Shown here one piece after another: positions 1 through 54,731 of a stretch of 54,731 nt of DNA. Numbering within the stretch: the stretch's first letter is position 1; the number at the start of each line of letters is the position of its first letter. Source of the stretch: Vitrella brassicaformis CCMP3155 (taxonomy: Eukaryota > Protista > Chromerida). A model generated the notes under the pieces. That model was not told the DNA's origin. It ran no database searches and was given only the letters and a program-made list of their open reading frames with translations. The position numbers were made by a program, and so were the translations under genes. The stretch covers positions 1 through 54,731 of the forward strand of contig CDMY01000544.1 of assembly GCA_001179505.1 (NCBI GenBank), in the 5' to 3' direction.

Positions 1-1251
1 GCGCGATCGGGGAGTGGATGGCCTCATGCGAGCATCTGGAGATATTTGACGACGACGGCACCTTCGAGACCAAGGCGGAGCTGCTGCGCATGCCGCCCCC
101 CGGCGCCTCCCTCGCCCGCCTGCGGTCCATCGGCACTCTCCTGCTGGAGAGTGGTCAGGATGACCGGACAGCGGCCAACCTGCGGCAGGCCCTTGTGGAG
201 CGGGGATGCCGCAAGTCCCTTCGCAAGCTGCCCATCGACGGGTGGACGATCAGAGCTGCGCACGAGGATGTGCTGCGGGAAGTGGCGTCGCTGTCGGAGT
301 CAGTGCTGCAGCCGGAGGCCCTCAGCCAGCCGCAGGTCGTCAAGAAGGCAGACCATCTCGAGATGGAGCTGGAGCTCATCGAGTGGATGGCCAATGAAAG
401 ACCTCAGGTAGCCAAGACACCACGGGCGGCTGCGCCTCAACACCTTCAGGCACAATTGCCCCCAATGCGGTCTGTCTGTGTGCAAGCAGGTGCAGAAGCT
501 CGTCCGTGAGTTTGCCGCTGTCGCTGACGTAGTGGAGTATGAGGACGAGCTCACCGACCCCAACGCCGCCGCACACGCGGCCGCATATTTCCCCAGCGCC
601 ACCACATTCCGCTGCTCGCCGAGAGAGCTGCTTCCACCGGTGCGGAGCGGCCTGGCCAAGACGGTCGCCAACATGTCCCGGTGCAGCACCATCGACTTCG
701 TGGATGATGTCGAGGTGCACCAGGACGCGCCGAAGAATGCTGTGGCCTTCCTGGAGTCACTCAAGAGGCAGATGGCCACAGAGGAGGGGCAGGGGGGCGG
801 CGAGGGCGAGGGCGAGAGGCGCCTGTCGGTGAAGATCGAGGTGTCGGTGACTGGCATCTTACATCGTAGCCGGCCGCTGCAGCTGTGGGCCAGCCACGAC
901 CTGCCGGCCATCGACGACGTCTGCATCAGAGTCATGGGTAAGCAGGGCCACACGAGGTAGATAGCCCACCTGAGCAACACACGCATCACATTCTATGTAT
1001 GTTGGCTGCTGTGTGCAGCCGGGCTAGGAGAGGACGACTCGATGGAGGCCTTGTACGGCTCGGTGATGGCGTCGCTCGTCGGCATCATTTCGCGACCCGG
1101 TGTGAGCAAGGCCTCTGCATTCCTCTGCGGCTCTGTGCGTGAGGGCGTGCGGCGGCTGTTCAACACGCACCTGGCGGTGTTCAACCTGCTGTGCACACCG
1201 TACACCATCACCATGGAGGACGACACCATCACCGTCGAGACACGCACATAG
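1..1251 (+). CDS. 5'-partial member of a lineage-expanded F-box-associated (LRR-like) family; 3 exons visible
   Basis: The frame is open from the window edge, with exons ~1-407, ~490-957 and ~1020-1251 bounded by GT/AG. AIGEWMASCEHLEIF..TKAELL, LARLRSIGTL and LVERGCRKSL align by eye with LGAFVRTSEKLRHL..DKADVL, LRSLQTIGVL and LVARGCRSL of the F-box gene at 28640-30924. Confidence 0.6.
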
Positions 1252-1719
1252 ATGATATCACAGCCGGTGAGAGGGAACGGACAGGGCGGACAGGAACGGC
1301 ACGTGTGTGCTTCTACTTTGTCGTCTGTTGTCCGTGTGTGTGTTGCGGTGTCAGGTAGCCGTAGACATCCCCAGCCTGCCTTGCTGTTGGATCGAGCATT
1401 GGTGGCTGCGGGCGGGGCGGAGGGGAAAACAGCCGATCGAATCTCTGTCGTTGATTGTGGATAGACACTAGCGGATAAATGGACGGATGGATGGATGGGC
1501 ACATGTGTTGCGTGCAGCGGCTGTCAACGAGTGTGTGTGCTCGACTGCTATATGTGTGTGTGTGTGTGAGTATGAATTGAATTGACCTACGTATGCACAC
1601 ATCGGGCCCTCAAACCGCCATTTAAATCACTGCAACCGAGCTAAGGGATGGACGAGTCAGCCATGCAGTCATCAGTGTCACGATCCATGCATATCCATCC
1701 AGCTGTGCATCAAGCCAGG

Positions 1720-4700
1720 TCAGAGCTTCGCATGGCTGGGTCTGTCTGCCCCCCTCCTGAGAATGCGCTGCTCCTCTAAGTAGGTGGTGATGAACAGCGG
1801 GCACTCGCGAAGCGTCACTAAATCCGCCACCAGATCGCCCGCCTCGTCCGCACTGCTGCTAATCGTGCTGGGGGTGGAGGTGGTGGTGCCATCACCGCCC
1901 TCCTGAGGATGCCCCTCAGCCGCATTGAGGTCACACACCACCTCGCGAATCAACTCTCTGCACACGCACAACACACACACAGAGAGATCAGCCATTCCAT
2001 TGGCAGGCGCGTGTGTGGGGGGGTGTTGGTGTGAGAGACATACCTGACGAGCGGTGCGGTGACTCTGTCTGCAGCAGCTGCCTTGTGTCGCTTGTGAGTG
2101 ACGACGGACAGGGGCGCGCGGGAGTGGCTGTCGGCGTCAGGGACGGCAGCGGGGGGCGACTCGAAAGGCACGCCGTGGCGGATCTGCTGCCAGATCTGAC
2201 GGACAGAGGCACACACACACACACATCGGTCGTCGTGGGTGCGTCCACGGTGTGGAGGGGTCGGGGGCCTGGTGGTACCTGTGCCCGTGAGATTTCAGCA
2301 GTGGCGGAGTCTTCTACCTTGCCGTTCATAATGAGGTGGCCCCGCCCCTCCAGCCAGCCCTTGACGTAGCGCACACACACCTACACACACACACACAGCA
2401 GACCAGACACGTGTAACGTGACGGCCGTCTCTTCCTGGCTCACTGACCTCTATGTTGGTGCGGAGGCTATCGAGAGAGACGTCACTCTCTGCACACATAC
2501 AAACAGAGAGTGAGAGAGAGGGAGAGCGGATGGGACCTTCTGTGTGCCTGTTGTAATTCACGCCAGCGTGCCTGTGGGTATCTGCAGCAGGTCGTGCGCC
2601 GTGACGGTGTCGGCATCTCGAGCAGCGTAAGACGACAGCTGATTCGGACACCTGGGTAACACACCACACCACACACAGACAAATGATTCCCTGACGTGGC
2701 GTTGAGAGGCATCCCACCGACCCTACCCCTTTGCGAAGTGTTTGGCGAATGCGTCCTGGACGGGCTGCACCAGCGACAGGTCGTAGACGAGCGCACCGTC
2801 CGCACCCGCCAAGGCGTCACCCTCCTTGGCTGACACACACGCACTCACCTGCAGAGCCAACACACCCAACACACACACAGACAGCAGACAGGTAGGTAAT
2901 CACTTTGTCCAAGGGCCTTGAGGCATGTGTGTGGGTGGTTTGTGTGTACCAGCAGTTGTTTGTCGTGTGTGGTGAGTGAGCCGTCGTCGACGCCAGCGAA
3001 CATGCCGCCAGTGGCGGGGGCGCCGCGCCTGAGCGAGTCAGGACGGAGGGGACCATGGATGCCAGTGTGCGTGTGATGTGTGTGTACCTGTGGCAGGTGG
3101 CTATGACCTTCCTCCGGTAGCTCCTCATGAAGTGACGATCCATCGACACATAACTACACACACAGATGCACACACAGACACACACTGATGCCGTCCGTGT
3201 GCGCCCTTCTCCAACACGATGGTGCCCACCTTTACCCACCGGTTTCTATCAGGGAAAATTTTGCGTCTGTCGTGGCCCATGCGTGTGATGAATGAGGCCG
3301 CGTAGTCCCACATGCCGCAGTTGAGGCCGGCCGAGTGGTTCCGCAGCTCCCACAGCATCTCGTCCATCTCAAAGGCTGCCGGCAGACTCTCAATCAACAC
3401 ACACGCTGAACCAAACAATACACACACAGAACGCTCATCGCCCTCTCTCTCTCCCTCTCTCTGTATGTGTGTGTCGTTTCCGTGCACCAATCGCACCTTT
3501 GATTGTGTTTGCGGGAATGTCGAGGGCCTCCTCTGTCCAAGTGAAGATCCTGTCCCACAGAGCGGCCTCACTCGCACTCTCCAGCTGCAGCACACAGACA
3601 CAGAAACGAGACGAACCACCCACTTGTCAAATGAGTGCATCCCTCTGCTTGTTTGGTGTGCATGTGTGTGGTGCCTTTGAGAGGTAGAGGAATGGTCCCC
3701 TGCTGAGTTCCGCCAGGTGTCGGCCGGACGAGAAGACAAACATGCCAAAGTCGAACAAGGCGCCGCTAACGCGACGACCTGCACACACATATACACAGGG
3801 AGGGAGAGAGAGAGATGTCACCGATGTCAGTCATTGGCTCGGCATGGCGCTGACCGTTGACCATGACATTTGCCTCGATCATGTTCCATGCACGAGGGCT
3901 GCAACACAGCACAACACAGCACAACACAGCACAACACAGCACAACACAGCACAACCAATCAGCGGCGTGTCCATCCAGACAACAATGTGTTTGACAACGA
4001 CGGACTCACCGGACCATCATGACGGTGGAGGTGCCGTCTGTGGCCGCACGTGTGTGGCCCTCCTGGTCGCCCGGCAGCTGACCCCTGGCCGCGTTGGCCA
4101 CATTGAGGTGACCGATCAGCACATTCCGCCACGACGGACAGAAGCCGTCGTCGAAGTCAACCTGCACACACACACGCACACACACAGACGCTGATTGTTT
4201 CAGGCTCGACGACTGTCATGCGAATGAGTGGCTGTGACTGACCTGCACGCCCTGTGCGCCGGAGAGCATGGCATTTCGCAGTAGAGGTCCATTGGAGGGG
4301 TCGACGTCGCCGATGTCCACTCGGCGGTCGAGCAATGCCGCTGGCAGGGGGGCTATCCTCCAATCAGACGACCTGCACACATCACAGACAGACAGACAGA
4401 CAGGCAGACAGACATGTGGGTCAGTGTGTCGTGATCTGGAGGCTGACCTGGTTTGTGCGGTTGCAGCGCTAAATTCTGAAGGACCACGGCCCTCCTGATA
4501 GGCCTGACAATCACACACACGCAATCACAAGCAACAGAATCACACACGCCGATGCCGCCCGACGACGGATGCATCATGACTCGCTGTATGTTGGCTGACC
4601 GTGTGTCTGTTGGCTCTGTCGCGGTACAGCTGGTTGACGTCATCTTCAAATGTGCTCACCAGCCGCCGCAGGAAGTCCAGTGCGCCCTCCGTCAGCACGG

Positions 4701-4773
4701 TGGTGTACGCCTTGTGCGCCTGAGGGTCGCGAGAGGCAGAGGGAAACTCCAGCACCTCTATCCATGAATCCAT
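1720..4773 (-). CDS. MLS: Malate synthase (glyoxylate cycle), multi-exon, C-terminal PTS1 AKL
   Basis: Exons encode [85 protein letters not shown] and [21 protein letters not shown]. The gene ends ..SHAKL-TGA at 1720-1722. Confidence 0.95.
3901..3956 (+). repeat. Intronic 10-bp minisatellite (ACAACACAGC)x~5
   Basis: Direct tandem repeat read in a malate synthase intron. Confidence 0.9.
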
Positions 4774-4775
4774 TC

Positions 4776-4852
4776 CTGTCCGTGCCGAGAAGGAAGCACG
4801 AAGAAAGAAGGGTTTGGGTGACGGGTTTCTTACCCTTGAACCCAAACCCTTC
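4776..4852 (-). promoter_or_regulatory. Conserved leader-exon/5'-splice-site motif plus 58-nt 5'-UTR intron of malate synthase
   Basis: The minus strand reads AAGGGTTTGGGTTCAAGG|GTAAGAAACCC..pyrimidine tract..GACAG|GAATG. A perfect 13-bp inverted repeat lies at 4807-4819/4840-4852. Confidence 0.65.
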
Positions 4853-5140
4853 CGCCTCACACAACAAATTCCTGGGGCAATTCTTCAAAACAGGTACACG
4901 GCTTAGGTGGAGGTGAGGTGATAAGGCAGGCCACAACAGACTGAAAACCGAGAAAGATCTCTCTTGTCTGTTGCAGATCTCGGTGCAGATCTCGCTTCGT
5001 GAGCCAACAAACAGCAAAGGCGGCAGACGGTCTTCCACAGGTGAGGGACACACAGGACACGCAGAGACGATTTCGGCTTTTTTCACGAGTGCATGCATCC
5101 GCTGATCTGATCCTTCACGCAGAGCGTCGTTACGAGGGCA

Positions 5141-6769
5141 ATGGACAGTGACAGCCTGACTGAGCATGCGATTCTTTCGCACTTTCAAGTGCCGACCGCC
5201 ACCCTCTGCGAGAGCATCCAGCCGCTGCAGCAAGAGATCACCGCCACACGCGAGAGCATCAACCAGCTGAAGCAGAAACACGGCATTGCTGAGGGATCGG
5301 CGGCCTCGTCTGTCGACGTGCTGCTGCTGAATGTGGGCGGCAGTGAGATGAGCGTCAAACGCAAGCACATGACGGAGGGAGAGGGCGTCGAGGGCACTCT
5401 GCTGGCCGTGCTCTTCTCTGGCAAGCTCGACAACCGATTCATCAAAGACGACAAGCAGCGTGTCTTCCTTGATGTGGACGCGGAGGCCTTCAGGATTGTC
5501 CACAAGACCATCTTGGGGCGAGTACCATCCAGCAGGCGACACGCGAGGGCGAGCGGGATGGGTTCTCGAACTCTCATCTGCTCACCGGGGCGGAGAGGCG
5601 TCAACACAAAGGCAAACAGATGTGTTGACGCCTCTCATACACACGTGGCTTGCGTGTACACCCCTTCCCGATCTGTTTGTAGGTTTGAACGATTTTTGAA
5701 TCAAGAAGTTGCTGTCGCCTGTCCAAGAAGGGCAACTTGCCAGGAAGGGCTACCGCCCGCAGCCGGCGGTCGGGCGGCCGCCATCAGTGACGGCGGGGGG
5801 CATCCCCACCACGGCCAGCGGACTCGTCACGGCCCTCAATGACGTGCTCAAGGCCTACCACGACAAGAAGAGCAAGCTCGAGGGAGAGCTCCGCGCAGAG
5901 AAGATCCGATATGAGCAACACGAGGCAGAAATACAGGTGAGTGACAGGCAGCCCACGAGCTTCATCTGGATGTCGTCTGTTTTAGCAGGCCGCTAGCTCC
6001 TTCCTGGCACCCATGGATGGCAGTGACCTCATCCGCTCTGTCGATGTCTGCGGAGAAGTCATCTCGACGTGTCAATCAACTATCGACTCCATCCCGGAGG
6101 AGATGGCCCTCAAAAGACGCAACACGGAATCACTGTGAGCAAACGCAGCACAATGGCGATATGCACTTAGGCGCTTCACATGTGTGTGCCCATTGTTCAG
6201 GTGGGGCAGCTCAGTGCACGAAGGCGTGCACGTCCCGCCCGACCACATGAGCCGACTCATCGACCACCACCGCCGCAAACGGCATGGCGCGTCCGACGAT
6301 GAGGCGCGTGTGCCGCTGCAGCTGACCGACCCGCGGGCGCAGAGGGCATTCGATGTCAACGCGGCCATGTACGGCATCGTCAGGAATGACACCCCAGCGG
6401 CACTCCAGGCACAGCAGCCCAGGTACACACATGAGAAGCAGCACTGGAAGGCCGGCCTTGCAATTTGTCGTCTCTGTCGCTGTATAGTAATGATGGCTTC
6501 ATCCTGATGCTGCCAACTGGTGTGCGCTACCGCACCGTCACGGCGGGCACCGGCAGAACACCGCGTGTCGACTCGACGGTGAGGTACGACTTGGCGGCCG
6601 AGACGTATTCTACGATTACCGTGGGGAGGTGGGGAGTATGTGTGAGGTATCCAGGTGGGTGCGTGGGGCGTCGCTGTCGTTGCGTGTGGGGGAAATCAGG
6701 CACATCATACTCCCTCATGCAGTCGAGGGCGCCAAGTACATTCAATTGCAGCTGATCAGCATTTTATAG
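5141..6769 (+). pseudogene. BTB/POZ(KCTD T1-like)-coiled coil-BTB-like-FKBP-like fusion gene, disabled
   Basis: VLLLNVGGSEMSVKRKHMT..LLAVLFSG..RVFLDVD is BTB/T1-like and LPTGVRYRTVTAGTG..LRVGEIRHIILP..LQLISIL is FKBP-like. Relative to the paralog at 51006 it has a 1-nt deletion at ~5515, TGG>TGA at 5697-5699 and an 8-bp duplication GTGGGGAG at 6621-6636. Confidence 0.8.
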
Positions 6770-7733
6770 GATATCTGTCTGTCGAGGAGGGAATGTGTTT
6801 TGTGTTTGTTTGGTTTTGGTTTTTGTTTTGTTTGGCACATACAAGATTGGTGTTGGCTCTAGCCTGTCGATTCATCGCAGAACGTCACTCTGTGTATGAG
6901 ATGTGCTTGGGCTGTATGTGGGAGGCAGCACAGAGATGCAGCCAACGTACGACACGCCTTTTTGTACGGTGAATAGTATTGCACACGATGGATGGCTGGT
7001 GTTGGTGAATTGATGGATGGATGGATGGTTGGGTGTGCACGCAAACAAACCCTCTCTCTTTGCAGTGGATGCCAAACCTCTTCAATCCCACAAGTCTCAT
7101 CAAGACGCACCATTCATTGATGCAAGGCTACATGCAGAAGCAGGAAGGCAGGCACATATGTACATCGACCGACCAGTCCGTCACTCAGCCACAGACACGC
7201 CTTGGACACGAACACCCAGAGAAAGTCGAGTCGTCAGAGAAAAACTCCGGCAACCGAAACCCAGACCACCCACCCTCACCATCCACTTCCAGAGCACACG
7301 AAGGAAGAGGCTATCATCCAACCAGGCAGGACAGCCCCGGTTGCACACCCACACCCACCCTATAGGATGAAAACGACGCAATATCTACAAAACCATAGGT
7401 GTCGATCGACTGTCGACAGGCGAATACGATACACACATGGACGAATCGCATCTGTGGGACCTTGTTCATTCATTCGTTCTTCGTGTGGTGTGAGTGCCTT
7501 GGATTGGTGGAGCTCAATCATGAGCAATACTCACTGATCGCTGATACTCACTGATTCATGATCACCACTTGCAGCCATCCATCCATTCAATCACCCAGCA
7601 CCCACCCATCGACATCACTCACTCACTCACTCACTCAAAACAAGCAACAAGCAATGGTGTGTCTCACCTATAGCTAACAGTCCTATCGAACTCATCTACA
7701 CACCCCGAAGTGACGATTTCGATTTCATTTTCG

Positions 7734-8317
7734 TCACCAACAGGTTCGGTTCGTCATCAAACTGTGCAGGTAGTCACAGATCTGCTGCTGCCGCCTGACA
7801 GCCAGAAGGATAGAGAGATACCAGAGGCCGGCCAGTACGATCATGATGGTGGCTGTGGCGAGGCAGCGGCGGGCCCACTTCTGCCTCTGCGACCCCTTCT
7901 TAGCGTCCAGGTTGAGGCAGAAAGCCAAGCAGCCAATGATGGGGAAGAATATCGCCAACACGCACGACACCTGATGTACAAGATCGCCAACACACACACA
8001 CACAACACGCCTTGCAAGTTGGGTGGGGGGTTGCGTCGTTGCTGCCTGCCTGCCTGCCTGCCCGTCCATCGGTCCATCGATCTCACCTTCGCGCAGAGCG
8101 TCCACGACTTGTCATCTTCGTCTTGTTGTTGCGGCTCCGGCACCACCACCTCCGGCACGGTGATCACATGTGCAATGGAGGGCGCGCCGTACGCCGGCGG
8201 AGTAGCGCTGTCCGCGGATATCGATGGCCACTCGCAGCTGCCGGGCTGAGACTGAGGCGGGGCGAGAGAAGGCTGGTCAACCGAGGGATAGGCCGGCATG
8301 ATTGAGGTGGCTGACAT
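7734..8317 (-). CDS. Pro-rich, Cys-containing two-helix membrane protein, CD225/dispanin-like (copy 1)
   Basis: Two exons. The N-terminus is Pro-rich (MSATSIMPAYPSV..), followed by hydrophobic VSCVLAIFFPIIGCLAFCL, a basic linker NLDAKKGSQRQKWARR and hydrophobic CLATATIMIVLAGLWYLSILLAV. The family label rests on topology only. Confidence 0.65.
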
Positions 8318-8429
8318 TGGCTGCTCTGCTGCAGTGCAAGGTTTGTCTGCAAGGTCGAGAGGCGTTGGATGTCAGTGATGCACCAAGGCAGAGGAACGAA
8401 GATCTGCTTGGTCGAATGGCGATGTCCGT

Positions 8430-8517
8430 CTAGTGTGCGACACAAGGGCGAGGAGACCGGGGACGGAGAGATAAGCGAGCAGGTGACTGGGTTTCTTACC
8501 CTGAAACCCAAACCCTT
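8430..8517 (-). promoter_or_regulatory. Leader-exon/donor motif plus 70-nt 5'-UTR intron
   Basis: AAGGGTTTGGGTTTCAGG|GTAAGAAACCC...CACTAG|ACGGAC. Confidence 0.65.
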
Positions 8518-8699
8518 GTCCACGAGTGGAGGCATGTCCCTTTCTACATGCGAGAGTGGATACTGCCGAACCTCTTCAATCCCACAAGTCTCATCAAGAC
8601 GCACCATTCTTTGATGCAAGGCTACATGCAGAAGCAGGAAGGCAGGCACATATGGTCCTCTGCAAAGGCTCTATGTACATCGACCGACCAGTCCGTCAC

Positions 8700-9395
8700 T
8701 CAGTCAGTCACAAACATGGTCTGCGTGTTCATGGGAGATCTGTTTCGGGGGTCAAACATGGGGTTTTCTGTCAAGTGGTCGTAGTTAAAGTTCCTGTCAA
8801 CCCACACCTTCCCGAGATACATGCTGCCAGCCAGCAAAATCATCAAGATGGCTGTGTAGAGGCAACAGAGGGCCCACTTCTGCCTCTGCGACCCCTTCTT
8901 AGCGTTCAGGTTGAGGCAGAAAGCGACGAAGCCAATGATGGGCAAGAATATCGCCAACACGCACGTCACCTGATATGGATCAACACACACATACACACAC
9001 ACACACACAACAACACGCCTTGCAAGTCGGGTGCGCGGTTGCTTCGTTGCTGCCTGCCTCCCTGTCCATCGGTCTATCGGTCTCACCTGTTGGCAGAGCG
9101 TCCACGACTTGTCATCTTCGTCTTCTTGTTGCGGCTCCGGCACGAAGCCCAAAGGGATCACATGTGCACCATCCACTAACTGCGGCTGCTCATACTGCGG
9201 CTGATCACCACTTGACGGCGTCCCGGCTGTGTTTGGGGTCGCCGGCGGCTGGCCGACAGCAGCCGGCATCGTCTGGGGTGCGCCGTACGCCGGCGGAGTA
9301 GCGCTGTTGGCGGATATCGATGGCCACTCGCAGTTGCCGGGCTGAGACTGAGGCGGGGCGAGAGAAGGCTGGTCAACCGAGGGATAGGCCGGCAT
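8700..9395 (-). CDS. CD225/dispanin-like membrane protein (copy 2)
   Basis: Paralog of 7734-8317 with the same intron. The first ATG of copy 1 is CTG here, so the start is probably MPAYP at 9395 (alternative ATG at 9434). The C-terminus differs. Confidence 0.65.
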   Translation of the reverse strand: MPAYPSVDQPSLAPPQSQPGNCEWPSISANSATPPAYGAPQTMPAAVGQPPATPNTAGTPSSGDQPQYEQPQLVDGAHVIPLGFVPEPQQEDEDDKSWTLCQQVRPIDRWTGRQAATKQPRTRLARRVVVCVCVYVCVDPYQVTCVLAIFLPIIGFVAFCLNLNAKKGSQRQKWALCCLYTAILMILLAGSMYLGKVWVDRNFNYDHLTENPMFDPRNRSPMNTQTMFVTD

Positions 9396-9524
9396 GATCG
9401 AGGTGGCTGACAGTGGCTGGCTGCTGCAGTGCAAGGTTTGTCTGCAAGGTCAAGAGGCGTTGGATGTCAGTGATGCACCAAGGCAGAGGGACGAAGATCT
9501 GCTTGGTCGAATGGCGATGTCCGT

Positions 9525-9621
9525 CTGAGAGTGCGGACACGAAGGGCGGGAGACCGGACGGTGAGGGAGGAGAGAGCCATTGCGGGAAACGCGGGTTTCT
9601 TACCCTGAAACCCAAACCCTT
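9525..9621 (-). promoter_or_regulatory. Leader-exon/donor motif plus 79-nt 5'-UTR intron
   Basis: AAGGGTTTGGGTTTCAGG|GTAAGAAACCC...CTCTCAG|ACGGAC. The acceptor position is the same as in copy 1. Confidence 0.65.
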
Positions 9622-9624
9622 CAC

Positions 9625-12155
9625 ATGAACCCCAGCTGGCGGTGGTGTTGCAGATCTGCGAGAAGTTCAACAATGCGGACATTCCCTCGATCACCCAGGC
9701 TGACCAGACTCATCCCTCGGAGACGTCCGTTGCCTCGTCGCATCTCGACCAAGCCTCATCCAAGAATCCATCGCCAGCCTCGCTATCTCTGTCTGGCTCT
9801 CGGCTCACCGTTCGTCATCTTGCTGCCATCAGGGAGGAGATTTGAGCCCATTCCCAGGAGATCACCGGCCAAATGCGAGTCTGCAGCAGCTGCTGTGGTG
9901 ATCGATGCATCGAGCCTGCTGGACGAGGAGCGGCGTCTATTGGGTTTATGGGAGGACGTGTGGTACGCGTTGCGGCTGGTGGTCAAGGCGGTGCAGATGG
10001 CGTGTCTGGCGTCGCCGCTGGTGGTGCTGGTGCCGCTGGCCCGGCTGTCTGTGTGGGTGGAGGATGTGTCGTGGCGGTACGTGTACTGGGCGGTGGAGCG
10101 GTGCGGCCCGTGCTACATCAAGTTCATGCAGTGGGCCGCCACACGGCCTGACCTCTTCCCTGCCGACATCTGCCAGAGATGCGCTCGGTGAGATGACAGC
10201 TGGGAAAAGAGGAAGACACACACATGCATCCGTGTGTGTGTGTGTGTGTGTATATGTGTGTGCGTCAGGTTTCACTGTTCGGTGGCGCCTCACTCGTTGC
10301 GTGCGACCGAGTATGTGCTGACCCATGCCTTTGGACCCTCATGGCGGGAATCCCTCGAAATCGTCGACAAAGAGTCAGCGAGCGAGATGATGATGAACAC
10401 GAGCAGACAAATGGAGGAATGACACTGCGTTGTGTGTTTGCCCAGGCCGATCGGCTCAGGGTGTGTCGCGCAAGTGAGTCGACACTCGTCAGCGCGCTTT
10501 AAGCCACTCTGCTGCTGACTGTGACGACGTGTGTGTGGTGGTGTTTGGTGGGTGTGTGTGTGTTAGTAGGTGTACCGAGGTCGTCTGCGGCAGCAGCACT
10601 CGAGTGACAGTGGCAGTGACGGGTGGGTCGACGTGGCCGTCAAGGTGGCGCACCCGGGGATCGCAGAGCGGATACAACTCGGTGAGAGGGAGGCCATTGA
10701 CATCGGACGTCGGATGGATGGATGGATGGCTGTGGGTGGTGCGTGATGGTCAGATCTGCAGCTGATGCGTGCGGGTGCGTCCCTGCTGGAGGTCTTCCCG
10801 AGCATCCGATGGCTCGCACTCAGAGACAGGTTTACACCCACACACCCACACCCACACCCACACCCACACCCATGGTTCAGCCTTCCTGTCTGTCTGTCTG
10901 TCTGTCGTGCAGTGTGGAGCAGTTTGCGTCGGTGATGAGTCGGCAGGCCGACCTGAGCGAGGAGGCCGAGCACATCACACGATTCAGACAGCTCTTTCCA
11001 CAAAGCTCACACGACAGAGGTGCTCACAACACACACCTGCACACACATCGTCACTTCTGCATCTGTGTGTGTGCGCGCGTGTGTGTGTTGGCATTGGTAA
11101 GACACTGTGGTGTTCCCCGAGGTGGTTGACGGCCGTTGGGTCCACCCGGAGGTGCTCGTCGAGCGGTTCGAGGACGGCACACGCATCGGCGAGTGGATCG
11201 ATCAACAGAACCAACACGACGACACTGCCGTCCGTAGAAGAACCACACACACCCACGCCCCTTATCTATGAAGCCCTCATCTCTCTCTCTCTCTCTGTTT
11301 CTTGCGCATGATGCAGTTGAGGAAACGAGTAGCCAACCTGGGCATATCAGCTTTCCTCAAGGTGAGTGACATCACTCACTCACACCACCGCCCCAATTCT
11401 CTCTCCCCCATGCATCCACACGTGCCTATCGATGGATCAGATGTTGTTCATCGACAACTTCGTCCACGCCGACCTGCACCCCGGCAACCTCCTCATCCGC
11501 ATCGAAGACCGGCCAGACGGCAAGTCGCCGCCCAGGATAGTGCTGGTCTTCCTCGACTGCGGCCTCGTCACGGAGCTGCAGCCGCGGGACCGACGCAACT
11601 TCGTGTCGCTCTTCAGAGCACTCGCCAAGGGCGACGGGCAGCTGGCCGGTCAGACTGGTGGAGAGAGAGGAGAGAGAGGGGTGAGAGGCAGATGTGGATG
11701 TGCTCTGTGCGCGCGCGTGTGTGTGTGGGTGGGTGGGTTATGCCAGGTCGGCTGATACTGCGTGAGGCGAAGCAGCAGCGGTGCCCCGACCCACAGGCCT
11801 TCGTCGACGAAGTCGACACACTCCTTAACACTTTCCTCAAGGTGCGCAAACCACTGTCCGTCCACCTCCCCCACTCGCCACCGTCACTCTCCCTCTGTGT
11901 GTGTGGTGCGTGTTATACTGTCTGCAGCAAGGTGTGCAGCTGAGCCAGGTCCGTGCGGGCGAGATCCTCTCCCGGCTGCTGACTTTGGCCTCCCGCCACC
12001 GTGTGCAGCTGGAGGGCAACTTCGTGTCTGTGTGTCTGGCGGTGATGATCCTGGAGGGGCTGGGGCGGCAGCTGGATCCGCACATCGACCTGCTCAAGGC
12101 CGCTGCGCCGTACGTCATGAGAGCTGCACTCACACTGGGCATCAGGGACCAATAA
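9625..12155 (+). CDS. ADCK2: ABC1/UbiB atypical kinase, ADCK2/Cqd1-like, probably mitochondrial
   Basis: Motifs are CGPCYIKFMQWAATRPDLF, VYRG..VAVKVAHP, DLSEEA, VHADLHPGN, FLDCGL and LEGNF..ILEGLGRQLDP. The N-terminus is Arg-rich and acid-free (start 9625 or 9673). Confidence 0.92.
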
Positions 12156-12396
12156 ACCTGCAGTAGGACGTGGGTACCATCTCATTTCGTGGTCGGCTTG
12201 AAAGGCTTAGTGTTGTTGGAAAGAATGGACTGCAACGGGAGGTGCGTGGTGCTCGTCAGTCTGTCTCGGGGTGAACAAGTCACAAAGGGGTGAGTCAAGT
12301 TGAACTTGACGAGTTAGAGCCATCCGCGTAGCTAAACCGAAAAGTTATTCCTGCAAGCGGAGTGCTCACTCTCTTTCCCCCCGAGATCTGACCATC

Positions 12397-14523
12397 ATGT
12401 CTGGCTACTATCAACAGTTCAACACCAACTATCCCTACGACGATGGTCATGGTGGTCCGTCCTCATCCAACCACCAAAACCATCAGCACCCCAACAGCCA
12501 TCCCCAGCACCCACAGCAGCAGCCAGGTGGCAACCATGGTGGCCAGCCAGACCCCAACACAGCGCCTGACGGCGCTTCGCGTCCCCCTCTCCCTCCTGGC
12601 GAGCTGGTCTACCTGGGTGAAGGACTGCACGCACAGGCACCCAAGCCGGAGAAGCATCAGAGCCTCATGCGAGCCAACCAGGCGGTGCAGAGACCAAACA
12701 GCGCCAGACCGATGTGAGCAGGGGAGGGAGAGGAGGGTGCATGTGTTAGAAGCACCAAGCATGGTTGTCTGCCTGTCTGTGTATGCGTTGTTAGTTTGGG
12801 CACTGGTGGGACGACTGGCGGCTCGTCAGCTGCCGGATGGCCCAACTCGGAGCCGACGACACAGCGAGGTACGCAGCGAACAAGGGCCAACACGCGCTGC
12901 ATCACCCTACGTGGGTCTGTGCCTTGTGCGTACGCCTCCCTGGTGCATGCAGAGAAGTCTGCTGCCCAAGCTGCTGCGGCCGAAGCCCGCCAATACAGTA
13001 GGGGGACGCTCACGCATCGATCGACACACCACCCGCACGTGGATGCATTCTGTACCCTCCTGCCTCCCTCCCTGTCTGCTTATGTGTATGTGTGCAGCCA
13101 TGAAGGACGCTCGGTTGGCAATGCAGAAACGCGCCAAGGAGAAGAGGGAGCAGGAGATCGCCGAGTTCAGACGCAAGCAGGAAGAGGAGAACCGCAAATG
13201 GTGCGCCACGGGAAGCAAATCTTCATAGCATGTCTGTCACGTTGTGGTGCTTTCCTTCTCGTGCGTCTCTTGTGCATTAGGCGTGAAATGGAGCCTCTCT
13301 GTCGTGCCAAGTCTGACGCTGTCAAAGGAGAGGTGAGGCAGAGAACAAAATTCTTGAAACTACCGGCCGTTCGATTGCTGCGTCATGTTTGTGTCCGTTT
13401 GTGGTCAGGTCCGTGACATGTGGAGCAGTCGCCCTGACCCTCCCCCTGGCCCGCCTGCCCCTCCTGTGCCGACGAACGATCAACGTAGGCACAGAAAGCC
13501 CTACACATCTCACACAGAAGCGAAACCATCAGAGGTCCATCCATCGATGTTTCCTCTTCGCCATGCAGTGCTGAGGGCGGCCCGGCAGAGAGAGAGGGAC
13601 CGACGTGAGGCTGAGATGGAGCAAGAGCGACGGAAGCGAGAAGAGGACAACCGACTCTGGTGCGTGCCCTGCCGCGGCTCTGTCCTACTCATCTCATGTT
13701 CGGCTGCTTACCGTGCTGCGTTGCTTTGGTGTGAGGCAGGCAAGCGCAGGAGAGGGACAGAGCTGCCATCCGTGCCGCTAACTCGGCCGTTGTCAGAGGA
13801 GAGGTCAGACAACACACAAACAGGCAACATAGGAGCTCATCGGCGCCCATTTGTTTACTGTGGTCTGTCTGTCAGGTGCGTGACGCATGGAGCAGCCGCC
13901 ACTCGCCACCCCCACCTGCCCACCCTCATGTCAACATGAATGCACCGCCCGCTCCATTTCTGTACCAGCAGCCGTCACCTCTGCGCCGCAACAATCAGGT
14001 GAAAACGAATGGGGGTAACAGAGAGTTTGTGATGGGAAACTCGCGTGTGTGTGTGTGTGTGTGGTTCAGAATGGCCGCGAGCCTGAGCCAGAGGACGGGC
14101 AGGCAAACGGCGGATACAGTGTCACCTACAACAACACGGATGAAGACCAGCTGCAGGCCTGGCTCAATGCCAACAACCTGGGTGCGTATTCCGCTGAGAT
14201 GCTCATGGAGCTCGGCTTCAACCTGCCTGTAAGTCGGTGAGAGAGAGCGAGAAGGAGACAAAGAACAGTGGCTGAGTGTTTGCCTGCAGGTTCTCCTGGA
14301 GATTGCTCGTGCCCTCCCTGCCGATGAGATCGACGAGATGCTCGACGAGATGCTCCTCCAATACTACGACATATTCGGTACCAACGGCCCTAATGGCGAC
14401 ACGCACCGCTCACTCATTGTGCTTGATCGCTGTGTGAGTGCAGAGCGCGACTTTGGCACATTCCGTGAGGCGATTCGCCTGGCCCTGCTCACAGGCCACC
14501 CCTATGAACCGCCCAACCAGTAG
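12397..14523 (+). CDS. Hypothetical protein: Q/H/P-rich N-terminus, duplicated coiled-coil/Pro module, C-terminal SAM-like domain
   Basis: About 10 GT-AG exons. LQAWLNANNLGAYSAEMLMELGFNLPVLLEI resembles a SAM fold start. Confidence 0.65.
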
Positions 14524-15069
14524 TGCACCACTCGAGGAGGGAGGGGGGGAGGGATGTGTGTGCGTCTGGTGTGCCTGTGTGTTCTCGCTGTGTTGGGTTT
14601 TGTGTGACGAGAGCGCTTTGGGAGAGGGAGCGAGCGCATCTTTCGTAAGTAAATGACAGTTTTTTCGCCGTGCGCTAGGTCGGTCAGGCGCAGAGAACTA
14701 AGTCAGACCTGTGTGTGTGTGTGTCCTGACGTTGCCTGTGTTGGCCTGCCTGGGTGTGTCCATGTACACGTAGATGTCGTCATGTTTATGTGGTGTTGAC
14801 ATGGCCCCTCGCGTGTCCCTTTGTGTGTGTGTCTGCGTGTTTGTGTGAGTGGATGGATTGGCAGGACAGAAACTGAATGGGCTGAGTGTAATCGTGGCTC
14901 AACGCATACAGTTTTGGACACGATTTGGATGAATCGATGGCTTCCATGAAAGAGCCGCGATCCAAGCTCGCATCTCCCAGGTCGCCAGCGACAGATCTGA
15001 CGTACTGGGCAGCTTGAGGCTGAGATCCAAGCAGCTGCGATCGAAATCCATTGATTTTTTGATTAAGCG

Positions 15070-17583
15070 ATGAACGAGAAGCACTTCGAGCTGATAGAAG
15101 GCCTCGTTGGCAAGAGATACGCCGACCAGGCACTGCAGGTGGGTGACGCACACCAAGGCAACGGGGCCGCCGACCCATGACGATCTGTGATGCTGATCTT
15201 CTGGCTCGTTCACTCATTCACCAGGCCAGGAGGTCGCGAGCGAAGCTACTGAGCGTGTAAGCGGAAGGATACAGATCGGCCCGTTGTCGCGATGACGATG
15301 TGTTTGGTGCGTGTGTGCAGGTTGCTGACTCATCGGAAGCTGCCATCAGAGGGCTGGGATGACCTCACCGTACAAGCACTCATACACGAGATCGCTGCCA
15401 TGGACAGGTGCCACCGCTCACACGCTTTGTGGCCGTCACGTCTGTGTGTGTTTGTGTGTGTGTGGTGCGTGCGTGTGGATCAGCAACAATTTTCTTGGCA
15501 ATGTCGGCGTGGGTGAGAGGGAGGGCCGCGTGTACTCGTCGCTGGTCAAGCAAAGGCACTTCTACCTCACACACGGGATCGGCAGGTCAACTCACACTCA
15601 GCCACACCAAGATACAAGCAGCCGAGTGTTTGTGGTGTGCACACATCCGCCTGTCTGTGTGCGTGTGTCTGTGCAGGTCGGGCAACATAATGGATCTGCA
15701 GCCCAAGGCGGCCGGGTCGTCCTTGATCAACCAGCTGACCACACAGCTGGCACTCGACGCCATCCAGCAGGCCGGCATCAAGGCATGGAAACCACAGACA
15801 CGCACGCACACACACAACGCCCATTCATACAAAATGTGTTTGTGTATCAGGCGGCCCGTTCGTGTGTGGTGATGCCTCTGGCGACCGGCATGGCGCTGAC
15901 GATGTGCTACCTGACGCTGAGGCACTCCGGGCCGCCTACTGCGAGATATGTCGTGTGGTCGCGCATCGACCAGAAGGCGTGCTTTAAGGCCATCATCACC
16001 GCTGGTCAGTGAGCGAGTTGTCCTTGACGACGTCTGCGTGACCATACGTCTGTGTGTACCATATGGCCGCGTGTGTGTGTAGGTTTTGAGCCGCTGGTGG
16101 TGCCACTGATGCGTGACGGCGATGCACTGTGCACCGATGTGCCGGCAATCGAAGGTGGGCATCTAGACATGCCGCATGAATGGTTTGGTTGTGTGATCCG
16201 TCCGTCTGTGCGCATCTGTCAGCTGCGATAGCTCGTGTGGGCGCCGACAGTGTGCTGTGTGTGTCGACCACCACATCAACATTTGCACCAAGGGTGCCCG
16301 ACAGCGTCGACCAAGTCGCGCAGGTCAGTCAGGATACAACCCTCCCTCTCTGTCTGTGCACGTGTATCTGTTTCTTTGCGATGCAGTTGTGCAGTCGTGT
16401 GGGCGTGCCGCACATCGTCAACAATGCCTATGGGCTGCAGTGCTCCAAGTGCTGCCACCTGGTGGAGACGGCCATCCGCACCGGCAGGGTCGACGCATTC
16501 GTCCAGTCGACGGACAAAAACTTCATGGTCCCCGTCGGTATGCAAACCACGCCACTGCAGATGGTCGATATGACTGCCTGCCTGTCTGCATTCTGTCCAC
16601 TGCAGGTGGCTCCATTGTGGCGAGTGGCGACACCAAGTAATTCATCACTCCCGGCACACCACTGGATCGTTCCCATGTGTCTTCCTGTCTGTCTGATGTA
16701 GATTTATCGATTCGTTGTCGCAGCTGTATGCCGGCCGAGCGTCGATGAGTCCCACTTTGGACTTGTTCATGACGCTGCTGTCTATGGGGGCCGACGGCTG
16801 GCGGCGACTGAGGGACAGCCGGAAGGAGCTGGCCGTGTGGTTCAAACAAGAGATGGACACACTCGCACACAAACACGGTGAGGGAGGGAGGGAGGGAGGG
16901 GTCCGTCCATGTGAGCATCTGTGTGTTTATGTGTGTGTCAGGTTGCCGCATGCTCGACTGTCCGGCCAACAAGATCTCATTCGTCATGGACATCACGGCA
17001 CTCAAGCACGGCACGACCAGAGGTGGATCAACAAATGGCCCCACTGCTGCTGAAGATGGTGGTGTCGACAGCAATGGCCGATCGCTGACCTCACTCGGCT
17101 CCATGCTCTTCACACACAGGCACGTACGCTTGATGCCAACCAGCAACGCACACCTCTGCTGGGTGTGAATGCATCTGTGTGTGTGTGCAGGTGCAGCGGT
17201 CCCCGTGTGGTGCTCGCTGAGGCCCACCCCCCCACACGCGTCAAGGCCAAGCTCATCGACGGCAGCCATGACGACAACAACACATCAGCATCGGCCAGCG
17301 CTGCAGAGAACAGCGGCGGCGGTGAGAGTGATGACGGCCGTCGCCATGTGAAGGTGTTGAGTGGCCACCGGTTCGCCAACTACGGCGCCCACAGTGACGA
17401 CTATCCATTCGCCTACCTCACTGTCGCATGTGCCATTGGTAGGCCAGCGCAGAACGATGGATGGGTGGCTGGCTGCTTGTGTCAACTCACATGGTGTGTG
17501 TGTGCGTGTGTGTAGGGGCGACAAAAGATGAGTTGCAAGTGTTTCTGAAGCGACTTGACGAGACGCTGACAGACTTCAAATGA
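15070..17583 (+). CDS. SEPSECS: O-phosphoseryl-tRNA(Sec) selenium transferase
   Basis: Motifs are KLPSEGWDD, SNNFLGNVGVGEREGRVYS, HGIGRSG..QPKAAGSS, VMPLATGMAL, WSRIDQKACFKAI, HIVNNAYGLQ, DAFVQSTDKNFMVPVG, LYAGRAS and YLTVACAIG. Confidence 0.97.
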
Positions 17584-18173
17584 CTGATATGCATGCGACG
17601 CATCCGTCGCAGAATTCATTTTGATCGCGATGTCGTTAAAGTTCACGTCCGATTTCGCGATGCGTGTGGTCACTACTGCAAGCTTGGCTCAAAACGCGGC
17701 CTGGGACGAGCGCGACAATACGGCTGTTTTGGAACTTTTTTCTTTTTTGAAGCCGTGTGTCGCAAAGCTCGCAGCGGCCAAGGGAACGAGCCTTCATTCT
17801 CTCGCCACGTACCCCTTGACGAGGCTTGTGACAAGTCGTGAGTGTGCTTAAAGGTGCCCCAGACCCCCTCATGTCCAAGAATTCGGACGGCGAATTCAAT
17901 TTGGATCGAGTGAGGATTGAATTGCTGAATTTCTGAAACCTGGCAAATTCGTTTTGCGATTTTAGCCCATGACTGTCTCCACATCGTCACCATCCACCTA
18001 TCAAGTGAAAGAAACAAGCGAAAGAAAGGCGCAAAAGGCTCATCGAGGGTGGGGGCTTGAGCTCGCACAGCAGCCCTGAAAGGGCTGGTGGAGCTCAGAA
18101 AAGGAACCGACATACCACAAACATCGCTGATTGGCATCGGTACGCACCGACGTACGCAGATCTGCTTCAAGCT

Positions 18174-19757
18174 ATGCTCTCAATGCGTTCCTTCGCCTTA
18201 GGTCTTCACCCTCTCATCTTCTGTCGACTGCCTACAATGCTGCTGTGGCTTGTGGCCTTCCACTCGGCTGCCTCTCTCCACAAGAGCGCCTTTCTGGCGC
18301 CTCAGCTGCAGCGCCCGGTCGGCTTCCTGCGGCGCCATCGCCCTCGGGCCTCGACACGTCGCTTCGCGTTGGTAGGTGGCAAGGGCGGGCGCCTGTGTGG
18401 GATCTGTGTGTCATGATCATGTTGACAGAACTACACGCGTGTTTATACACAGGAGCCCTCTCCCGAGCAGATAGGTGACAGAGCGTAAGGATGTGCTGTG
18501 CTGCATGGGGTGTGTGTGTGTTCACATACGGTGTGTGTGCTTCCGTGTGCAGAGATCGCGAACCCCTTCAAGGTGTGGGATTTAGCGCGTGGTCGGTACT
18601 TTGCACTTTGCGACCTCGATATCGACGCTACGGAGAATGCCACACACGCAAAGGCGATGGCCGCAGCAGAGCAGCAAGTGGCTGCTGCTACTCTGGACCT
18701 CACACAGCGCCTTCGCGGAAATGGTACGCACGTGAGAGCAGATGCAGCCGGCAGGCACGGCGCGCGTGCATGAAAGTGTGTGTGCAGACACGCTGTGTTG
18801 GCACCTGGTGAGTGTGTACTGGGCTAAAATCGGTGACTGCTATCGCGGAAACAAGTACAGCCTTGAACAGCTGAAGCAGAATCCCCACGACGATGACGCC
18901 AGCACAGTGGCCACGGTCCTCAATATTATGGCAGTCTTGTTCGAAGCGCGGCGGAACTTCATCTTGTCGATACTGGCAGATCGGCAGCACGAGATTGACC
19001 CATCTGGTGAGCGGCGAGACAGAGGAAGGAGGGAGGGAGGGAGCGTGGGGGGTCGATGGGGGCTGCGTGCATGCAGGCTTGACCACCATTGAGATGCTCA
19101 ACCAGGCTGAGAGAGAGCTGGAACAAGGGGCCGCTGACACTAAGAAGAAGCCTCAGTCCATCGCGGACGACGCTCAGGACCCATTCAGCCACATGCGCAG
19201 CTTCTGGGACAAGCAAAGCCAGTATCACGCTTGGCTGAAGATCTTCTACAGCTACACCGACTCGCCCAATGCAAGTACGCGCCAACTCAGGCAGCCCGGA
19301 GACCTGACACACACAGACGTACACACAGAGACGCTCCTTTTGCCGTTATCGCTTTCTCTCGTTCTGTCTTTTTTCAGCGATGGACGTGCTCGTCAAGGAG
19401 AAGGAGATGGCGCAAGAGGTGGCTGCGATGGCCACGGCAGCCGAGTTTGACGACCGTGTGAACAACGTCAAGCAGCTGCGCGCTCGCACAACACTCGAGG
19501 TGCTCATGCAGAGAGCGGGCCAGGACTTGCCCGTGACGCGCGGCATTGGGGGTCGTGCCTCTGCCCCCAGCCAGGAGGTGTTTGACCAACTCAACCGCAT
19601 CAAGACAGTCGCCGAGGAGCAACCCGGTGACCCGCACCAGGGAGTGGTCCAAGGGCTGGGCAAGGTGCAAGAGAAGGAGGCCGACAAGCGGATCATCGAG
19701 CGGGTGGAGGGCAAAAAGGAGGACGGTGGGGGCATCGAGGTGCAGGGCATCGAATGA
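18174..19757 (+). CDS. Uncharacterised protein with putative bipartite (signal + transit) plastid-targeting leader
   Basis: MLLWLVAFHSAASLHKSAFLAPQLQRPVGFLRRHRPRASTRRFAL is followed by about 5 helical exons ending ..IEVQGIE. The start is 18174 or 18237. Confidence 0.7.
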
Positions 19758-20555
19758 CCAGCAAGAGGACGGATGACCATGATTGATGCTATGTGTGCTG
19801 GGATACATTAGCTACTCGTAGACAGCCAGGCGGCTTTGTAAGTTCCGTAAGCATGTAGGTGGCGGGACAGCTGATATGTAGGTCGATCAGAGAGAGATAC
19901 AGACAGGCTGAGGTAGAGTGTTCTGCGTCGTCAGTGTGTTTTTCAGTGTGAGCTCTAGACAGCCATTGCTGCCTGTGTGTGCGTGCCGACAAAAGGGTCT
20001 GGTGCGTGCGACCGGGCGAATGACGTCAGGTGGGTAGCAAGCAACCTTGAATGAATGAACGGGACGCAGACAATCAGACAGACAGGTCTTTTGGTGTGTG
20101 GTGTGCGAAGTGACAAAAGGAGTTCGCGCTTCTGTGTGTGTATGTGTGTGCGAGAGTGGACGTCTTTGTGTGTGCGCCTTCATCGATTAAGTGATTGCAA
20201 ACACCTAAAGAAGGCAACGATCACACATGGACGAAGGCCGCCGATTTCCGTTGGCACTTGGCGATGTACAAAAGATAGGCGGCATGTACACGGTCTCTCT
20301 GTCATGCCTGTGTCTGTGTCTGTCTCGCTGTCTTGCCGCCCTTCAACTGAGTCGGCGTTTGCAACGAGGGTTCGTCACAAAATTACTGAAACTCTCGTGG
20401 TCCCTGAAATTGTTGTGCTGCGTTTAACGACTGTTCGAGTTGACCAGCTCAATGTCTCTGTGCGTGCATTGGCCATCCATCTCATTCGATGTTTTTTCAT
20501 CCACTGGCAGGTGACAACTCATCCGCTCTGTAGCCATGCAGCTAATGTCTCGCTT

Positions 20556-23500
20556 CTATTTGATCTTCGCCTCCATCTTGGTCAATCGCTCGTCCATCGA
20601 CGCCTGTCGCTCATCCATCCTCGTCAAGACTGAGGTGCAACGCAAACACAGATATGGGTGCACGCTCAACAAAGACCATCTTCATCCATCACCTGCCAGG
20701 ATCTCTGAGGGCTGCAGCACAGCGAGTGACCGGCATGAAGCGTGCTCGCCTCTGCCGTGGTGGGTCTGTAAGCGTGTTCATGTCCGTGTGTCACCTGCCA
20801 TGATGTCGGGAGACGTTGAGTCGTGGTGGTCTGCGGCCTCAATCCACTTGTCTATGCTGTCCTTGAATGCGCCCCGTGCTTCACGCCTTTCGTCAGCCAT
20901 CCACGGACTGTCAGTTTCGGTGGCGTCAGAAGACAAATTGTCAGAAGAAAACAACGACACCGTCTGACCATTCCAGAGAAATGAGACAATGCTATTGCTT
21001 GTCTCATCTGACTTGTGCTGTGACCCTCACCTGGTCGGCGTATTGGCACAGAAGGCCGACGGGCACCAGGAGGATGAGAAGGGGTGTGCACAGTACGGCA
21101 CAGTAGTCCCCCTCCCGTATCTTTTGTGGGAGATCCTCAAGCGTTTTGAAGATGAGTACAGGTGTAAAGGCGACAGCAACAAGGAGTGCGTCGACGGTGG
21201 AGTAGACGGCCTTCATCGACCAGAAGGCAATGCGGCAGAGTGACGACTGCTCCCTCCGTTGTTCGCTGATGAGGGAGGCGAGATATCGCAGGGGCTCCGA
21301 CACGACCACAGCTGCACAAACACAGACGCCCCCCCTGTGATTGGCCGGCTGCAGTTCATGTTTTTGTCGCACTGACCGATGAGGTTGAATGGCGGCGGGA
21401 GCCTCTCGTGGTGCGGCATATTCAAATACTCATTCAACACGCGAATGCGGAGCAACCTGAACTCATTGGCAAAGGGAGAGAAGGAAATTGGTACACAGAG
21501 AATCTGTATGTCTTCCTTGTTGTCGCTGTCATTTGTCTGTGTGTGTCTCTTGGTTATCTCCTGACTGGTATTGCGAGGTCTGCGTCTCTTCGATCGCCGC
21601 ATACGTCGACGCCTAACAGACAGAGAGGGAGACAGAGATGAAGTGGGCTCCAGTTTGACACACTCTCGTGTCTGTCTTACCATGATGGCGATGAGCAAGT
21701 TGAGCTATTGAGAAATGGGGAGAGAGAAGACAGGGAATTCTTATGTGTGGCTCGTCAATCGGTACTGAGTGCATGAGTAGTGTCCACGCACGAGTATGAT
21801 GGACGAGAGGATGGTGTAGGTGAACAGCAGGACGGCCCCAGCGTGTCGTGGCTCTCTATGGCGTTGGTCAGCGCCTCACTAAAGTCGCCAAGAGCCGCGT
21901 AGAAGCTGCACAACACAACAAGACGGACAGAGGTATGTGTCCCTTTCCTCTGTGTGTTCCCATGAGGTCCCATGCGCACAGAGTGAGTATGGCTTTGGGG
22001 AAGGAGCCGAAGTACTGGTGGTCTTCGTCGGACGAGAGGAGGGTGAAGACGCCCGCGAAGACCAGCAGGATGTAGACGTACAGACACAGAAACATGCTGA
22101 TGTCCGAAAACATCCTCACAACCGCACTGACACATACACACAGCACACACAGCATGAGACACCCCTCTATGGCTGTGCAGATGCCTTCCTCACTAACAGT
22201 ATGAGTGGTCCCACGGCTGGGTGAAGGCTGGCGGTTTGGAGGAGGCGCAGCACAAAGAGCAGCGCGACGACTATGCCCGAGCTGACCTCCGCCTCCGACG
22301 ACCACCCAATGAAGTGGATGGCGATGAAGATCGCGATCGACAAGGAGGTTCCTGCGTCGAGTCGGTTCCTGCATGAATATGCCCAGACCGACAGCACACA
22401 AACAAATGGAGCCCCCAGCACACTTGGCTCTGCCATCCTGCCTTCTACCATGAGTCGGTCCAGTACGCTGTCTTCAGACGGATGCCCTGCAGACACACAT
22501 GAAGCATGATGCGTGTCGTCGCTTCTCAGCCATGTCTCCTCTCGTCTGCCTGTCTTACTTGGAAGATTTCTGAGTCATAAAGCCCGCGCCCGTCAGCACC
22601 GAACCCCACAGCCACACCAACGGCCACACCCCCGGCAGCATCACGTCGCTGTCTCCCTTGATCGATTCGATGTGCAGCAGCACAAAGGCCACCCTGACAA
22701 CACACACAGAGAAGAGATGCCATGTGTCTCTCTGCCTCCATCGTGGTGCATGTCTGCCGTCTTACATCAGCAGCATTGACAGCACTCGGGTAATAAACAC
22801 ATCACGGGGTGTAAGCTGAACAAAGTTGAACGCTTCAAGTATCACAGGTGGTAGTTGCCAATGCTTTGTGACGAGAGAGATGCAGTTGGCTGTCACGATC
22901 ATTCGCAGCAGGGAGAAGGAGGAGACATAATCGGACTGAAGACAGAAAGGGGGAAATCTCTCGTGTGGCTTACCTTGGGTGACAACAGTGAGCGGTTCCG
23001 CAGACTCGAGCAGCGCAAACCACTCTCTCTCTTTGCCTTCAAATGACTGCTCGAAGTCCCCTAGCATGGTATCGCTGCAGAACTTGGCTGTGAGAGCCTG
23101 AACCGATTGAGTGGCAATCAAATGCAGAAATGGAAGTTAGTGTGTGTAACAGTTGGGGATTGTTTACTTCCACCCAGCCTGCCGTCTTCTCAAAGTCACT
23201 GCACGCAAAGGGGGGGAAAAAGACGCAGATTCTCATTGCCTTGTTCCGATTATCTCTTGATCTCACTCTGTCAGGGAGTCTTTCTGCCGAGACTTAACCA
23301 ATCCACGGAACTTAGAGCACCAGCGGAGACCGACGACGCCCAACGAGTAAGACCGTCTCAGGCGCTCTCCAATGCCGCGTTTCACGATGGGAAACACTTT
23401 GGGAAAGATCTCTGGCTGTGACATCTTGTTAAGGCTCTCGCTACTTTTTTCGAGTCGCTCGATGACCGCACCTCCAGCCGCGGCAAACATCGCGGCGAGG

Positions 23501-24444
23501 GCCTTCGCCTGCTTTTTATCGAGATTGTTGATGGCAAGATCGAGAGCCGTCCTTCCAGTCTGTAGGAATCACGACCAAGGACAGTTCCAGCACATGTGTG
23601 CGACTCGATAGGCGTAGTGTAGCCTACTTTGCCTTTGATCTTCCACAGCTGTGGGTTCGCCGTCAACATCACCTCCACCACATCGTCACGCACCTCAAAC
23701 AACATCTCCATGCCCGAACACTTGTCTGAGAAGCACACAGAAGCTACGTGCTGCACCATGTGTCTGTGATGCCAAGGGCGTAATGGATGGCAGACCCCAT
23801 CCCGCCCCACTCTCCAGTTGTCAGCACTTTCTCGACTTGATGAGGCGACAGACGAGCAAGGATCCTCCCCAGGGACTCCCCATCCCATACATCGATAGCC
23901 TCTTTGATGCTGTCTCTCAGTGCGAGAGTGGGCTCCCAATTGTCGGCGGCCGGGGCACCCACCAACGGGACCTGCAGACGACACACAGACGTCCGAGAGG
24001 CCTCAGACTCGACTGACACCAACACACCTGCTCGAAGCGTCTCGGTGCCTTGGTGATGTCATCGGTGACGTCAGGCAGCTGGGGCTCCATCAGCCCTTGG
24101 CCACCGTCCTGCAGCAGAGGAATGTGCTCACTCGAGGCCCACACTCGAGGCCCACACTCGAGGCCCACGCCATCTGCAGTGGACAGACAGACGCACACAG
24201 ACACCAGGCGTCAGAGGCAGCCGCTGGTCACTGTGCAGCAAGGGCATTGCAGGGTGACCTTGGGATGGTCTGTCTGTATGTGGTGGATGGCCTGCTGTCC
24301 GGCAGCGTCGCCCTCGTCGACTCTCGGCAGCTGAATGTAGCACGCCTCATCCACACCACCGGGGCGTCTGTGGCCGTCTCTCACACTGTCGCCGTCCTGG
24401 TCCTCCACACGGGGGCTGCGCTGCGTGTGCAACAAACCCCACAT
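20556..24444 (-). pseudogene. Ankyrin-repeat TRP-like cation channel, copy A (N-terminal frameshift, fewer ankyrins)
   Basis: It has an ankyrin (TGRTALDLAI), TM helices, pore GSFPKAILTL..FYAALGDF, S6 LNLLIAIM, LPPPFNLI and a C-terminal coiled coil. A 13-bp unit present x3 at 24130-24168 shifts the frame. It could still be translated from the downstream MEPQLP. Confidence 0.75.
24130..24168 (+). repeat. 13-bp triplication ACTCGAGGCCCAC in TRP copy A exon 2
   Basis: Single copy in paralogs B and C. Confidence 0.95.
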
Positions 24445-25408
24445 CTTCGCCTTGAGCGCGAGACGCTCACTGCCAGTGGCAGCCCAGCCCCCTGATGGCC
24501 CCCAACCACAGCCTCTTGGCCTTTGGGAGTCGCAGTTGAGCGACATCTACCGATGACACGAATGCATCACCTTCGTGCGCGTGTCGTGTGTGCATGCTGG
24601 GAGCCGCTCCGAGCCGTCAGATCTCACACCGCATTGCACTGATCAGAGGCGTACAAAAGGCAAGGCACCTACGCATGCAGCACGGTGGACAGACTAATGA
24701 CGGGGGGTCGTGGAACATAGCGTGGCCGCCTGCACAAATGTGCCCTTGACTGCGTGAATGCGTGAGGGTGGGTATCCCCCTGTCGGTGTGTGCCGTTCAT
24801 CTGTACGTCGGTCGTGTGTGTGTTCCTCGCTGTATACATGCATATGGCTGGCCGAAGAGCTATGTGTTGTGTGGCCAGCCGGTGAGACAGACAGATGTGG
24901 TGTGGCCAGTGCACTGCATCCATCCACGGCACGCAGACACACGTGTATTTGTAGAGGGAGAGGGAGGGATGCCCTGCCGTCTTCGTTCTGATACACGTAC
25001 GTGACGCGCAGAAGGGAAAAACTGGCATGTGTGGGTGCTATTATTCGACGACCGTTTTTCCCTTCTGCATGCGGTCCGACTTAAGCTTCATCTGTATGTG
25101 TCTACATACTTCTGTATTGTCCACTTATCCATCGCTCTCACGAACATCCATGTGTGTACTGTGCTCTCTCTCTCTCTCTCGCGTTAATTGAATCTGCCTG
25201 CAAGAGACATACACCGTTTGTGACATCAGAACCAAAGCAATTTCTCACGGAGTCAGCCAAGACGTATCAAAACACAAAAACAAAGTGCAGCAGAGCCCAA
25301 TTTCTAGGCTACGACGAGGTTGGCGGATCAGCTTTCTTGGGGCCGTCGTCACTGTATGACAAGCAGTACGAAGGCACTAATCTGCACCAACACACACATA
25401 CCACACCG

Positions 25409-26034
25409 CTACAAAGCAGCACTGCCAGAGCTTCTCCCGCAGCAGCCGGACCTACCCTGCTCCAGTGTCGTCCGCAGCCTGCGAAACCTCATCACTTGCG
25501 GCCTCCCGGCAAATGTTGGGGGCGCTGCAAACATCCGAACAGCCGCAGACAGGAGGAGCATCAAGGCGCCGTGACAAGACCAGCTTGAAACATGACTGAG
25601 GGCCGCAAGTGTTGTCTCACCTGTCGGATGCCTGTTTGCCGTTTGTTGGCAGCAAGGGGGCGAGGGGGGGCCCGGAGCTCGCTGATGGGCTGTCGTCGGC
25701 CGGGGGGAAGGCACTGCAAACACCAAACCACCTGTCAAAAGAAGAGCACTGCGTGTGTTTTCTCTCTGTGTCAGCTACTGCTGAAGGTAATGGTGAGGGA
25801 AACAAGCGCTGTAGCCAGTTACACACAGCCGCCATGAAAATCACACACAAATTTTTTGCGATACTGTGTCTTTGCCAACTCACTTGTTGAATCGCGGCTG
25901 GAATGAGGAGACAAGGTGACGCTCAACGGCCGATGGGACCGAGAGCTCGGGCGCGGGGAAGGTGGGTGGCTGCGGGATGGGCGCCGGCCATGACAGCGAT
26001 GTCTCTTGAAATGAAGCACCACACTGTCCAATGA

Positions 26035-26094
<60 letters not shown>

Positions 26095-26471
26095 GGGGGG
26101 AGATGGAGGAGAGATGAGCGGTTTCCACATGCGGTTGGGCGTATGTCTCTTGTGTCTCTTTGACTGACCTCGAGGAATGCCATCTGCGACCAGAGTGCCA
26201 TGGCGGCGTCTGTCATGCCAGAGTTCGTCAAGGCAGTGTGAAGCGTCCGCTGGGCCTCCGGTGAGAGCATGGGGGCCACTGTGGTGAGAAAGCCAGCCAG
26301 GTCGTCTTCGGCAATGCCGTTGGCGCACCCTGCCTGCGCCGAGAGACGTCCAGGCCTCCCGATCATCTCCTGGGCCGAATCGGCGATGTGTTGGGATTCG
26401 TGTGGTTCGAGGATCGACCGTGCTCTGCAGTACGCTGCCAAAGCTGCGACAAGAGAGGATCGATGATCCAC
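25409..26471 (-). CDS. Hypothetical protein, 4 exons
   Basis: In-frame GT-AG joins give MDHRSS..AFLE|CGASF..FNK|WFGV..SDS|WSCH..AAL*. No family recognised. Confidence 0.5.
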
Positions 26472-26760
26472 ACGAGAGGCCTCCTAGTCAAGTTTCTCTC
26501 TCTGTCTGAATGACCGACTGACCTGCGAAAGGACGAAATGTCATGCCATCGAGGGAACAGAGCAACCTGAAGCGGTCGTAGTCACCCAATGACCTGAGAC
26601 AGCACAACACAGGCGTTGAAAGCCGTTTCCACCACCCCCCAACGAACCCTTTTAATTTTCCCATACTTGGTGAACTCGGTCACTTGGGTCCATTTCGCTT
26701 CTAGGATGCACTGCCGTAGGTATCGCACAGCCATGGTCTAAAATGGGTATGCGTAGACCG

Positions 26761-28285
26761 TCACGGTCGCCTTGACGGAGCTGAGCAGCACCTCCCCCAC
26801 TCCCTCGTCCGTCGACAGATTGGGGGAATACCAAACGATCTCCCTTTGCGGCTCCAAAGTGGTTCCGGCGCCGACGCCAAGAGGTGCATCGCATATCCCT
26901 TCCTGCCGCTGGCCGACTTGAACGACGAGATCACCACATCCTGTCCTTCCCTTTCGACACTCATGACTGCATGCACTCGGTAGCATGCGCACGCTGCCGG
27001 GCGAGAGGCTTCCACCGTGCCGCTCGCCCTCAGATTGAAATTAATCGCCTCATTCAGCGGTCGCTCCTGGTTGTCGGCAGGGTTGAGATAGGGGTAGGTG
27101 GAAAAGGAAAAGTTGGCTTCCAGTGTGGCCGTGATGGGGGGCAGGAGAAGCCGGCCGCATGTGCAGAGCGGGTCCGTGCACGTGCACCTTAGGATGAAGG
27201 GGTTGCAAAGGGGGCTGCAGTTGTCCTGGGTGGCGAAGGGGCGGATAAGGTACTCTTTGGAAGCCAAGGTGCGCTCTTCGTCTGCGAACACATCGCCTGA
27301 ATGAGTGGATAAGCACCAATCGCACATGCAAGCAACCAACCAATCGACATGGATTGTCTGTCTGTCTTCTTTCACCTCCACAAATACCGATGGCGTCGCT
27401 GAGTGTTGGTGCGTTTGTAGATACGATCAGGAAGTTCGCCAGCTTGTCAGGGGACGCTTGCAGGTAGCCGCAGGCCATGTGGAGACACAGGTAGCTCACC
27501 AGCTTGACCACTGCACGACGAGCCCAAGGGTCCTCGGTATACCACCACGGCTGCAGCAGCTCGGGGCGCTGGAGCAGAACACGCGACACGGTCACAGACC
27601 ATTCGTCGCGATGAACCGCGCCACTGCACCATGGCCGATCGACTGGATGAGTTCCGTAGCAAACTTAGGGTCAGCAGTCCACTCGCGACGCACCATCTGC
27701 AGCACCACACGCGCAGCCACCAGCCATCCATTTCTCTGTCTCTTCCGCCCTCCCACCCCGCCCACGTCTGTCTGCCCTGTCCTCTCACCTTCCTCTCTAG
27801 GTTGCGGAGCATCATTGGGGCGCAGCCGCTGTGGAAGTAGTCGAGAGCCTTCAGTGCGTTCAGGAAATTGTGGATGGCGAGTGCGTTAAGCATGGCGGAC
27901 TCATTTTGCAGCACCACTCGTGCCGTCGTCACGTCCACCTCCCTAATCACAATGCGATGAGACTGGCCCTCGCCAAACCCGCCTGCCTCCTGCAGCGCCT
28001 GCACAGCAAACAAACACCATGGAACGGACACACGAAGCCGCAGAGCTCGTGTGCCCAAATTAGGAGCGCCCCTCTGCCTGTCTGGTTGTCTCTCTGTCTG
28101 TCCGAGTGCGGTGTGTTGATTCATGCATTGGTTACTGGAACGAAGTGCGGGAAGGTCATCAGGACGTCACGCTTGACGTGTAGCTTGTGGTCATCGCCCA
28201 CAGTCGACTCGGACTCATCTTCCCAGTCGTTGACGAACACCAGCTCGACAGAGGGGCTGAGCAGCGACCCGGACGCGGCCATCAT
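26761..28285 (-). pseudogene. BTB/POZ-domain protein with apparent 1-nt frameshift
   Basis: KLHVKRDVLMTFPHF..GGFGEGQSHRIVIREVD..LNALKALDYF is BTB-like. Exon 3 stops at TGA 27592-27594 while the coding-like frame (TVSRVLLQRPELL..) continues shifted. Confidence 0.55.
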
Positions 28286-28639
28286 GAACGATGGTCAGTC
28301 GGGATGGAGGTGCCCGCTTCAACTTCCCTGAAGTTGCAGGGCTTTCCGTCTCCCAAATGCCGCCCCCAACTACCCCCAACGCGAGCTCAAAATAAGCTCA
28401 AGTATTGAATCGGTTCTCTCCAATGTTTGGGGCTGATTGCGATGTCTCATCGGTATGCGTATACACCGTAATCGTATACAGCCACACTTTCATTGACCTG
28501 GATGCTGCAGTCAGACAGCCATCTCTCCATCCACACACGTATCAACAATGGGACACATCGTGTACAGTCGGCCAACCGGCCAACACAACTCCCACCCAAG
28601 GAAAAAGAACTCCGCCCGATAAGATGAGAGACAAGCCAA

Positions 28640-30924
28640 TCAGCTACTGCCCGTTGACTGTGCTGCCTTCAGCACCAGTGTCGACCCCTCCCACCCCACC
28701 TTGAAGCGTCCAATCACATCGTTAGGGCACCGGTCGGTCACCAGCTGCCGCAGCTCGGCGCGCAGCTCGTCATTGAAGCCCAGAAAACAGACCAACCGCA
28801 GCTCCAGTTTCTCCAGCCCACGCACCCTCAGCAACGACGCCACACTCGCGAACGCCCCCTCGGCCGCATCATTGATGTCATCCAGGTTTGTCGTGATGGT
28901 CGCTGCATCATGCCGTGCACACACACAGACAAAGATGTCCGTGTCTGCATGTTCGTCGTCCACCCGTGCCGCCCTCCCTCATTCACTCACCAATAAGGTT
29001 CACCGCCAGCTTCTTGATCGTTGGCAGCTCACTAGCCACGTCGCCCAACGTCAGCCCATCCCGGCCCACATGCTCGACATCACAGCTGAACGTCTGCAGC
29101 CGCCGGCCACTGCCGATGGTCTGCAACAGCTGCCGCACCGTCCCCTCACGCACGGCCGACCCCACGAGCACATCGGCCAGTGCTGGCATGTGGCTGGCCA
29201 TCATCCCCGCCACCTCACACGCAATGGCCCCGCCCACGCGCAATGTGGTCGCCTTGGGCATCGCCGCGCTTTTGAGGTGCAACAGCACGGCTGGCCGGGG
29301 CGGGTCTTGATGTCCCTCGGGAAGCGTCAGGCCGTGTGCCTCGCCGACGATCACCCGCTGGGCCTTGCTGAATGTGAGAGCCGATGCGACCTCTCGAGCC
29401 GTCTCGCTGACGTAGCCGATGCTCGAGTCAATCACATTCTGCTGTGTGCACAGCCACCTGACCTCATGTGCGTTGGAGGCCATCTGCTTGAGCGATTCCT
29501 TGACGAAAACCGACGAGTAGATGGGCAGCTCGTCCAGCAGGGACACATCGAAACGCGACACACGCAGGTTGCTGATGGTCACGGCCTGCAGGATGTCCCG
29601 TGTGGCACCGACGGCCGCCACGAGAGACTCGACGGCCTCCATGATGGGGATGATCGATGCGTCGATGGTGTTGCTGTTGCTGGAGAGCCCGTGTCGATCC
29701 AGTGCCAGAGTCACCGATTCCAGCGAGCGGCACCCTCTCGCCACCAGAACGTTCTGCACACAAACGCATCCACCGATGCACATCGTCTTCTTCCCGTCTC
29801 TTTGCCTGCTCACCCGCAGCCGATTGATGCCATGTCTGTCGGCAAATCCCACCAGTCTCAGCACACCGATGGTCTGCAGACTCCGCAGCCGGCCCTCCTT
29901 CCCCTTGCCCTCCTCAACCCGCTCCAGCACGTCGGCCTTGTCGCTGGCAGTTGAGTTGACCTGCAGGTGCCGCAGCTTCTCAGACGTCCGCACGAACGCG
30001 CCGAGAGTGCTCTCATCACACCGAAAGCGGTAGTCGGCCTCCACCTCTTGAAGTGCAGGCATACTGAGTCGGTGGCCGAGAAGTCGGTACTCGTCGCGCA
30101 GGCCCTCTACTGACGATAGGGCGGCGAGCTGGGCGGGGGAGGGAGGGGCGGGGGGAAGAATGGGGTGTCTCTGCTCAAGCGCCCATCTGTCTGCGCACGT
30201 CAGGTCGTCATCGATGGCTCTCTCGAACCGGATGGAACGCAATGAGCCCTTGTCGGGATGCACGACGAAGGGTCCGCCTTCATCCAGCATCATCTGCCGC
30301 CTCCCATGCGCGTGCCCCTCGATGATAGAAATGAGCGTCCCGATGCACCACCTTGGCCCAAACTCACACCAGGGGTAGCGATGGACAATCTCCTTCAGCT
30401 GGTGGAACAGACGGCCCCATTGCGAGGCTGAGTTGAGCGTCATCGCTTCCCAGAAGGCGCATGTGTGCCGTGAAGCGCTGATCATGATGTTGGTGTAGCG
30501 CGCTGCAGCGCCCCGGATGACGGGGTGAGAGAACAGGGCTGCCAGCTTCCACAACGGAAGGAACGCGGTAATCAGACAGAGGACGTCATTCGGCTGATCG
30601 ATTCAACACAAGACACACACACACATGATCAGGTGACCCTCCTATGGCCCGTGTGGTGGTGTGCGATTACCAAATCAATGCTTTCTGGTTTACCATCCCT
30701 GTCGGGCACCGAAACAACCGAGTGGAAGGAGTGGTACAGCTCACTGTCGGCACCGGTGCTCTCGGCATCAACCTGACAGGCAAGCAAACATGACGTGGCA
30801 CACCTGGATGCCCCAGAACCCCAGGTGTGAACCATTCACGCCTGACCTGGTCTTGGTGAATCTCGAAGAACTTTTCACCAGATGAAACCTCACGAGGTGT
30901 CTGCATCTCTTCGTCACCGTCCAT
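28640..30924 (-). CDS. F-box protein of a lineage-expanded family
   Basis: A spliced IDL|PNDVLCLITAFLPLWKL F-box motif precedes a long degenerate LRR-like body. The last exon ends ..QSTGSS at 28640. Confidence 0.75.
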
Positions 30925-31429
30925 TTGCTTGACCTTTTCTCCCGCCGCTGTGGTGCGAGCTAACTTGAAGAAGCAATCGCGAAGAGGTTGAGGGCGAGAA
31001 GCGAAGGAATGTAGAACCACAGCGCTTGCTTTGCGCGCATCGATGAGTTCGCGAGATCCCGGAGAGCCGAGGATGAGTTCATCGCTGCGGCTTCGCTACG
31101 GCGCATCTGCCTCCACACAGGCCACCAATGAGAGCAGCGAGAGCCTCCACGCGCCCTCAGCTCTCGCACACGTGCATTCCCTTCCCAATCGCCTCAAACA
31201 GCAGGCCGTCACAGCCGCTCAGTGGCTGGGGCGGTTTCTGTTGTGCTGCTATGAGTGGAGTGTGCGTTCGGTGTCGCTGGAGGAGTTGCTGACTCGCAGC
31301 GTGGTGCTGGCTGACACAGTGGTGCCGTATGTGGGTGTGGTGGCTGTGTGGACATTGATGCGCATCGTCTGGGAGGGAGGAATTCCATCAGCCTCATATT
31401 GGTGAGTAAGTGAATGACGAGAGGGAGGA

Positions 31430-34400
31430 ATGGGAAGGCCTGCAAGAGAAGCATCGCTGCTCGCTTCGTGTGGTGGTGTGTTTGTCAATGGTAATAGGTT
31501 GACGCGGATAGTGTATCTGCGGAGTTTGGCGTTCATCTATGCGGTGGCCTTCCTGGTGGCCCTGCGGCAGAACAAACAGCTCATCGGCGACAGAGGGCTG
31601 CTGCCCGCCAGGTAGATAGATCGATGTTCACGCATCCATCCATCCATCCATCCATCCATCGATGCGCAGGTTCCACCTGGACAAGCTGATTCGCATCTAC
31701 GGTGGTGACACGTGGCGGGCCTTCATGGACCACCCCACCCTCTTCCTCTTCGTGCGCGACAAGACACACATCAACAGGTGGGCGGGAGGGTGGGCACGGC
31801 ATACCCCATCCCTCTGTGAGTGTGTCTGAACACACACATCGATTCACGTGTGTGTGTGGTTGTGTGGCTGTGTGCAGGTGGCTGGACGGCACGGCCTTTA
31901 TGGGGTTGTGTCTGTCGTGTGTGGTGCTGTGGTACGGCGGGGCCAACCTGTGTGTGCTGTTCGCCATGTGGCTGATGTATCACGCCATCGTGGGCGTCGG
32001 CCAGAGGTGGTACCAGTTCGGATGGGAGTCTCAACTCCTCGAATGCGGGTTCCTGGCGGTGAGAGAGAAAACGGGCAATAAGACCAAAGATACATGCTTA
32101 TGGTGTGTGTGTGTGTCTCTGTGTGTGGTCAGTTCTTCTTTGTGCCGGTGTTTTCCCTCGGGTTCGATCCGCTGCCCAAATACACACCGCCCGCATGGAC
32201 GGCCGTGTGGGGATACAGGTGACACTCCACATGCCACACATCGCACACGGGTTGAGCAATCGATGCCCACGTTTGTGCGTGTTTCCAGGTGGCTGATGTT
32301 CCGCATCATGTTGGGCGCGGGGCTGATCAAGATCCGCGGCGACAAGTGCTGGGTGAAGCTGACGACCATGTGCTACCACTACCAGACACAGCCGGTGCCC
32401 AACCCGTTCTCCTACTTCATGCACCACTCCCCGCTATGGTTCCACAAATTCGAAACAATCGTCAACCACGTGGTGAGCACACACCTACCACCCGAACACA
32501 GCGGGATGGCTCACGTCTTGATTTTGTGTGTGTGTGTGTGTGTGAGTGATAGGTGGAGCTGTTGGCTCCATTCCTGCTGATGATTCCGGTGCAGCTGCCA
32601 CGCACACTCGGGGCCATTGTGCAGATCGTCTTCCAGGTCGGCAAACATACACGCCCAGTGAAAGTGAAAGAGTGAACGCTGAAGAAGGTTTCTGCCTCTC
32701 TGTGTTTGGGTGTAGGCGACTCTGATTCTGTCGGGCAATCTGAGCTTCCTCAATTGGTGCGTGGACGGACGAAGAAACATGGCATTGACCGACGTAGTGA
32801 TGGTTGACTGTTGTGCGAATGGCAGGTTGACGATCATCCCTTCAATCTGGGGCTTCGACGACGTCACTTCCGCCTGCCTGTTCGGCCGACACACACGGCA
32901 GAGGCACATACCTGACACACGACGCCTGACACATGACAAACATACCTGCGTCACCACCTCTCTCCTTGTCAACAAACAGGGCACTTGAGCTGGCGTCCTT
33001 CCACCACACCCGCGACCTCTCGGTGCTGGCCCTCTTCTTCTCCTCACGGGCGGCCTCCCGTCCGTCGGTGTCGGTGCTTGACGTGCTGATGGTGGTGGTG
33101 CGGTGGGGCAAGGAGCTGGCGGGGCTGTGTCTGTTCGGCTACCTCAGTGTGCCAGTCGTCAGAAACCTGCAGGCGGTGAGTGAGTGCATGGCGGGGGGCG
33201 GGGGAGGGATGCATGTGTTGTGGGCGTGTGGTGCAGAAGCGTCAGATCATGAACACGTCCTTCACGTCGTTGCGTCTTGTCAACACCTACGGCGCATTCG
33301 GATCGATCACCAAGAAGAGATACGAAGTAAGTGAGTGGGTGGGTGCGCTGGAGCATCTGCACACAACCCACACACACACATCGATCGTACACGTTTTGTG
33401 CCTGATGCGTGTAGGTGGTGGTTCAGGGGAGTCGCCTCGACCGCCCGAGCGATGACGAGGAGGACTGGATAGACTACGAGTTCAAAGGTACGTGATCACG
33501 CCGCCACACACACACACACGCCCCTCTCGGCCCGTCATAGCCCTGCTTGCCTGTGTGTTATGCATGTGTTTCTGCGCATTCCTTGTCTGCTTCCGCCGAC
33601 GAATCATCGCAGTGAAGCCTGGTAGGCTGGATGCTGGGCGTCTTGCTAATGACCTCCCGGATTCATCTGTGTGTCCATTCATCAGGCGATGTGTACCGCA
33701 CCCCTCCCTGGATCTCGCCATATCACTACCGACTCGACTGGCTCATGTGGTAGGCAGTCAAACAAACGGATAGACAGTTTAGACATCAGACGGATGGATG
33801 GATGGATGGATGGATGCGTGTGTGTGTCTGATCTGTGGGCAGGTTCGCTGGCTTCGGGCAGCCTGAGCGTCACCCCTGGCTCATCCACCTCATCGCAAGA
33901 CTGTACGCCAACACTAAAGACGTTGACTTATGGAGGTACACGGAGTCGCCCATGTGTGTGGTGTGTGGTGTGATGCATGTGATGCAGTCTGGTCAACGAC
34001 GCTGAGATCAGCACGCTGCTCCGACACAACCCATTCCTCAACGGAGCACCGCCCAAATGGTGCGCTTGATACACATCACACACACACAGCATCCATCCAT
34101 GTGTGTATTGTCTTCTCTCTTGACCTTCTCCATCCTCTCAGGGTGCGTGCCGAATTGTATCACTACCAGTACGCGAGTCCGGACTCCGTGGCCGCCCACA
34201 ACGGGCAGTGGTGGGTGCGCAGCCGCCTGGCCCAGTACACCTACATCCCCGCCGTGTCGCTCCACAGCCAGTGGATCCAGCAGGTCATGCGGGAACGGGG
34301 CTGGGACGAGTGCTCGCCCGTCTGGCAGAGTGTCACCGTCCCTTCTCATCACCACACCCACCACGGCCATCACGGCAGCGGAATGGGCGGCATGGGCAGG

Positions 34401-34544
34401 ATGATCGCAGGCGACGATGAGGATGAGGACGAGGAAGAGGAGAGCGAGGAGATGAGCGAGGAGCTGTCGGAGGAATATGACGACCATGAGCACACGACAG
34501 CTGGGGGGAGGGTGCTACTGCAGCAGGGCATGCCGCCCGGCTGA
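31430..34544 (+). CDS. LMF: Lipase maturation factor family ER membrane protein
   Basis: Motifs are LRSLAFIYAVAF..QLIGDRGLLP, QFGWESQLLECGFL, RWLMFRIMLGAGLIK, YHYQTQPVPNP, LILSGNLSFLNW, VNTYGAFGSITKKRYE, EYEFK and ELYHYQY. Confidence 0.95.
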
Positions 34545-34779
34545 CCGACGGGCCAGCCGGCTTAGCTACCTATCAGTGGGGGGGAGGGGTGGAGGGAGGG
34601 GGTGATGGCTGCATAGGAGGCGATAGGATGAGTGAATGGCCGTGCAATCGTAAGACGGTGCTGCTTCGGCTCATTCGGGGGCGTTGACAGTCTGTCTGTC
34701 TGGCTGGATGACTGTGTGTCCGTCCCTTTTGCCGGCTGCCTGTGTTGGTATTTGTTCGTCTGGCTGTCTGTGTACATAT

Positions 34780-34870
34780 GTGTGTGTGTGTACGTATACA
34801 TGTGCTTATGTATGTACTTATGTATACATGTATGTATGAGTGTATGTATGTACGTACACGTGTGTTTGTG
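34780..34870 (+). repeat. (TATG)n/(TG)n microsatellite tract
   Basis: Directly visible degenerate tetranucleotide repeat. Confidence 0.8.
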
Positions 34871-35390
34871 GGTATGGCCCATGGCATTCATCGCGAGATC
34901 TGCAATCTGTGCTATTTTTGTCGTCGTGTGTGGGTCTTGTTTGCTTCTCCCTGTCTGTCTGTGTTGTCTCTCCGGTGTGTAGGCCTTCACAAACTCATAT
35001 CGCTCCTGCATATATACGGCGTGTGGAGGCGGATCGAGCGAGAAAGAAGAAGAGCGACTTTGACACAGGGCGGGACTGCATATTTGTCTGTCTGTCTGTC
35101 TGTCTTGAGTGTGTGTGAGAGAGAGTGTCGGTGGTGTGCAGTTTGCGTGTACAGGCAGCCGTGGATGAAGGGACAGAGGGTGTGTAGGAGAACACTACTG
35201 GCGATCCTTTACATGCAGACACACGCTGTGTGAGCAATCGTGAACAGTTGCGAAACCCAAGCAGCTACTGAAAAACCAACGTTGCTTCGACTTTCAGACA
35301 TCCGGGCGAGACACAGATTGAGGCAGGATCGTCCGTCTCATTTGGTGTATGTTTTTCATCCACAGGCCGTGCAGTCAGTTGGTGTCCCGC

Positions 35391-38300
35391 CTATTTGATC
35401 TTCGCCTCCATCGTCGTCAATCGCTCGTACACTTCTGTCTGCATTTTGTTTTGCTGTATCTGCACCTCCAGCAGTTGCCTCCGCGCCTCTGCCAGTTGTC
35501 TTTGCATCTCCCGCAAGGCTGACATGCAAGGCACAAACGCAGACACGGATGGGCTTCTTAGAAAAGTGTTTCTGTCACACCTGGCTGGATCTCGGCTTTG
35601 ACGTACGCTTTGAAGTGCGTTACGGCTGCAGCACAAACGAAACACGGCCTTTTCATCCCTCCGGTGTCCTGCCTGTCTGCCTGTGTGGCCGTGACTTCGT
35701 CGGTGTCTCACCTGCCATGACGTCAGGTACGCTCGAGTCGTGATGGTCTGCCGCCTCGATCCACTTGTCGATGCTGTCTTTGAATGCGTCCCGTGCCTTA
35801 CGCCTCTCATGAGCCGTCTCCGGACTCTCACCTTCGCTTTCGGTGGCGTCAAAAGAAAACAACGACTCCTACACGAACATTGCAGAGAAACGAGACGGGG
35901 TCATTGATTGTCTCATGTGACTTGTTGACCCTCACTTGGTCGGCGTATTCGCGCAGAAGAAGGTCACGGCCGGTGTATTGGCACAGAAAAAGAACGGGCA
36001 TCAGGAGGATGTAAAGGGGCGCGCGCAGCACTGCGCCATAGTTTCCCTCCCGAATCCTTCGTGGGACCCCCTCCAGCATTTTGTAGATGGCCACGGGTGT
36101 GAAGGCGACAACAAGCAGGAGTCCGTCGACGGTTGAGTAGACGGCCTTCATCGTCCAGAAGGCAATGCGGCAGAGTACCGACTGCTCTCGCCGTTGTTCG
36201 CTGATGAGTGAGGCGAGATACCGCAGAGGCTCCGACACGACCAAAGCTGCACAGACAGATGCCCACATGTGATGGGCCGGGTGCAGTTCATGTCTCTCGT
36301 CGCACCGACCGATGAGGTTGAATGGCGGCGGCAGGCGCTCGTGATGGGGGAGCTTCAGGTACTCATTCAGCACGCGGATGCGCAGCAGCCTGCAGAGAAC
36401 AGCGGAGAGACAGAGAAAGTCCTCATGTGCCGCTGTCATCGATCTGTCTCGCTCGTTGGTTGTCTTCACTCACTGGTATTGTGCAGCCTGTGTCTCTTCG
36501 ATGGCCGCATACGTCGACGCCTGACAGACACAGATAGGAGCGTTGATCAGTCATGTGGCCACTCGATGTCTCGTATGTGTGTTTCTCGTCTGTCTCACCA
36601 TGATGGCGATGAGCAGGTTGAGCTGTTTATTCACACCGGCAGACACAGAGAGAGACAAGACATGGAGTCCGTGTCTGTGTGCCTCGTCCATCGGTACGTC
36701 TTACGAGTATGATGGAGGAGAGGATGACGTATGTGAACAGCAGGACGGCCCCCAGCGTGTCGTGGCTCTCTATGGCGTTGGTCAGCGCCTCGTTGAACTC
36801 ACCAAGGCCGGCATAGAAACTGCACAACACAACAAGACGAAGACGGGCAGGTGTCCCTTTCCTCTGTGTCTTCTCATGAGGTCGCATGCGCACAGTGTGA
36901 GTGTGGCTTTGGGGAAGGAGCCGAAGTACTGGTGGTCTTCGTCGGACGAGAGGAGGGTGAAGACGCCCGCGAAGACCAGCAGGATGTAGACGTACAGACA
37001 CAGAAACATGCTGATGTCCGAAAACATCCTCACAACCGCACTGACACACACACCCGTCACACACAGCATGAGACACCAGCTGTATGTTTGGCTGCCTGGC
37101 TCACTGACAGTATGAGTGGTCCCACGGTTGGGTGCAGGCTGGCGGTTTGGAGGAGGCGCAGAGCAAAGAGCAGCGCGACGACTATGCCTGAGCCGACCTC
37201 TGCTTCTGAGGACCACCCGATGAAATGGATGGTAATGAAGGCGGCGATTGCCAGTGAACAAGCCAGGTCCACGTAGTTCCTGATTATTGTGCCCACACAC
37301 CGACAGCACACAAATGGAGCCAGCAAAGACGGTTGGCTCTGCACGTCTGACGCATACCATGAGTCGGCCCAATACGCTGCCTTCAGGCGGATGCCCTACA
37401 CACATACAAAGAGCATAGAGAGGACAGTGCATCTCAGTATTGATAAGTGCAGATCAGGCATTTCTCCTCTCGTCTGGCTTACTTGGAACAACTCCAGAAG
37501 GATGAAGGCTGTGCCCGTCGGCAGTGCACCCCACAGCCACACCCCCGGCATCATCACATCGCTGTCTCCCTTGATTGACTCGATGTGCAGCAGCACAAAG
37601 GCCACCCTGCAATACGCAGAGAGAGAAGAGGTGCCATGCTTCTTTGCCTCCATCGTTGTGCCTGGCTCCACCGTCTTACATCGAGAGCATTGAGAGCACG
37701 CGGGTAATGAAAATGTCACGGGGGGCAATCTGAATCGATGCTTCGACTGGTGGTCGCCAATACCTTTCGACGAGAGAGATGCAGTTGGCTGTCACAATCA
37801 TGCGCAGCAGGAAAACGAAGAGACATGAAGCGGACAGGCTGAGAGGGAGGGGAAATCTTCTGTGTGGGTTACGTTGTGTGACGACTGTCAAAGGCTCAGC
37901 GGACTCGAGCAGCGTAAGCCATTCTCTCTCTTTGCCCCGGAGTGACTGCCCGAATCGGTCTCCTGTTGTTTCACTACAGAACGCTACCACAAGTGCCTGA
38001 ACGGGTCGTATAATGCAAAAATGGAAGACGCTGTGTGTGCTAGGGGTTGTCTACCTCCATCTAACTTGCCGTATTCTCAAAATCACTGCACACGAAAAGA
38101 GGCGCATATCTGCGTTGCCTTGGTTGGATTATCTGTTCATCCCACTCTGTGAGGGAGTCTTTCGGTCGTGACTTCATCAGTTGGCGAAATACGGAACACC
38201 ACCTGAGACTGTCGACGCCCAGCGAATCACATCGTCGCACGTACTGTCCGAAGCCGTATTTCGCGTAAGGGACCGCTTTGGAAAGGAGCTCTGGCTGCTG

Positions 38301-39751
38301 CAGCACGCGGCTGAGACCCTCCTCATCTTCCCCGAGCAGCTCCATGGTCAACTCTCCAGCTGCGGCAAGCATCGCACCGACGATCTTCGTTTTCGTTCCC
38401 TCGAGGTCCAAGTGGAGGGCATAATCCAGAGGCGTCCTTCCGTCCTGGCAGAGTCATATGAAGATAGATAATATCGACACAAAGCTCGATAGGTGCAGTA
38501 CATCCTACGTCGTTTTTGATCTTCAAGAGCTGTGGGTTTACCCTCAACATCCACTCCACCACATCGACATGGCCCTCGTCTGCAGGAGAGACACGCACGT
38601 TGAAGACTCATGCACTCGTGTGGCTGTCGTTTCCACGAGTGGCTGACTTGCTGCCGCATGATGAAGAGGCGTGTTGCCAGTCTGAACCACAGCATGAACA
38701 AGACACATGCTCTCCAATGCACCAGTCGACATTCCTTCATCCTTACGTTGTCCTGAGCTTCCAGCAGTTCCTTTCCCCCCCACTCGACAAACTTCTCCGC
38801 AACATCAACTGACCCTTTTGCTGCTGCCAAATGAAGAGGCGTCCGGCCAAACTACAGACACAGCAAGAAGGCAGGAGTGAACACATCGGTCAGCTAATGG
38901 GCAGAATGAGTGTAATTGTCGAGCACGCTACCTCATCTTTCAGTTTGAGCAGATGCCGTCGGTTGTGCAGCAGCACCTCAAACACCTCCACATCCTTGCA
39001 CACCCCTGAGGAGCACACACGGGGGCCACTCAGCTGCATCATGTGTGTGCAGTGATGCGATGAGGCAGACGTGCGGCGAAATTAACGGCAGATCTTGTTA
39101 TGTCCCCGTAATCCGGTCCCCAACACCATTCTCGAGTCGTCAGCACTTTCTCGGCTTGCTCAGGCGACAGACCGTCGAGGGCCTTCCGCAGGTCCTCCGA
39201 ATCTGATTCCTTGATGGCCATTGGGTTCCAGATGGCATCCCTGATGCTGTCTGTCAGGTCACGTGGCGCTTCCCAATCGTCGGCGGCCGGGGCGCACACC
39301 AAGGGAACCTGCAGATGACACACAGACGGACGAGAGGCATCAAAGTCGACTGACACCAACAGACCTGCTCGAAGCGTCTCGGTGCCTTGGTGATGTCATC
39401 GGTGACGTCGGGCAGCTGGGGCTCCATCAGCCCTTAGCCATCGTCCAGCAGCAGAGGAATGTGCTCACTCGAGGCCGACGCCATCTGCAGTGGACAGACG
39501 GACACAGACACCACTCCTCAGAGGCAGCCGCTGGCCACTGTGCAACGAGGGCATTGCAGGGTGACCTTGGGATGGTCTGTCTGTATGTGGTGGATGGCCT
39601 GCTGTGCGGCAGCGTCGCCCTCGTCGACTCTCGGCAGCTGGATGTAGCACGCCTCACCAACACCACTGGGGCGTCTGTGGCCGTCTCTCACACTGTCGCC
39701 CTCTTGGCCCTGCAGACGGGGGCTGCGCTGTGTGTGCAGCAAACCCCACAT
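35391..39751 (-). pseudogene. Ankyrin-repeat TRP-like channel, copy B (in-frame TAG at 38061-38063)
   Basis: Ankyrins are FGRTPLHLAA, TGNTPLHHAA and DGRTPLDYA, and the TM/pore/LPPPFNLI region is complete. The exon DFENTAS-TAG-ME corresponds to DFEKTAG-TGG-VE in copy A. Confidence 0.8.
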
Positions 39752-39857
39752 CTCCGCCTCACGCTGGATACAGGGCGAGACGCCTATGCCCCCCCTCTCC
39801 GCCCCCAGCAGCAGCACATAGAACTCTGTAAACGCTCGGGTCCCAGTCAAAAATAAA

Positions 39858-40654
39858 ATGGCTTTGGCTCTGACGCCACGCGGCTCCCCTCTCTTCGGGC
39901 AGGGCTGTGTTGTGCTGCCAGGCTCGCCTTATCCATCGCACAAGGCCACCCGAGGCAAACAGCGGCAGCTCAGCAATGCGCGAGATCTGGACGGCCCGGC
40001 GGTCAACACGAGGTCCAAGGCCAAGAGCAGGACCAAATCTAAGAAGGCCCCGGGCATGAGTACCAAGGCACTGACGGTGGGTACGGTGAGCACGGCGGTG
40101 GATGATGATAAGGACTCGGTGAGCGTGGGTTCATGGGACTCGGCCATGATGGACATGGACGAGGTGGAGATGGAGGATGGCCAGGGGGAGCAGAGAGGTG
40201 GTGATACGGAGGGAGGCAGCCCCTCGGATGCATCGCACATGGTGGGTGGTCGGATGGGTGTGTGGATGGATGGATTCATGGTGTCTTGTGGATGCTCATT
40301 CACTGCAGGGGGCACTGTACAATATCGCCTGCAGCCCGTCCCCCCCGCCCGAACAAGGAGACACGTACGTCAGTGCCAGCTACGAATAGACCAACACCAA
40401 CACCGTTTCTCTTCTCTTCGTATGTGTGCAGGCGCACCGACTCGCCGTCCTTCATGGCCATGGAGTCCCCTCCCCGTCCACACTACCCCTACCTCACACT
40501 CAGAACCACCCCCCACATGACCTTCGCCCCTCCCCCTCCCCGTCCCTCCTCCCCGCCCACAGACACCGATCACAAGCGCAAGAAGCCGGCCAACGTGTCG
40601 CCGTCCCCGTCGGTGTCCGTGTCCGATCTCATCGCACCGGGCAGCAAGCCCTAG
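39858..40654 (+). CDS. Low-complexity Ser/Pro/acidic hypothetical protein with basic patches
   Basis: Long first exon plus 2 GT-AG exons ending ..APGSKP-TAG. Confidence 0.5.
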
Positions 40655-40934
40655 AAGGCCCGGCTGTGTCTGGAGATTGGACGGGGGACGGGGAGGGAGG
40701 GGTTGGACAGATATGGGGGTTTGTTGGGTGTGTCTGAGGTGGCAGAGATGCTTGAGGTTGCGGCGTGGGTGGTGCGGCTGCCTGAGGGGCGGTGCTTCTG
40801 GGCCATGGGCATGCCGGCCGATGTGGCACAGAACGTTCCCGCACTGGTCCGCACGTAGAAAGAAAGAAACCAGGTGTGGTGCATCCTCTGATCTGTCCGT
40901 CCGTCTGTGTCATTGTTGGTTGTGTGTCCGTCAG

Positions 40935-41635
40935 GTTGATAAGGTGTTTGGCGAGTATGTGTCTCTGCTCCACTGCCACGCCCTCCTGCCGGCACTGCAG
41001 CGTGCGGCCGACGAGTGCAACGCATCGGACGTGGTGGTCAAGGCGGCAGATGAGGCGCACAGGGGGTTCCCTAACACTGCATTTTGGAAGGTCATTGATT
41101 GATAGATACACACGGAGGGGAGGGGGAGAGAACACACCGACGGATATGTGGTGGTGTGTGTTGTGTTGTGTTGTGTGTTGGCAGGTAGAGGGCTGCAAGC
41201 GTCGCTGTGATGAGATTCTGCGCAAGGCCGTCACCGAATGGACCGATGACGAGGCCATGGAGGTGACTGAAGAGTCGACACACACACATCCCGTCACATG
41301 AGACCTGAATGCCCTTTCCCTGTGTCTCTTCTGCTCTGATGTGTCAGTACTACAGCTGTGTGAGCCGCCGCATCACGCCCTGTGAGGCCCTGACACGCCG
41401 CTGCCCCTTCCTGGCAAGCCAAGACCTCTTCCCCCCACACACGCAGCTGACCATCGAAGAGGCGGGCGGCCGCAACACACAACATGCCGGCACCCACCAG
41501 TGGCTCCTGGGGCCACCCGCCTCAGATGGCGGCGATTGTCCGGCCACGCAAAACGAGGGGCGGGGGCAAGTGAGATGTGGGTGCGTGTGTGGTTTGTATG
41601 TTGGCGTAGGAGTGCTATTGACGTGGTGCATGTGA
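40935..41635 (+). CDS. Hypothetical protein exons (start unresolved)
   Basis: In-frame exons give VDKVFGEY..AFWK|VEGCKRR..EAME|YYSCVSRR.. Confidence 0.4.
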
Positions 41636-41768
41636 CGTAGAGTGTAGGACAGGCTGTCTTGACGTCTGATTGTCCAGGTGCACGGAAGTAATTCACAGAT
41701 TTCTCACATCGGTTCACCATTGGTCACACTATACACACACAGCCCTAGCTATCAGGCTCTTTCCCGCT

Positions 41769-43215
41769 CTACTCCGTCGCGGTCGTCTTTGCGGGCGCCG
41801 CATTCTGTGATGCGGCGTAGGCAGCCTTCAGACATGCCCGCATCTCCTTCCCTGACACAACTCGACACAGACATCAACACACACGATACATGTCGGCGTC
41901 AGGGGTGTTACCAATGCACTTACCGATCGCTCTGCAGATCTCCTCAGCACGGCCCAGGAGCTGCACACAGGCAGTGACAAAGAACAATGATGGATGCCGG
42001 CAGTGTCGGACGGCCCACCGCACCTGTTCTGCGCATGTGGGGTTGAGCAGGCTGCCGGTGCCGTGCAGAAAGCAGATGGACGAGCCCGAGGTGGCGATGC
42101 CCACGTGCATCTCGGTGCACTGACCGCTGCTCAGCCAACAAGCCTCCTCCTGACACACCGGGACCGATCAGACAGCTGTATGGGTGTTTATATGGATCGT
42201 GGTGCTGACGCACTCACTGCGGCAGTGAGGTCCGACAGGTACACGACGTTCTGCGAGGTGTCACTGGGGACTTCCATGCAGTACTGGACACATACACAAC
42301 ATACACACATACTCCCAGGTCCCGCTGTCGCTCTTTATGGAGTTTCACTCACCAGCGATGTGGCTGTGACGATGTCAGTCATCTCAAGGCCTGGGGTAGC
42401 CACACACACACATAAAATGTGCGTGTGCGTGTGTCTTGCGCACCGACCAGCATGTGCCGCTGCAAGCGATATGGCGTTGAAGCACGCACTCAGCACACCT
42501 GATTGACCATCAGACATATGCCTTGGGTGGAGAGAGGGCGGAGCATGCGAATGTGTGTGTACCTCCGTCGTCTTCGAGTACGATGCATGTGATGTCGATG
42601 ACGCTCTTGGCGTACCGTTCCACCAGAATGATCGACTCAAACGCCTCACTCAACATGCCCACCAGATACCTCTCGCGCTCAGCCTGCCAGCCAGCCAGGC
42701 CGCCACACACCGTGTGTATACCATCCCAGTGTGTGACCGACTGACCATGGATGTGCGTGACGGCACGGCGAAGGGGGCGAACTTGAGGTCAATGTTGACG
42801 GCCCCGCTGCTGGACGTCCTCGCCTGACGCATCGACTGGCGAGGGCCATACCTGTGTGACACACACACATGCACACACAAACGAAGAGATGCATGGAGAG
42901 GGAGTGACGCTATCTCCTTAGCGAATGAGTCAATGAATGGCGTTGCATCCTTACACAGCTGAGAGGGCTTTGGTCTTGCCGATCTGGAAGAAAGCTGACC
43001 CGACGGCACTCGATATCGGCCCTGTCTGCATCTCTGCATCAAGCACACAGCATCAGCAAACAGATGGACACCCCGCGATGGCTCATTCCCTGCCTCTTAC
43101 CGATATCTCTGACGTCTTCATTGGTCCGTCCATCGCTTCTCTCCGCTGCACCAAATGACACAGTCGGTGCAGGCGGAACGTCTGGAGGCAGCGGGCGATA
43201 GGTTGCGGCGTCCAT
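41769..43215 (-). CDS. Exosome RNase PH-like subunit, Mtr3/Rrp41L type
   Basis: Motifs are RSDGRTNEDVR, QTGPISSAVGSAFFQIGKTKALSAVYGPR, VNIDLKFAPFA, KSVIDITCIVLEDDGG and LSACFNAISLA. Confidence 0.9.
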
Positions 43216-43317
43216 TTTGCGTTGGGAGTTCGACAATGAGTCTGCGAGCTTAGTAGCTTGCATTCCCTTTGGTTCCATCTCTCAAGTTTCTTCCCTTTGC
43301 GGTGCAAAGTCATCGCG

Positions 43318-45727
43318 ATGAGGATCATGGAGAGAGCGACCGAGATGGTGTTCAGTTTGATTGACAGCATACGGCAGCACCAGCTGGCCCACAGGACGGT
43401 GTGTTACCTCGTGATATCCCTCTGGTTCTTCCGGGCCATCGACAACCACAACCTGTACTTCCTCAACACTTTCCCCGAGGGGCCAAGGAACATCCTCACC
43501 CGCACCACCACCGCCAGTAGCCTGTGAGCCCCACCGCCCGTGACCCCCACATGGGCGCTTCCAGCTCTCTGTTGTGCCGTTGCTGCTGCCAACAAGACAC
43601 AACAGAGGGGCGCATGTTGGAGGCGGGCAGAGTCTACGACGAGAACCAGATTGTGGTGGGCGACTCGGAGAGGGGCGGCTCCGGCGACGCCAGCAGCAGC
43701 CGATCGCGAGACATCGACGTGGCCTCCCAACACACGCAGAGAAGAGACTGGTTCGCCGCCCCGTTCCACCAGTGCATGATGGCCGACTCGCCCAAAGCAT
43801 CGCAGCAGAGGAAAAGTAGGCAGGCCAGCCAGCCGTCAGACAGGCCGGGGAGGCCGTCCGTGAGAACCAGGCCGAGAGAAGAGTCGAGGGCAGATGACGC
43901 CGCATCGTCCGCACCACCCAGCGAAGAGTCGCAGCAGCCGCAGGCGGCCCCTTCTCTGCCTTCGAGGCTGATGAATCTGCGGAAGGATGTGTCGAGTGCG
44001 TCTGTTGGGACCAAGAAGACGGCGAGTGGGAAGTTGTATGCGATGCGGGTCAAGTTGAAGGACGGCAACGAGTACACTGGAGAGGTCGACAAGAGAAACC
44101 GGCCACACGGGACGGGCAAACTCACATACAAGGACGGGTGAGGATGCGAACAGGGGCCAGTGGTTGCATGTGGTATTGCGTATTGTGTCGTGTCTCCGTT
44201 TTCTGTTCGTTCAGGAGTGTGTACAGCGGTGAGTTCAAAGACGGCAAGAGGCACGGATACGGCCTCATATTCTACAATGACGGCACAAGGTGAATAACAT
44301 CGCCAATCTGACCTTTCTGTCGAAATTGGTATGTCTCTGTGCGTCTGTGTGTGTACTGTGTTGTCAGGTACACGGGTCAGTTTGTGGATGACTACCGTGA
44401 GGGTGAGGGGCGCGAAGTCACACCTGACGACACCATCTACGTCGGCACATTCAGGTGGATGAACGATGGAATAGTGAACGAGAGGAAGGCACCCATTTGA
44501 CTCATGTACGTGTCTCCGTCTCTCCATTACCTGGCATACAGGGGCGGTTTGTGTGAGGGCCGCGGTGTCCTGACCACACGGGAAGGCCTCCATTATGAAG
44601 GCAAGCGCACGGTTGTTTTGGCTTCGCACGCTGCATCCATCAGTCCATCCGTGGGTATGTGTGTGCAGGTGACTTTGCTGACGGCGATGCGAGCGGCTTC
44701 GGCCGCCTCACATACCCCGACGGACGCACCTACGAGGGGGAGGTCAGCCCAGCCGCACACACGACACACCGATGGAGACACAATGAATGAATGAATGAAT
44801 GAATGCCGCACGCAGCACAGTCATTTGTGTGTCCGTGTGTCTGTTCAGTTCCTGGCTGGCTGGAGTCACGGCAAGGGCATCATGACCTTCAAGAATGGCG
44901 TTAAGTACGAGGGACAAATCGTAGACGACAAACGAGAGGGAAAGGTAAGATGATGAGCAACCGCACACACGTACGGTGGATCATCGTGTATGTGTGGGTT
45001 TCATTCACTCAGGGTTTGATGACTTGGCCCGACGGCAGCTCTTACTTCGGCTACTGGAAGGACGGCAAACAAGAGGGTAAACAGACAGATGACACAGCAA
45101 ATGGACGTTTTTCATAGGAATCCATTGCCGAGCTTTGTGTGTGTCTTTACGTATTCAGGCAAGGGCGTGTGGACGTCGGCCGACAAGACCAAGAAATACG
45201 GGCTATTCAAAGATGGAAAGGTCAGCAACCGCATCCCCACACGCATTGGATTGAGAGAGAAATGCGCGTGGATTGATTGGCTCGTTTGTTCAGCCTGTGC
45301 GTTGGATGCGTCCGCCTCCGAAGGGCGGCAAGAGCAGACTGTCACCGGAGGCCGGCTCGCAGCGAAGCGACTCGGGCCTTCTCTCATCAGGCTCATTCCA
45401 ACAAATGCCAGACACCGTAAGTGTGCGATGTGAGACATGCATCGGATGCACAGACAGACAGACAGACAGACAGAGACACCCACTCAACACGCCTACAGGC
45501 TTCCATTCTGTCTGCAGCAGGCGACCCCCTCTCCGCTTCACCAGTCCCCCCCGGCCAGCCGTCAGTCGAGTGTCCCCCAGCAGCCTGCAAGGAAGCTGCC
45601 CAAGCCGCCAGGCACCCCATTCCCACCGCAGAGAGCCGGCGAGAAGAAAAATGTCATGATCAGGGCGCCGGAGGACGCCAAGAAGGGGCAGAGACCGGCA
45701 GGGGGAGGGGGAGGGGCCAGGAGATGA
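43318..45727 (+). CDS. MORN-repeat protein with N-terminal hydrophobic segment
   Basis: About 8 repeats of YxGxFxDGxxxGxG (YTGEVDKRNRPHGTG, YSGEFKDGKRHGYG, YEGQIVDDKREGKG, YFGYWKDGKQEGKG) and a Pro/Ser-rich tail. Confidence 0.9.
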
Positions 45728-46581
45728 GATTTTTGCTCTCCACGGGTCTTGATGGCTGTGTGTATGTGCCTGTGTACTGCGTATCCGTGCCATGCATGTG
45801 TGTGTCGATAGGCTCTCATTGTGCGTGTTGCCGTCTGTCTTGGGGGGCTTACGCTTGTTCGCCATCCGCCCTCTCCTGCTATCGAACCACCTATCGCACC
45901 TATCTGCCTAGGGATTCCGTACATAGGTTTCCATGGACATAAGCCCGTTTGTAGCCTTTAGGCCACTCGCATATTGTATCACGGTACGTGTGTTGCGCTG
46001 GAGGTACATGTTGTGCATGGGACAGACCTTTCCCTCCGTACGTGGCTTGATAAACACCATCTTAAATCCACAAAGAAGTGTGCACAGTAACGTAACTGGT
46101 CGAACTTCACATGCGCAGAGAAGGAGCCGACGGAAGACGAAGCCACCTGCATATCTCTTCCCTGTCTGCCTGTGTGCTTCGGGAGGCAGGTGAGCACCTG
46201 CACGTGACAAGCACGTTGCGGCGGACGTTTCCCTTGGTACGTGGCTTGCTGAAGGGACGTCCAATCCACGAAGACTGTGTGTGTGCATGTGTGCGTGTGT
46301 GTGTGAGTGAGTGTGGTGGGTATGAAAACAATTCAGACAAGGGAGACCGAAGAGAAGCCGCCTAAGCTGGCCCCACTCACATATCTCGCCTCAGCTTCCC
46401 TCGCACGATGAGTTTCTCTTTCCACTCCCATGTCTCTCCACGACCCCATTCGGGCAGAGGTCAGTTATGAGGTTTGGAAGCTGAAGGTTGTCCCACGGAT
46501 TGAGGCACGTCGGCAACTGATATCTCCGTGGACGATCATCACATCTAATGTATGCTTTTCATCCAAAGGGGGCCGTGCCGG

Positions 46582-48121
46582 CTATTTGATATTCGCCTTG
46601 ATGTATGCTTCCATTTGTTTTTGCTGTGTCCGCACCTCCGCCAGTTGTGTCTGCATGTCCCGCAAGGCTGAGGTGCAAGGTAAATGCAGACACAAATGGG
46701 TTGAGAAAGAGGGTTTCTGTCACCTGGCTGGATCTCGGCTTTCAGGGCTGCAAGAGACCGAGACAGTTGCCCTCCTCGTGAAACGCCTTAATACCTGCCT
46801 GTCTTTCTGTGTATCTCACCTGCCATGACGTCAGGTACGCTCGAGTCGTGATGATCTGCCGCCTCAATCCACTTGTCGATGCTGTCTTTTATTTTGTCCC
46901 GCGCTTCACGCCTCTCACGAGCCATTGTCGAGCTGTCAGTTTCGTTGAACCCAGAAGAAAACGACGACTCCTACACGAACATTCCAGAGAAGTGAGGCGT
47001 GGCCATTTCCTGTCTCATCTCGTGTACTTTTTGACCCTCACTAGCTGGGCATATCGGTACAGAAGAAAAAGGGGCATCACGAGGATGACAAGTACTAGGC
47101 ACAGTACCATCCCATAGGGCCCCTTCCGTATCGTCCGTTGGATGTCCTCCAGCGCTTTGTAGATGGCCACGGGTGTGAAGGAGACACCAACAAGGAGTGC
47201 GTCGACGGTGACGTAGAGGGCCTTCATCGACCAGAAGGCAATGCAGCAGAGTGCCGACTCTTCTCTCCGTTGTTCGCTGATGAGGGAGGCGAGATATCGC
47301 AGGGGCTCCGACACGACCACAGCTGCACACACACAGACGCCCACATGTGATGGATGCAGTTCATCTCTCTTGTGGCACCGACCGATGAGGTTGAATGGCG
47401 GTGGGAGGCGCTCGTGGTGGGGCATTGTCGAGTACTCATTCAACACGCGGATGCGCAGCAGCCTGCGTAGATCAGCGGAGAGAGGGGCCATTATGTGCCG
47501 CTGTTTGTCTGTCTCCCTTGTCTCTGATACTGGTATTGTGCAGCCTGTGTCTCCTCGATGGCCGCAAACGTCGACGCCTAATGGTGACACACACACGCAT
47601 TATCCGTCGCCCACTCGATGTCCTGTGTGTGTCTCGTGTTTGTCTCACCATGATGGCGATGAGCAGGTTGAGCTATTGATACGCAGCGGCAGACACAGAG
47701 AGAGAAGACAGGGAGGCTGTCCTTCTGTGTGCCTCGTTCATCGGTGCGTTACGTACGAGTATGATGGACGAGAGGATGACGTATGTGAACAGCAGGACGG
47801 CCCCCAGCGTGTCGTGGCTCTCTATGGCGTTGGTCAGCGCCTCGTTGAAGTCGCCCTGTCCAGCGTAGAAACTGCACAACACAACAAGACGGAGAGAGGC
47901 AGCTGTCCCTTTCCTCTGTGTCTTCCCATGAGGTCCCATGCGCACAGAGTGAGTGTGGCTTTGGGGAAGGAGCCGAAGTACTGGTGGTCTTCGTCGGACG
48001 AGAGGAGGGTGAAGACGACCGCGAAGACCAGCAGGATGTAGAGGTACAGACACAGAAACATGCTGATGTCCGAAAACATCCTCACAACCGCACTGACACA
48101 CACACAACGGTCGCACCTCTT

Positions 48122-48156
<35 letters not shown>

Positions 48157-50711
48157 ATCTTTGTTTGGCTGCCTGGCTCACTGACAGTATGAGTGGTCCG
48201 ACGGCTGGGTGCAGGCTGGCGGTTTGGAGGAGGCGCAGGGCGAAGAGCAGCGCGACGACTATGCCCGAGCCGACCTCTGCTTCTGAGGACCACCCGATGA
48301 AGTGGATAACAATGAAGACAGCGATTGACACCGCCGCAGCACAGTCGATGGTATTCCTTTGTCCCATGCACACCGACAGCACACAAATCAGGCCACCATC
48401 CCGGTTGGCTCTGCACCCCTGACGCGTACCATGAGTCGGCCCAGTAAGCTGCCTTGAGGCGGATGCCCTGCACACACATGAAGCATGGTGCATGTCATCG
48501 TTTCTCAGTCTTCTCGTCGGCTGTCTTACCTGGAAGGCCTCCGTACGACGAAGCCGCCGCCCGTCAGCACCGCACCCCACAGCCACACCGCCGGCCACAC
48601 CCCCGCTATCATCACATCGCTGTCTCCCTTGATTGACTCGATGTGCAGCAGCACAAAGGCCACCCTGACAACACACACAGAGAAGAGATGCCATGCGTTC
48701 TCTTTTTTCCCCGTAGTGCCCGCATAGCCTTACATCAGCAGCATTGACAGCACGCGGGTAGTGAAGACATCGCGGGGCGCAAGCTCAATCCCCACAGGTT
48801 GCCAATGCTCGATGACGAGAGAGATGCAGTTGGCTATCACAATCATTGGCAGCGGAAGGAAAGGAGGAGATATTAACGGAAAGAACGAGAAGGAGATCTC
48901 TTGTGTGTGTTACCTTGGGTGACAACAGTGAGGGGCTTCGCCGATTCAAGCAGCGCAAGCCACTCTCTCTCTTTGGCTCGAAGTGACTGTTCAAAGTCCC
49001 CTTTGCTGGTATCGCTGCAGAAGTTGGCTATGAGTGCCTGCATGAATCCAATCAAATGAAGAATGTAGGCGTGTGTGTTTTCCCTTGTTGATTACTTCCT
49101 GCCGGTCCGCAATGGTCCCGAGGTCACTGCAAGTACTCACACAGACATGCAGGTGTTCTCATTGTGTTGCTCCCCTTCAGTGCAATCGTACTCTGTGAGG
49201 GAGTCCTTCTATCGTGTCCGCATCATCTTCCGGAAGAAGGCACAGCAGCGAAGGCAGTCGAGGCCCGGCGACTCAGAGTGGTCCTTCAGGAATGACTTCG
49301 TGAAGGGCACCACCTCCTTAAGATCCTGAGCGCCCAGATCTTCCATTTTCGCGCCTCGCTCGAGCAGCTTCACAGCCACGTCTCCCGCGATGACAGCCAT
49401 CACAGCGAGGACTTTCAGCTTCGTCTTTTCGAGGGCACGATCGAGAGGCGTGTTTCCGTCCTGTCAGAGCCATAAGCGGGGACAGTTCAGGAACGAGGGT
49501 CGATAGATGGCAGCCTACGTCGTTTTTTGTCTTCAAGAGCTGTGGGTCCACCCTCAACATCCACTTCACGACATCGGTATGGCCCAAGCCTGCGGGAGAG
49601 ACACGTTGAAGACTCATGCACTTGTGTGGCTGTCACTTGCAGGAGTGACTGACCTACTGCCCAATGAAGAGGCGTGTGGCCACCCTACATCCACAGCATG
49701 AAAGAGACACATGCTGTTCAATGCACAAGTCGAGATTCCCTCGTCCTTACGTCGTCCCGGGCCTCCAGCAGTTCCTTTCCGCCCCACTCGACAAACTTCT
49801 CCACAACACCAACTGACCCCGTCTCTGCTGCGTAGTGAAGAGGCGTCCTGCCAAGCTGAATCAGACACAATGAAGATACGAGTGAAGACATCGATCGGCT
49901 GATGACAGAATGAGTGTCATTGCTGAGAACGATACGTAGCCTTTCAGGTTGAGCAGGTGGCGTCGGTTGTCCAGCAGCACCTCAAACACCGCCACATCCT
50001 TACACTCCCCTGAGAAGCACACACAGGGGGCACGCCATCATCTGTGTGTTGTGGTGCGACGAGGCGTACGTGCGGCGTCATGGATGGCAGACCCCCAAGT
50101 CCACTCTCCAGTCGTCAGCACTTTCTCGGTTTGCTCAGGCGACAGACCGTCGAGGGCCTTCCGCAGGTCCTCCGCATCTGACTCTCGGATGGCCTTCTTG
50201 ATGCTGTCTCTCAGTGCCAGTTGGGTCGGTTTCCCATCGTCGGCGGCCGGGGCGCCCACCAAGGGGACCTGCAGATGACGCACAGACGTCCGAGAGGCCT
50301 CAGACTCGACTGACACCAATTCACCTGCTCGAGGCGTCTCGGTGCCTTGGTGATGCCATCGGTGACGTCGGGCAGCTGGGGCTCCATCAGCCCTTGGCCA
50401 TCGTCCAGCAGCAGAGGAATGTGCTCACTCGAGGCCGACGCCATCTGCAGTGGACAGACGGACACAGACACCACTCCTCAGAGGCAGCCGCTGGCCACTG
50501 TGCAACGAGGGCATTGCAGGGTGACCTTGGGATGGTCTGTCTGTATGTGGTGGATGGCCTGCTGTGCGGCAGCGTCGCCCTCGTCGACCCTCGGCAGCTG
50601 GATGTAGCACGCCTCATCAACACCACTGGGGCGTCTGTGGCCGTCTCTCACACTGCCGCCCTCCTGGCCCTGCACACGGGGGCTGCGGTGCGTGCGCAAC
50701 AAAGCCAACAT
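46582..50711 (-). pseudogene. Ankyrin-repeat TRP-like channel, copy C (in-frame TAG at 49209-49211)
   Basis: Ankyrins are LGRTPLHYAA, GGHTPLHWAV and DGNTPLDRA. TR-TAG-KDSLT corresponds to SR-CAG-KDSLT in copy A. The TM region reads in frame. Confidence 0.8.
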
Positions 50712-51005
50712 CCCGCACTTGGCACGAATCTGCTGAGACTCGAAACGCCCGCCCCCGGCGGCCCCCGTGATTCCCGGAAAACAACGCCAATCGGCTGAGC
50801 TACCGACCTTCGTCTCATTAAACACAATAACCAACCAACCGACCTTGGCACCTCCGCGTGTCAGGTACGTCGAGAGAGGCACACCAAGCCATAGGAAGGC
50901 ATATCTATCCACCACATTCATAGATCCTTGCGCGTGTGTGCTGGTGCAGCATCACACCTTTGGCTGCCCCATTTTGGCTGTGCCTCATCGGCCCGTCTGT
51001 CGGCC

Positions 51006-52882
51006 ATGTCGGAGATGATTGACGAGGCGACTGGCCGCTACAGCGAGTACAAGGCCGTCAACGAGTTTCACAAGCAGGTGGCACGTGCCGGTGAACAACT
51101 CAGGAATCTGCGCGAAAGCATCAAGAAGACCGAGAAGGACATCCACGAAGCCAGGGAGAAGCATGCTGCGTCCGATCCATCAGCTTCTTCGCCTGATGAT
51201 GTTCTGCTTCTCAATGTGGGCGGCACTGAGATGAGTGTCAAGCGCAAGCACATGACGGAGGGAGTAGGGGTGGAGGGCACGCTGCTGGCAGCACTCTTCG
51301 CGGGCTGCTGGGACAGCCGATTCATCAAGATCAACGACAATGGCAAGACGACCAAGGAAGCTCCAGTAAGAGCCTGGGAGGGCTGATTGGCTTGTGGCCA
51401 TGAGTTCGTGTATCTTTGTGTGTGTGGTAGATTTTCGTTGATATCGATACTGGTCCGTTTAAGTTCATCCACAGGGCCATATTGGACGCGGCGACGATCC
51501 GGAGCGCCACCGTCCGGACGGCTAACACGCAGGCCTCCGTCAGCCACCTGCTCGAAGACGCCAGAAGACGCAACTTCACTGGTGAGTGGGCAAAGTGAGA
51601 GGGAGAGGTTTTCTTGTTCGTTTGTCCATCTCTCTCTCTCTCTCACTCTCTCTCTGTGCTGGGTGTGTGCCAACAGGGCTTCACGATTTCTGGATCAAGA
51701 AGATGCTGTCACCAATCGACTCGGCTGCTGCAGGAACCACTGGTGACGTCACTAATCCACGGCTGTCGGCCACTGGCACCCCCGATGAGCTGAATGACTT
51801 CGTCAAGGCGGCCGATGCCTTCGTCAAGGCGTTCGCCGCTGAGAAGGCCCGGCTGGAGGGCGAGCTGGTGGCTGCCAAGCGACGATATGATAATCTCGAC
51901 AACGAAATCAAGGTGACTGACGATTAGAAAGCAGCGGCAAGAGGAGGAGCCACGTATACCTCCGATGCTCTGCCTGCCTATGTGTCTGTGTGTGTGCATC
52001 AGGCCGTCACACCGTTTCTGCGACCTGTGAATGGCGAAGATCCGATCCGCTCCGTGAAGGTCTGTGGAGAGAGCATCGGCACCACACAGTCCACCGTCGA
52101 CGAAATGCCTGACAAACTTCGGAACCGCTTTGACATGTAAGCGCCCAGCAGACACCCAATACACGACGGTCCACCAGTGTTTTGGCTGTGGTGTGTAGGT
52201 GGTCGCGACCAGTGGAGGACGTTCAGCCCGACCACATCAGCCGCATGGTCGATCACTTCCGTCGCAAACGGGTCGGCGCGTCGGCGGCCGACATGGCTGT
52301 GGTGCTCACGATGGCCGATGCCACAGAGCAAGATGCGTTTGATATCAATGCGTTTATGTATGGCCTCACCGACGAGAGCCCCAAAGCCAGCAAAGCACAT
52401 CAGACATTGTGAGTAGGACGAGGAAGCACAGGCACTCATGTGATGATTGTGTGCACTGTTGATCGTTCAGCGGTGGCCTCGGGCAAGTGCCATCCATGCA
52501 GCAGCGACAGTAAGACACCAACAACACACTGCACTCGTGTCTTCACTCACTGTGTTGTCTGTCACTGCTCAGTTTTGGCTTCGCGCAGATGTCGAATGGA
52601 GTGCAGTACAAAATCGTGCAGCAGGGCAGTGGGCCCAAACCGACACGTGACCAGTGCGTCAAGGTCGACTACATGGGGTGGAGTGACGACTTCGACGGAC
52701 AAGACAAGACATTTGGTCGCCGTGGGCTGGAGTGTCGTGTGTCTACCTTTGTTGCTGAGTGGCTCCAGGAGGTCTTCACTGACATGCGTGTGGGTGAGGT
52801 GCGGCGGGTCATCCTGCCGGCCAGACTCAGCAAGAAAGAGGAGGAGGTTTTCATCGAGTGCAGGCTCTTGGCCATCCTGTGA
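51006..52882 (+). CDS. Coiled coil-BTB/POZ-coiled coil-BTB-like-FKBP-like fusion protein, apparently intact
   Basis: Seven exons join in frame. Motifs are VLLLNVGGTEMSV, IFVDID, VKVCGESIGTTQST and the FKBP-like MSNGVQYKIVQQGSG..VKVDYMG..DMRVGEVRRVILP..VFIECRLLAIL. Confidence 0.82.
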
Positions 52883-53827
52883 GCACTGTCTCCTGGTGTG
52901 CTCCGTGTGCGTCTGTGGCGGTGAGGCACCATCCATCCAGCTGTCATTTCGGATTTTTGTAGCCAGCTGCTTGGTCGTGTCTATGGTGGTATGGGGTGTG
53001 CGCGCCTTGGCTGCTGCGTACATCCACACACACTTCCATAATCCATGCATCAGTCCATTGGGTGTGGTGTAGTCGCTTTATCTTTCGGCGACCGATGGAG
53101 GTAATGTGATGTGATGTGTCGCTACAATGACTGAGAGGCCGGCTGGTTCGGTCATCCAGCAGTACTGTCTATGTATCTGTCGGTGAGTTGCGGTTTATTT
53201 TATTGAGTGCGTGTGTGCACAGTGGGGAGATGCATGGCGAGGATTTCGATGGTTTCAATCAATCGATGAACGGGTGCGTCACACCACACTGACGGGTCAG
53301 TCAGCCGAAGACCATGCATACATCGAGACAGCTAAACATCCTGTGAGTCAGAGTCACTCTGAGGCCTGGCTACTAGATGGGCTACTAGATGCAGCTGGCT
53401 GTTTTTTCTTGACTGACCTCTTCGTGTTGTTAGCTGACTTTCACTTTCTCAATGCTGCGCGCCTCTCATGGGTCAGGCGCTTCCTCAGTGTGTGGTTAGT
53501 ACGAACATCAGACAGACCCACCAAGTCTCTATATTCTCGTGAGACCCAATATACAACATCAACACACCATGACAAATAAAAGGGAATCAGACGCACATGG
53601 AGGGGCCCACAAGTGTACCAGAACTGTCTCACTTCACCAAGCACACTGATGCAGACGTGTAGGCCACGCAGAAGAGAAGGCCACGCAACACGCACACGAG
53701 ACTGACAACGGGAACACTCACCCGCAGCAGGTGGCCATGAGAAAACTCATATGTGCAAAAATGACAGCTCCCACAAAATATGTAAAAGACCCTCAGAAAA
53801 CCGCCGCAGCACACCAGGAGACAGTGC

Positions 53828-54155
53828 TCACAGAATGGCCAAGAGACTATGCTCGATGTACACCTCCTTCCCACTGGTGCTCAGTGTGGCCGGCAGGACA
53901 AGTCGCCGCACCTCACCCACACGCATGTCAGTGAAGCCCTCCTGCCACCACTCAACAAAGCCGCCAGACACACATAACACCAGCCCACGGTACTCGCCTA
54001 TCTTGTCTTGTCCGTCGAAGTCGTCACGCCAGTAAATGGCGTCGAACTTGACGGTCTGCTTACGCGTCGGTTTGGGTCCACTGCCCTGCCGCACCACTCG
54101 GAAGTGCGCTCCAGACGGCAACCGAATGAACACCTCACCGCCGCCGCCTTGGCGA
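53828..54155 (-). other. Isolated FKBP-like exon, inverted paralog of 52589-52882 (5'-truncated gene or small CDS)
   Basis: LPSGAHFRVVRQGSGPKPT..DDFDGQDK..FTDMRVGEVRRLVLP..LLAIL. The 3' flank GAGCACTGTCTCCTGGTGTGCT is shared with the 52882 copy. Confidence 0.75.
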
Positions 54156-54156
54156 T

Positions 54157-54309
54157 GCGGTGTTATGTGTGTCTGAATTTGCTGAGTGGTGGCAGGAGGT
54201 CGTCACTGACATGCGTGTGAGTGAGGTGCGGCGATGCATCCTGCCGGCCGGACTAGGCGGTAGAAATGAGCTGTATGTTGAGTATACGTTGCTGTCCATT
54301 ACGTCTTAA
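54157..54309 (+). pseudogene. C-terminal FKBP-like fragment abutting the inverted copy
   Basis: AVLCVSEFAEWWQEVVTDMRVSEVRRCILPAGL..YVEYTLLSITS-TAA, with no N-terminal half. Confidence 0.7.
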
Positions 54310-54731
54310 GGGGCGGACGAAATTTGTGTGCGCTATAGGAGATTATCACTAATGCGAGTGTGGGTGAGAGCCAGACTGAGTGTCATCGGAAAAGATGTGT
54401 GTGAGTGAGCCTGTTGTCAGGATTGCCAGCTTGGCAAGACGGACCACTGCGAGCTTGTGAGCTAGGGTAGATTGCTGTGTAACGGAGAGAGAGAGGAGAA
54501 GACAAGGAAAGACAAGGAAAGCATTCTGAGGAGACACGATCTTATCAGCCATCACCGAAGTGAGATCTGTGTTGACCACCCTACATGATGCCATACATGG
54601 ACAGAAACAACTTTGACTGATTGGCCAGTCCATCGGTCTTATTAAAGTAAAAGCACTCTTACTCTGGGACTTACCGCCCAGCAGATCCTCTATTCAGCTA
54701 ACTACAGGAAAGGTCCTCACCGGCCTTTTCG

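Follow-up and report, generated by a model that had tools for sequence, protein, structure and literature searches.

Telomere-repeat-like sites between divergent genes of Vitrella brassicaformis as probable promoter elements

Introduction

Chromerid algae are free-living photosynthetic relatives of the malaria and Toxoplasma parasites, and to our knowledge their promoter signals are almost unknown. In fungi, telomere-type repeats serve as promoter sites that are read by Myb-type telomere-binding factors (Tbf1, Rap1 and Teb1 of S. pombe), and in plants the telo-box AAACCCTA is bound by TRB Myb proteins. The telo-boxes of Arabidopsis are short interstitial copies of the telomere repeat in gene promoters, and TRB proteins have been described as plant-specific (PMC10167121); the protein that would read such sites in Vitrella must therefore be a different one. 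A literature search returned no account of promoter words in Vitrella that resemble the telomere.

The window analysed here is a stretch of 54,731 nucleotides of V. brassicaformis CCMP3155 (contig CDMY01000544.1), in which a preliminary description had noted three minus-strand copies of a 29-nt motif in front of protein-coding genes. Like plant telo-boxes, the Vitrella sites to which this motif belongs correspond to roughly a single unit of the TTTAGGG-type telomere repeat of the organism itself, are over-represented and lie close to promoters; unlike plant telo-boxes, their units stand in phased clusters of two or three, the middle one being degenerate (GGGTTnC), and very often form a head-to-head palindrome. 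The apparent reuse of telomere-repeat-like words as promoter elements would parallel the Tbf1, Rap1 and Teb1 sites of fungi, from which the Vitrella sites differ in repeat sequence, architecture and lineage. Spliced-leader (SL) RNA genes of dinoflagellates and Perkinsus likewise combine a short exon with a GT donor that follows it close to a small stem, whereas the Vitrella copies are few, are joined in cis to protein genes and have neither the gene unit with an Sm site nor a match to a known SL family.

Results

All three positions of the motif were reproduced (Table 1), and the copies in front of two tandem small membrane-protein genes (D1 and D2) were identical by alignment (29/29). In the window, GGGTAAGAAACCC occurred three times with 0 mismatches, compared with a mean of 0.47 in shuffled sequence at up to 2 mismatches, and GGGTTTGGGTT gave five matches with at most one mismatch, compared with 0.74 expected. 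The identity of malate synthase was confirmed by Pfam (PF01274); the label "dispanin-like", which had been given to the small membrane-protein gene, received no confirmation from Pfam. The malate synthase copy comprises a pair of telomere-like units, a third one of the form GGGTAAG and an inverted AAACCC unit, and 49 nt separate its end from the ATG at 4773-4771. The motif had been reported from nowhere else in the window, which holds for the full motif but not for an inverted partial copy nearby (4809-4820) that forms a perfect 12-bp inverted repeat with the first 12 nt of the malate synthase copy.

Table 1. Positions of motif copies and associated features in the window
Feature	Position	Strand	Remarks
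Motif copy, malate synthase	4823..4851	-	Two 1-nt indels relative to the other two copies
Motif copy, small membrane-protein gene D1	8489..8517	-	5' edge of downstream tandem copy; ATG 8299-8297
Motif copy, upstream tandem copy D2	9593..9621	-	ATG 9395-9393; plus-strand ABC1-kinase gene on other side
Inverted partner ACCCAAACCCTT of first 12 nt of malate synthase copy	4809..4820	-	Plus-strand match 4810-4820
Three AGATCT palindromes	4955..4992		Intergenic, malate synthase to plus-strand ORF at 5141
Candidate 58-nt 5'-UTR intron, malate synthase	4833->4776	-	GTAAG..AG; AG 2 nt before ATG 4773-4771
Candidate 70-nt 5'-UTR intron, D1	8499->8430	-	GTAAG..AG read from sequence
Candidate 79-nt 5'-UTR intron, D2	9603->9525	-	GTAAG..AG read from sequence
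First exon, divergent plus-strand gene	5141..5520	+	Weak resemblance to KCTD-type BTB (E about 0.1)
Probable first exon, ABC1-kinase gene	9670..10188	+	ABC1 kinase domain in later exon (11366-11752); divergent from D2

The telomere of V. brassicaformis was found as (TTTAGGG)n at the end of contig C20, and the earlier comparison of the supposed exon with degenerate TTTAGGG repeats was borne out, its units being copies of this telomere repeat. A scan of the 72.7-Mb genome gave 55 sites for AGGGTTTGGGTT (8 for the control), 88 for GGGTTNCAGGGTT (control 5), 37 for GGGTTNCAGGGTA (control 1), 337 for GGGTNNNAAACCC (control 39) and 73 for the perfect palindrome AGGGTTT-N0-2-AAACCCT (control 0). The motif is a member of a dispersed, over-represented family of telomere-like heptamers, whose consensus AGGGTTTGGGTTnCAGGGTTT often has an inverted AAACCC after it. 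In a position matrix made from 33 of 55 sites (AGGGTTTGGGTTnCAGGGTtt), positions 20 and 21 were T in 17/33 and 16/33 sites and A in 8/33 and 8/33 sites, respectively; GGGTAAG, the form that the third unit takes in the window copies, is in the minority within the family. Conservation across sites extended to unit phasing, the junction CAGGGTT and a gap of 0-2 nt within the inverted pair, and the units themselves differed freely from site to site, as in a family of binding sites and unlike copies of one element.

Sites of this composition might also be structural DNA (i.e., tracts prone to G-quadruplex or cruciform formation) or scars of telomere-repeat insertion, in either case without a sequence-specific reader. 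The three GGG tracts on one strand of each copy (four in the 9593 copy) and the frequency of perfect palindromes agree with such an origin. Most sites, however, have just three G-tracts, and the conserved phasing, junction and spacing, together with a consistent placement between gene starts, are easier to reconcile with a selected binding site than with scars. An explanation from DNA structure or scarring is accordingly regarded as very improbable.

The position of family members relative to genes was evident from the window as well as from other contigs. The malate synthase copy lies in a divergent intergenic region of 367 bp, measured from the malate synthase ATG, because the plus-strand gene on the other side begins at 5141. 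The AGATCT palindromes of this region represent a companion word of the family, 29 of 33 occurrences of which were within -400 to +200 of the motif. A 21-mer of the motif was present in four copies in 72.7 Mb, three of them within 4.8 kb and none in tandem arrays, and each copy preceded a protein-coding ATG by 32-200 nt; the fourth (contig C347) is flanked by the ATG of a prefoldin-like ORF at a distance of 32 nt and, on its other side, by a divergent ORF. A PRPP-synthetase ORF begins 43 nt downstream of one family site. A metaplot of 32 sites, obtained with a noisy, home-made codon model that used no annotation and scored 10% of the window as coding on both strands, showed almost no coding sequence from -250 to +100, with coding on the sense strand downstream and on the antisense strand upstream, while a simple test of placement based on ORF length was without power. 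Family members were found in short non-coding gaps with genes pointing outward on both sides. Since the end of the motif is only 30-58 nt from the ATG in several genes, the motif may be transcribed, which leaves room for a role in RNA. The flanking genes, a small sample, included those for malate synthase, ABC1 kinase and PRPP synthetase, one with a weak match to an E2 enzyme that stayed below threshold, the prefoldin-like ORF and a small basic ribosomal-like ORF; the bias toward translation-machinery genes that is typical of plant telo-boxes was not seen among these few genes, too small a sample for such a comparison. Judged from sequence, the family sites are most likely binding sites in promoters.

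The 29-mer is probably one local version of a composite cis-regulatory element that derives its units from the TTTAGGG telomere repeat. In such an element, direct AGGGTT(T) units, two or three in number and spaced 7 nt apart, commonly precede an inverted AAACCC(T), which makes a palindrome of half-sites with the last of them. Its reader may be a sequence-specific factor for double-stranded telomere repeats, of the Myb or ApiAP2 type and possibly dimeric, which would act on promoters as at plant telo-boxes and the Tbf1/Teb1 sites of fungi. In the window copies, AGGGTAAG replaces AGGGTTT as the third unit and coincides with a consensus 5' splice site, and the "hairpin" would be a palindrome of half-sites in DNA rather than an RNA device.

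Folding of the copies as RNA gave -33.8 kcal/mol (z = -5.4) for malate synthase, whereas the two paralogue copies folded no better than shuffled sequence (z = -1.8 and -0.06). These results reverse the order of strength implied by the perfect pairing formerly ascribed to the D1 and D2 copies and the imperfect pairing ascribed to malate synthase, the hairpin of which is strongest because the inverted partial copy completes the 12-bp repeat. The motif had been likened to the common leader of an SL RNA, and the short G/T-rich exon, the GTAAG donor and the small stem-loop do give it a superficial likeness to a gene for an RNA of this kind, the mini-exon of which would be given in trans to other mRNAs. 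Against this stand the four copies of the 21-mer in the whole genome, each before a protein-coding ATG and none in an array, and the two stem-loops that did not exceed shuffles. Rfam gave no match over 4400-10000, with only a sub-threshold chance match elsewhere, and no report of trans-splicing in Vitrella was found in a literature search. An SL RNA gene is hardly credible at all under these circumstances and was rejected on the basis of a copy number of four, placement in cis and the lack of a match to a known SL family; membership in the SL RNA genes of dinoflagellates and Perkinsus was ruled out on the same grounds.

Candidate 5'-UTR introns were evident in all three copies, with GT..AG spans of exactly the lengths previously claimed (58, 70 and 79 nt), including the AG 2 nt from the malate synthase ATG. 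Each has GT..AG borders, a consensus donor and a pyrimidine tract, and the sequences are compatible with splicing. As a cis-encoded leader, the motif would be transcribed from a start just upstream to give a mini-exon of approximately 18 nt, from which GTAAG would be spliced to the AG 58, 70 or 79 nt further on, and a patch of leader plus donor would have passed between neighbouring genes through recombination. Such a leader can coexist with a promoter function. Consistent with splicing, GG/GTAAGA makes a good donor, and D1 and D2 are about 60% identical, with indels, in the interior of the candidate intron, as opposed to 29/29 for the motif and at least 97% for the 150 nt that follow the AG. 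Copies on other contigs fit as well: in C409 and C1036, GGGTAAGAAACCC is followed by intron-like tracts that end in CAG and the removal of which would delete upstream ATGs, and in C453 a candidate intron of 57 nt results from CTGAC and an AG that lies just ahead of the ATG.

Across the genome, however, the donor-bearing form of the motif was not enriched (19 sites versus 42 in the control), GTAAG was a minor spacer variant (8/337 of GGGTNNNAAACCC sites) and downstream pyrimidine content did not differ between the donor form (0.53) and the TTT form (0.51). Moreover, the C347 copy has GTAAG 25 nt before the ATG without a usable acceptor, the malate synthase donor would be buried in the hairpin of -33.8 kcal/mol and a first exon of 18 nt would be unusually short. 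In a distantly related paralogue of the small membrane-protein gene, the same promoter is kept but the motif reads AGGGTTTAAACCCT, with neither donor nor acceptor, and yet the GTGTCGCAC box, which sits inside the supposed intron, is conserved. A GTGTCGCACA box (8443-8434) within the 70-nt candidate intron is also conserved in distant paralogues, and the paralogue promoter at C269:82619 carries AGGGTTTGGGTTTCAGGGTTTAAACCCT between two divergent family members. A leader exon encoded in cis is considered possible, though doubtful. If transcription begins upstream of the motif, splicing at GTAAG may well occur as a by-product of the promoter element. It seems unlikely, but conceivable, that in some Vitrella promoters the last unit of the palindromic telomere-like site has become a consensus 5' splice site, in a dual-use patch recombined between unrelated neighbours; the 29-nt element would then be the binding site of a bidirectional promoter and would also hold the junction at which the first exon meets a 5'-UTR intron.

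The D1 and D2 copies belong to a tandem duplication, as proposed in the preliminary description; they would have come with the duplicated gene, the motif itself being the 5' boundary of the duplication. Around the malate synthase copy the flanking sequence is unrelated, as also proposed, except for six further bases (GTCACC) in common with the 8489 copy. With GTCACC included, the malate synthase and D1 copies shared 35/38 aligned positions, and similarity ended after 36 nt without terminal inverted repeats or target-site duplications. Local copying is suggested by the rare optional details that the malate synthase and paralogue copies have in common, and the former would most likely derive from short-tract copying (gene conversion or patch recombination) from 3.7 kb away, not from transposition.

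The same 29-36 nt ahead of unrelated genes, and the location of some other family members within dispersed repeats, could also reflect a very small MITE- or introner-like mobile element that inserts a promoter, an exon and a donor. The abrupt end of similarity without inverted repeats or target-site duplications, the concentration of three of only four 21-mer copies within 4.8 kb and the free variation of units from site to site make this scarcely plausible. A mobile element was rejected since conserved ends are lacking, the donor is a minor variant (8/337) and the paralogue promoter has no donor or acceptor. Of the telo-box-like promoter or leader module once supposed to have spread as a tiny mobile element with its own exon and donor, the likeness to telo-boxes, the over-representation and the position between divergent genes stand, while mobility does not.

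Discussion

A tempting interpretation of the motif as a spliced or mobile leader is replaced here by a more ordinary one. As a probable promoter element, the phased, palindromic, telo-box-like sequence would offer a concrete starting point in the search for the protein by which telomere repeats are read at chromerid genes, and a point of comparison with plant TRB/telo-box and fungal Tbf1 systems, possibly as a convergent reuse of telomere repeats. It may also supply practical promoter parts for an alga that is still poorly tractable.

Since some family members lie inside dispersed repeats, a promoter function need not be assumed for every copy.

Motif copies and the telomere-like family

Re-reading of the minus strand between 4500 and 9900 bore out the presence of three motif copies (Table), one ahead of a malate synthase gene and one ahead of each of D1 and D2, the tandem copies of a small membrane-protein gene. 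The D1 and D2 copies agreed at all 29 nt and were set apart from the malate synthase copy by two single-base indels. Since GGGTAAGAAACCC occurred exactly three times in the window, as compared with a shuffle mean of 0.47 even at up to two mismatches, chance does not account for this recurrence. The GT..AG spans, which the preliminary description took for 5'-UTR introns, measured exactly 58, 70 and 79 nt, and 2 nt did separate the AG from the ATG of malate synthase. The accompanying hairpin claim, of perfect pairing in the D1 and D2 copies and imperfect pairing in the malate synthase copy, needed correcting. The GGGTTTC/GAAACCC stems of D1 and D2 were no stronger than those of shuffled sequence (RNA fold z = -1.8 and -0.06), whereas the malate synthase copy and its inverted partner formed a perfect 12-bp inverted repeat (RNA fold -33.8 kcal/mol, z = -5.4).

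The relation of these copies to a wider family was evident from a scan of the genome (72.7 Mb, 1064 contigs). Four copies of the strict 21-mer were noted, three of them in the window and the fourth on contig C347, 32 nt upstream of a prefoldin-like ATG and with a divergent ORF adjoining. As seen once the pattern was relaxed, the 21-mer is, in sequence terms, the tip of a larger telomere-like family: counts against control patterns were 55 to 8 for AGGGTTTGGGTT, 88 to 5 for GGGTTNCAGGGTT, 37 to 1 for GGGTTNCAGGGTA and 337 to 39 for GGGTNNNAAACCC, and the perfect palindrome AGGGTTT-N0-2-AAACCCT was found at 73 sites as opposed to none for the control. One AGGGTTTGGGTT match fell within a (TTTAGGG)n array that closes a contig, and this identifies TTTAGGG as the telomere repeat of the organism; this array contained one variant unit (…GGGTTGTAGGGTTTGGGTTTAGGG…).

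Sampling covered 33 of the 55 core sites and small numbers of sites from the rest of the family. When 33 non-telomeric sites were compiled into a position matrix, the result was AGGGTTTGGGTTnCAGGGTtt, which amounts to three telomere-like units phased at 7 nt, and many sites were continued by an inverted AAACCC(T). The corresponding form in the window was unit-unit-AGGGTAAG-AAACCC. Read against this matrix, the supposed donor of the window is a third telomere-like unit with TT swapped for AA, and the supposed hairpin is the ordinary half-site palindrome of the family.

A further variant, GGGTTTnnGGGGTTGCAGGGTATGAAACCC, was noted at a fixed position in two dispersed repeat families (loci L090, L092 and L095; also L091 and L094), in one of which a conserved block and a (CACAAA)n tract come after it; some family members thus spread as parts of repeats.

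Coordinates of features in the window and on other contigs (C) of the same genome; L, locus taken from that genome
Feature	Location	Strand	Remark
Motif, malate synthase copy	4823-4851	minus	
Inverted partner of malate synthase copy	4809-4820		
Malate synthase ATG	4773-4771	minus	
Motif, D1 copy	8489-8517	minus	extreme 5' edge of tandemly duplicated unit
D1 ATG	8299-8297	minus	
Motif, D2 copy	9593-9621	minus	
D2 ATG	9395-9393	minus	
GTGTCGCAC box	8434-8443; 9531-9540	minus	about 60-70 nt downstream of motif; also in L065, L066 and L067
AGATCT	4955-4992; 8400; 9495; 9652		three in 4955-4992, malate synthase intergenic region
Tandem duplication, gene and 3' flank	7070-7191 vs 8564-8706; 7815-8431 vs 8814-9526		
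Degenerate GGGTTTG	~7047-7059		far end of second duplicated unit
D2 intron	8970-9086	minus	single; 117 nt
Inverted repeat, perfect, 16 bp	5593-5636		12-nt spacer
Contig end with telomere array, L013	C20:1-1573		
Dispersed repeat with GGGTTTnnGGGGTTGCAGGGTATGAAACCC, L090	C404:68300-68700		
Dispersed repeat with GGGTTTnnGGGGTTGCAGGGTATGAAACCC, L092	C466:127320-127720		
Dispersed repeat with GGGTTTnnGGGGTTGCAGGGTATGAAACCC, L095	C528:43330-43730		
Small basic ORF, L050	C453 ~43800-43870	minus	

Placement near gene starts

At several family sites, ATG-initiated ORFs started 30-58 nt downstream, one of them encoding PRPP synthetase; Pfam searches of site-adjacent ORFs named few others, with a weak E2 match besides PRPP synthetase. 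A test of first ATGs and ORF lengths near sites was without power, random positions in this GC-rich genome scoring equally, and a codon log-odds model was therefore used, for which long ORFs with GC3/GC1 values resembling those of coding sequence served as training set and the calls of which were averaged around 32 sites. The region from -250 to +100 was almost free of coding signal, sense coding prevailed downstream (up to 0.26 versus 0.11) and antisense coding prevailed upstream (up to 0.29 versus 0.11). This pattern would be the signature of divergent gene starts and, the codon model being noisy, is taken as supportive rather than as proof.

Two other words were noted near the sites. The palindrome AGATCT clustered around the telomere-like sites both in the window and at 32 related loci, 29 of 33 occurrences falling within -400 to +200 of the motif. 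It was present 24 times in the window, where base composition would predict about 9-10, and is a candidate for a second Vitrella promoter word. Modest enrichment was seen for GCTCGCA/TGCGAGC, with seven occurrences no more than 150 nt from only 5 of 32 sites; this enrichment did not fix the transcription start. The minus-strand locus L050 carries a small basic ORF with an 18-codon, Lys/Arg-rich first exon resembling a tiny ribosomal protein; here GGGTTTCAGGGTAAG was followed 7 nt on by TGCGAGCT, 58 nt ahead of the ATG, and the L050 and C347 copies had 19 nt of a motif variant in common.

The preliminary description had offered a telo-box-like module as one reading, and this part was upheld by the telomere-like units, the over-representation of the family and its apparent placement near divergent gene starts. 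The plant telo-box would be the closest likeness, and fungal Tbf1/Teb1/Rap1 promoter sites offer a further one. A plant telo-box is a short telomere repeat lying interstitially in a promoter, where Myb proteins of the TRB type recognise it; as TRBs are described as plant-specific (PMC10167121), the protein reading the Vitrella element presumably differs. Unlike the plant telo-box, the Vitrella element is phased, multi-unit and palindromic, and belongs to another lineage. Literature searches found no account of telomere-like promoter motifs in Vitrella.

The alternative readings in the preliminary description fared less well. A spliced-leader gene was excluded in practice by copy number, by the cis position ahead of ATGs and by the lack of an Rfam match, and was further disfavoured by literature searches that found no report of trans-splicing in Vitrella. 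A mobile leader element found no backing either, as the signs of transposition (terminal repeats, target duplications, identical copies in dispersed positions) were all absent.

Paralogues and the putative splice donor

Members of the small membrane-protein family, for which the earlier label 'dispanin-like' lacked Pfam support, were found on C269, C464, C290, C315 and further contigs. The member at C269:82619 had the same upstream layout but with AGGGTTTGGGTTTCAGGGTTTAAACCCT, which lay between two divergent family members; that at C269:88197 retained the inverted half alone, and the upstream region of the C464 member was without the motif. The proposed donor and acceptor were both missing in these compared paralogues (C269, C464), yet the GTGTCGCAC box inside the supposed intron was kept, as were the approximately 190 nt from box to ATG. 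This argues that the motif was an ancestral promoter part of the paralogue family and that its splice-site-like letters are local variants. The box, present even in one distant paralogue without the telomere-like motif, may represent an initiator or an element of the core promoter, and transcription may start near it, that is, downstream of the motif.

Use of the motif GTAAG as the donor of real 5'-UTR introns in the window genes would be compatible with a promoter role, and several observations favor it: the donor is good and is followed by pyrimidine-rich tracts, the D1 and D2 copies show a diverged interior between an identical motif and a conserved continuation, and intron-like tracts that would excise upstream ATGs follow two or three other GGGTAAGAAACCC sites. 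Besides the paralogues, however, the C347 copy had no usable acceptor, the strong hairpin would bury the malate synthase donor, and pyrimidine content downstream of donor-form sites did not differ from that downstream of TTT-form sites. Nor was the donor-bearing GGGTTN1-4GGGTAAG enriched genome-wide (19 versus 42 for the control). We consider such use doubtful. Among the 337 GGGTNNNAAACCC sites, GGGTAAGAAACCC accounted for eight (three of them in the window), and GGGTATGAAACCC and GGGTAACAAACCC were each at least as common among the matches listed; by these counts, GTAAG is not a favored form of the third unit.

Origin of the window copies and adjoining genes

Comparison of D1 with D2 confirmed that their motif copies belong to a tandem duplication. 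The flanks of the malate synthase copy, described as unrelated, indeed had nothing in common with those of D1 but six bases outside the motif. These two copies, 3.7 kb apart, agreed at 35 of 38 aligned positions, the rare AAG spacer and the six bases included. In 72.7 Mb, no more than six independent GGGTAAGAAACCC loci were present. Independent origin of two copies so close and so alike is thus unlikely, and the simplest account would be that short-tract local copying, by gene conversion or patch recombination, gave malate synthase its rare variant. The tandem duplication has the telomere-like motif exactly at its 5' boundary, and its far end carries a degenerate GGGTTTG, so that recombination between telomere-like words may, speculatively, have made the duplication.

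A downstream exon matched Pfam PF01274, which confirmed the malate synthase assignment. The motif copy of this gene sits within the 367 bp that separate its minus-strand ATG from a plus-strand ORF starting at 5141, the weak KCTD-like BTB resemblance of which comes from weak PDB matches. The perfect 16-bp inverted repeat is inside the plus-strand gene adjoining malate synthase and is apparently intronic. The D2 copy lies between the D2 ATG and a plus-strand gene with an ABC1 kinase domain further along, the first exon of which was not recognisable by itself. The D2 intron is a multiple of three in length and without an in-frame stop; the whole gene is thus one 231-codon open frame from its ATG, and intron retention would yield an in-frame insertion.
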